A stretch of 17,701 bases of DNA, from the IMG/VR virus record IMGVR_UViG_3300043540_000327, one strand, 5' to 3'. The notes under the pieces were generated by a model. That model worked only from the letters and a program-made list of their open reading frames with translations. It searched no databases and was not told the DNA's origin. Shown here piece by piece: positions 1-17,701 of this stretch. The position numbers and the translations under genes are program-made. Positions within the stretch are counted from its first letter, which is position 1. Every line of letters starts with the position of its first letter. Source of the DNA: a virus.

Positions 1-357
1 CTGGAGCCGTACCCCATCGTGGACGCCGCTTGTCGGTTCACGAAGGGCATGTACGAGCCGGGCACCCACTTCTGCGTTTCGTTCCAATATCGCAAGCACC
101 TTCCCATCGGTCGTGGCGGCATGATCCTCACCGACGACCCCGAGGCCGTCAGGTGGTACAAGCTGGCCCGGTTCAGCGGCCGGCATGAAATCCCACTTAC
201 CGAAGACGTTCCCGAAATGGTCGGCTGGCATTGTTATATGGAGCCGGAGCGTGCCGCTCGGGGCATGACCCTGATGATGAATTTGCGTGAAACCAACCAG
301 GACTTGGAGTTTAATTACCCAGACCTGTCCACCTTTGGTTTGTACGAGGCAAAATGA
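1..357 (+). CDS. DegT/DnrJ/EryC1-family sugar aminotransferase, C-terminal fragment (the 5' part lies outside the window)
   Basis: The frame is open from base 1 and runs into the stop at 355-357. The GGMILTDD segment resembles the conserved GGA(I/L)xTxD box of PLP-dependent sugar aminotransferases. The stop overlaps the next start as ATGA. A sugar acetyltransferase follows directly. Confidence 0.55.
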   Translation: MEPYPIVDAACRFTKGMYEPGTHFCVSFQYRKHLPIGRGGMILTDDPEAVRWYKLARFSGRHEIPLTEDVPEMVGWHCYMEPERAARGMTLMMNLRETNQDLEFNYPDLSTFGLYEAK

Positions 358-968
358 ATATAATTGGCAGCGGCGGATTTGGCAGAGAAGTAGCGTTATA
401 CGTCCAGCGTGCGCACCCACAGGACGGACATCGTTTCGGAGTCGAAAAGGAATATTGTAGCGAAAGCCATGTGGCCGGGCTGCCGTTATTGTCTCTGGAA
501 CAACTTGCCGAGTATAAGGATGCACCTACGCTCATAGCCGTTGGCGATCCGGGCTTGCGTGAGAAATTCTTGACAAGATTGGTGATGTTGGGTTTTTCCA
601 ATTTCCCCGTGTTTATAGACCCGTTGGTTGTCCGGTCGCAGGCATATGTTTCTTTCGGGGAGGGTACGATTGTCACCCCGTATTGCATCCTGACTACCAA
701 CGTCAAAGTGGGAAGGTTCGTCTTGATTAACCTGTCCTGCACAATCGGGCACGACGCAGTTGTCGAGGACTTTGTGACCATAAACCCCGGCTGCAATATC
801 AGCGGAGGGGTCCATATCGGCCGGGGCGCTCAATTGGGCACAGGGGTTAAAGTGATACCGAATGTGAGTATAGGAGAGAATGCGATTATCGGAGCAGGAG
901 CCGTGGTGGTAAGGGACATTCCGCCGAATTGCACTGCGGTCGGTATGCCTTGCAAACCGATCAAATAA
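354..968 (+). CDS. Hexapeptide-repeat sugar N-/O-acetyltransferase (PglD/NeuD family)
   Basis: The N-terminus MNIIGSGGFGREV is a Rossmann-like NeuD/PglD N-domain. The C-terminal half carries tandem left-handed beta-helix hexapeptide repeats (IGHDAVVED..INPGCNISGGVHIGRGAQLGTGVKVIPNVSIGENAIIGAGAVVVRDIPP). The ATGA start overlaps the upstream aminotransferase. Confidence 0.75.
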   Translation: MNIIGSGGFGREVALYVQRAHPQDGHRFGVEKEYCSESHVAGLPLLSLEQLAEYKDAPTLIAVGDPGLREKFLTRLVMLGFSNFPVFIDPLVVRSQAYVSFGEGTIVTPYCILTTNVKVGRFVLINLSCTIGHDAVVEDFVTINPGCNISGGVHIGRGAQLGTGVKVIPNVSIGENAIIGAGAVVVRDIPPNCTAVGMPCKPIK

Positions 969-976
969 AGGAGTAC

Positions 977-1810
977 ATGAGAACCATCCTCGTCTATACA
1001 CACCCATTCAATTTCACGTCCGGCGGCATTGTCGTGCTGCACAAGTTGTGTCATTTGCTCCGTCAAAAAGACCAGAACGCACGGCTATGGATGGTCGATG
1101 ACGACTGGACGACCTGGGCGACCTGGCCGGAGTATGATACCCCAATAGCGAACGGCAAAGTTGATCCTCGGGATTGCGTCGTCATCTACCCGGAGATCGT
1201 CAGCGGCAATATCCTTGAGGCCAAACACGCCGTTTGGTGGCTGCTGAATAAACCTGGATTTTGGGGAGGCACGTTTGAAGCCAAGCCCGAAGACTTGATC
1301 GTCACCTACTCGGATCATTTCTCGGCCGATTACCCCAACGCCGAACAATTGCGAGTCATTGAATGCTGGTTTGAATATTTTAGCCCCGACCCGACGATTG
1401 TACGCAAGGGTGGATGCTATGCCATGCGTAAGGGTGCCATCATGGGCAAGCAGCCAATTCCAGAAACGGACGGTCTGAAGCCGATTGTGGATTCGAGTTA
1501 TGATATAGCGTTCTTGCGAAACACGTTCCGTGAGTCGGAGGTATTTTACAGCTACGACTCCGCAACCTTCCTGTCCCTGCACGCCGCCCTGTGTGGATGT
1601 ACCAGCATCGTCATCCCGGATGAAGGTATGACTAAGGATCAATGGCTAAATAAGTTCCCACTCATGAAATATGGCGTTGCTTATGGCCTGGAGGACCGGG
1701 CCTGGTCCGAAACCACCAAGGATAAGGTGCGGGACCATCTGATGGAAGAAGAAGCGAAATGCCTGCTCACGGTTGACAACCTCATCGAGCGTATCAACAA
1801 CTTGACATAA
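977..1810 (+). CDS. Hypothetical protein, possibly a GT-B-like glycosyltransferase
   Basis: An ATG at 977 follows an AAAGGAG RBS (967-973), 9 nt after the acetyltransferase stop. The C-terminal segment ESEVFYSYDSATFLSLHAALCGCTSIVIP loosely resembles the EX7E/'EAmaxGxPvI' donor-binding motif of GT-B enzymes. It sits next to the aminotransferase/acetyltransferase pair. Confidence 0.5.
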   Translation: MRTILVYTHPFNFTSGGIVVLHKLCHLLRQKDQNARLWMVDDDWTTWATWPEYDTPIANGKVDPRDCVVIYPEIVSGNILEAKHAVWWLLNKPGFWGGTFEAKPEDLIVTYSDHFSADYPNAEQLRVIECWFEYFSPDPTIVRKGGCYAMRKGAIMGKQPIPETDGLKPIVDSSYDIAFLRNTFRESEVFYSYDSATFLSLHAALCGCTSIVIPDEGMTKDQWLNKFPLMKYGVAYGLEDRAWSETTKDKVRDHLMEEEAKCLLTVDNLIERINNLT

Positions 1811-1876
1811 AGGCACGTTTCTTGTTATCATCGTACCATTAGTTTTCTTCGCCTCCACTATTTGGAGAGCAGAATC

Positions 1877-2880
1877 GTGCCGACGTTCAAAATCATTTCC
1901 ATCGTCAAAGACGGCACCTACCCGCTACGTCTCTTGCCTGGCAATCCCGTCTTCGTCAACCGGCAGTGGCATCGGCTTGGCATTGGCGTCACCAATGCCA
2001 AGAACTTCCTGTGTACACGGATGCCGACGAACAAGGACCGTCTGACCGGCGCTCAGAAGTACGAGGGCTATTGCGCCATCTGCGAGGCGGCGATCTCGTG
2101 CTACAAAAAAGGCCAGGAGAGCGATTTCCGAAAGCTGAAAGCTTTTGAGCGGTCCTATTACTGCGCCATCAATCGTGACGAGCAGGACATCGGCGTTCAG
2201 CTTTTCACCTGCGGCAAGCAGATTCAGTCGATCATTTTATCGGCCTCGCTGGGTGACGCTTTCGCCAAGAAGCACCCCCTGGGTGATGTCTTTAACTATC
2301 ACACCGGCCGGGACTTCATACTCATCCGCAAAACAAATATCAGTGGTTTCCCCGATTACGGCGAGTCTTATTTCTCCCCGCCGTATCCGGCCGGCACCGG
2401 CCACGAAATTCAGCAATGGATGACGAACCTCATCGACCTCGACAGCATGTTCACGCCGCCTACGGCCGAAACGGTGCAGAAGGCCCTGCAAGAGTATTTC
2501 CACGTTCCGGCCAAGCCAAGACCATCAAGATTTCCGTCAAGCAGGAAGAAGGCGATGCCATTGCGGGCATTCGGATATATTCCAACCCGCATAGCATCTG
2601 GGACTCACCGCAGTGCGTCCTGGTTAGCCGGGAAGCGTTCTGCAACATGGTCGCTGACCGGGCCGACCGGGGCGTCTACTACCACGCCAACGGCTATTAT
2701 ATCATCCGGGCCGAAATTACCGACACCGGCGAGGTCTGGGCACGGGTCGTCCCCGAAGACCCCTGCTTGGAGGCCAGTCTCCAGGCGATCCAGAAGAAAT
2801 ACGAAGACACCAAGAAGGAACCGGAATACCGCATTTTCGAGAAGAAGATGCTGGATGCGTACCACCAGCGACCCGTATAA
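1877..2880 (+). CDS. Hypothetical gp32-like ssDNA-binding protein with a His/Cys3 zinc motif, apparently interrupted by a -1 frameshift near 2513-2521
   Basis: A GTG at 1877 lies 7 nt after a GGAGAG RBS (the track ORF begins at a TTG at 1862). Frame 2 reads protein-like text up to ..QEYFHVPAKP (about 2518). After that, protein-like text continues only in frame 1 (KTIKISVKQEEGDAIAGIRIYSNPHSIWDSPQCVLVSREAF...KKMLDAYHQRPV, stop 2878-2880). The frame-2 continuation to 3061 is Arg/Ser/Thr/Pro-rich junk. The switch falls at the short direct repeat gccaag|ccaag. The N-terminal segments LRLLPGNPVFVNRQWH and H-x13-C-x19-C-x2-C recall the T4 gp32 IRFLP...PFAILVNH region and its His/Cys3 zinc site. Confidence 0.5.
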
Positions 2881-3123
2881 TTGGATATGTACGAGTCAAG
2901 CTTTATCTACGGCAATAGCGATAACGCCAAGTGGCCGAAGACGGCCTGGCCTCGGGACGGTTTCCTGTTGTTCTGCGAGAAGCACGGCTTTCCCTACCGG
3001 GAAGGCCACAAGTGCCCCAAGTGCGAAGACAGAGGCATCAAGACGAATTATCGCAGCATAGACGAACCCTGGACGGCACCCGATGACCGACGAGGAATGG
3101 GAAGCACTGAAGAAGAAGTATAA
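2881..3123 (+). CDS. Hypothetical small zinc-ribbon protein carrying the YRSIDEPW motif
   Basis: ORF of 80 aa with a possible TTG start at 2881 or ATG at 2887. It contains C..HGFPYREGHKCPKCE followed by K-T-N-YRSIDEPW (3049-3072). It overlaps the next gene by 41 nt. Confidence 0.45.
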   Translation: MDMYESSFIYGNSDNAKWPKTAWPRDGFLLFCEKHGFPYREGHKCPKCEDRGIKTNYRSIDEPWTAPDDRRGMGSTEEEV

Positions 3124-3361
3124 CGTCCCGCCAGGCGAGGAAATGATCCCGATGGGCTGCGGCCCCCAAGACTGGCGGGTCGGCCGTGGCTACTTCGAGA
3201 TGTTCGAGCGATACAAGCAGCAGAATCCGGGCTTCCAGGAAAGCGTTGACCGGGTGCGGAAGAACCTGTTCAAGTGGCGGACCCCGCCGAAGCCTGAAGA
3301 GCCGAAGCCGGACCAAAAGTACCGGAGCATTGACGACGAGTGGGACAATTTTGGAGCTTAG
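3083..3361 (+). CDS. Hypothetical protein ending in KYRSIDDEW
   Basis: ORF of 92 aa. The C-terminus reads ...KPEEPKPDQKYRSIDDEWDNFGA, with the motif at 3320-3343. The first 100 aa of the 3186..4025 track ORF are an out-of-frame shadow of this gene. Confidence 0.55.
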   Translation: MTDEEWEALKKKYNVPPGEEMIPMGCGPQDWRVGRGYFEMFERYKQQNPGFQESVDRVRKNLFKWRTPPKPEEPKPDQKYRSIDDEWDNFGA

Positions 3362-3377
3362 TGCAATATATACCGAT

Positions 3378-4025
3378 ATGGAGATTCACGAAGTCGTCAA
3401 ACTGTTCGTCCAAGAGCTACAAATCGAACCGATCTACGAGCAAGAAGGTCGGCATTTCCAACTCTGGTGGTCGCCGCCGATGGACGACGGCCGCAAGCGC
3501 CACGGTCAAATCTGGCGGGTCATCAGCCAACTCTACAAGGACCAGCGGGTACTCCAGATCGGCTACCCCTGGCAGGGCAACGAGTTTCCCTCGGCCAAGG
3601 TGCTGGATTATACCGGCGAGCATGACGATGCGGATTATAAACTGAATCCGCAGAACATGCCTTGTATCAAAGACGGCAGTTTTGATCTGGTGCTTTGCAA
3701 CAGCATCTTGGAGCAGATGCCAAAGTTCTGGCTCGTTGCCCAGGAGATGTGCCGGGTGCTGGATAAGAACGGCGTCTTATGGGTGACGGCGCCGGCCGTC
3801 TGGCCGCACCACCCTGACGGCGAAAGCACCGAATACGGCGGCGACTATTGGCGATTTACCCACCGTGGCCTGGCCGAGTTGTTCGAGGAGCATTGCGACA
3901 AATTGGCGACTTGGTATATTCCGGCACAGGCCCCTTACGACAACCCGCAGTCGGGCTGGGGAGTTGTCTATGTGGGGAGGAAAAGAGATGAACAAAGTAA
4001 GACCATCGGTTTACCTGGAAGATAA
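3378..4025 (+). CDS. Class I SAM-dependent methyltransferase (type 11-like)
   Basis: An ATG at 3378 follows the previous stop at 3359-3361. The segment SFDLVLCNSILEQMP..CRVLDKNGVLWVTAP matches the post-I/II motifs of small SAM methyltransferases (FDLVxxxxVLEH...LKPGGxLxxT). The N-terminal 64 aa of the track ORF look out-of-frame. Confidence 0.6.
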   Translation: MEIHEVVKLFVQELQIEPIYEQEGRHFQLWWSPPMDDGRKRHGQIWRVISQLYKDQRVLQIGYPWQGNEFPSAKVLDYTGEHDDADYKLNPQNMPCIKDGSFDLVLCNSILEQMPKFWLVAQEMCRVLDKNGVLWVTAPAVWPHHPDGESTEYGGDYWRFTHRGLAELFEEHCDKLATWYIPAQAPYDNPQSGWGVVYVGRKRDEQSKTIGLPGR

Positions 4026-4506
4026 GTGCAAGACCTTCGAGACGCTACTCGACTATTTCTTGGCCGAGAAGGGGTCGTTCAACAAGACGGTCAACGAGAA
4101 ACTACTGGCTTTTCTCTACCAGATTGACTTCTGGGATTGGGAGATCGAGAACCTGATTTTCTCGTTCGACAACTTCGAGGAACGCTCCCAGGCGTGGCAG
4201 GGGTCGGCTAACAGCAACGTGAATGCGATCTGGCTGCGGCATGGTCTGCCCATCAAAAGCAACCTCGTCTCTTTTTGGAAGGACTACTCCAGTCGCTACT
4301 ATAAAGGCGAGAAGGTGGTGGCGCCGGTCAAGCACTTGAACAAGGTCATCGACAAATGGAACAAGTTGCTGGACCGCTGCGTGGACCGGGTATTCATGGA
4401 AGAGAAGACGATTCAGTCGGCCATCGAGATGAAGGCCCAGATATTGCCAAACCTGGACAAGTACAAGAAGAGCTTACGCCGAGAAACGGAGGGAGATGCT
4501 AGTTGA
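3988..4506 (+). CDS. Hypothetical protein
   Basis: An ATG at 3988 is preceded by GGGGAGGAAAAGAG. The text from MNKVRPSVYLEDK onward is protein-like, and this segment is more AT-rich than its neighbours. Confidence 0.5.
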   Translation: MNKVRPSVYLEDKCKTFETLLDYFLAEKGSFNKTVNEKLLAFLYQIDFWDWEIENLIFSFDNFEERSQAWQGSANSNVNAIWLRHGLPIKSNLVSFWKDYSSRYYKGEKVVAPVKHLNKVIDKWNKLLDRCVDRVFMEEKTIQSAIEMKAQILPNLDKYKKSLRRETEGDAS

Positions 4507-4777
4507 TTATGACGAATACTTCCAATTATGCAGGACGGCGAGCGTGCCGGTAGGTAGCATGGAGACACAACAAGTAATCGACGTATTGAAGGAAAAGTAC
4601 CCACACGCCTTCCGCATGGTGAAAGACGAACCTCACCTGGAGGTCGCTGTCGCCCTGAGCGGCACGACGTTGCCGCTGATGAACGATTGGGCACGTCGGA
4701 TGGGCGAGGGTGCGACCTTCGACCTTTTCCACAAGAGTCTATCAGAAGTCCTGATGCAGCAGGAAGGAGCGGCTTGA
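4496..4777 (+). CDS. Hypothetical protein
   Basis: ORF of 93 aa; GGAGGGAG lies immediately upstream of the ATG at 4496. Its stop overlaps the next start (TGATG). Confidence 0.45.
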   Translation: MLVDYDEYFQLCRTASVPVGSMETQQVIDVLKEKYPHAFRMVKDEPHLEVAVALSGTTLPLMNDWARRMGEGATFDLFHKSLSEVLMQQEGAA

Positions 4778-5310
4778 TGTCGAAGCTGATCGACTTTTAC
4801 CTGGAAGAAGGAACCGATACCGAGGGCAGAACCTTCACGGAGATTATGGCCTGGTCGGACGAGAAGTGGGAGTTCGGCCACGATTACATCCAGTGGATGT
4901 TCCCGCTCCAGGAAGAGAGCAACTTCAACCCGGACGCCCCGTTGTTGACGGAAGAGGACATCAGGCTCTTTCATGCCAACCCGGACCTGCGAAACAACAT
5001 GGTCCTGGCCTTTCACCGCTTCGTGAAGTTTCTGGGTCTGAAGTGGCTGATCGACCCGATGATCCAGGACGCTACGGTCATCAAGGCCGGCAACTTTCAG
5101 GAACGGCGGTGGATGATTTGGGACAACCCGAACCACAACTGGTTCCGCATCAGTCGTGTTCTCAAGTCCTTGAAGCTTCTGGGTTTGAAAGAATACGCCG
5201 ACGATCTATTTGCCTGCTTGAAGCGATTGCACGAGGACGAGGGCCTGGTGACTGGCAACTCGTTTCGCTATTGGCAAGAAGCGGTTGCACTTCCGACGAA
5301 ATCAGAGTAG
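4777..5310 (+). CDS. OGFr_N-like (opioid growth factor receptor conserved region family) protein
   Basis: An ATG at 4777 follows GGAAGGAGCGG. The N-terminal segment IDFYLEEGTDTEGRTFTEIMAWSDEKWEFGHDYIQWMFPL matches the characteristic start of bacterial OGFr_N-family proteins (..FY.G...D..GR.L.EI..W.D..LE..HDYIQWLFPL). Confidence 0.5.
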   Translation: MSKLIDFYLEEGTDTEGRTFTEIMAWSDEKWEFGHDYIQWMFPLQEESNFNPDAPLLTEEDIRLFHANPDLRNNMVLAFHRFVKFLGLKWLIDPMIQDATVIKAGNFQERRWMIWDNPNHNWFRISRVLKSLKLLGLKEYADDLFACLKRLHEDEGLVTGNSFRYWQEAVALPTKSE

Positions 5311-5350
5311 GATATGAAGACTGAAGACTGTAGACAGCGCCCTTGCCGAC

Positions 5351-5686
5351 ATGAAGGAGCTTGTGAACCAGATCGCCCAGAAGTCCGAGGTTGACGGGGC
5401 GTTCTTTCGTGCCCACTTCCTGGGTTGCGTGGAACTGACGAAGCTAGGCGACGAGTACCGAAGCGTCATGAAGGCGTTAATCGAGTGCCCCGTGTGCCAG
5501 CGACTCTGCCCAGGCGTCAATGAACTGCACGGTCATCTGGTCATGCACTGGCCCATTGCTCACGTTCGGGATTACCTGGACTGGTTGGAGAACCAGCGTG
5601 AGGACGTGCGGCGGGAGATGAAACAGCTTGCGGATTCATTGCAAGAAAGCATGGGCCTGTTGATAAATAAGAACACGCCGGCATGA
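5351..5686 (+). CDS. Hypothetical protein with a single C2H2-type zinc finger
   Basis: ORF of 111 aa. CPVCQRLCPGVNELHGHLVMH has the C-x2-C-x12-H-x3-H spacing, with a Leu three residues before the first His. The stop (5684-5686) lies inside the 5' end of tRNA-Thr. Confidence 0.5.
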   Translation: MKELVNQIAQKSEVDGAFFRAHFLGCVELTKLGDEYRSVMKALIECPVCQRLCPGVNELHGHLVMHWPIAHVRDYLDWLENQREDVRREMKQLADSLQESMGLLINKNTPA

Positions 5687-5747
5687 TGTAATGGTAGCCT
5701 GACTGCCTTGTAAGCAGTATGTCCGGGTTCGATTCCTGGTGCCGGCT
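5677..5747 (+). tRNA. tRNA-Thr (anticodon UGU)
   Basis: Hand-folded cloverleaf. Acceptor stem gccggca/tgccggc is 7 perfect bp. The D-arm is atgt-aatggta-gcct with one mismatch. The anticodon stem actgc/gcagt has loop cttgtaa, giving anticodon TGT with U33 and A37. The variable loop is 4 nt. The T-arm is ccggg-ttcgatt-cctgg. Discriminator is T and no CCA is encoded. Confidence 0.7.
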
Positions 5748-5748
5748 C

Positions 5749-6102
5749 TTAACTAGCACTAACAATAGGACCACCAGCGGGTGGCGTTGCGGAAACGGGT
5801 GGTTCGATTTTAACCATCCACCACTTGACGGGCGGCGTAAGTTCGTCCCACGGTCGGGCGTAGTTCAGTTGAATCACACCAGCCCCGGTGATGAGGAAAA
5901 CGAAGTGGATACTGACGGGGGCGCCGGGCTTGGCGGGGTCTTCTCCCTCATGGCGAATGTACTGAAGCAATCCGGCGGTCGTATCTACAGCCTGCCAGAT
6001 AAAACCGCTGCCGGCTGCCCAGGGCAGGGTGACGGTTAAGCGATCTCCAGAAACGGCATGGACGGTTTGGCCGTTATTCTCATTGGTGACTTTAATATCC
6101 AT
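5749..6102 (-). CDS. Chagasin-family (MEROPS I42) cysteine-peptidase inhibitor homologue
   Basis: The 117-aa - strand protein begins MDIKVTNENNGQTVHAVSGDRLTVTLPWAAGSGFIWQ. Compare T. cruzi chagasin MSHKVTKAHNGATLTVAVGELVEIQLPSNPTTGFAW. PGAPVSIHFVF aligns with LGAGGTEHFHV, and GAGVIQLNYARPWDE aligns with AGTHAVNLTYMRPW (the RPW loop L6). It has no signal peptide, like chagasin itself. The gene fills the gap between the two tRNA genes exactly. Confidence 0.7.
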   Translation of the reverse strand: MDIKVTNENNGQTVHAVSGDRLTVTLPWAAGSGFIWQAVDTTAGLLQYIRHEGEDPAKPGAPVSIHFVFLITGAGVIQLNYARPWDELTPPVKWWMVKIEPPVSATPPAGGPIVSAS

Positions 6103-6131
6103 GAGAATATATAGGGGTCAGGAAGAAAATT

Positions 6132-6204
6132 GCGGGTGTAGCTCAGTGGCTAGAGCGCCACGTTGCCAACGTGGATGTCGTGGGTTCAAATCCCATCACC
6201 CGCT
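6132..6204 (+). tRNA. tRNA-Gly (anticodon GCC)
   Basis: Canonical cloverleaf. Acceptor gcgggtg/cacccgc. D-arm gctc-agtggcta-gagc. Anticodon stem ccacg/cgtgg with loop ttgccaa, giving GCC. T-arm gtggg-ttcaaat-cccat. Discriminator is T and no CCA is encoded. Confidence 0.85.
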
Positions 6205-6258
6205 CTTGAGGATTTACGGTGCCCCGGAACTTGTTCGAGGACCATAACGACTTCAGGG

Positions 6259-6450
6259 ATGTTATCACTGGCCCAACTTCGGGATGCCCTTCAGAACGGT
6301 CGTGTGTTCAAGCGAGGCACCCCGATCAAGGTGACGATACCACAGATGGCGATGCCGAATATCGTTTTCGCTGATGAGGTCCACGAAACGGTGGTGCCGA
6401 TCAAACCCAAGAAGAAATATCGCTCGATTGACGATCCCTGGGAGGCGTGA
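6259..6450 (+). CDS. Hypothetical small protein ending in KKYRSIDDPWEA
   Basis: This ATG is the first in-frame start downstream of the tRNA. The 63-aa product ends ...VVPIKPKKKYRSIDDPWEA, with the motif at 6418-6441. Its stop overlaps the next start (TGATG). The upstream part of the 6163 track ORF overlaps tRNA-Gly and is rejected. Confidence 0.5.
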   Translation: MLSLAQLRDALQNGRVFKRGTPIKVTIPQMAMPNIVFADEVHETVVPIKPKKKYRSIDDPWEA

Positions 6451-6719
6451 TGAAGTTCTGGGGCCAGCTACAGCCGACGACTCGGTATATGCTCATTAAC
6501 CTGGCCACGGCAATGGTCACGCTGACCTGCAACGACTACTGGCACGAGTATGCCTGGTTATGGTTCTCCCTCCAAATGTGTGTGACGTTGCCCACGGCGA
6601 TCTATTACACCTGGGTGACGAACAAGGAGCAACATGAGTCTTCTAACGACTTTCGAGGAACTGCCCCTGGGGACCAAGTTCGTCCTCTTGAACCAGGACA
6701 GTGGGACTATCAAATATGA
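6450..6719 (+). CDS. Small hydrophobic (about 2 TM) membrane protein
   Basis: A GGGAGG RBS lies 4 nt upstream of the ATG at 6450. MLINLATAMVTLTC..AWLWFSLQMCVTLPTAIYYTWV form two hydrophobic helices. The 3' tail overlaps the next gene and may not all be coding. Confidence 0.45.
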   Translation: MKFWGQLQPTTRYMLINLATAMVTLTCNDYWHEYAWLWFSLQMCVTLPTAIYYTWVTNKEQHESSNDFRGTAPGDQVRPLEPGQWDYQI

Positions 6720-6942
6720 CCCCGTGAAGTCTCACGAGGACATCTTCACGAAGGTCACGGACAACTACGCCGAGTTCCGAAAAAACCCGAGGACCACGGA
6801 GAAGGGCCAGTTCCAACCTGTCACCGGCGAACTGGAGGTCATGGCGGTCGAAACCGATGTCTGTTGCGTGTGCAATAAAGAACACATCATGATGTACCTC
6901 GAATACGAACCATCACCTTGTTGCAAGTGGTGCAAGAAGTAA
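6634..6942 (+). CDS. Hypothetical Cys-rich protein
   Basis: An AAGGAG RBS lies 6 nt upstream of the ATG at 6634. The C-terminus carries a Cys cluster (CCVCNKEH...PCCKWCKK). A terminator hairpin follows. Confidence 0.6.
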   Translation: MSLLTTFEELPLGTKFVLLNQDSGTIKYDPVKSHEDIFTKVTDNYAEFRKNPRTTEKGQFQPVTGELEVMAVETDVCCVCNKEHIMMYLEYEPSPCCKWCKK

Positions 6943-6946
6943 ACGA

Positions 6947-6978
6947 AAACGGCCAGGAAAATCCTGGCCGTTTGCTTT
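6947..6978. terminator. Bidirectional rho-independent terminator between convergent genes
   Basis: aaacggccagg-aaaat-cctggccgttt forms an 11-bp perfect stem followed by GCTTT. On the other strand it is preceded by A/T-rich text. It lies 4 nt after the + gene stop (6940-6942) and immediately after the - gene stop (6977-6979). Confidence 0.7.
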
Positions 6979-7336
6979 AGCGGTATGGCCTGCCGTGCCA
7001 GTGCCATGACCCTCCGTACCACCGCCAGCCGTAATAAGGCCGGTAGTAGCGATAGTAGTACCCGTAATTCGGGTAGGTATAAGGCTGGTAGTAGAAGGGC
7101 AAGGTGATGATGGGTGCCGGCGGCGGCTCTAGCTCAACGGGTGGCGGCACCACGGGCAGTGGAACCCACCGCCAACCGTAATTGGGATAGTACCTCCACC
7201 TGCCCTGTACTTGAGCGAGATGTGCAGGGCGGTCGGCGTTTTGCCTTTCCTGGTGGACGTTGGGCTTCGGCGGGTCTTTGACGGGTTCGTAGTCGGTCGG
7301 CAAAACGAATAGGGCGACGGCTAAGAGATTGTACAT
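6977..7336 (-). CDS. Secreted or signal-anchored protein with a C-terminal region extremely rich in Tyr/Trp/Pro/Gly/Arg
   Basis: A strong - strand RBS (AAAGGAGGTATT-ATG) precedes it. The N-terminus MYNLLAVALFVLP is hydrophobic. A PPPVELEPPPAP linker follows. The C-terminus reads YYQPYTYPNYGYYYRYYRPYYGWRWYGGSWHWHGRPYR. No + strand ORF competes for this span. Confidence 0.6.
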   Translation of the reverse strand: MYNLLAVALFVLPTDYEPVKDPPKPNVHQERQNADRPAHLAQVQGRWRYYPNYGWRWVPLPVVPPPVELEPPPAPIITLPFYYQPYTYPNYGYYYRYYRPYYGWRWYGGSWHWHGRPYR

Positions 7337-7370
7337 AATACCTCCTTTATTGAATTATAACGGAGTGGAT

Positions 7371-8030
7371 ATGCAGATCAAAACCATCGAAGTGAAGTGC
7401 CGCTTCGGAATGGTCCCCGTGAGCGTCGGTGACAAATTCAATACCGGCGACGGCGAATGGGAGGTTCGGGAAATCGACACCCGCAACACCATCAACGGGT
7501 ATTGGGAGATTGATTGCCCTATTCTGATCTGCCACAATCCGGCTCGACCCGATTACGGTGCCCACGCCATCTATGCGGCACTCAAACGACCCGGACTGGT
7601 TTGCCACCTGCTGGACGAGGCGAACCTGAAGAGCATTACCTTCGGCAACCTGGGTGCTTTCTCGGCCGAGTGGGTCGGGATGCTGAAGAATCGGGAGGCA
7701 ACCTGGGAAAATCGGTTTGCGGCGCCGGTGGAAGCTGAGGGCCTGTTGGTTTTCCTGGATACGCACATTGACGACCAACTCCGGGACGAGGGCAATGCCC
7801 GTGAGATCGTGCGGCTTGTGCAAAATACACGCAAGAATGCTAAATTAGAGATGCGTGACGAAGTGGAATTGGTCCTGGAAGCCAAGACCGATGAGTTTCG
7901 GCTGGCAATAGAGGCGATGAAAGAGTATATTTGTTATGAGACTTCGGCAACCCTGGTGGCGAGCCTGGAAGGAGAAGGAGTAGTCGCCAGCGATGAGAAG
8001 TCCGTCAGCATTAAGGTCAAGAAGAAATGA
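7371..8030 (+). CDS. Hypothetical protein with an isoleucyl-tRNA-synthetase C-terminal-like segment
   Basis: The ATG at 7371 has a GGAGTGG RBS. EGLLVFLDTHIDDQLRDEGNAREIVRLVQNTRKNAKLEMRDEVELVLEA...AMKEYICYETSATLVA matches the IleRS pre-zinc-finger block as remembered (ALDTTLTPEL..EGLARELVRRVQQLRKDAGL.VSDRI.L....EH.AYIGAETLA). The true start is 35 nt from the divergent - strand gene. Confidence 0.5.
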   Translation: MQIKTIEVKCRFGMVPVSVGDKFNTGDGEWEVREIDTRNTINGYWEIDCPILICHNPARPDYGAHAIYAALKRPGLVCHLLDEANLKSITFGNLGAFSAEWVGMLKNREATWENRFAAPVEAEGLLVFLDTHIDDQLRDEGNAREIVRLVQNTRKNAKLEMRDEVELVLEAKTDEFRLAIEAMKEYICYETSATLVASLEGEGVVASDEKSVSIKVKKK

Positions 8031-8455
8031 TCCAAGATTACAAGATACTGTTCGTGAAGCAGGAGTACCGTCCTTACGCCGAGGAAGGCGACTGCCCGGA
8101 ACTGAGCGTGCAGGAGATGTCGGTCGAGAAGCTTCTGGAGATCAAGGAGGTCCAGGACGAACTCAAGCGGCTGGGTTGGAAGGATGTCAAGAAGATCGAG
8201 GAGCGTGAACTCAAGCTCGCCCTGGACAAGAAGTTTTTCATCCTTTCCCGCATGGGCGGTGGGGCTTACGCTCAATCCTATCAAATCGACATTGACAATC
8301 TCCAGGCTTGGGAAGTAAACAACCTCAGCCGGGATGCGATCATTGCCCAGCAGGTGGACCTGAAAACCATTCTTTCGGAGGACCAGTATAAAGAAAATCC
8401 AGAAGGAGCGCAAGGCGCAGGAGAACCAGCGTCGGCAGGCTCAAGCCGCCGCTAA
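8027..8455 (+). CDS. Hypothetical protein
   Basis: ATGA overlap with the upstream gene. Protein-like text runs to about residue 120. The tail ENPEGAQGAGEPASAGSSRR is doubtful; see the finding on an alternative frame. Confidence 0.5.
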   Translation: MIQDYKILFVKQEYRPYAEEGDCPELSVQEMSVEKLLEIKEVQDELKRLGWKDVKKIEERELKLALDKKFFILSRMGGGAYAQSYQIDIDNLQAWEVNNLSRDAIIAQQVDLKTILSEDQYKENPEGAQGAGEPASAGSSRR

Positions 8456-8538
8456 ACGTCGGCTGGAACGGAAGAAGGCAAAGGAAATTGAGCGTGCCAA
8501 GAAGGTACTCGAACAACAAGGATTAAGGGTTATTTCCG

Positions 8539-8841
8539 ATGATTCCAGCGAAGAAACTGACTGAGTTGAAGGCTGCCATCGCCACGGTCCTGACGCATGA
8601 CATTGGTGTCGGCCTCCCGGTCGATGACCTGTGCGTGTATCGTGACCCAGGCGGTCTGTTCGCCGTGGATTTCACCCCGGTCGGCAGCCTGGAGGCCATC
8701 GACGGCCTCAGCGAAGAACAGAACCGTCAGATCACTGAAGACGGAGAAATCAACGACTACTTCGAGACGGCCGAGGAAGCCGCCGAGGAGTACCTGAAGC
8801 TCCGCTTCGCCCTGAAAAAAGAAGGCGTTCTCATTCGATGA
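8539..8841 (+). CDS. Hypothetical acidic protein
   Basis: ORF of 100 aa with an acidic C-terminal half (EEQNRQITEDGEINDYFETAEEAAEEY). Its stop overlaps the next start (ATGA). Confidence 0.5.
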   Translation: MIPAKKLTELKAAIATVLTHDIGVGLPVDDLCVYRDPGGLFAVDFTPVGSLEAIDGLSEEQNRQITEDGEINDYFETAEEAAEEYLKLRFALKKEGVLIR

Positions 8842-9323
8842 AGATCGACATTTTAAGTCACCGCAACCTAGTCGAGCATCTTGCTGCCAATAGCAAGATG
8901 CTCGACGCTATCATGATCGTCAACCACAATCCACGCTGGGCCAACGACGAACAAGCCGAGCGGATTCGCCTCGCCAAAGAACACGCCCGTGATTTACTCG
9001 TGCTGACGTTTGACGACACGACTTTCCACCGGGACGGCTACCAGGCCCCCGAGCCTCGCCACGTCCGGGAGGCCCTGGAGTGGGCCAAGGACCGGGAGGA
9101 GTTTGTCGTCTCCTGCACGGCCGGCAAGTCACGGAGTTCCAGCATCGCCTATGTTCTTGCATCCAAGAAGATTGGGCCGGAAGAAGCGATTCGGATACTC
9201 GATCCGAACCGGCATATCCCCAACGAATGGGTGGTGAAGCATGGCTCTGAACTTCTCGATAACCTCCAGGTGTGGGACTTGTTCCTGGAATACCAGGCCA
9301 CAGCCCCCGCCTATAAATGGTGA
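8838..9323 (+). CDS. Cys-X5-Arg phosphatase (dual-specificity/tyrosine phosphatase fold)
   Basis: FVVSCTAGKSRSSSIAYVL matches the (V/I)HCxAGxSRSxTxxxAY(L/I) P-loop signature, and Asp-containing loops lie upstream. The protein is 161 aa. Confidence 0.6.
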   Translation: MKIDILSHRNLVEHLAANSKMLDAIMIVNHNPRWANDEQAERIRLAKEHARDLLVLTFDDTTFHRDGYQAPEPRHVREALEWAKDREEFVVSCTAGKSRSSSIAYVLASKKIGPEEAIRILDPNRHIPNEWVVKHGSELLDNLQVWDLFLEYQATAPAYKW

Positions 9324-9328
9324 AGTCT

Positions 9329-9568
9329 ATGGCAGATTTCTGCAAAGCCTGTTCCGAGGAACTGTTCGGTAAGGACACTAAAGACCTGGCCGGCATCACG
9401 ACGGATGACGACTGGCAGAAGGGTTTGGCCGGCGTCGTAATTTGCGAAGGCTGCGGGTATATCCAGGTGGACCCGCACGGCAACTGCGCAACGAACGACT
9501 GTCTGAAAAAGGGCGAACCTGGACATGGAGAAGTGACGTGGCCGACGAGCGTAGCATCCGAAAAGTAG
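9329..9568 (+). CDS. Hypothetical Cys-rich (zinc-ribbon-like) protein
   Basis: CKAC...CEGCGYIQVDPHGNCATNDC. An ATG at 9329 follows the upstream stop; the alternative ATG at 9317 is inside the upstream gene. Confidence 0.45.
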   Translation: MADFCKACSEELFGKDTKDLAGITTDDDWQKGLAGVVICEGCGYIQVDPHGNCATNDCLKKGEPGHGEVTWPTSVASEK

Positions 9569-9813
9569 CCGACCCCAACGATGGTCAGGGGCGGGTGGAA
9601 ACTGGCGACGTCCAGTTTGGCGATGACTGGCCGGGTTTGTTCATTCGGGGCGACAACGCCTTCGCCTTGGCACTGGCAGTCAAGCGTCTCCAGAAGCATT
9701 TCGAGGACAAGCCGCCGGATAACCTGGATGTAATGCTCGCCATGAGCGAATTGAACGGTCTGTTCGACATCATCCGTGATGACGTGGACCTGTCTGGAGT
9801 GCTGAAGACATGA
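9538..9813 (+). CDS. Hypothetical protein
   Basis: A GTG at 9538 lies 6 nt after GGAGAAG. Protein-like text begins at VADERSIRKVADPN; the first 32 aa of the track ORF (from 9442) are an out-of-frame shadow. The stop forms an ATGA overlap with the next gene. Confidence 0.45.
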   Translation: MADERSIRKVADPNDGQGRVETGDVQFGDDWPGLFIRGDNAFALALAVKRLQKHFEDKPPDNLDVMLAMSELNGLFDIIRDDVDLSGVLKT

Positions 9814-10253
9814 ATATCAAGAAAGCTACCTACAGTGGACAGAACGGCCCCTTTGAAGTAGAATACGATGCCGATGCCCCGTGCCAATGCTGCGGGCTGC
9901 CGGTTGAAGAAGCTTCAATGGGCGGCACCAACGTCTGTCCGGCTTGCGACTGCGGCGTGCGACGGGACGGCGAGAAGTACAGCGTGAAGGAGATGCTGCT
10001 TCTGGGCAAGAAGGAGAAGACGCCGGAGGACTGGAAGGAAATCGAGATCGTTCGTCTGCCGTTCCAGGAGCGGATTTCCAAGATCATGGGCAGTGCCATC
10101 GTCGGCAAGGTAAGCGGCCCGATCCACGGCGCCATCGGCGCCCAGAACCTCGCCAATCAGTACGTCAAACGACAGCAAGAACTGCGGGAGAAGCATGGAG
10201 ACGAAGGACTGGACGCTGACGAAGGTGATCTCGGGGGCGCAGACCGGGGCTGA
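9810..10253 (+). CDS. Hypothetical Cys-rich protein
   Basis: CQCCG...CPACDCG zinc-ribbon-like cluster. ATGA overlap at the start. Confidence 0.5.
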   Translation: MNIKKATYSGQNGPFEVEYDADAPCQCCGLPVEEASMGGTNVCPACDCGVRRDGEKYSVKEMLLLGKKEKTPEDWKEIEIVRLPFQERISKIMGSAIVGKVSGPIHGAIGAQNLANQYVKRQQELREKHGDEGLDADEGDLGGADRG

Positions 10254-10728
10254 CCAGGCTGCGCTGCGTGCCGCCAAGAAGCTGGGCATCGCCACCGGCG
10301 GCTGGGTGCCCAAGGGCTGTCGCACCGAGGACGGTCCTCGCCCGGACCTGATTGACGAGTTCGGCCTGACCGAAACCGAAACCGACGACTACGTTGAACG
10401 GACCCATCTGAATATCGAGCATTCGGACGGTACGATCCGGTTCGCCGCCGATTTCAACTCGATTGGCGAGCGATGCACGCTGCGGGGCATTCGCAAATAT
10501 AAGAAGCCCTATTTCGATTTCGATATCAGCAAGCATTATCGCTTTGCCGACCTCCTCCGGTGGGTCTGGGATAACAACATCCACGTCCTGAACGTCGCCG
10601 GCAACCGGGAGAGTAAGCACCCCGGCATCGGCAAAACGGTGGAAGAATTCCTCATCCCTTTTTTCACGCAGCTTATTCCCCTGGAACGGGCGGAAGCGTT
10701 GCTGCGCAAAGTCCTGGAGAATGACTGA
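10195..10728 (+). CDS. SLOG-superfamily 'putative molybdenum-cofactor carrier' (PF12694-like) protein
   Basis: VISGAQTGADQAALRAAKKLGIATGGWVPKGCRTEDGPRP...ETETDDYVERTHLNIEHSDGTIRF matches the remembered family consensus (GGQTGvDraALdaA..gi.hGGWCPkGR.AEDG.i...ETpsadYaeRTewNvrDSDgTL). GGGAGAAG RBS. The stop overlaps the SerRS-like start. Confidence 0.6.
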   Translation: METKDWTLTKVISGAQTGADQAALRAAKKLGIATGGWVPKGCRTEDGPRPDLIDEFGLTETETDDYVERTHLNIEHSDGTIRFAADFNSIGERCTLRGIRKYKKPYFDFDISKHYRFADLLRWVWDNNIHVLNVAGNRESKHPGIGKTVEEFLIPFFTQLIPLERAEALLRKVLEND

Positions 10729-11516
10729 TGATCGACTTTGAGCGTGGTGCGAAGACGACCGGCTCCAAGTTCTACTTCCTGACCGGCCAGAAGGCCGTCA
10801 TGGAGTGGAACCTTATCAACTTCATGATCTCCCACCATCGGCACAACGGCTACGAGTTCGTGATCTCACCCTACCTCATTAACAAGCAGGTGGGTGAGTG
10901 GGCCGGCATCAACAAGCAGGTGGGTGAGTGGGCCGGCATCCTGCCTCGCTTTGAGGGCGACTATTACCAGACCCAGGAAGGACTCATGCTCATTCCCACG
11001 GCCGAGACGCCGCTCGTGGGAATGCACGCCGACGAAATCTTCCAGGAGGAAGAACTGCCGAAGCGTTATGTCGCCTTCTCGCCGTGCTTCCGCAAGGAGG
11101 CCGGTGCTTATGGTGCCAAGGACAAGGGCTATAAGCGGGTCCACCAGTTCCACAAGATCGAGTTGTTCGTGATTTGCGAACCCACGGCGAGCGAGTTTCA
11201 GCACAACCAGATGGTTGGCGATGTGGTCAGCCTGATGAAGAAGCTCAAGGTCGAATATCGCCTGCGGGAATTGCCGCCCGAGGAGCGTAGCCCGGTATCG
11301 GCCAGGACCATCGACGTGGAGGTCAAGGTCGGGGACGAGTGGCTGGAAGTGTCATCCATTTCCAACACGCTTGATACCCAGAGCAAGCCGGCACAGATTC
11401 GCTTCAAGCCGAAGTGCGGCGGCAAGAACATCAAGTGCCATTTGCTCAACGGCTCCGGCGTAGCCTTGCCCCGGCTGATGTTGGCCCTGGCCGACCGTAT
11501 GGCAGAGTGGAAATGA
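10728..11516 (+). CDS. Seryl-tRNA-synthetase catalytic-core homologue lacking the N-terminal tRNA-binding arm (SerRS-like, amino-acid:carrier-protein-ligase-like architecture)
   Basis: It aligns by eye with E. coli SerRS from about residue 105 to the end of motif 3. [20 protein letters not shown] matches [29 protein letters not shown] is motif 1. [21 protein letters not shown] is motif 2 (fRsE). [15 protein letters not shown] is motif 3. There is no coiled-coil arm and no C-terminal tail. It contains an in-frame 10-aa duplication. Confidence 0.8.
   Translation: [262 protein letters not shown]
10881..10940 (+). repeat. Perfect 2 x 30-bp tandem duplication inside the SerRS-like gene
   Basis: aacaagcaggtgggtgagtgggccggcatc occurs twice without a mismatch and duplicates [10 protein letters not shown] in frame. 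Confidence 0.9.
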
Positions 11517-11980
11517 AGAAAAAACGATATAAGCGAATTATATGGATGCTGCGTTCGATCCATGATCGCCTCCTGCAACTTGAGGTCCAGATGACTGAGA
11601 AGAAAGAGGCCACGAAGCCCGTACTGATGAACGAGGAGGAACTTCGCCCCGTTTACCACGCCGGCTGGGATGCTTTTTCCCCAGACCCAGGCACCACAGA
11701 CGTGATGTATTGTCGTGTTTGCGACGAGAAGATGGACGTGGAGCGGAATGTCAACGGTCCTACCGGCATGGCCGAGAGCATGGCGGGTCGCAAACACCTG
11801 CATGACTCTTTCCGCTGTCCGAATGTCGGCCAGAAGTGGCACAACCAAGTGCTGAAGCTGAAACAGGAAGCTCGGAGTACGGCGAGCGCTTCCGTGGAGA
11901 ACCTGATCCATCAGGAGATTGAACAGATTCTCAAGACTCGCCAACACACCAAGGATGTAGGACCATCGGGATTGTTCTAA
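11513..11980 (+). CDS. Hypothetical basic protein with a Cys/His cluster
   Basis: ATGA overlap start giving MKKKRYKRIIWML... (155 aa). The earlier part of the track ORF is an out-of-frame shadow of the SerRS-like gene. It contains CRVCDEK...H..H..C. Confidence 0.5.
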   Translation: MKKKRYKRIIWMLRSIHDRLLQLEVQMTEKKEATKPVLMNEEELRPVYHAGWDAFSPDPGTTDVMYCRVCDEKMDVERNVNGPTGMAESMAGRKHLHDSFRCPNVGQKWHNQVLKLKQEARSTASASVENLIHQEIEQILKTRQHTKDVGPSGLF

Positions 11981-12396
11981 TGACTCCTGAATTCGAGAAA
12001 GCCGCAGAGATCGAGGCCCAGACGCCTATTACCGCCGGGCACGCCCCGGAGTGGTATGTCAAGGCTACGGGCCTCGATCAAGACATCGCAGCCATGAACG
12101 TCCACCAGGCCCGGCTGGAACTCCAGCGTTATCGCCAACTCATCCGCTATATCCGGGACCAGAAAGGCGATGATAACTGCGTCCTGGACTTCAAGCTGCT
12201 TTTCGGCCTCTTGCCTGAAAAGGTGGATGCCGATCCACAACTCCCGCCCAAGCCACTCATGATGTTCAACTGCTCTCGCTATTATGATTGCAAGAAGGAG
12301 GGCAAAATCTACTGCCCGGTGGACAAGGTGCCCGAGAACGTCACCGAGGCGGACATTTTCCGAGAAATCTTCGTCCGAGAAGACTTGCAGAAGTGA
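11980..12396 (+). CDS. Hypothetical protein
   Basis: TAATG overlap start. The 138-aa product lies directly upstream of the MVP gene. Confidence 0.5.
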   Translation: MTPEFEKAAEIEAQTPITAGHAPEWYVKATGLDQDIAAMNVHQARLELQRYRQLIRYIRDQKGDDNCVLDFKLLFGLLPEKVDADPQLPPKPLMMFNCSRYYDCKKEGKIYCPVDKVPENVTEADIFREIFVREDLQK

Positions 12397-12462
12397 CTTT
12401 TGTGCTTTACAATTGGCACATTCACATTGGCGGAAGACCCACAACATAACTCTGAGGGATTT

Positions 12463-17701: not shown

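Follow-up and report, generated by a model that had tools for sequence, protein, structure and literature searches.

A lysine-linked YRSIDDxW tail shared by unrelated small proteins of huge phages is a candidate docking motif

The analysed window is a 17,701-nt stretch of viral DNA in which three small genes, all on the + strand, encode proteins sharing a short peptide at or near the C-terminus. Tail gene 1 (2887..3123) lies directly 3' of a gene for a gp32-type ssDNA-binding protein (1862..2880, + strand; Pfam PF08804 gp32, 7.4e-09). Its 78-aa product carries a Zn-ribbon-like CPKC, then the motif and then a 16-aa C-terminal extension that overlaps the start of tail gene 2. Gene calling on L001, an independent Logan contig, also gives this ORF as a gene, its product is identical to P0010, and the orthologue P0013 retains IYRSIDEPWTAPNDGRGMG and the extension after the motif. 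Tail gene 2 (3083..3361) encodes a 92-aa protein, P0014, with the C-terminus ..PKPDQKYRSIDDEWDNFGA*. Tail gene 3 (6259..6450), whose start was corrected from 6163 and lies 3' of a tRNA-Gly, encodes a 63-aa protein identical to database protein P0002, with the C-terminus ..PIKPKKKYRSIDDPWEA*. The tail is kept in its orthologues P0005 (89% identity) and L175 (51% identity, ..KKRKYRSIDDDWEV*). Retention in P0005, L175 and P0013 is the opposite of the loss from homologues that the original prediction had named as evidence against a tag. None of the three window proteins belongs to a Pfam or PHROG family, and outside the tail they have no mutual similarity. The window also encodes a chagasin-type cysteine-peptidase inhibitor and a major vault protein (MVP) homologue (12460..15207, + strand; Pfam MVP_shoulder 3.5e-24, Vault_3), for which homologues were found.

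A six-frame scan for YRS[ILVM]D[DE].W returns exactly three occurrences in the window, all on the + strand. These are K-T-N-YRSIDEPW at 3040..3072 (motif at 3049-3072), K-YRSIDDEW at 3317..3343 (3320-3343), and KKK-YRSIDDPW at 6409..6441 (6418-6441), with the stop codon following after 16, 5, and 2 residues, respectively. The back-translated pattern TAYMGNWSNATHGAYGANNNNTGG has three matches, compared with 0.00 expected from 200 dinucleotide-preserving shuffles. The scan thus bears out the placement of the peptide at or near the ends of three dissimilar small proteins. The reported codon differences are also confirmed, as Arg-Ser-Ile is written CGC AGC ATA, CGG AGC ATT, and CGC TCG ATT. At the DNA level, the copies have at most 17 nt in common, at 76% identity. 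This short similarity is all that could favor a chance origin, or a repeat or mobile element at the DNA level whose translation only seems conserved. However, the shuffles, the free synonymous variation with both serine codon families (AGY and TCN), and the dissimilar flanks leave such an origin a negligible probability. A DNA repeat or mobile element is ruled out by the codon data, and the claim that selection acts at the peptide level stands.

Related tails were found by combining a degenerate DNA pattern with profile searches. Their consensus is [KR]n-[YFHW]-R-S-[IV]-D-[DE]-P-[WF]-E (also given as KKKYRSIDDPWE), and 36 distinct ORF ends with the motif were recovered. They come from contigs of 0.35-0.93 Mb that belong to a small set of huge phages whose heads are T4-type. 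A bias toward protein ends is evident, with the motif at most 6 residues from the stop in 29 of the 36 and at most 19 aa in 35. The residues after the motif vary from 1 to 19, plus a single 90-residue case (L007), and there is no fixed last residue. In IMG/VR, the degenerate DNA pattern matches at 19 places. The peptide is read in frame at 16 of them, with a single exception close to a stop, and one 532,729-bp contig holds nine of the pattern matches. Conservation at the peptide level is again apparent. Across the 36 ORF ends, Arg is encoded by CGN and AGR and Ser by AGY and TCN, third positions vary, and the flanks of related copies lack nucleotide similarity. The proposed search of related contigs for further such C-termini has therefore been productive, and the idea of a portable tag on unrelated proteins is upheld by it. 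In 596 Gb of prokaryote genomes, 44 pattern matches were obtained against about 50 estimated by chance. They fall within the coding sequences of ordinary enzymes, in most cases a long way from the stop, and true tails occur only in two phage-like regions (L135 and L139); thus, the ligand set is restricted to phages. No host protein in these genomes carries the motif, nor was the tail found in any paper, solved structure, or GenBank phage.

One tail family, now so diverged that it forms 22 aligned clusters at 50% identity, has kept the tail throughout. Within this family, the Arg is invariant, the Ser, Ile, and Trp are nearly invariant, and the linker is freely variable. The motif is N-terminal in one ORF of L145 (16274-16756) and near the N-terminus in one of L007 (2644-3009), which shows that the motif can do without a free C-terminal carboxylate. 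AlphaFold2 gives this diverged family no secondary structure (pTM 0.20) and predicts an extended peptide, with the highest confidence on a 10-residue block containing the tail. This outcome would suit a peptide that folds upon binding.

From these sequence patterns, we consider it about evenly balanced whether the tail is a portable docking motif for a single common, phage-specific receptor. It is a short linear motif composed of a lysine-rich linker and [YFHW]-R-S-[IV]-D-[DE]-P-[WF], usually with Glu last. The peptide is what selection acts on, and the motif is restricted to one small clade of huge, T4-headed phages, which add it to one protein end, usually the C-terminus, of many small and largely unstructured carriers. 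The window is a 17.7-kb piece of one such phage. The tail most likely acts as a docking handle, probably an extended strand plus a turn bound by one conserved receptor, so that very different payload peptides would be brought to the same place. However, part of the conservation could have another source. At the junction TGGGAGGCGTGATG (6439..6452, + strand), read from the sequence, the Trp-Glu codons of tail gene 3 make a Shine-Dalgarno-like GGGAGG, and the TGA stop overlaps the start of the next gene (GTG at 6447, ATG at 6450). Most related copies have the same arrangement of tail, two to four codons, and an ATGA start/stop overlap. Because these codons also serve to bind the ribosome for translation of the following gene, conservation of the 3'-end of the tail could be partly at the nucleotide level.

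The payloads offer clues to a possible receptor. Many carriers reproduce short stretches of conserved phage proteins, namely the major capsid protein (MCP), portal, prohead protease, and gp32. Among them are parts of the MCP, a repeat from the portal C-terminus, and a protease domain that is catalytically dead; alignment of the protease-like L018 carrier shows that the catalytic His and Ser are lost. Two carriers are gp32 middle fragments (L007, a weak Pfam match with E 0.013, and L158), and most identifiable payloads are head rather than replication proteins. The tail genes are small ORFs arranged in tandem. Three genomes show conserved synteny in which two or three of them are located 4-7 kb downstream of the MCP gene. 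The carrier genomes encode a gp23-type MCP, an S77 prohead protease, and a scaffold gene (Pfam Gp23 and Peptidase_S77: L094, a 669,797-bp contig, and L223); the 17.7-kb window itself has none of the three. By analogy, our tentative best guess for the receptor, itself rather doubtful, is the assembling prohead or scaffold core. The tail would then play the part that the capsid targeting sequence (CTS) plays in T4, and tail genes would encode packaged or assembly-associated proteins. Several observations weigh against this guess. No tail is present on the real protease, scaffold, MCP, or portal-like proteins of these phages, and some arrays instead adjoin replication genes (gp32 in the window; PolA, NUDIX, and DnaB before the array in L145). 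In addition, 80 other gp23-type MCP loci (796 kb) contain no tails, so the motif is not a general partner of that capsid type.

The T4 CTS is a peptide of about 10 residues, the sole feature common to diverse T-even internal proteins, and it addresses its carriers to the scaffold core (PMC3012670). The phages described here resemble this system in having gp23/gp21-type heads, with the MCP, gp21/S77 protease, and scaffold core that a CTS requires of its genome, and in a short peptide that is the only common element of diverse small proteins. Both peptides contain Lys, Tyr, and an Ile-x-acidic triplet. In T4, IPI, IPII, IPIII, and Alt carry the sequence MKTYQEFIAE, and gp21 cleaves by the rule (L/I)-x-Glu. 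The Ile-x-Asp/Glu triplet inside the tail is only loosely like this rule, and the Ile-x-Asp form counts against the prohead guess. Moreover, the CTS stands at the N-terminus and gp21 removes it by cleavage after Glu, whereas the tail, as known here from sequence, is usually C-terminal and has a different sequence, with invariant Arg-Ser and Trp after a lysine run. Many tail payloads are copied head-protein fragments, and we know of no such copies among T4 internal proteins.

Two other capsid-associated peptides invite comparison. Encapsulin cargo-loading peptides dock inside an HK97-fold shell and have a Gly/Ser/Leu-rich consensus. Like the tail, they are short, usually C-terminal, extended peptides on unrelated proteins. 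However, the tail consensus is not of this composition, its carriers are not enzymes, and they are many per genome rather than one to three. An encapsulin-type cargo peptide had been suggested in the original prediction, but none of the 30 window ORFs has a Pfam match to an encapsulin (HK97-fold, Linocin_M18) shell. In herpesviruses and HK97-like phages, a C-terminal coat-binding tail common to scaffold and protease brings both into the procapsid. The shared C-terminal peptide and the protease-like domain of L018 recall this arrangement, whereas the real protease and scaffold here lack the tail and the L018 domain has lost its catalytic residues.

It is quite unlikely that the tail is a protease signal, either a degron that sets when early proteins are removed or a follower peptide that a nearby C39-type cysteine peptidase would cleave. 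A stand-alone Peptidase_C39 gene does lie 1.1-1.7 kb downstream of a tail-gene pair in three genomes, and tandem arrays of small ORFs, a lysine run beside a recognition motif (as in a composite degron), and the chagasin-type inhibitor of the window would all fit. RiPP precursors such as prochlorosins are similar in their many small, often tandem genes, each with one short recognition sequence and an otherwise hypervariable product, and in the nearby C39-type peptidase. However, there is no C39 gene near the arrays of the window or L145, and no RiPP-type modification enzymes were identified. The tail would be a short C-terminal follower without a Gly-Gly site, and payloads that mimic capsid, portal, and SSB segments are unlike RiPP cores. 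Recognition of the ssrA/ClpX type depends on a free C-terminus and a fixed last residue; the extensions after the Trp vary and N-terminal copies exist. These copies also weaken the earlier suggestion of a degron or a clamp-binding tail. Binding to a replisome hub (gp32 SSB, sliding clamp, or helicase) is very unlikely, even though tail genes 1 and 2 lie directly 3' of gp32, the L145 array follows PolA, NUDIX, and DnaB, and two carriers are gp32 fragments. The spacing of S-I-D-D-P-W also matches the T4 clamp tail S-L-D-F-L-F. Replication hubs do bind short terminal peptides on unrelated proteins, such as the gp45-binding tails of T4 gp43, gp33, and gp55 and the DDDIPF tip of bacterial SSB. In contrast, PolA (441 aa) and DnaB (516 aa) beside the L145 array have no tail at their ends, other arrays lie in the structural region, payloads are mostly from head proteins, and the motif, which does not require a free C-terminus, is on no host protein.

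The junctions between tail genes and their neighbors could also mean that the tail acts in cis, as a nascent peptide still on the ribosome, where it would stall or slow termination for re-initiation on the overlapping gene, the proteins being mere carriers. TnaC and the T4 gene 60 nascent peptide are precedents for peptide-dependent events at stop codons, the ATGA overlap follows most copies by two to four codons, and TGG-GAR yields a Shine-Dalgarno-like GGGAG. However, the distance to the stop ranges from 1 to 19 residues (90 in L007) rather than being fixed as in TnaC, N-terminal copies exist, and several copies have no closely coupled downstream gene (e.g., L139, L003, and L017 763-1017). 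The Trp is retained or replaced by Phe even in copies with nothing downstream, and payload sequences are conserved over deep divergence, which suggests that the proteins themselves matter. We therefore judge this explanation highly improbable. It is less probable still that the tail is a cargo tag docking proteins inside or onto a phage-made vault particle. The window has a genuine MVP gene, a related 669-kb phage contig also has one, and shells generally need cargo signals. A profile-based scan of IMG/VR located MVP genes at 179 places, and none of the best 80 contigs (60-470 kb) coincides with a tail-bearing contig, contrary to the original prediction of an MVP tag. The 22.7 kb around the MVP gene of the 669-kb contig (L147) contain no tail, and there is no MVP near any other tail array examined. 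Eukaryotic vaults recruit cargo through the folded INT domain of VPARP, which binds MVP and comprises about 160 aa rather than a short peptide. The presence of an MVP shell gene in the window is the likeness to that system, whereas co-occurrence of MVP with the tail is not seen among the viral contigs examined. The neighboring MVP is probably not the partner.

Returning to the docking motif, the copied payloads allow a more elaborate, though unlikely, scheme. Tail genes may encode two-part linear adaptors, each with a "bait" copy of an MCP, portal, dead prohead protease, or gp32 segment, a lysine-rich linker, and the universal handle. Binders of the bait segment would be captured and delivered to one phage effector or compartment. 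Targets might include host abortive-infection sensors of capsid, portal, protease, or SSB, or else the machinery with which competing phages assemble. If true, this would be a modular decoy-and-dispose system for which no precedent has been described in phages.

A separate observation concerns the gp32-type gene of the window. Its reading frame is broken near 2509-2518, and the same frames are present in L001.

Exactly three matches to YRS[ILVM]D[DE].W, all on the + strand, are found in a six-frame scan of the window. The first (3049-3072) lies 16 residues from the stop of a 78-aa gene (2887-3123), the second (3320-3343) 5 residues from the stop of a 92-aa gene (3083-3361), and the third (6418-6441) 2 residues from the stop of a 63-aa gene (6259-6450). 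The back-translated pattern gives three matches against 0.00 expected in 200 dinucleotide-preserving shuffles of the window, and the DNA of the copies is alike over just 17 nt, with 76% identity. The original prediction of three small proteins sharing this peptide therefore holds. The carriers are as it described them, except that the third gene begins at 6259, after the tRNA-Gly gene (6132-6205). No Pfam or PHROG family was found for the three carriers, one payload being Zn-ribbon-like and two having no family match, and no mutual similarity was found beyond the tail. The tail is retained in orthologues of the third carrier (protein P0005, 89% identity; locus L175, 51%) and of the first (P0013), which answers the original concern that it might be missing from related genomes. 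An example of the tail, as a 20-mer, is PIKPKKKYRSIDDPWEA.

The tail recurs well beyond the window. A scan of IMG/VR with the degenerate DNA pattern AARTAYMGNWSNATHGAYGANNNNTGG identified 19 places, with nine matches on one 532,729-bp contig. (K)n-YRSIDDPW-E is encoded in frame at 16 of the 19, on dissimilar small ORFs, and all except one of these in-frame tails sit a few residues from the stop. The same pattern yields 44 matches in 596 Gb of bacterial and archaeal genomes, versus a prior estimate of about 50 by chance, and the in-frame ones fall inside ordinary enzymes, mostly remote from the stop. The only true tails in the prokaryotic set are at loci L135, on a 933-kb contig, and L139, both in phage-like regions binned with Acidobacteriota MAGs. 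Further carriers, including an orthologue of the third window gene, come from a metagenome scan, and profile searches add about 30 carrier proteins of 60-103 aa. A 46-aa version of the tail profile recovered 13 proteins from 29 candidates in a 5.8-billion-protein set. Since the exhaustive profile search mostly recovers the family of major capsid protein (MCP) fragments, other kinds of carrier are under-counted. The motif was not found in the PDB or in 50,697 GenBank phage records, and no report of it was found in the searchable full-text literature. It is sharply defined, clade-specific and unreported.

Pooling the phage-like loci gives 36 distinct tail-bearing ORF ends, with the tail at most 6 residues from the stop in 29 and at most 19 in 35. 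Variants such as HRSITDEWEVS, FRSIDDPWET, YRSVDDPWET and FRSINEPWEPS lead to the consensus [KR]n-[YFHW]-R-S-[IV]-D/T-[DE]-x-[WF]-[EG]. Shorter degenerate ends, in which WRSIDDE, FRSIDDE or KKKKHRSIDDE directly precedes the stop, occur on additional genes within the same genome. Across the pooled loci, Arg has both CGN and AGR codons, and Ser both AGY and TCN codons. That serine draws on its two codon families strongly supports selection at the peptide level, as had been proposed from the three window copies. The tail is a portable motif under such selection, strongly biased to protein ends without needing a free C-terminus. It lies in disordered context, is near-invariant across deep divergence and is confined to phage genomes.

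These genomes are large and few. The 532,729-bp contig has identical genes in common with a 673,178-bp ENA scaffold (ERZ12294693 scaffold_68_c1), and other tail-bearing contigs measure 669,797 bp, 346 kb, 160 kb and 933 kb, in addition to smaller fragments. They encode T4-type head genes, namely a Gp23 MCP, a Peptidase_S77 and a scaffold. No tail was found at 80 other gp23-type MCP loci (796 kb in total), save the query locus, and the tail is confined to a small clade. The 933,350-bp contig of L135 (CAVSYW010000005.1) belongs to an 'Acidobacteriaceae' MAG and shares a phage block with 669-kb and 77-kb phage contigs, comprising the tail genes, a C39 peptidase, a tail-tube-like gene and a LAGLIDADG gene. 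It contains either a prophage or mis-binned region, or it is a phage genome far above any described size. At L135, the MCP C-fragment and the tail lie in different frames.

Many tail carriers are short copies of segments from conserved phage proteins, although recognition depends on families with good profiles, so that head proteins and gp32 may be over-represented. Payloads from the MCP cover its N-region (L016/L021 and P0037, Pfam Gp23 positions 3-62), its middle (L005 ORF 1, positions 206-258) and its last ~60 residues (LMGYKG..GYFYAPYIPLTQTPVVLDP..GILTRYGKKLL, with 22 cluster representatives at 50% identity in alignment A5). Others carry the WPxLxNPYVP repeat from the C-terminus of a 645-672-aa portal-like protein (L002, L017, L135 and L223), the middle of gp32 (L007 and L158) or a prohead-protease domain lacking the catalytic His and Ser (L018). 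Judged by sequence, this last carrier is a dead protease copy; relative to L094 8214-8900, L018 (- strand, motif at 3045-3068) reads ELGPV for ELDHP and GFKMVG for GISSRG. An MCP-derived paralogue at L145 16274-16756 (BLASTP 4e-21 to MCP residues 307-415) has the motif at its N-terminus. In carriers at L012 and L013 on the 532-kb contig, a hydrophobic, transmembrane-like start is followed by a zinc-ribbon-like CxxC..CxxC; the tail may thus also sit on membrane-anchored proteins.

Contig L094 encodes an intact 478-aa MCP, a protease and a scaffold alongside the fragments, which indicates that the carriers are extra mini-genes and not exons of split genes. A capsid gene split by introns, inteins or ribosome hopping is ruled out by this intact MCP and by the dispersal of the fragments among unrelated genes. 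Nor is the tail a diverged MCP C-terminus (AKFYARMSIANFVI), as P0028, P0018 and P0033 have an MCP-type end followed by a linker and the tail. At L148, a 65-aa ORF without the tail (1197-1394) copies the MCP N-terminal propeptide (SKRFLNEAKECSEKWAKLGLLE..VLLEGQRLQNE) about 500 bp upstream of an MCP C-fragment-plus-tail gene, which suggests a decayed or reorganised second MCP copy as the source of the mini-genes. To our knowledge, no earlier work describes conserved mini-genes that duplicate segments of the capsid, portal, protease and single-stranded DNA-binding protein (SSB) genes, and no precedent was found for a tail on such mini-copies.

Tail genes frequently stand in tandem arrays with translational coupling, in which the tail is followed by 2-4 codons and then a start/stop overlap (ATGA). 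Within the tail, the TGG-GAR codons provide an SD-like GGGAG for the next gene, and the third window copy has this coupled layout (tgGGAGGcgtgATGa). In three genomes, two or three tail genes follow the MCP gene at a distance of a few kb; the portal-repeat carrier comes first, the MCP C-fragment carrier next and, in some cases, a third tail gene last, with a stand-alone C39 peptidase 1.1-1.7 kb beyond. The T4 late promoter TATAAATA is essentially absent upstream of tail genes at the loci examined and carries no timing information.

AlphaFold2 predicts no secondary structure for the MCP-C-fragment family (pTM 0.20), and its highest confidence falls on a 10-residue block containing the tail. In these models, the carriers look like linear peptides that fold upon a partner. 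The tail would then serve as a docking handle for one conserved receptor. No host protein carries the tail, making mimicry of a host ligand unlikely, and the probable receptor is either encoded by the phage or a host protein bound non-natively. The assembling prohead or scaffold core is favoured as a tentative candidate. Among phages of this head type, the T4 capsid targeting sequence (CTS), the sole feature common to a 'highly diverse set' of internal proteins (PMC3012670), is the nearest precedent, and head morphogenesis is also suggested by those payloads that could be identified and by some of the synteny. However, the tail is missing from the true protease, scaffold, MCP and portal-like proteins, other tail arrays adjoin replication genes, and the T4 signal sits at the N-terminus and has an unrelated sequence. 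The tail would share an address-peptide function with the T4 CTS, encapsulin cargo-loading peptides and the coat-binding tails of scaffold and protease, but it differs in sequence and position from what defines each of them and is therefore assigned to none of these classes.

Other partners fare differently. The original prediction had pointed to the vault-like MVP, and the window MVP is a genuine homologue by Pfam. MVP homologues number ~6000, mostly in Myxococcota MAGs (50-59% identity), and 179 IMG/VR places on contigs of 60-470 kb (35-49% identity, among them L216-L304) encode one, so MVP seems to be a common gene of large viral contigs, recurrent in jumbo phages. None of the MVP-encoding contigs at the best 80 of these 179 loci has a tail match, and no tail was found near MVP in a related 669-kb contig, which argues against MVP as the partner; the MVP-bearing (669,302 bp) and tail-bearing (669,797 bp) contigs are different ones. 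A clamp or SSB hub fails its simplest prediction, as PolA and DnaB lack the tail, and for the clamp the tail expected at the polymerase end is absent. An end-dependent degron or an arrest peptide acting at the stop codon fits poorly with the variable spacing between motif and stop and with the existence of N-terminal copies. A protease-recognition or RiPP-like signal keeps some weight through the recurrent C39 neighbour. The tail also recalls the eukaryotic YxxPhi/DPW sorting motifs and the type VII YxxxD/E signal; both readings were dropped, as these motifs are too short to carry meaning and a bacterial host is indicated by the gene overlaps, SD sequences and tRNAs. The association with mini-copies of conserved proteins supports a further reading, in which the carriers combine a bait with a universal handle; this is rather improbable, and if true it would represent a new kind of modular strategy in the conflicts of phages with their hosts or with other phages.

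Huge phages contain hundreds of small genes beyond annotation, and a near-invariant tail on dozens of small proteins offers a direct experimental handle. Once its hub is named, a whole class of dark-matter genes could be given a common destination. A prohead hub would make the tail the first defined packaging signal of megaphages, and foreign proteins could then be loaded with it as a ready-made tag.

The window, a complete JGI metagenome contig of 17,701 bp and the longest one that carries proteins P0002 and P0041, is phage-like in character, encoding a gp32-type SSB, three tRNAs, a methyltransferase, an OGFr_N protein, a cpYpsA SLOG protein, a class II aaRS core, an anticodon-binding domain, a dual-specificity phosphatase, a TPR protein and the MVP homologue. 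No close IMG/VR relatives of its MVP and gp32 were found with single-protein seeds. The gp32 gene (1862-2880) is interrupted at 2505-2520 by a 5-nt tandem duplication (GCCAA GCCAA); with one copy removed, 1862-~2510 and 2519-2880 would be in frame (..HVPAKTIKISVKQEEGD..) and encode a gp32 of ~334 aa. The frames are identical in the separately assembled Logan contig L001, indicating a real frameshift or pseudogene, or a programmed slippage site. Good sigma-70-type promoters (TTGACA, 17 nt, TATCAT) lie 5' of gp32 (1780-1862) and of PolA at L145 (~5100-5193). In the class II aaRS-core gene (10728-11516), a 30-nt tandem duplication at 10877-10940 (2.1 copies, 97% matches) doubles the peptide INKQVGEWAG within a seryl/threonyl-type synthetase core fragment. 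A chagasin-family cysteine-peptidase inhibitor (5749-6102, - strand; Pfam I42, 1.3e-08) is encoded between tRNA-Thr and tRNA-Gly, and stand-alone C39 (clan CA) peptidases are encoded close to tail genes in related genomes. TPR domains are classic receptors of terminal peptides, and the small TPR protein of the window (181 aa, 16000-16545) is a candidate receptor of the tail.

Follow-up and report, generated by a model that had tools for sequence, protein, structure and literature searches.

A Chagasin-Family (I42) Gene Between Two tRNA Genes of a Predicted Huge Phage

Introduction

Inhibitors of the chagasin family (MEROPS I42) are found in protozoan parasites and in some bacteria and archaea, and they control papain-like proteases. 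Chagasin blocks its target proteases with three loops, all located at one end of a beta-sandwich; its L2 loop (NPTTG) enters the catalytic cleft at the protease active site and is a functional hallmark of the family, not a criterion of homology. An open reading frame (ORF) proposed to encode such a protein lies between two tRNA genes, on the strand opposite to them, in the viral record IMGVR_UViG_3300043540_000327. This locus raises the question of whether the ORF is a true member of the family, where its relatives reside, and which protease, if any, its product could inhibit in a virus. The stretch of DNA analyzed here (hereafter the window) is one whole JGI contig of 17,701 bp. Searches of the full-text literature, with chagasin and phage and with the Pfam names as terms, found no report of I42 proteins in bacterial viruses, and a large comparative survey of jumbo phages makes no mention of peptidase inhibitors.

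Results

Gene Layout Between the Two tRNA Genes

The I42 coding sequence, taken from the ORF list, occupies 5749..6102 on the - strand (coordinates including the stop codon) and encodes 117 amino acids from an ATG start. On the + strand it is flanked by tRNA-Thr(UGU) (5677..5748 by ARAGORN and 5677..5747 by Rfam; Rfam tRNA score of 59.8 bits), with which it is convergent, and by tRNA-Gly(GCC) (6132..6205 by ARAGORN; Rfam tRNA score of 72.9 bits), from which it is divergent, which bears out the placement originally claimed for it. Because the stop codon lies at 5749-5751 and tRNA-Thr ends at 5748, the gene abuts the 3′ end of this tRNA with a gap of 0 nt; 29 nt lie between the ATG and tRNA-Gly(GCC). 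The span of 5749-6131 that had been assigned to the gene is correct at 5749, which is the end of the ORF, but 6131 is the end of the 29-nt spacer, and the coding sequence itself reaches only to 6102. Since the gene converges on tRNA-Thr without any spacer, transcriptional read-through of the tRNA would run antisense to it. As had been proposed, this part of the window has only two convincing - strand genes, namely the I42 gene and one at 6977..7336. The encoded protein has no signal peptide.

The GC content of the gene (0.56) and its codon usage lie inside the range of the window, and only its GC3 (0.58) is toward the low end for the window, so a recent foreign acquisition of the gene is unsupported. 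We also rejected the idea that the ORF conceals an RNA gene or the remains of a tRNA, as a permissive Rfam scan of 5600..6300 returned the two tRNAs, their opposite-strand mirror images and noise. A 1,764-nt contig from a second sample (run SRR35212957) carries an identical copy of the gene; because this contig is 100% identical with the window over its 1,764 nt, it is uninformative on selection.

Family Membership and Predicted Fold

The Pfam profile PF09394 (Inhibitor_I42) matches residues 18-93 of the protein over profile positions 4-85 of 91, with a score of 35.4 bits against a gathering score of 27.2 (E = 1.3e-8), and the proposed chagasin-family identity is thereby confirmed at the level of a profile search. 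The N-terminal match to chagasin, which had been called very strong, proved to be modest in phmmer comparisons (E = 3.5e-3 against chagasin and E = 2.7e-4 against amoebiasin-1). A profile built from the 22 closest single-domain relatives matches the Pseudomonas aeruginosa ICP (PDB 2WGN) at E = 2.1e-18, the best match among solved structures, and chagasin at E = 2.1e-15; it also matches amoebiasin-1 and the Leishmania mexicana ICP within the range of E = 2e-18 to 2e-15. NCBIfam and PHROGs gave no match to the protein.

An AlphaFold2 model computed from an alignment of 11 sequences has eight beta-strands and a mean pLDDT of 90.6. When this model was compared with the PDB by Foldseek, the best 12 matches were all I42 inhibitors (EhICP2, chagasin, amebosin, PbICP-C and PA-ICP), among them EhICP2 at E = 7.6e-8, chagasin (2nnr) with TM scores of 0.71/0.76 and amebosin with TM scores of 0.72/0.79, and these 12 include the protease-bound chains 2nqd, 2oul and 3pnr. 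Generic Ig domains score far below the I42 inhibitors, and a viral structure library yielded no convincing match to the model (best E = 1.5e-3, TM scores of 0.49-0.60). The NMR model of the P. aeruginosa ICP is a poor Foldseek match to the window protein (TM score of 0.43). Because the profile of the relatives finds solved inhibitors at E values of 2e-18 to 2e-15 and the AlphaFold2 model matches at TM scores of 0.71-0.79, the similarity is not due to chance, and the membership of the window protein in the chagasin family is secure. In alignment, its N-terminus also lines up with the N-termini of its homologs.

Inhibitory Loops and C-Terminal Tail

Alignments to chagasin and amoebiasin place the L2 loop at residues 29-36 (AAGSGFIW; codons at 5995..6018, - strand), the counterpart of NPTTGFAW in chagasin. 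The residues A29-A30-G31-S32-G33 stand in place of NPTTG; only G33 is identical, the change of T32 to S is conservative, and F34 and W36 are retained. In the corresponding columns of 249 related domains, N29 is found in 63%, T32 in 86%, G33 in 94% and W36 in 99%, and the residues of the window are rare (A29 in 3.6% and S32 in 2.8%); N29 is nevertheless missing from 37% of the related domains. Judged from these alignments, the L2 loop of the window protein is unusual, though not unprecedented. As L2 is the key active-site loop and is non-canonical here, inhibitory activity is something that we infer.

The core of the L4 loop is PGAP at residues 59-62 (5917..5928, - strand), the counterpart of the GxGG hairpin of chagasin. 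Its G60 is invariant among the closest relatives, in which PGxP is the phage-branch consensus; residues 51-60 in this region have a mean pLDDT of 81, the lowest-confidence block of the folded core. The L6 motif R83-P84-W85 is encoded by CGA CCG TGG at 5848..5856 (- strand), and among aligned relatives R83 is invariant and P84 nearly so. Of the RPW loop and the central hairpin, both described earlier as conserved, RPW and the L4 glycine are kept, and the hairpin reads PGAP instead of GxGG. The alignments further delimit a Pro-rich C-terminal tail of 19 residues (99-117; 5752..5808, - strand; pLDDT 66-74) that no aligned relative has and that extends to the 3′ border of tRNA-Thr. Within the tail region, at 5785..5770, there is a terminator-like hairpin that has no good T-run.

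Gene Content of the Contig

The contig carries three tRNA genes and has nearly all of its genes on the + strand. Its other ORFs encode a gp32-like single-strand DNA-binding protein, a methyltransferase, an OGFr_N protein, a cpYpsA SLOG protein, a class II aminoacyl-tRNA-synthetase core, a separate anticodon-binding protein, a TPR protein and a major-vault-protein (MVP)-like protein of 935 amino acids. Over 88% of its length, the MVP-like ORF has 41% identity with counterparts in 735-kb (LR756501/LR756503) and 462-kb (LR756500) phages, and the gp32-like protein matches PF08804, phrog_224 and the 595-kb phage LR756511.1. A megablast search of the whole window against 50,697 phage records found nothing. 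The MVP-like and gp32-like matches uphold the viral origin of the record and point to a huge phage as its source. By its gene content, the contig is a fragment of a huge phage (the >200 kb class), and the full genome probably measures several hundred kb. Genes of the window also recur in three other loci with an I42 gene (L019, a 587-kb contig, L018 and L023). In a survey of huge phages, those larger than 634 kb belong to the Mahaphage clade, with predicted Bacteroidetes hosts (PMC7162821).

Nothing ties the I42 gene to the vault-like protein, and the suggestion that the inhibitor protects vault-like proteins is unsupported.

A Phage-Borne Branch of the I42 Family

An exhaustive HMMER search found 445 relatives of the window I42 protein at E <= 1e-3. 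The closest of these, with identities of 38-52%, are about 100 amino acids long, and their consensus is WNPSTGYxWQ..TTAG..PGxP..YARPWxE..PPxKWF; the RPWE..PA..F signature at the C-terminal end is common to this branch and the P. aeruginosa ICP. Most of them lack a signal peptide, as does the window protein, whereas bacterial I42 proteins carry a signal peptide or a lipoprotein signal. The bacterial proteins are thought to act outside the cytoplasm.

Wherever the contig was long enough for judging, the relatives of 38-52% identity have a phage-like context. In L005, the I42 gene starts 4 nt after a T4-type portal gene. In L006, which has the relative of 52% identity, a tRNA-Gln/Lys/Pro cluster follows the I42 stop codon after 5 nt, and in L021 the gene is found within an array of 14 tRNAs together with EF-Ts and YqeY genes, so that three members of the branch, including the window gene, are located in or beside tRNA arrays. 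Close relatives are also present in the 587-kb contig L019, which has the OGFr_N gene in common with the window, and in L023, which shares another window gene. An I42 gene on the opposite strand among ORFs without a family match is found in L007, and only this gene and the window copy are inverted with respect to their neighbors. More distant I42 genes (31-37% identity) are seen in the 586-kb contig L002 and in L004, where the surrounding phage genes are structural and encode major head, adaptor and neck proteins, and the published 595-kb phage LR756511.1 encodes a more distant I42 protein as well (74 bits).

On the cellular side, a pattern scan of 185,579 species genomes gave only relatives of <=37% identity, most of them of 26-31%, and one relative of 36% (P0044) sits in an ordinary bacterial context. 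Three further searches returned little, and it took the exhaustive HMMER search to find the relatives: a tblastn search with the window I42 ORF against the 50,697 phage records found nothing, a word-indexed protein search with the I42 protein found only itself, and pattern scans of IMG/VR (with the I42 ORF, the gp32-like protein and an alignment of close relatives) gave no confirmed relatives. Because the close relatives have phage-like contexts and the species genomes give only <=37% identity, the window gene is, on this comparative evidence, a member of a phage-borne branch of the I42 family. It represents a new branch of a known family, not a new kind of system.

Upstream Region and Putative Leaderless Transcript

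The sequence upstream of the gene on the - strand is cccctatatattctcATG, exactly as first reported, and the 29-nt spacer (6103..6131, - strand) has TATATAT at 6107..6113, 4 nt from the ATG. No Shine-Dalgarno sequence is present upstream of the window gene, whereas the homologs in L002, L003, L005 and L007 do carry one. A -10-like TATATA ends 5 nt before the ATG, and a promoter scan found no full sigma-70 match on the - strand. The promoter had been expected to overlap the antisense of tRNA-Gly; any -35 element would indeed fall there, but the sequence matches poorly.

This arrangement recurs in the window. TATATA is observed three times against 0.45 expected, each time 5-7 nt before the ATG of an ORF of 78-215 amino acids, and TATAWW-N3-7-ATG is observed eight times against 0.48 expected, a number that none of 200 shuffles reached. 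The arrangement is also found at other plausible gene starts (3378, 16939 and possibly 2887). The enrichment is confined to this window and absent from the related loci, and a leaderless promoter shared by the whole lineage is unsupported. At the other - strand gene (6977..7336), TATAAT precedes AAGGAGG. The earlier reading, in which the mRNA of the I42 gene has no leader or a very short one, fits the start region: TATATA ends 5 nt from the ATG, in keeping with the roughly 5-8 nt of leaderless genes, there is no Shine-Dalgarno sequence, and the looser pattern has the eight occurrences noted above. A leaderless mRNA is plausible for the gene as part of a pattern in this genome.

C1 Peptidases in the Window and in Related Phages

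No C1 peptidase was found in the 17.7-kb window by Pfam scans of 40 ORFs, and tblastn searches with papain and with the L022 enzyme described below gave nothing significant. This absence says little either way, because the window is 17.7 kb of a genome of probably several hundred kb. In L022, about 450 nt separate an I42 gene (P0012, 39% identical with the window protein) from a convergent Peptidase_C1 gene of 251 amino acids (69.9 bits), whose product retains the catalytic Gln, Cys, His, Asn and Trp and has neither a prodomain nor a signal peptide. The I42 gene of L004 has a Peptidase_C1+He_PIG gene upstream, the end of which is 0.9 kb away. The phage LR756511.1 encodes both an I42 protein and an L022-type C1 peptidase (49% identity, in two places); it is the sole record with a detectable I42 protein among the 50,697 phage records and one of just 20 with an L022-type C1 peptidase. 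The idea of a co-encoded protease is thus not borne out in the window itself but gains indirect support from two related loci with the genes within 1 kb of each other and from a phage genome with both.

The L022 enzyme has homologs in Burkholderia jumbo phage FLC9 and in Lak megaphages, and in Alicyclobacillus phage MMB025 a homolog makes up the N-terminal domain of a multidomain endolysin. Relatives of this enzyme are present on 480 IMG/VR contigs, many of them 200-435 kb long. The 80 best IMG/VR loci for this enzyme all lack an I42 gene within 10 kb, and among the related I42 loci other than L022 and L004 none has a C1 peptidase within 10 kb of the I42 gene. The Lak megaphages and FLC9 have the C1 peptidase, but I42 is not detectable in them, and the 735-kb and 462-kb phages nearest by the MVP-like gene have neither gene by tblastn. 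Because the 80 C1 loci have no I42 gene within 10 kb and the Lak megaphages and FLC9 have no detectable one, the pairing of C1 and I42 is occasional, not obligatory. A papain match in L015 (E = 0.029) was discarded for want of a supporting ORF. The divergent C1 domain of L004 found nothing among the phages by tblastn, and the L022 enzyme was the productive query.

Discussion

Proposed Role of the Window Protein

We give about an even chance to the reading that the window protein is a cytoplasmic, wedge-type inhibitor of a C1 cysteine peptidase that is probably phage-encoded. The ORF is an intact gene for a single-domain, cytoplasmic chagasin-family protein of a huge phage, and under this reading its L2 (AAGSG-F-x-W), L4 (PGAP) and L6 (RPW) would form a wedge at one end of the Ig-like beta-sandwich. 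The wedge would plug the active-site cleft of a papain-family (C1) enzyme, giving tight, reversible and competitive inhibition, and because the protein has no signal peptide it would act in the infected cytoplasm. The target would probably be a prodomain-less, signal-peptide-less C1 peptidase encoded by huge phages themselves, which the inhibitor may keep silent in the infected cytoplasm until the enzyme is needed. The gene itself appears to form an independent cassette within a tRNA island; its transcription, opposite in direction to that of the neighboring genes, would start from a -10-only TATATA promoter and yield a leaderless or near-leaderless mRNA.

Such a role would resemble that of chagasin and other protozoan inhibitors, which regulate the C1 peptidases of their own organism; in function, the pairing of chagasin with cruzipain would be the counterpart of the proposed phage inhibitor and C1 enzyme. 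The window protein shares PF09394 and MEROPS I42 with chagasin of Trypanosoma cruzi, the Leishmania ICP, Entamoeba EhICP1/amoebiasin-1 and EhICP2, and resembles them in its single Ig-like beta-sandwich domain of about 110 amino acids, in the lack of a signal peptide (as in chagasin), in the RPW motif of L6, in the L4 glycine and in the aromatic-x-Trp after L2. It differs from them in that identity is just 18-25%, L2 is AAGSG and not NPTTG, L4 is PGAP and not GxGG, a Pro-rich tail of 19 residues is added, and the gene belongs to a bacteriophage and not to a eukaryote. A second parallel, by functional analogy only, is with the staphostatins (MEROPS I57) and staphopains, whose layout is similar to that of I42 and Peptidase_C1 in L022 and L004. 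A staphostatin is a small cytoplasmic beta-barrel inhibitor whose gene neighbors that of a papain-like cysteine protease and which protects the cytoplasm from that enzyme. The staphostatins are, however, of an unrelated fold and family, and the window itself has no adjacent protease gene.

A more specific scheme is also conceivable and is offered tentatively: a huge-phage module of protease and anti-protease, in which a prodomain-less C1 peptidase would be timed by a phage-specific chagasin-type inhibitor, the latter supplied by the window gene through a leaderless mRNA made in a tRNA island. If it were true, the module would contain the first viral members of I42 as far as our searches tell and would amount to a new form of control over phage proteolysis, and the phage C1 peptidase could serve in lysis, virion maturation or the degradation of host proteins. 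If the phage I42 proteins inhibit the C1 peptidases found in many huge phages, it would mean that cysteine-protease activity is under control during huge-phage infection. The I42 proteins adjoining C1 genes have variant L2 loops as well (RASNG in P0012 and QTGTG in P0047), and the variant L2 loops of the phage branch could serve as natural experiments in inhibitor specificity.

Alternative Explanations

The main alternative concerns the target. The protein could inhibit a papain-like (clan CA) cysteine peptidase of the host, such as a cytoplasmic C1-type aminopeptidase or the protease arm of an anti-phage system, and would then be an early gene for host takeover or anti-defense with a promoter of its own. 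The fold and loops fit a host enzyme equally well, as does the lack of a signal peptide, and the stand-alone cassette on the opposite strand, with a host-type -10 element in a tRNA island amid non-structural genes, is what such an early gene could look like; the I42 genes of L006 and L021 are placed similarly. In addition, most phages with a C1 peptidase have no I42 gene, so the phage enzyme does not generally need an inhibitor. On the other hand, two related phage contigs in which C1 and I42 genes are less than 1 kb apart point to a phage target, and no PADLOC model matches I42, papain or the phage C1 peptidases; we accordingly set aside a link to a known defense system, and the anti-defense role suggested at first is left without a known target. 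We regard a host target as rather improbable and the phage's own C1 enzyme as more likely.

A similarly low probability is attached to the possibility that the chagasin Ig-like sandwich was kept and inhibition lost, the protein now being a binding, scaffolding or virion-associated module akin to the Ig domains of Hoc-type decoration proteins. The degenerate L2 (AAGSG for NPTTG) would agree with such a loss. Some relatives contain 2-20 I42-like domains in tandem (for example, P0016, with 20 stretches in 4298 amino acids), which resemble surface or structural arrays more than inhibitors, and the I42 genes that follow the portal gene in L005 and lie in the head module of L004 are in structural surroundings. 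Ig-like decoration proteins of phage capsids such as T4 Hoc and Sf14 gp20 are beta-sandwiches of like size, and there are weak partial profile matches to the Ig-like phage protein 9ncf_S and to the Shigella phage Sf14 virion chain 9c2d_S (PMC11821841). However, RPW, G60, G33 and W36, which shape the wedge, are conserved across the phage branch, and an Ig scaffold would not need them. Moreover, unlike those decoration proteins, the window protein is a single domain with no capsid-binding or anchoring domain, and its similarity to inhibitors, which are its best structural matches, is far stronger than that to the decoration proteins or to generic Ig domains; the viral structure library gave no convincing match.

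It is very unlikely that the gene is a silent or decaying passenger, an unexpressed gene fragment caught between the two tRNA genes and lacking a functional promoter and ribosome-binding site: although it has no Shine-Dalgarno sequence and no -35 match, lies antisense to a possible tRNA co-transcript, has a low-end GC3 and runs through an odd Pro-rich extension up to the first stop at the tRNA border, its frame is intact and of full length with all core strands modeled at high confidence, its start agrees with those of its homologs, its codon usage lies inside the range of its neighbors, and the same TATAWW-ATG arrangement precedes other plausible genes of the window.

The I42 proteins adjoining C1 genes have variant L2 loops as well (RASNG in P0012 and QTGTG in P0047), and the variant L2 loops of the phage branch could serve as natural experiments in inhibitor specificity.

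Gene neighborhoods of I42-family genes

The chagasin-family (I42) gene shares the window with a homolog of the opioid growth factor receptor N-terminal domain (OGFr_N; 4687..5310, + strand, 77 bits), and both genes are common to the window and the 587-kb contig L019, in which the counterpart of the OGFr_N protein (45% identity) lies 9 kb from the I42 gene. A few kb from its I42 gene, L019 encodes a resolvase and TnpB-like (OrfB_IS605) proteins. This contig also bears a tRNA with a CUA anticodon (839..914; labeled tRNA-Pyl by ARAGORN), a possible amber suppressor and a hint that stop codons may be recoded.

Two other contigs place I42 among phage structural genes. In the 64-kb phage contig L004, the structural module opens with a 4.8-kb stretch (3..4790) that encodes the major head protein, a Peptidase_C1+He_PIG protein and an I42 protein bearing a signal peptide. 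In L005, two ORFs (97..2055) together make up a split T4-type portal gene, the first of them with a weak intein-splicing signal, and the I42 gene begins 4 nt past the second.

A papain-family (C1) peptidase lacking a prodomain, the proposed target of the putative inhibitor, is widespread among large viruses. It was found in 480 IMG/VR contigs, some under a giant-virus MAG label, as well as in the huge phage LR756511.1, Burkholderia jumbo phage FLC9 and Lak megaphages, and the same peptidase type constitutes the N-terminal domain of the endolysin of Alicyclobacillus phage MMB025. PHROGs holds no family for the C1 protease domain. Among the compared loci, C1 peptidases are encoded at L022 10754..11509 (- strand), L024 5959..6744, L025 3977..4768 and L026 3917..6178, and in L027-L106.

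Other genes of the window

A 935-aa ORF (12400..15207, + strand) resembles the major vault protein (MVP_shoulder, 85.5 bits; Vault_3, 39 bits) and shows 41% identity over 88% with ORFs of the huge phages LR756501/503/500 (735 kb, 462 kb); phage MVPs are the subject of a 2023 preprint (10.1101/2023.11.10.566534). This ORF lies between two + strand genes 3.7 kb apart, one for a 262-aa class II aminoacyl-tRNA-synthetase catalytic core (10728..11516), preceded by a cpYpsA SLOG gene, and the other for a separate Anticodon_2 + DUF2934 protein (15262..15960).

The only other clear - strand gene near I42 (6977..7336, 119 aa) encodes a product with no family match; unlike most + strand genes, it is preceded by a textbook TATAAT and then the ribosome-binding site AAGGAGG.

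TATAWW-ATG starts

TATAWW is followed by ATG 3-7 nt downstream in 8 cases in the window, versus 0.48 expected, including sites at 2876, 3367, 6113(-), 7926, 10501(-), 16926 and 17650. At least four of these precede ORFs of 78-215 aa, among them the methyltransferase gene, whose true start is likely 3378. No enrichment of the pattern was found in the related loci. Its recurrence in the window suggests that this phage uses -10-only promoters with leaderless mRNAs. The 78-aa ORF (16939..17175, + strand), with TATATA 7 nt before its start, shares 38 nt with the end of the DUF5522 gene; by eye, its product resembles a small two-helix membrane protein.

Follow-up and report, generated by a model that had tools for sequence, protein, structure and literature searches.

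A probable reversed single-gene unit encoding an aromatic orphan protein with predicted tryptophan-zipper-like hairpins on a putative huge-phage contig

Is the 119-codon reading frame on the minus strand of this viral DNA a gene and, if so, what could a protein so rich in tyrosine, tryptophan, and proline do for a phage? A preliminary description of the 17,701-nucleotide stretch analyzed here (IMG/VR record IMGVR_UViG_3300043540_000327; hereafter, the window) had proposed that the frame encodes an extremely aromatic and basic secreted protein, conceivably a membrane-active one. The analysis reported here suggests that the frame looks like a real, self-contained gene with its own expression signals and that a membrane-active role is still the most plausible reading of its product, which we regard, with a probability of roughly 0.4, as a phage accessory protein with affinity for membrane interfaces. 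The finding is based on one sequence without conservation, and its present weight is modest.

The reversed gene and its expression signals

The ORFan coding sequence extends from an ATG at 7336 to a TAA stop at 6979-6977 (6977-7336, minus strand) and encodes 119 amino acids (14.6 kDa, pI 9.4); its boundaries and C-terminal sequence, ...YYYRYYRPYYGWRWYGGSWHWHGRPYR, are those given in the preliminary description, and so is the 34-nt spacer (7337-7370) that separates its start from the divergent ATG at 7371. The JGI gene caller called the same ORF independently, and its frame scores highest among the six reading frames. The GC content by codon position is 0.59/0.46/0.73 (chi-square p = 1.3e-4), and in the non-repetitive codons 1-45 it is 0.71/0.33/0.69, resembling the other genes of the window. 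When the 427 nt that separate the two flanking plus-strand genes are shuffled, an ATG-initiated ORF of at least 119 amino acids appears in 1.8% of the shuffles. No plus-strand ORF longer than 55 amino acids covers the region, and a frameshifted plus-strand gene was rejected given the poor scores of all three plus frames. Three tRNAs are the sole Rfam matches, none of them in the region of the minus-strand gene.

The codon usage of the frame is peculiar. Its synonymous codon choice (-0.01) falls at the low end of the window range (-0.06 to +0.50), with TAC used for 15 of the 19 tyrosines and AGG for 4 of the 10 arginines, and its overall codon score (0.03) lies at the lower limit of what the window's genes show; despite the atypical synonymous choice, GC3 is ordinary. 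The DNA contains internal direct repeats of 15-17 nt at 87-94% identity that encode YGWRW, YPNYG, and YY(R/Q)PY; these repeats are short and dispersed, and Tandem Repeats Finder reported no tandem repeats. Such near-identical copies suggest a young, still-expanding low-complexity region.

A scan by match to the consensus only places a sigma-70-like promoter, TTGATC-16-TATAAT (10 of 12 positions), at 7354-7381 on the minus strand, with the -35 element (7381-7376) within codons 2-4 of the divergent plus-strand gene and, after a 16-nt gap, a perfect -10 element (7359-7354) inside the intergenic spacer. This is one of five sites in the window that match at 10 or more of the 12 positions, and the chance of an equally good site just upstream of a given start is about 1e-3. 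Of the two 11/12 sites, one directly precedes a gp32-like gene and the other a tRNA gene, which suggests that promoters of this type are used on the contig. The earlier proposition that both divergent promoters must lie in coding sequence thus holds for the -35 element of the minus-strand gene but not for its -10 element; within the minus-strand gene, the scan detected no sigma-70-like site that could serve the plus-strand gene, and the alternative of read-through or of a non-sigma-70 promoter is valid. Transcription of the minus-strand gene would start near 7347 and yield a leader of about 11 nt. A leader this short, with the Shine-Dalgarno site at its extreme 5' end, is unusual and counts against the reading preferred below.

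The Shine-Dalgarno site itself, AAAGGAGGT (7340-7348, minus strand), ends 3 nt before the ATG and forms a duplex with the anti-Shine-Dalgarno sequence at -12.9 kcal/mol, the best value among the 24 genes and one equaled by only 4 of 11,788 sampled 21-mers of the window (0.03%); the ribosome-binding site is as strong as had been claimed. Downstream, a hairpin with a 12-bp stem (6947-6973) occupies the gap between two convergent genes, starting 3 nt past the minus-strand stop and 4 nt past the plus-strand stop at 6942. Its RNA folds at -23.0 kcal/mol on the minus strand (z -4.8) and at -23.8 kcal/mol on the plus strand (z -3.9), with an imperfect U-tract on both, and the hairpin resembles a terminator in either direction. 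The predicted promoter-like site (7381-7354) and hairpin (6973-6947) flank the single minus-strand gene. With gene-like codon-position GC, a promoter-like site, a Shine-Dalgarno sequence, and a terminator hairpin all present, the frame looks like a real gene, and it is probably expressed. Read together, the host-type promoter, the very strong ribosome-binding site, the 119-codon ORF, and the hairpin terminator would make 6947-7381 a transcription unit packed into about 0.4 kb and reversed inside a block of plus-strand genes.

Orphan status and genomic neighborhood

Among 5.8 billion clustered proteins, a word-indexed search retrieved the 119-aa query alone, and so did a full HMMER scan across 1.84 billion representatives. 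Pattern scans with the back-translated protein in contigs from viruses, metagenomes, and genomes recovered no relative; tblastn against the INPHARED phages returned nothing at E <= 10, in a search where the low-complexity filter may mask the tail of the protein; and neither Pfam and PHROGs (E limit 1 for both) nor NCBIfam and PADLOC (E limit 0.1 for both) contained a matching family. With no homologue, there is no signal of purifying selection, which we count against a functional protein.

The divergent neighbor (7371-8030, plus strand) encodes 219 amino acids, the length that JGI likewise called from the start at 7371. Its C-terminal half matches Pfam DUF5915 (E = 2.6e-17), which we take to be the C-terminal domain of isoleucyl-tRNA synthetases, and weak NCBIfam matches to the C-terminus of the MupA/MupB isoleucine-tRNA ligases point the same way. 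A protein-database search with this neighbor found it alone, a singleton; because it is equally an orphan, orphan status appears to be the norm on this contig and no mark against the minus-strand gene. We found no evidence of a functional link between the two.

The surrounding genes deal with nucleic acids and translation, among them a gp32-like protein, tRNAs, and domains of aminoacyl-tRNA synthetases. Profile searches of the neighbors found no membrane, lysis, or exclusion gene beside the minus-strand gene, and no endolysin or holin family nearby, so that a lysis cassette was rejected; the lysis-accessory role once suggested is without contextual support because no lysis genes adjoin the minus-strand gene. 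An upstream 90-aa ORF with two hydrophobic stretches has no family match. A megablast of the whole window against phages gave no match, and the sole, distant relative is LR756511.1, through the gp32-like gene alone; over the 40 kb inspected, LR756511.1 does not share the gene order and has no ORF of similar composition. No related genome carrying the flanking genes of the minus-strand unit was found, nor was a viral locus found for a vault-like protein. The contig, with a GC content of 55% in the window, looks like part of a huge phage.

Module layout and predicted hairpins

The 119 residues include 21 prolines, 19 tyrosines, 10 arginines, 7 tryptophans, and 7 glycines (18% Pro, 16% Tyr, 8% Arg, 6% Trp), and the aromaticity is 23.5% overall and 33% across residues 45-119. 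The extreme composition that had drawn attention to the protein is borne out: tyrosine, tryptophan, proline, glycine, and arginine make up 70% of the last 70 residues, against a claim of more than 60%, and the best 40-aa window contains 45% Y+W compared to 23% in the next best ORF among those of at least 50 amino acids in any frame of the window. The protein is indeed basic, but only moderately, with pI 9.4, 12 K+R against 7 D+E, 4 histidines, and a net charge of only about +5, and what had been described as a poly-Pro linker is in fact two Pro-rich stretches, the longest run in which is PPP.

Read from the N-terminus on the minus strand, a hydrophobic, uncharged segment (residues 1-13, MYNLLAVALFVLP, 7298-7336) is followed by a Pro-rich charged spacer (residues 13-25, PTDYEPVKDPPKP, 7262-7300), a polar stretch (residues 26-44, 7205-7261), a first beta-hairpin predicted by AlphaFold (residues 45-59, GRWRYYPNYGWRWVP, 7160-7204), a second Pro-rich spacer (residues 60-80, LPVVPPPVELEPPPAPIITLP, 7097-7159), a Tyr-rich low-complexity module (residues 81-102, FYYQPYTYPNYGYYYRYYRPYY, 7031-7096), a second AlphaFold-predicted beta-hairpin (residues 103-114, GWRWYGGSWHWH, 6995-7030), and the C-terminal tail GRPYR (6980-6994). 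Segment 59-80 has 10 prolines in 22 residues, P59 doubling as the last residue of hairpin 1, and the second spacer has no secondary structure in the AlphaFold model (pLDDT about 72). The Tyr-rich module, with 13 tyrosines in 22 residues, a net charge of +2, and internal repeats at the DNA level, is modeled at pLDDT 46-54. Wimley-White interfacial energies are favorable for residues 1-13 (-3.2 kcal/mol), residues 81-102 (-8.3), and hairpin 2 (-7.0) and unfavorable for the first spacer (+8 to +9 kcal/mol), such that cationic interface-seeking modules (-3 to -8 kcal/mol) take turns along the chain with spacers whose values lie between +6 and +9; the best 19-residue value, -10.0 kcal/mol, is the most negative among the window's 24 products. 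The scale values used are reportedly those of Wimley and White 1996.

The hydrophobic N-terminus noted before is present, but it is short, 9-12 residues centered on LLAVALFVL (residues 4-12). With a Kyte-Doolittle 9-residue maximum of 3.3, it has the length (about 7-15 residues) and hydrophobicity of the h-region of a Sec signal peptide; no lysine or arginine precedes the core (residues 1-3 are M-Y-N, and the first is K20), reading of the following segment, P-T-D-Y-E-P, reveals no AXA-type cleavage motif, and the entire protein has no cysteine and hence no lipobox. The 19-residue hydropathy maximum of 1.0 falls short of the 1.6 used for membrane helices, which span about 18-20 residues, and AlphaFold models residues 1-26 as low-confidence coil with no helix (pLDDT 52-57 for residues 1-13). 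The description of the protein as secreted is accordingly not supported. A lipoprotein, spanin, or TonB-like anchor was considered and rejected, there being no cysteine, membrane helix, or C-terminal domain of the kind. An N-terminus that by these criteria fits neither a signal peptide nor a membrane helix offers the protein no evident route to a membrane, unless it acts at the cytoplasmic face, and counts against the membrane reading.

The two hairpins come from AlphaFold models built from the single sequence (pTM 0.24-0.26), for the full-length protein and for residues 41-119. In both constructs, hairpin 1 has predicted strands at 45-50 and 54-59, with block-mean pLDDT of 83-92 and 86-94, respectively; in the register as we read it, W47 and Y49 share one face with W55 and W57, whereas R46, R48, and R56 occupy the other, for a net charge of +3, and the YPNYG and YGWRW units involved are duplicated at the DNA level. 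Hairpin 2, with strands at 103-107 and 110-114 in both constructs, is predicted at pLDDT 65-78. Its tryptophans, W104, W106, W111, and W113, form a WxW, four residues, WxW pattern within 12 residues that arises in 4e-4 of composition-preserving protein shuffles, and the alternating registers of the hairpins accommodate all seven tryptophans of the protein, a placement seldom expected from such a composition. The tryptophan-zipper (trpzip) motif consists of four cross-strand tryptophans in hairpins as short as 12 residues (PMC10593748); by its sequence, hairpin 2 has this four-Trp spacing, and, in the modeled fold, the cross-strand pairs would be W106:W111 and W104:W113. Both hairpins may fold as modeled. 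In the (WK)n-turn-(KW)n template (PMC8254467), the alternate, hydrogen-bonded positions of each strand are cationic; these positions have R46, R48, and R56 in hairpin 1 and R105, H112, and H114, along with Y107 and S110, in hairpin 2, and the template is matched only in part.

The best PDB sequence match of the protein is local (E = 0.039), to the fibronectin module 1FNIII, and pairs hairpin 1 with an RWR...GRW stretch that is presumably the FN3 C-C' hairpin. Membership in the FN3 family was rejected, as the remainder of the domain is absent. A Foldseek search of the AlphaFold model against the PDB gave nothing below E = 6, as expected at pTM 0.24.

Possible roles and comparison with known systems

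The reading we prefer is that of a small, modular, mostly non-globular protein in which a short hydrophobic N-terminus and two extended Pro-rich spacers would carry three cationic aromatic modules, namely, the hairpins at 45-59 and 103-114 and the Tyr-rich stretch 81-102. By analogy with Trp/Arg-rich and trpzip-like beta-hairpin peptides, the protein would attach peripherally to a membrane interface, its Trp and Tyr side chains inserting into the lipid head-group region and its Arg and His residues contacting anionic lipids, and might be an accessory factor whose effect is to perturb or mark the host envelope, for instance, in host takeover, phage exclusion, or the timing of lysis. Membrane binding, the side of the membrane on which the protein would act, and the biological effect are all conjectural to this extent. 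The composition is equally suited to binding nucleic acids or polysaccharides, which speaks against the membrane reading.

The membrane mechanism is proposed because the alternation of aromatic and cationic residues and the interfacial energy are those of trpzip-like antimicrobial peptides. Designed (WK)n-pG-(KW)n hairpins of this kind, WK3 among them, are antimicrobial peptides, a class that acts mainly via membrane permeabilization (PMC8254467), and the present protein shares with them the alternation that yields a Trp face and a charged face, with strongly favorable interfacial energy. These peptides are free, 10-20 residues long, and act from outside, however, whereas here the modules are embedded in a 14.6-kDa protein made inside the cell, with a lower charge per hairpin (+1 to +3, partly from histidine) and no evident processing sites. 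Further Trp/Arg-rich antimicrobial peptides include indolicidin, tritrpticin, and lactoferricin.

Among the designed tryptophan zippers, a representative sequence is SWTWENGKWTWK, and residues 103-114, GWRWYGGSWHWH, share its spacing; hairpin 1 would be a looser version, with W47/Y49 against W55/W57. The original designs are credited to Cochran, Skelton and Starovasnik 2001 in PMC10593748. Unlike these designs, the hairpins described here are natural and encoded, are predicted twice within one 119-aa chain between Pro- and Tyr-rich segments, and have GG and PNY turns in place of engineered turn sequences. If the protein is made and the hairpins fold, this would be a rare natural occurrence of a motif known mainly from peptide design, and the protein as a whole would be a phage-encoded cationic aromatic protein without sequence relatives, possibly indicative of a huge-phage route to host membranes or to nucleic-acid intermediates. 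A stronger version, which we offer tentatively and consider rather unlikely, is that of a tandem trpzip protein, with two cationic hairpins and a Tyr-rich module on polyproline spacers, that remodels the host membrane or binds branched nucleic acids and represents a new type of effector; should it be true, evolution would have reached the trpzip fold, and a new scaffold for membrane-active peptides would be at hand.

A different possibility, doubtful in our judgment, is that the protein is a cytoplasmic disordered "sticker" whose Arg, Tyr, and Trp residues stack on nucleic acids, in particular on DNA or RNA that is branched or single-stranded, or drive or join a condensate during infection, with no export and no involvement of membranes. 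Richness in arginine and tyrosine drives phase separation, and the present protein has it, along with an N-terminus that fails the criteria for signal peptides and membrane helices, a chain most of which is predicted to lack regular structure, and neighbors that concern nucleic acids and translation. It also contains, at 104-107, the exact tetrapeptide WRWY. WRWYCR, a synthetic hexapeptide, attaches to Holliday junctions and replication forks via base stacking of its Trp and Tyr residues (PMC2532710), and both molecules are aromatic and Arg-rich, with a chemistry fit for stacking on DNA bases. The active form of WRWYCR, however, is described as a disulfide-bridged dimer (PMC2532710), whereas the 119-aa protein has no cysteine, and identity over four residues does not amount to homology. 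For a protein that binds nucleic acids, a net charge of only about +5 is modest, such proteins do not typically have a hydrophobic N-terminal run and 18% proline, and neither homology nor context ties the protein to recombination. WRWYCR itself was reportedly picked from a synthetic library.

We think it similarly improbable that the frame is a young or de novo ORF, perhaps transcribed and translated but with no selected function, that grew through short duplications downstream of a promoter and a ribosome-binding site that were present by chance or borrowed. The singleton status in both large database searches, the atypical synonymous codon use, and the near-identical internal repeats all fit this scenario, but the coincidence of a well-placed promoter, the best Shine-Dalgarno site of the window, and a terminator is hard to explain without selection for expression, the N-terminal half is non-repetitive with the codon-position GC of a normal gene, and the placement of all seven tryptophans in hairpin registers is not what composition predicts. 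Were the frame nothing more than a young ORF, it would be a clean case of low-complexity gene growth by short duplications behind strong signals.

That the 394-nt stretch is instead non-coding, a spacer or an antisense or regulatory RNA in which the ORF is accidental, seems highly improbable. Spurious ORFs are abundant in the window, where 71 of at least 80 amino acids are listed against two dozen treated as genes, and the low codon score and missing homologues would agree with one more; against this stand the rarity of so long an ORF in shuffles, the three-base periodicity that includes the non-repetitive part, a near-perfect Shine-Dalgarno sequence at the correct distance from the ATG, the empty Rfam result for the region, and the independent JGI call.

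Least credible of all is an exported adhesive or structural glue of the virion or cell surface, or a ribosomal precursor of a cross-linked aromatic peptide, given that the resemblance of the Tyr, Gly, Arg, Asn, Trp, and Pro content and the YPNYG units to mussel foot protein 3 and Tyr cross-linked wall proteins, and of the Trp/Tyr-rich segments to the cores known from cyclophane-type peptide natural products, is offset by the absence of a canonical export signal and of nearby virion, tail, or secretion genes, by a length of 119 residues that is long for a precursor, and by the lack of any radical-SAM, P450, tyrosinase, YcaO, ATP-grasp, or other peptide-modifying enzyme among the neighbors and the larger window ORFs scanned, on which ground the precursor was rejected. 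The low complexity and short degenerate repeats, too, recall mussel foot proteins 3 and 5, but no sequence relation is detected, none of the neighbors scanned matches a tyrosinase family, no export signal is present, and the organism and setting are different.

Returning to the membrane-interface protein, two further comparisons bear on its architecture and on its gene. A hydrophobic N-terminus followed by Pro-rich segments with Glu and Lys, EPVKDPPKP and PVVPPPVELEPPPAP, is reminiscent of the Pro-rich periplasmic spacers of TonB-type proteins and of phage spanins; the hydrophobic segment, however, is too short for an anchor and the C-terminal domain of TonB is absent, and, unlike spanins, the protein has no lipobox cysteine, no C-terminal membrane segment, and, in the AlphaFold model, no long helix capable of forming a coiled coil. 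As for the gene, phage morons are independent transcriptional units (PMC3594210). A moron is recognized as an insert that related phages lack, and the best-known examples come from temperate phages, whereas the minus-strand unit lies on one contig for which no related genome was found and which shows no sign of a temperate lifestyle. The unit nevertheless resembles morons in consisting of one small reversed gene with its own predicted promoter and terminator, atypical codon use, and unrelated neighbors.

An aromatic product with two predicted hairpins

The minus-strand ORF that starts with ATG at 7336 and ends at 6977 encodes 119 residues (MYNLLAVALFVLPTDYEPVKDPPKPNVHQERQNADRPAHLAQVQGRWRYYPNYGWRWVPLPVVPPPVELEPPPAPIITLPFYYQPYTYPNYGYYYRYYRPYYGWRWYGGSWHWHGRPYR), among them 21 Pro, 19 Tyr, 10 Arg, 7 Trp and 7 Gly but a single Met and no Cys, with a pI of 9.4 and an aromatic content of 23.5%. 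Tyr, Trp, Pro, Gly and Arg account for 70% of its last 70 residues, and Tyr plus Trp reach 45% in its best 40-residue window, against 23% in the runner-up ORF of the window. Its ATG lies 34 nt from that of a divergent plus-strand gene at 7371, for which the JGI gene call likewise gives 219 aa. When ORF, composition and distance were rechecked, the observation behind the preliminary description, namely, an aromatic, basic protein in a head-to-head pair, was confirmed, and the description proved accurate except for “secreted”, an interpretation. Export finds no support: the N-terminus has a hydrophobic core of 9 residues and displays one of three classical signal-peptide features, no Lys or Arg precedes the core, no AXA-like site is seen after it by eye, the Kyte-Doolittle 19-residue maximum of 1.0 fails the membrane-helix test, and AlphaFold predicts no helix there.

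On the Wimley-White interfacial scale, with values that are reportedly those of Wimley and White in 1996, the product divides into a hydrophobic, uncharged beginning (residues 1-13; -3.2 kcal/mol, net charge 0), a Pro-rich charged spacer (13-25; +8.0 kcal/mol, -1), a polar segment (26-44; +8.9 kcal/mol, 0), GRWRYYPNYGWRWVP (45-59; -4.5 kcal/mol, +3), another Pro-rich spacer (60-80; +6.3 kcal/mol, -2), a Tyr-rich segment (81-102; -8.3 kcal/mol, +2), GWRWYGGSWHWH (103-114; -7.0 kcal/mol, +1, plus 2 His) and GRPYR (115-119; +1.1 kcal/mol, +2). The units YGWRW, YPNYG and YY(R/Q)PY correspond to DNA repeats of 15-17 nt with 87-94% identity, and the tail, therefore, appears to have grown by short duplications. 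From the single full-length sequence, AlphaFold predicts beta-hairpins at 45-50/54-59 (block-mean pLDDT 83-92) and 103-107/110-114 (pLDDT 65-69), both of which are recovered when residues 41-119 are modelled alone (86-94 and 68-78, respectively). All 7 Trp residues are in i/i+2 register inside these two predicted hairpins, each of which, by our reading of the register, would present one aromatic and one Arg/His face. The second contains four Trp in the order WxW, four residues, WxW, which occurs in 4e-4 of shuffles that keep the composition, and which it shares with designed tryptophan zippers, defined by this very arrangement (PMC10593748).

The best 19-residue interfacial energy of the protein, -10.0 kcal/mol, is the most negative among the 24 products of the window, followed by that of a putative small membrane protein (-7.35). 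In trpzip-like antimicrobial peptides, to which the protein may be likened, the design principle is the alternation of Trp with cationic residues along the hairpin strands, and membrane permeabilisation is the main mode of action of antimicrobial peptides (PMC8254467). Given this energy and this design principle, peripheral binding to the membrane interface appears to be the most likely action, with a probability of about 0.4. It would be the action of an accessory gene whose architecture resembles that of phage morons (PMC3594210); on which side of the membrane the product acts, and to what biological effect, can only be inferred. The membrane-active idea, already put forward in the preliminary description, is still the leading hypothesis, and the two predicted trpzip-like hairpins would give it a concrete structural basis; that we are dealing with a natural tandem tryptophan-zipper effector is, itself, unlikely. 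Similarly doubtful is a cytoplasmic protein that binds nucleic acids or forms condensates: the tetrapeptide WRWY is reminiscent of WRWYCR, a peptide that binds Holliday junctions, but the latter requires a Cys-linked dimer (PMC2532710).

Orphan status and coding signals

The protein retrieved only itself, on a JGI contig of 17,701 bp, both when 5.8 billion proteins were searched by word index and when 1.84 billion representatives were scanned in full with HMMER. Pattern scans of contigs from viruses, metagenomes and genomes yielded no relative, and there was no match by tblastn against INPHARED or in Pfam, PHROGs, NCBIfam and PADLOC, the compositional-bias filters of HMMER and BLAST making such searches blind to proteins alike in composition only. 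The PDB offered a single match, which was marginal (E = 0.039) and local and involved a fibronectin type III module. The divergent neighbor (7371-8030) is a singleton, too. With one sequence and no conservation, the finding is of modest weight.

A young ORF without a selected function is an improbable explanation. Several independent signals, among them the promoter-like site and the hairpin described below, converge on a gene. ORF length by itself is weak evidence because the window, at 55% GC, lists 71 ORFs of at least 80 aa. Yet when the stretch that separates the flanking plus-strand genes is shuffled, an ORF that begins with ATG and reaches 119 aa or more arises in only 1.8% of trials. 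On the plus strand, no ORF above 55 aa spans the region and all three frames have poor codon-content scores; the minus frame scores highest of the six. The GC content at codon positions 1, 2 and 3 is 0.59/0.46/0.73 (chi-square p = 1.3e-4), which is not merely an effect of the Tyr/Pro repeats because the non-repetitive codons 1-45 (0.71/0.33/0.69) show the pattern of the other genes of the window. The Shine-Dalgarno (SD) sequence AAAGGAGGT, 3 nt upstream of the ATG, forms an anti-SD duplex of -12.9 kcal/mol. No other SD site among the 24 genes is as strong, and only 4 of 11,788 sampled 21-mers of the window equal it, which bears out the strong ribosome-binding site claimed at the outset. Against a gene speak a synonymous codon choice at the low end of the window (TAC for 15 of 19 Tyr, AGG for 4 of 10 Arg) and an inferred leader of only ~11 nt. 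All told, this is a real-looking ORFan gene, very probably real and expressed, with a remarkable but unconserved product. An Rfam scan of the region detected no RNA family. Non-coding DNA is a poor candidate, and an adhesive, structural or precursor-peptide role is slightly poorer still.

Within the coding sequence (codons R46-W47-R48-Y49), an SD-like GGAGGTACTAT at 7187-7197 is a near copy of the genuine SD with its start at 7335-7345, GGAGGTATTAT; no in-frame start follows it.

Transcription of the head-to-head pair

A sigma-70-like site, TTGATC-16-TATAAT (7381-7354, minus strand), lies upstream of the aromatic-protein gene. It is one of five sites in the window that match at least 10 of 12 positions, where ~0.9 are expected by chance, and the chance of such a site directly upstream of a given start is ~1e-3. 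This promoter type seems to be in use here because the two best sites of the window directly precede a gp32-like gene and a tRNA gene. The view that coding sequence must harbor both promoters is partly right for the minus-strand gene: the perfect -10 is inside the 34-nt spacer, and the -35 alone extends into the plus gene, at codons 2-4. For the plus gene, the scan found no sigma-70-like site inside the minus-strand gene; either transcription reaches it from upstream, across a DNA hairpin and antisense to its neighbor, or it is served by a promoter type outside the scope of the scan.

The hairpin in question (6973-6947; 12-bp stem, -23 kcal/mol, z = -4.8) starts 3 nt past the stop of the aromatic-protein gene and is also downstream of the convergent plus-strand gene ending at 6942. 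Another strong terminator-like hairpin, at 15963-15990 (+), with a 12-bp stem and 9 GC pairs, ends 9 nt before a plus-strand start at 16000, and hence the intergenic hairpins are, perhaps, partial terminators or RNA-stabilising elements; this case may bear on whether the 6947-6973 hairpin truly stops plus-strand transcription. A chagasin-family peptidase inhibitor gene (Inhibitor_I42; 5749-6102, -; E = 1.3e-8), located in the 383-nt gap between tRNA-Thr (5677-5748) and tRNA-Gly (6132-6205), is a second reverse-oriented single gene, such that small reverse inserts recur in the window.

A contig resembling part of a huge phage

The contig looks like part of a huge phage: besides three tRNA genes, it encodes a gp32-like protein and aminoacyl-tRNA synthetase pieces, and tRNA synthetases have been reported among the features of huge phages (PMC7162821). 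Its only phage match is the gp32-like gene, 35% identical to that of the 595-kb uncultured phage LR756511.1, of which the 40 kb examined share no gene order and contain no ORF of similar composition. The three isolated synthetase domains, namely, DUF5915 in the divergent neighbor (7371-8030, +; weak NCBIfam matches to the isoleucine-tRNA ligase C-terminus), a class II catalytic core (tRNA-synt_2b; 10728-11516, +) and Anticodon_2 fused to DUF2934 (15262-15960, +), look more like stand-alone fragments than like complete synthetases.

The ORFs 6447-6719 (+) and 6634-6942 (+), each preceded by a good SD site, share 86 nt in different frames, and neither has a significant family match; the first (90 aa, two hydrophobic stretches) could be a small membrane protein, and the second has a C-terminal Cys cluster, CCVCNKEH...CCKWCKK. 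At the left end (19-968 and 3186-4025, both +), a DegT/DnrJ-type aminotransferase fragment, a PglD-like hexapeptide acetyltransferase and a methyltransferase suggest a phage-carried amino-sugar modification pathway. The 935-aa product of 12400-15207 (+) contains a Major Vault Protein shoulder domain (E = 3.6e-24) and a Vault_3 repeat (E = 8e-10); no relative was found in viral contigs, and vault-protein homologues in phages seem to be undescribed in the literature searched, where the sole comparable mention is in a Borg-element paper. Unusual accessory genes for a phage encode an opioid-growth-factor-receptor N-terminal-like domain (4687-5310, +; E = 1.7e-21), a dual-specificity-phosphatase-like protein (8838-9323, +; weak, under the Pfam cutoff) and a circularly permuted YpsA SLOG protein (10195-10728, +; E = 1e-39).

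Follow-up and report, generated by a model that had tools for sequence, protein, structure and literature searches.

A conserved family of arm-less seryl-tRNA synthetase catalytic cores on large phage-like metagenomic contigs

Huge phages carry tRNAs and aminoacyl-tRNA synthetases (aaRS), which are usually taken as complete spare parts. Synthetase cores are also used in other settings, and the amino-acid:carrier-protein (aa:CP) ligases derive from the methanogen-type seryl-tRNA synthetase (SerRS), which has a zinc site, with the carrier-protein gene adjoining. According to work ascribed to Borel et al. in 1994 and Vincent et al. in 1995, the SerRS core without its arm reportedly still folds and can bind an analogue of seryl-adenylate, and in heterodimers the arm of one subunit is said to be paired with the active site of the other. 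In arm-deleted E. coli SerRS aminoacylation was reportedly lowered by orders of magnitude (again Borel et al. in 1994), with serine activation kept. Binding of the tRNA spans the two subunits of the SerRS dimer, and the arm-less SerRS2α shows activity only when heterodimerised with the arm-bearing SLIMP (PMC10570016). Bradyrhizobium Bll0957 and Agrobacterium Atu2573 are named as aa:CP ligases in the part of PMC9437257 that cites Mocibob et al. 2010, and the truncated aaRS paralogues HisZ, EpmA/PoxA, GluQRS/YadB and AsnA are reviewed in PMC9437257.

The locus described here lies in a viral stretch of 17,701 nucleotides (IMG/VR record IMGVR_UViG_3300043540_000327), referred to below as the window; the features are collected in Table 1. 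The original prediction, made from the DNA letters, described an arm-less SerRS paralogue with class-II motifs 1-3 and the serine-site context, and this description is confirmed by the profiles and by the alignment to 124 cellular SerRS. The product matches Pfam tRNA-synt_2b (E 2.9e-22), and the NCBIfam serS model TIGR00414 aligns over profile positions 151-398 of 418 with 238.8 bits (cut-off 301.65). The closest solved structure is Aquifex SerRS 2dq3 (residues 151-398, E 6e-48). The AF2 model (pLDDT 80, pTM 0.81) retrieves SerRS cores as the top folds, with TMq of about 0.8, and also matches the E. coli SerRS arm-deletion entry PDB 9qof (TMq 0.81), which we take to be a laboratory mutant. As had been claimed, the reading frame spans the catalytic domain only: compared with the 124 full-length cellular enzymes, the family is shorter by a median of 148 residues at the N-terminus and 21 at the C-terminus. 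An alternative upstream start adding the arm, raised at the outset as an objection, is ruled out by the in-frame TGA, so the gene has no longer form. In the related loci each reading frame begins at MxDFERGAK, with at most ~26 in-frame codons upstream. Rfam finds three tRNAs in the window and nothing else, with leader or riboswitch absent.

Table 1. Positions of the SerRS core gene, its sequence elements and the adjoining genes in the window.
Feature	Position	Strand	Remarks
cpYpsA-type SLOG gene	10195..10728	+	adjoins the SerRS core on its 5' side, 1-nt overlap
In-frame TGA	10722..10724	+	two codons 5' of the start; bars N-terminal extension
Arm-less, C-terminally clipped SerRS catalytic core, CDS	10728..11516	+	from ATG to TGA; 262 aa, or 252 aa with the duplication left out
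Motif 1, helix and strand, E26..L50	10803..10877	+	invariant P48; expected dimer interface
Perfect in-frame 30-bp tandem duplication, 2.1 copies	10877..10940	+	adds 10 residues (51-60)
PTAE loop, residues 90-93	10995..11006	+	serine amino-group site of SerRS; does not vary within the family or among 124 cellular SerRS
Motif 2 (30 residues), 13-residue loop	11079..11168	+	predicted contacts to ATP, serine and acceptor stem
EVSSISN, residues 207-213	11346..11366	+	Mg/ATP site
Motif 3 (16 residues, core string of 10)	11439..11486	+	protein stops 13 residues after the motif-3 Arg
Downstream 155-aa ORF	11513..11980	+	function unassigned; ATGA overlap with the stop of the core; kept only in the window's clade

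With the canonical bacterial enzymes (2dq3, E. coli 6r1m and 1ses) the family has 35-44% identity in the core, the same class-II fold and the same ATP, Mg and serine residues. It differs from them by the absence of the ~148 aa N-terminal domain with its coiled-coil arm and of the ~21 aa ENYQ...P..L tail, by a TIGR00414 score below the cut-off, and by changes at FQARR, W200 and F189. In the engineered E. coli SerRS only the coiled-coil tip is deleted, and the base of the N-domain and the C-terminal tail are kept, whereas the phage truncation is more radical and natural. Like HisZ, EpmA/PoxA, GluQRS/YadB and AsnA, the phage family is a stand-alone aaRS core without the tRNA-recognition module; those paralogues, however, each serve a known non-canonical acceptor or regulatory function and have diverged in active-site or specificity residues, while the phage SerRS site is unchanged and found in a tRNA-Ser context. 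The SerRS2α of insect and invertebrate mitochondria has likewise lost the arm and kept the active site (PMC10570016). It differs in that mitochondrial SerRS match the family profile at ~1e-32, as against 1e-71 for bacterial enzymes, in that the phage family is also without the C-terminal tail, and in that no SLIMP-like dead partner is found near the phage genes.

In the 32-sequence family alignment PTAE, FRxE, RVHQF.K.E, EVSS.SN and LNGSG.A.PR are all invariant. Motif 2 of the core contains FRKE...RVHQFHKIE, its loop is of the same length in the arm-less family and in cellular SerRS, and R122, E124, G129, G134, R137-F141, K143 and E145 vary in neither set. A loss of catalytic residues in motifs 2 and 3 (the second objection raised against the original prediction) is not observed, with R122, E124 and the LNGSG.A.PR of motif 3 all kept. 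The EVSSISN segment presumably corresponds to E345/S348 of T. thermophilus in 1SES. The dimerisation element of motif 1 (P48, H37, G41) is also retained. The residues that are 100% invariant across the 124 cellular SerRS are all kept in the family except R221, which is P or variable; the FQARR of the cellular enzymes is replaced there by NQSKP. Further changes affect W200, F189 (to P) and N98 (to G) as well as R27 (to W) and E44 (to F) of the motif-1 region, all near-invariant in tRNA-charging SerRS, and the C-terminal ENxQ tail is lost, with E256/Q259 unconserved. Judged from the sequences, the changed residues and the lost tail could reflect altered binding of the tRNA or of a partner. In respect to charge, the family is slightly more basic than the cellular enzymes (+0.5 in the motif-2 loop and +1.5 in residues 214-237). 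Extra positive charge as a compensation for the missing arm was considered and set aside, these differences not being decisive.

The arm-less family comprises more than 120 clusters with 59-77% identity, nearly all of 245-265 aa, and it evolves under purifying selection (dN/dS 0.07-0.18). In the NJ tree it forms a single clade on a long branch. Its carriers are phage-like contigs with lengths from about 40 to 673 kb, two of them being the IMG/VR contigs IMGVR_UViG_3300049215_000771 (532 kb) and IMGVR_UViG_3300020429_000529 (498 kb). No member was detected in 185,579 cellular species genomes (the top match is an ordinary SerRS at ≤44%) or in 50,697 deposited phage records (best match 37%); one of these matches, the SerRS of a Brevundimonas jumbo phage, was inspected and is full length (433 aa). 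Among 1.84 billion proteins the family is represented by only three 50%-identity representatives. Other arm-less bacterial-type lineages were sought in the 50%-identity representative library, but the short matches keep FQARR and the ENYQ tail and are thus N-truncated gene calls. Full-text literature searches gave neither a description of an arm-less phage SerRS nor any link between cpYpsA and SerRS. The family is conserved and apparently undescribed, and so far restricted to large phage-like metagenomic contigs. The public labels seen are 'seryl-tRNA synthetase' (JGI) and 'Serine-tRNA ligase, partial' (one Woesebacteria MAG, the contig of which looks phage-like; L021), and both are corrected by the arm-less core result.

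Of about 20 independent loci, 8 have a tRNA-Ser gene within 10 kb of the core, and these are spread over at least 5 branches (L006, L020, L023, L169, L172, L173, L175 and L191); at the other 12, the window among them, there is none within this distance. The two genes can be very close: in L020 the tRNA-Ser begins 5 nt past the stop of the core, and in L023 it ends 46 nt upstream of the start. Serine accounts for 24 of the 127 flanking tRNAs (rough binomials of 4e-4 and 2e-3). Other translation genes found nearby encode an RF-1 domain, GatB_Yqey, a TyrRS/TrpRS-like protein, GluRS and MetRS. The phage tRNA-Ser genes near the cores are canonical, with a long variable arm. Serylation of a type-I suppressor tRNA was also considered and dropped, because the L173 tRNA with the CTA anticodon combines A73 with an acceptor stem that is not of the Ser type, while the phage tRNA-Ser have G73 and G1-G2.

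We favour a reading in which the protein works as the minimal catalytic subunit of a SerRS of the bacterial type and is directed to tRNA-Ser, since tRNA arrays with long-arm tRNA-Ser and translation genes recur across the tree; we give this reading an even chance of being right. The core would make seryl-adenylate and then transfer serine to the 3' end of tRNA-Ser, acting as part of a phage translation-supply module. As the arm is absent, docking of the tRNA would need one of two routes. A homodimer may rely on acceptor-stem contacts only, or a full-length SerRS subunit, most plausibly that of the host, may lend its arm in trans to the other side of the dimer. Charging by the first route may be poor, because the phage tRNA-Ser keep the long variable arm that is normally read by the missing domain. 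The second has a precedent in SerRS2α, which works only with SLIMP. A 147-position HMM built on the N-terminal domain of 124 cellular SerRS, which detects 9 of 9 viral full-length controls, gave no match at E≤10 when run on 352 kb of family loci translated in six frames (within ±10 kb). The arm-only alignment is too poorly conserved to scan the collection; on two huge IMG/VR contigs the full-length profile found the arm-less gene only, in a weak scan seeded by two peptide patterns. Candidates for an arm partner, if there is any, would be limited to the host enzyme and unrecognised proteins. In the most specific form of the second route, the phage core and the full-length host SerRS would make a chimeric dimer, in which the host arm docks tRNA-Ser, encoded by host or phage, and the phage active site serylates it; we regard this form as doubtful.

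Other explanations were weighed against the tRNA-Ser-directed subunit, and the first of them concerns the window copy only. The tandem duplication may have arisen as an artefact in assembly or sequencing, or may be a recent mutation that disables the protein, so that this copy would be mis-assembled or impaired and the family as a whole functional. The repeat is perfect, is absent from all 32 aligned relatives and comes from a single contig of one sample, and the AF2 confidence falls at its position (pLDDT<50 for residues 52-59). It is, however, in frame, and the loop that holds it, after motif 1 and before the LPRF loop, is predicted to lie at the surface; outside the repeat the window copy keeps all the family invariants, P47S and Y226F excepted. 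An assembly artefact is itself improbable, since a 30-bp repeat would be shorter than a sequencing read. Overall, an impaired or mis-assembled copy seems unlikely. The duplication had not been mentioned in the original prediction.

The upstream gene was originally described as a MoCo-carrier-like SLOG gene, and Pfam places it in cpYpsA (PF12694, 135.9 bits with a cut-off of 26.2, E 1.1e-39), presumably the family earlier named MoCo_carrier. Its translation carries SGAQTGAD, i.e. the N-terminal GxQTGxD loop. The ATGA overlap reported between this gene and the core is actually TGATG, with one nucleotide in common (stop 10726-10728, start 10728-10730); the ATGA overlap lies at the 3' end of the core, where the next ORF starts at 11513. 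Of the 29 gene junctions in the window, 9 overlap by 1-4 nt, so the junction is no specific sign of partnership. The SLOG adjacency is limited to one derived clade (the window, L001 and L008-L012), which has at least 8 other syntenic genes in common, and the SLOG HMM gave no match in the family loci outside this clade (at least 14 other loci). All-against-all clustering of the flanking ORFs gave no cluster common to different branches, barring one that is just a shadow of the core in another reading frame. Jumbo phages commonly carry YpsA-like SLOG genes that stand alone, and their proteins are predicted to act on signals derived from NAD or ADP-ribose (PMC9503650). The SLOG gene is probably an independent accessory gene and not a partner of the SerRS core.

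These results bear on the model first put forward for the locus, in which the core activates an amino acid for a carrier or a small molecule and a coupled SLOG protein binds a nucleotide or ligand. The absence of the arm removes the usual route of tRNA-Ser binding, R220/R221 and the ENxQ tail, invariant in charging SerRS, are not kept, and in the window's clade each of the 7 loci has a 1-8 nt overlap between the SLOG stop and the core start. In the distant locus L174, moreover, a PP-binding protein and ThiF/ThiS genes are present 2-6 kb downstream. The two-component pairing nevertheless loses ground, as the SLOG gene is missing from every other branch and overlapping junctions are commonplace in this genome. 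The analogy drawn with aa:CP ligases does not hold either. They and the phage family are both SerRS-derived cores without the tRNA-binding domain, but the phage family is of the bacterial type: its profile matches bacterial-type SerRS at 1e-58 to 1e-71, methanogen-type SerRS at 1e-8 and 0.0096 only, and no aa:CP ligase chain at E≤10. Descent from a methanogen-type (type-2) SerRS with a zinc-site core is thus not seen, and the kinship to these parents of the ligases is weak. The acidic ORF at 8539..8841, put forward as a carrier partner, shows no PP-binding signal even at E≤10, and a PP-binding domain is found in no neighbour of the core in the window. With the acceptor-binding loop of motif 2 fully conserved and tRNA-Ser genes as recurrent neighbours, we hold the carrier model to be decidedly unlikely.

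The core could also be a tRNA-independent generator, which makes Ser-AMP and then nucleotides of the Ap4A type to manipulate host signalling, the SLOG protein sensing or processing them in the window's clade. SerRS can reportedly synthesise Ap4A (work ascribed to Belrhali et al. in 1995), and the ATP and serine sites are intact with the tRNA-binding domain gone. SLOG domains, in turn, bind or process derivatives of adenine nucleotides (PMC9503650). However, such a role cannot be told by sequence from ordinary adenylate formation, the SLOG link is clade-specific, and the tRNA-Ser and translation neighbourhoods and the conservation of the motif-2 loop would be left unexplained, all of which makes this explanation very improbable. 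A non-enzymatic modulator, dimerising with the host SerRS to poison or re-tune it or serving as a decoy for a SerRS-targeting factor of host or phage, is hardly probable at all: the motif-1 dimerisation element is kept and heterodimers of SerRS paralogues occur in nature (PMC10570016), but a pure binder needs neither invariant catalytic residues across 59-77% identity nor the low dN/dS.

In general, the family retains the chemistry module of SerRS and drops the module that recognises tRNA-Ser, yet it neighbours tRNA-Ser genes with long variable arms. If the core charges tRNA alone, it would be a natural acceptor-stem-only SerRS. If another subunit has to provide the arm, the arrangement would be a viral equivalent of the SerRS2α/SLIMP pair of insects, and possibly a virus-host hybrid enzyme. 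To our knowledge, a hybrid synthetase of virus and host has not been described for any virus. Should the chimeric dimer with the host enzyme be true, the phage would sustain or re-tune serylation with half an enzyme.

The window appears to be a piece of a large phage genome, with a nearly continuous train of plus-strand genes, three tRNAs and numerous small ORFs without a family match. The SerRS core corresponds only to positions 151-398 of the 418 in the NCBIfam serS profile, with 238.8 bits, below the equivalog cut-off of 301.65, and to residues 151-398 of Aquifex SerRS (2dq3, E 6e-48). The closest folds to its AF2 model (32 relatives as input; pLDDT 80, pTM 0.81) in a structure search are SerRS catalytic domains (TMq ~0.8), with 9qof, an engineered arm-deletion mutant of the E. 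coli enzyme, among the best matches. A longer N-terminus is impossible, since an in-frame TGA lies two codons 5' of the ATG. The original prediction of an arm-less SerRS is thus borne out, and an alternative upstream start with an arm is excluded.

Features of the window and tRNA-Ser genes near the core in related loci (L numbers: loci carrying relatives of the core)
Feature	Location	Strand	Description
gp32-like ssDNA-binding protein	1862..3061		
DUF5915-bearing ORF	7329..8030	+	233 aa; C-terminal 100 residues match DUF5915, E 3e-17
cpYpsA-type SLOG protein	10195..10728		directly upstream of core; E 1.1e-39
SerRS core	10728..11516	+	262 aa; Pfam tRNA-synt_2b, E 2.9e-22
Tandem duplication	10877..10940		30-bp, perfect, in frame, inside core; repeats ten residues
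Vault-like protein	12400..15207	+	935 aa; major-vault-protein shoulder E 3.6e-24, vault repeat E 8e-10
GluRS anticodon-binding domain + DUF2934 fusion	15262..15960	+	232 aa; Pfam Anticodon_2, E 3.9e-20
Terminator-like hairpin	15963..15990	+	strong; 12 bp, 9 G-C, then T-rich tail
4 tRNA-Ser	L006		0.6-2.6 kb downstream of core
3 tRNA-Ser	L020		first begins 5 nt past core's stop
2 tRNA-Ser	L023		one ends 46 nt before core's start
3 tRNA-Ser	L169		upstream and downstream of core
3 tRNA-Ser	L172		1.2-2 kb downstream of core
4 tRNA-Ser	L173		2.4-6 kb upstream of core
3 tRNA-Ser	L175		3.6-4.7 kb upstream of core
2 tRNA-Ser	L191		~7.3 kb upstream of core

More than 120 clusters with 59-77% identity to the core were found in a search of 5.8 billion proteins, and the family accounts for three of 1.84 billion 50%-identity representatives. 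Nearly all members are 245-265 aa long (the few longer ones have unrelated N- or C-terminal extensions), and in every related locus the ORF extends upstream by at most ~26 codons before a stop. In an alignment of 32 sequences all members start with MxDFERGAK and end a few residues past motif 3; relative to 124 full-length cellular SerRS, the family is shorter by a median of 148 residues at the N-terminus and 21 at the C-terminus. The catalytic positions universally invariant in SerRS are all shared except R221: P48, PTAE, G129, G134, RVHQF, K143, R178, D196, E198, E207, S209, S212, N213, Q218, H238, NGSG and A246 are kept, and the catalytic Arg and Glu residues of motifs 2 and 3 (R122, E124, E145, R249) are not lost. 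The motif-2 loop, which in SerRS contacts the acceptor stem, has 13 residues, as in the cellular enzymes. Other cell-invariant positions are altered (FQARR to NQSKP, W200, F189P, N98G, R27W, E44F), and the ENxQ tail is absent. In the tree the family forms a single clade on a long branch, and comparisons of the window gene with its relatives give dN/dS values of 0.07-0.18. Other short SerRS matches in the 50%-identity library were rejected as arm-less lineages; they retain FQARR and the ENYQ tail and are therefore truncated gene calls of ordinary SerRS.

The 10-aa duplication is present in the window copy only (32-sequence alignment), after the motif-1 strand and before the LPRF loop, where the model pLDDT is below 50. 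Apart from it, P47S and Y226F are the only departures of this copy, sighted once on one contig, from residues nearly invariant in the family.

Carriers of the family include IMG/VR viral contigs (532 and 498 kb) and metagenomic contigs of up to 673 kb (others ~40-200 kb). None was found in 185,579 bacterial and archaeal species genomes (one each) scanned with family-specific peptide patterns, where nothing exceeded 44% identity and the 44% match is an ordinary full-length SerRS; identities in the metagenome scan leave a clean gap from ~60% to 44%. Among 50,697 deposited phage records there is likewise no member (best match 37%), and the one match inspected, from a Brevundimonas jumbo phage, is a full-length 433-aa gene. 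Full-text literature searches turned up no account of proteins of this kind. The only named public record (L021, Ga0209518_1000125, 104.5 kb) is 'Serine-tRNA ligase, partial' of a Candidatus Woesebacteria MAG; its core gene is complete despite the label, and we suspect a phage sequence binned into this MAG.

The carrier-protein-style chemistry originally proposed is unsupported, and the core was rejected as an aa:CP ligase: the family profile matches bacterial-type SerRS at 1e-58 to 1e-71, gives just 1e-8 and 0.0096 against the type-2 (methanogen-type) enzymes and finds no chain of an aa:CP ligase up to E 10. No neighbour in the window gives a PP-binding match, and the acidic ORF 8539..8841 suggested as carrier protein has none even at E<=10.

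A two-component system with the upstream gene had also been proposed. That gene is indeed a cpYpsA-type SLOG, joined to the core by a 1-nt overlap (TGATG); the ATGA overlap ascribed to this junction belongs to the core and the downstream ORF at 11513. The SLOG gene lies directly 5' of the core, with 1-8 nt overlap, in the window, L001 (= L002-L004) and L008-L012, which form one derived clade in the tree. These loci also have in common DSP-like, 9442-like, 9810-like, 11513-like, 11980-like, vault-like and GluRS-ABD genes; the SLOG-core adjacency thus belongs to a general synteny. An HMM from the seven SLOG proteins had no further match across the 352 kb of family loci, and neighbours in other branches are unrelated (TnpB, R2K ATP-grasp, HD, RF-1, SSB, Apyc1-like). 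Overlaps of 1 or 4 nt occur at 9 of the 29 consecutive gene junctions in the window, and viral YpsA-like SLOG genes, predicted to act on NAD/ADP-ribose-derived signals, are found in 31% of jumbo phages, usually stand-alone (PMC9503650). Given the one-clade synteny, the routine overlaps and the stand-alone occurrence of SLOG, the two genes probably do not make up a dedicated system.

Genes for OGFr_N, a weak dual-specificity-phosphatase-like domain and DUF5522 (4687..5310, 8838..9323, 16542..16976) accompany the core in the window, and NADAR and DUF4326 genes, treated as ADP-ribose-processing domains (PMC9503650), do so in relatives (L001 16972.., L175 3390..3839). To tie the former three to ADP-ribose processing is speculation.

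The GluRS-ABD/DUF2934 protein, without a catalytic domain, is a second stand-alone synthetase fragment of the window. The fusion is kept in L009 and L010 (45-47% identity), and L001 has at the equivalent place two separate genes, for a full-length GluRS (443 aa) and for DUF2934 (77 aa). The hairpin directly 3' of it may mark where the gene train with the core stops. A third synthetase-derived fragment is the ORF bearing DUF5915, the C-terminal domain of isoleucyl-tRNA synthetases; the ORF also has a weak MupB match, no match for its N-terminal 135 residues and no homologue in related loci. The vault-like protein, unusual for a phage, has a long charged C-terminal region and is kept in L009-L011 (59-62% identity). 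In L191, also a phage-like contig, a 252-aa protein consisting only of the GluRS/GlnRS catalytic domain (tRNA-synt_1c; 8318..9076) is encoded 1 kb 5' of the arm-less SerRS core; it is a further synthetase reduced to its catalytic core, possibly GluQRS-like.

tRNA scans located tRNA-Ser genes within 10 kb of the core in 8 of ~20 independent loci, in at least five branches of the family tree; 12, including the window, have none nearby. Serine accounts for 24 of the 127 flanking tRNAs. Rough binomial values, which ignore shared ancestry, are 4e-4 for the locus count (10% baseline assumed) and 2e-3 for the serine fraction. The phage tRNA-Ser are canonical (G1-G2, G73, long variable arm of 5-8 bp), and the arrays near the core are Phe/Leu/Ser/Tyr blocks, in L169, L172, L173 and L175 as if arranged by codon-table position or long-arm tRNA type. 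Further translation genes nearby are TyrRS/TrpRS-like (near the arrays of L172 and L173), RF-1 domain, GatB_Yqey, GluRS and MetRS. Short release-factor-like genes stand immediately downstream of the core in two distant branches (L020 1333..2037, 234 aa, PCRF+RF-1; L174 10744..11370, 208 aa, RF-1 domain, with GatB_Yqey next). Other RNA genes on core-bearing phage-like contigs are an amber suppressor tRNA (anticodon CTA, A73; L173 15956..16031) and a tmRNA with the tag GNSYALAA (L171 6121..6463).

SerRS recognises tRNA-Ser chiefly through its N-terminal coiled coil, and the bound tRNA spans the dimer (PMC10570016). Insect SerRS2alpha, arm-less like the core, has no activity by itself and gains it in a heterodimer with SLIMP, an arm-bearing partner with a dead active site (PMC10570016). 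By this analogy, the core would activate serine and serve tRNA-Ser with an arm lent by a full-length SerRS subunit; no phage-encoded arm-bearing candidate was found in 352 kb of family loci or in a peptide-pattern-seeded scan of two huge IMG/VR contigs, so the host enzyme would have to provide it. The other possibility would be a core homodimer that docks tRNA by the acceptor stem only. The altered cell-invariant positions and the loci without nearby tRNA-Ser call for caution. A putative tRNA-Ser-centred role is better supported than SLOG-coupled carrier-protein-style chemistry. The family is a real, conserved minimal-SerRS lineage, apparently undescribed and seen only on phage-like contigs, and its most economical reading is that of a serine-activating catalytic subunit that would still work on tRNA-Ser.
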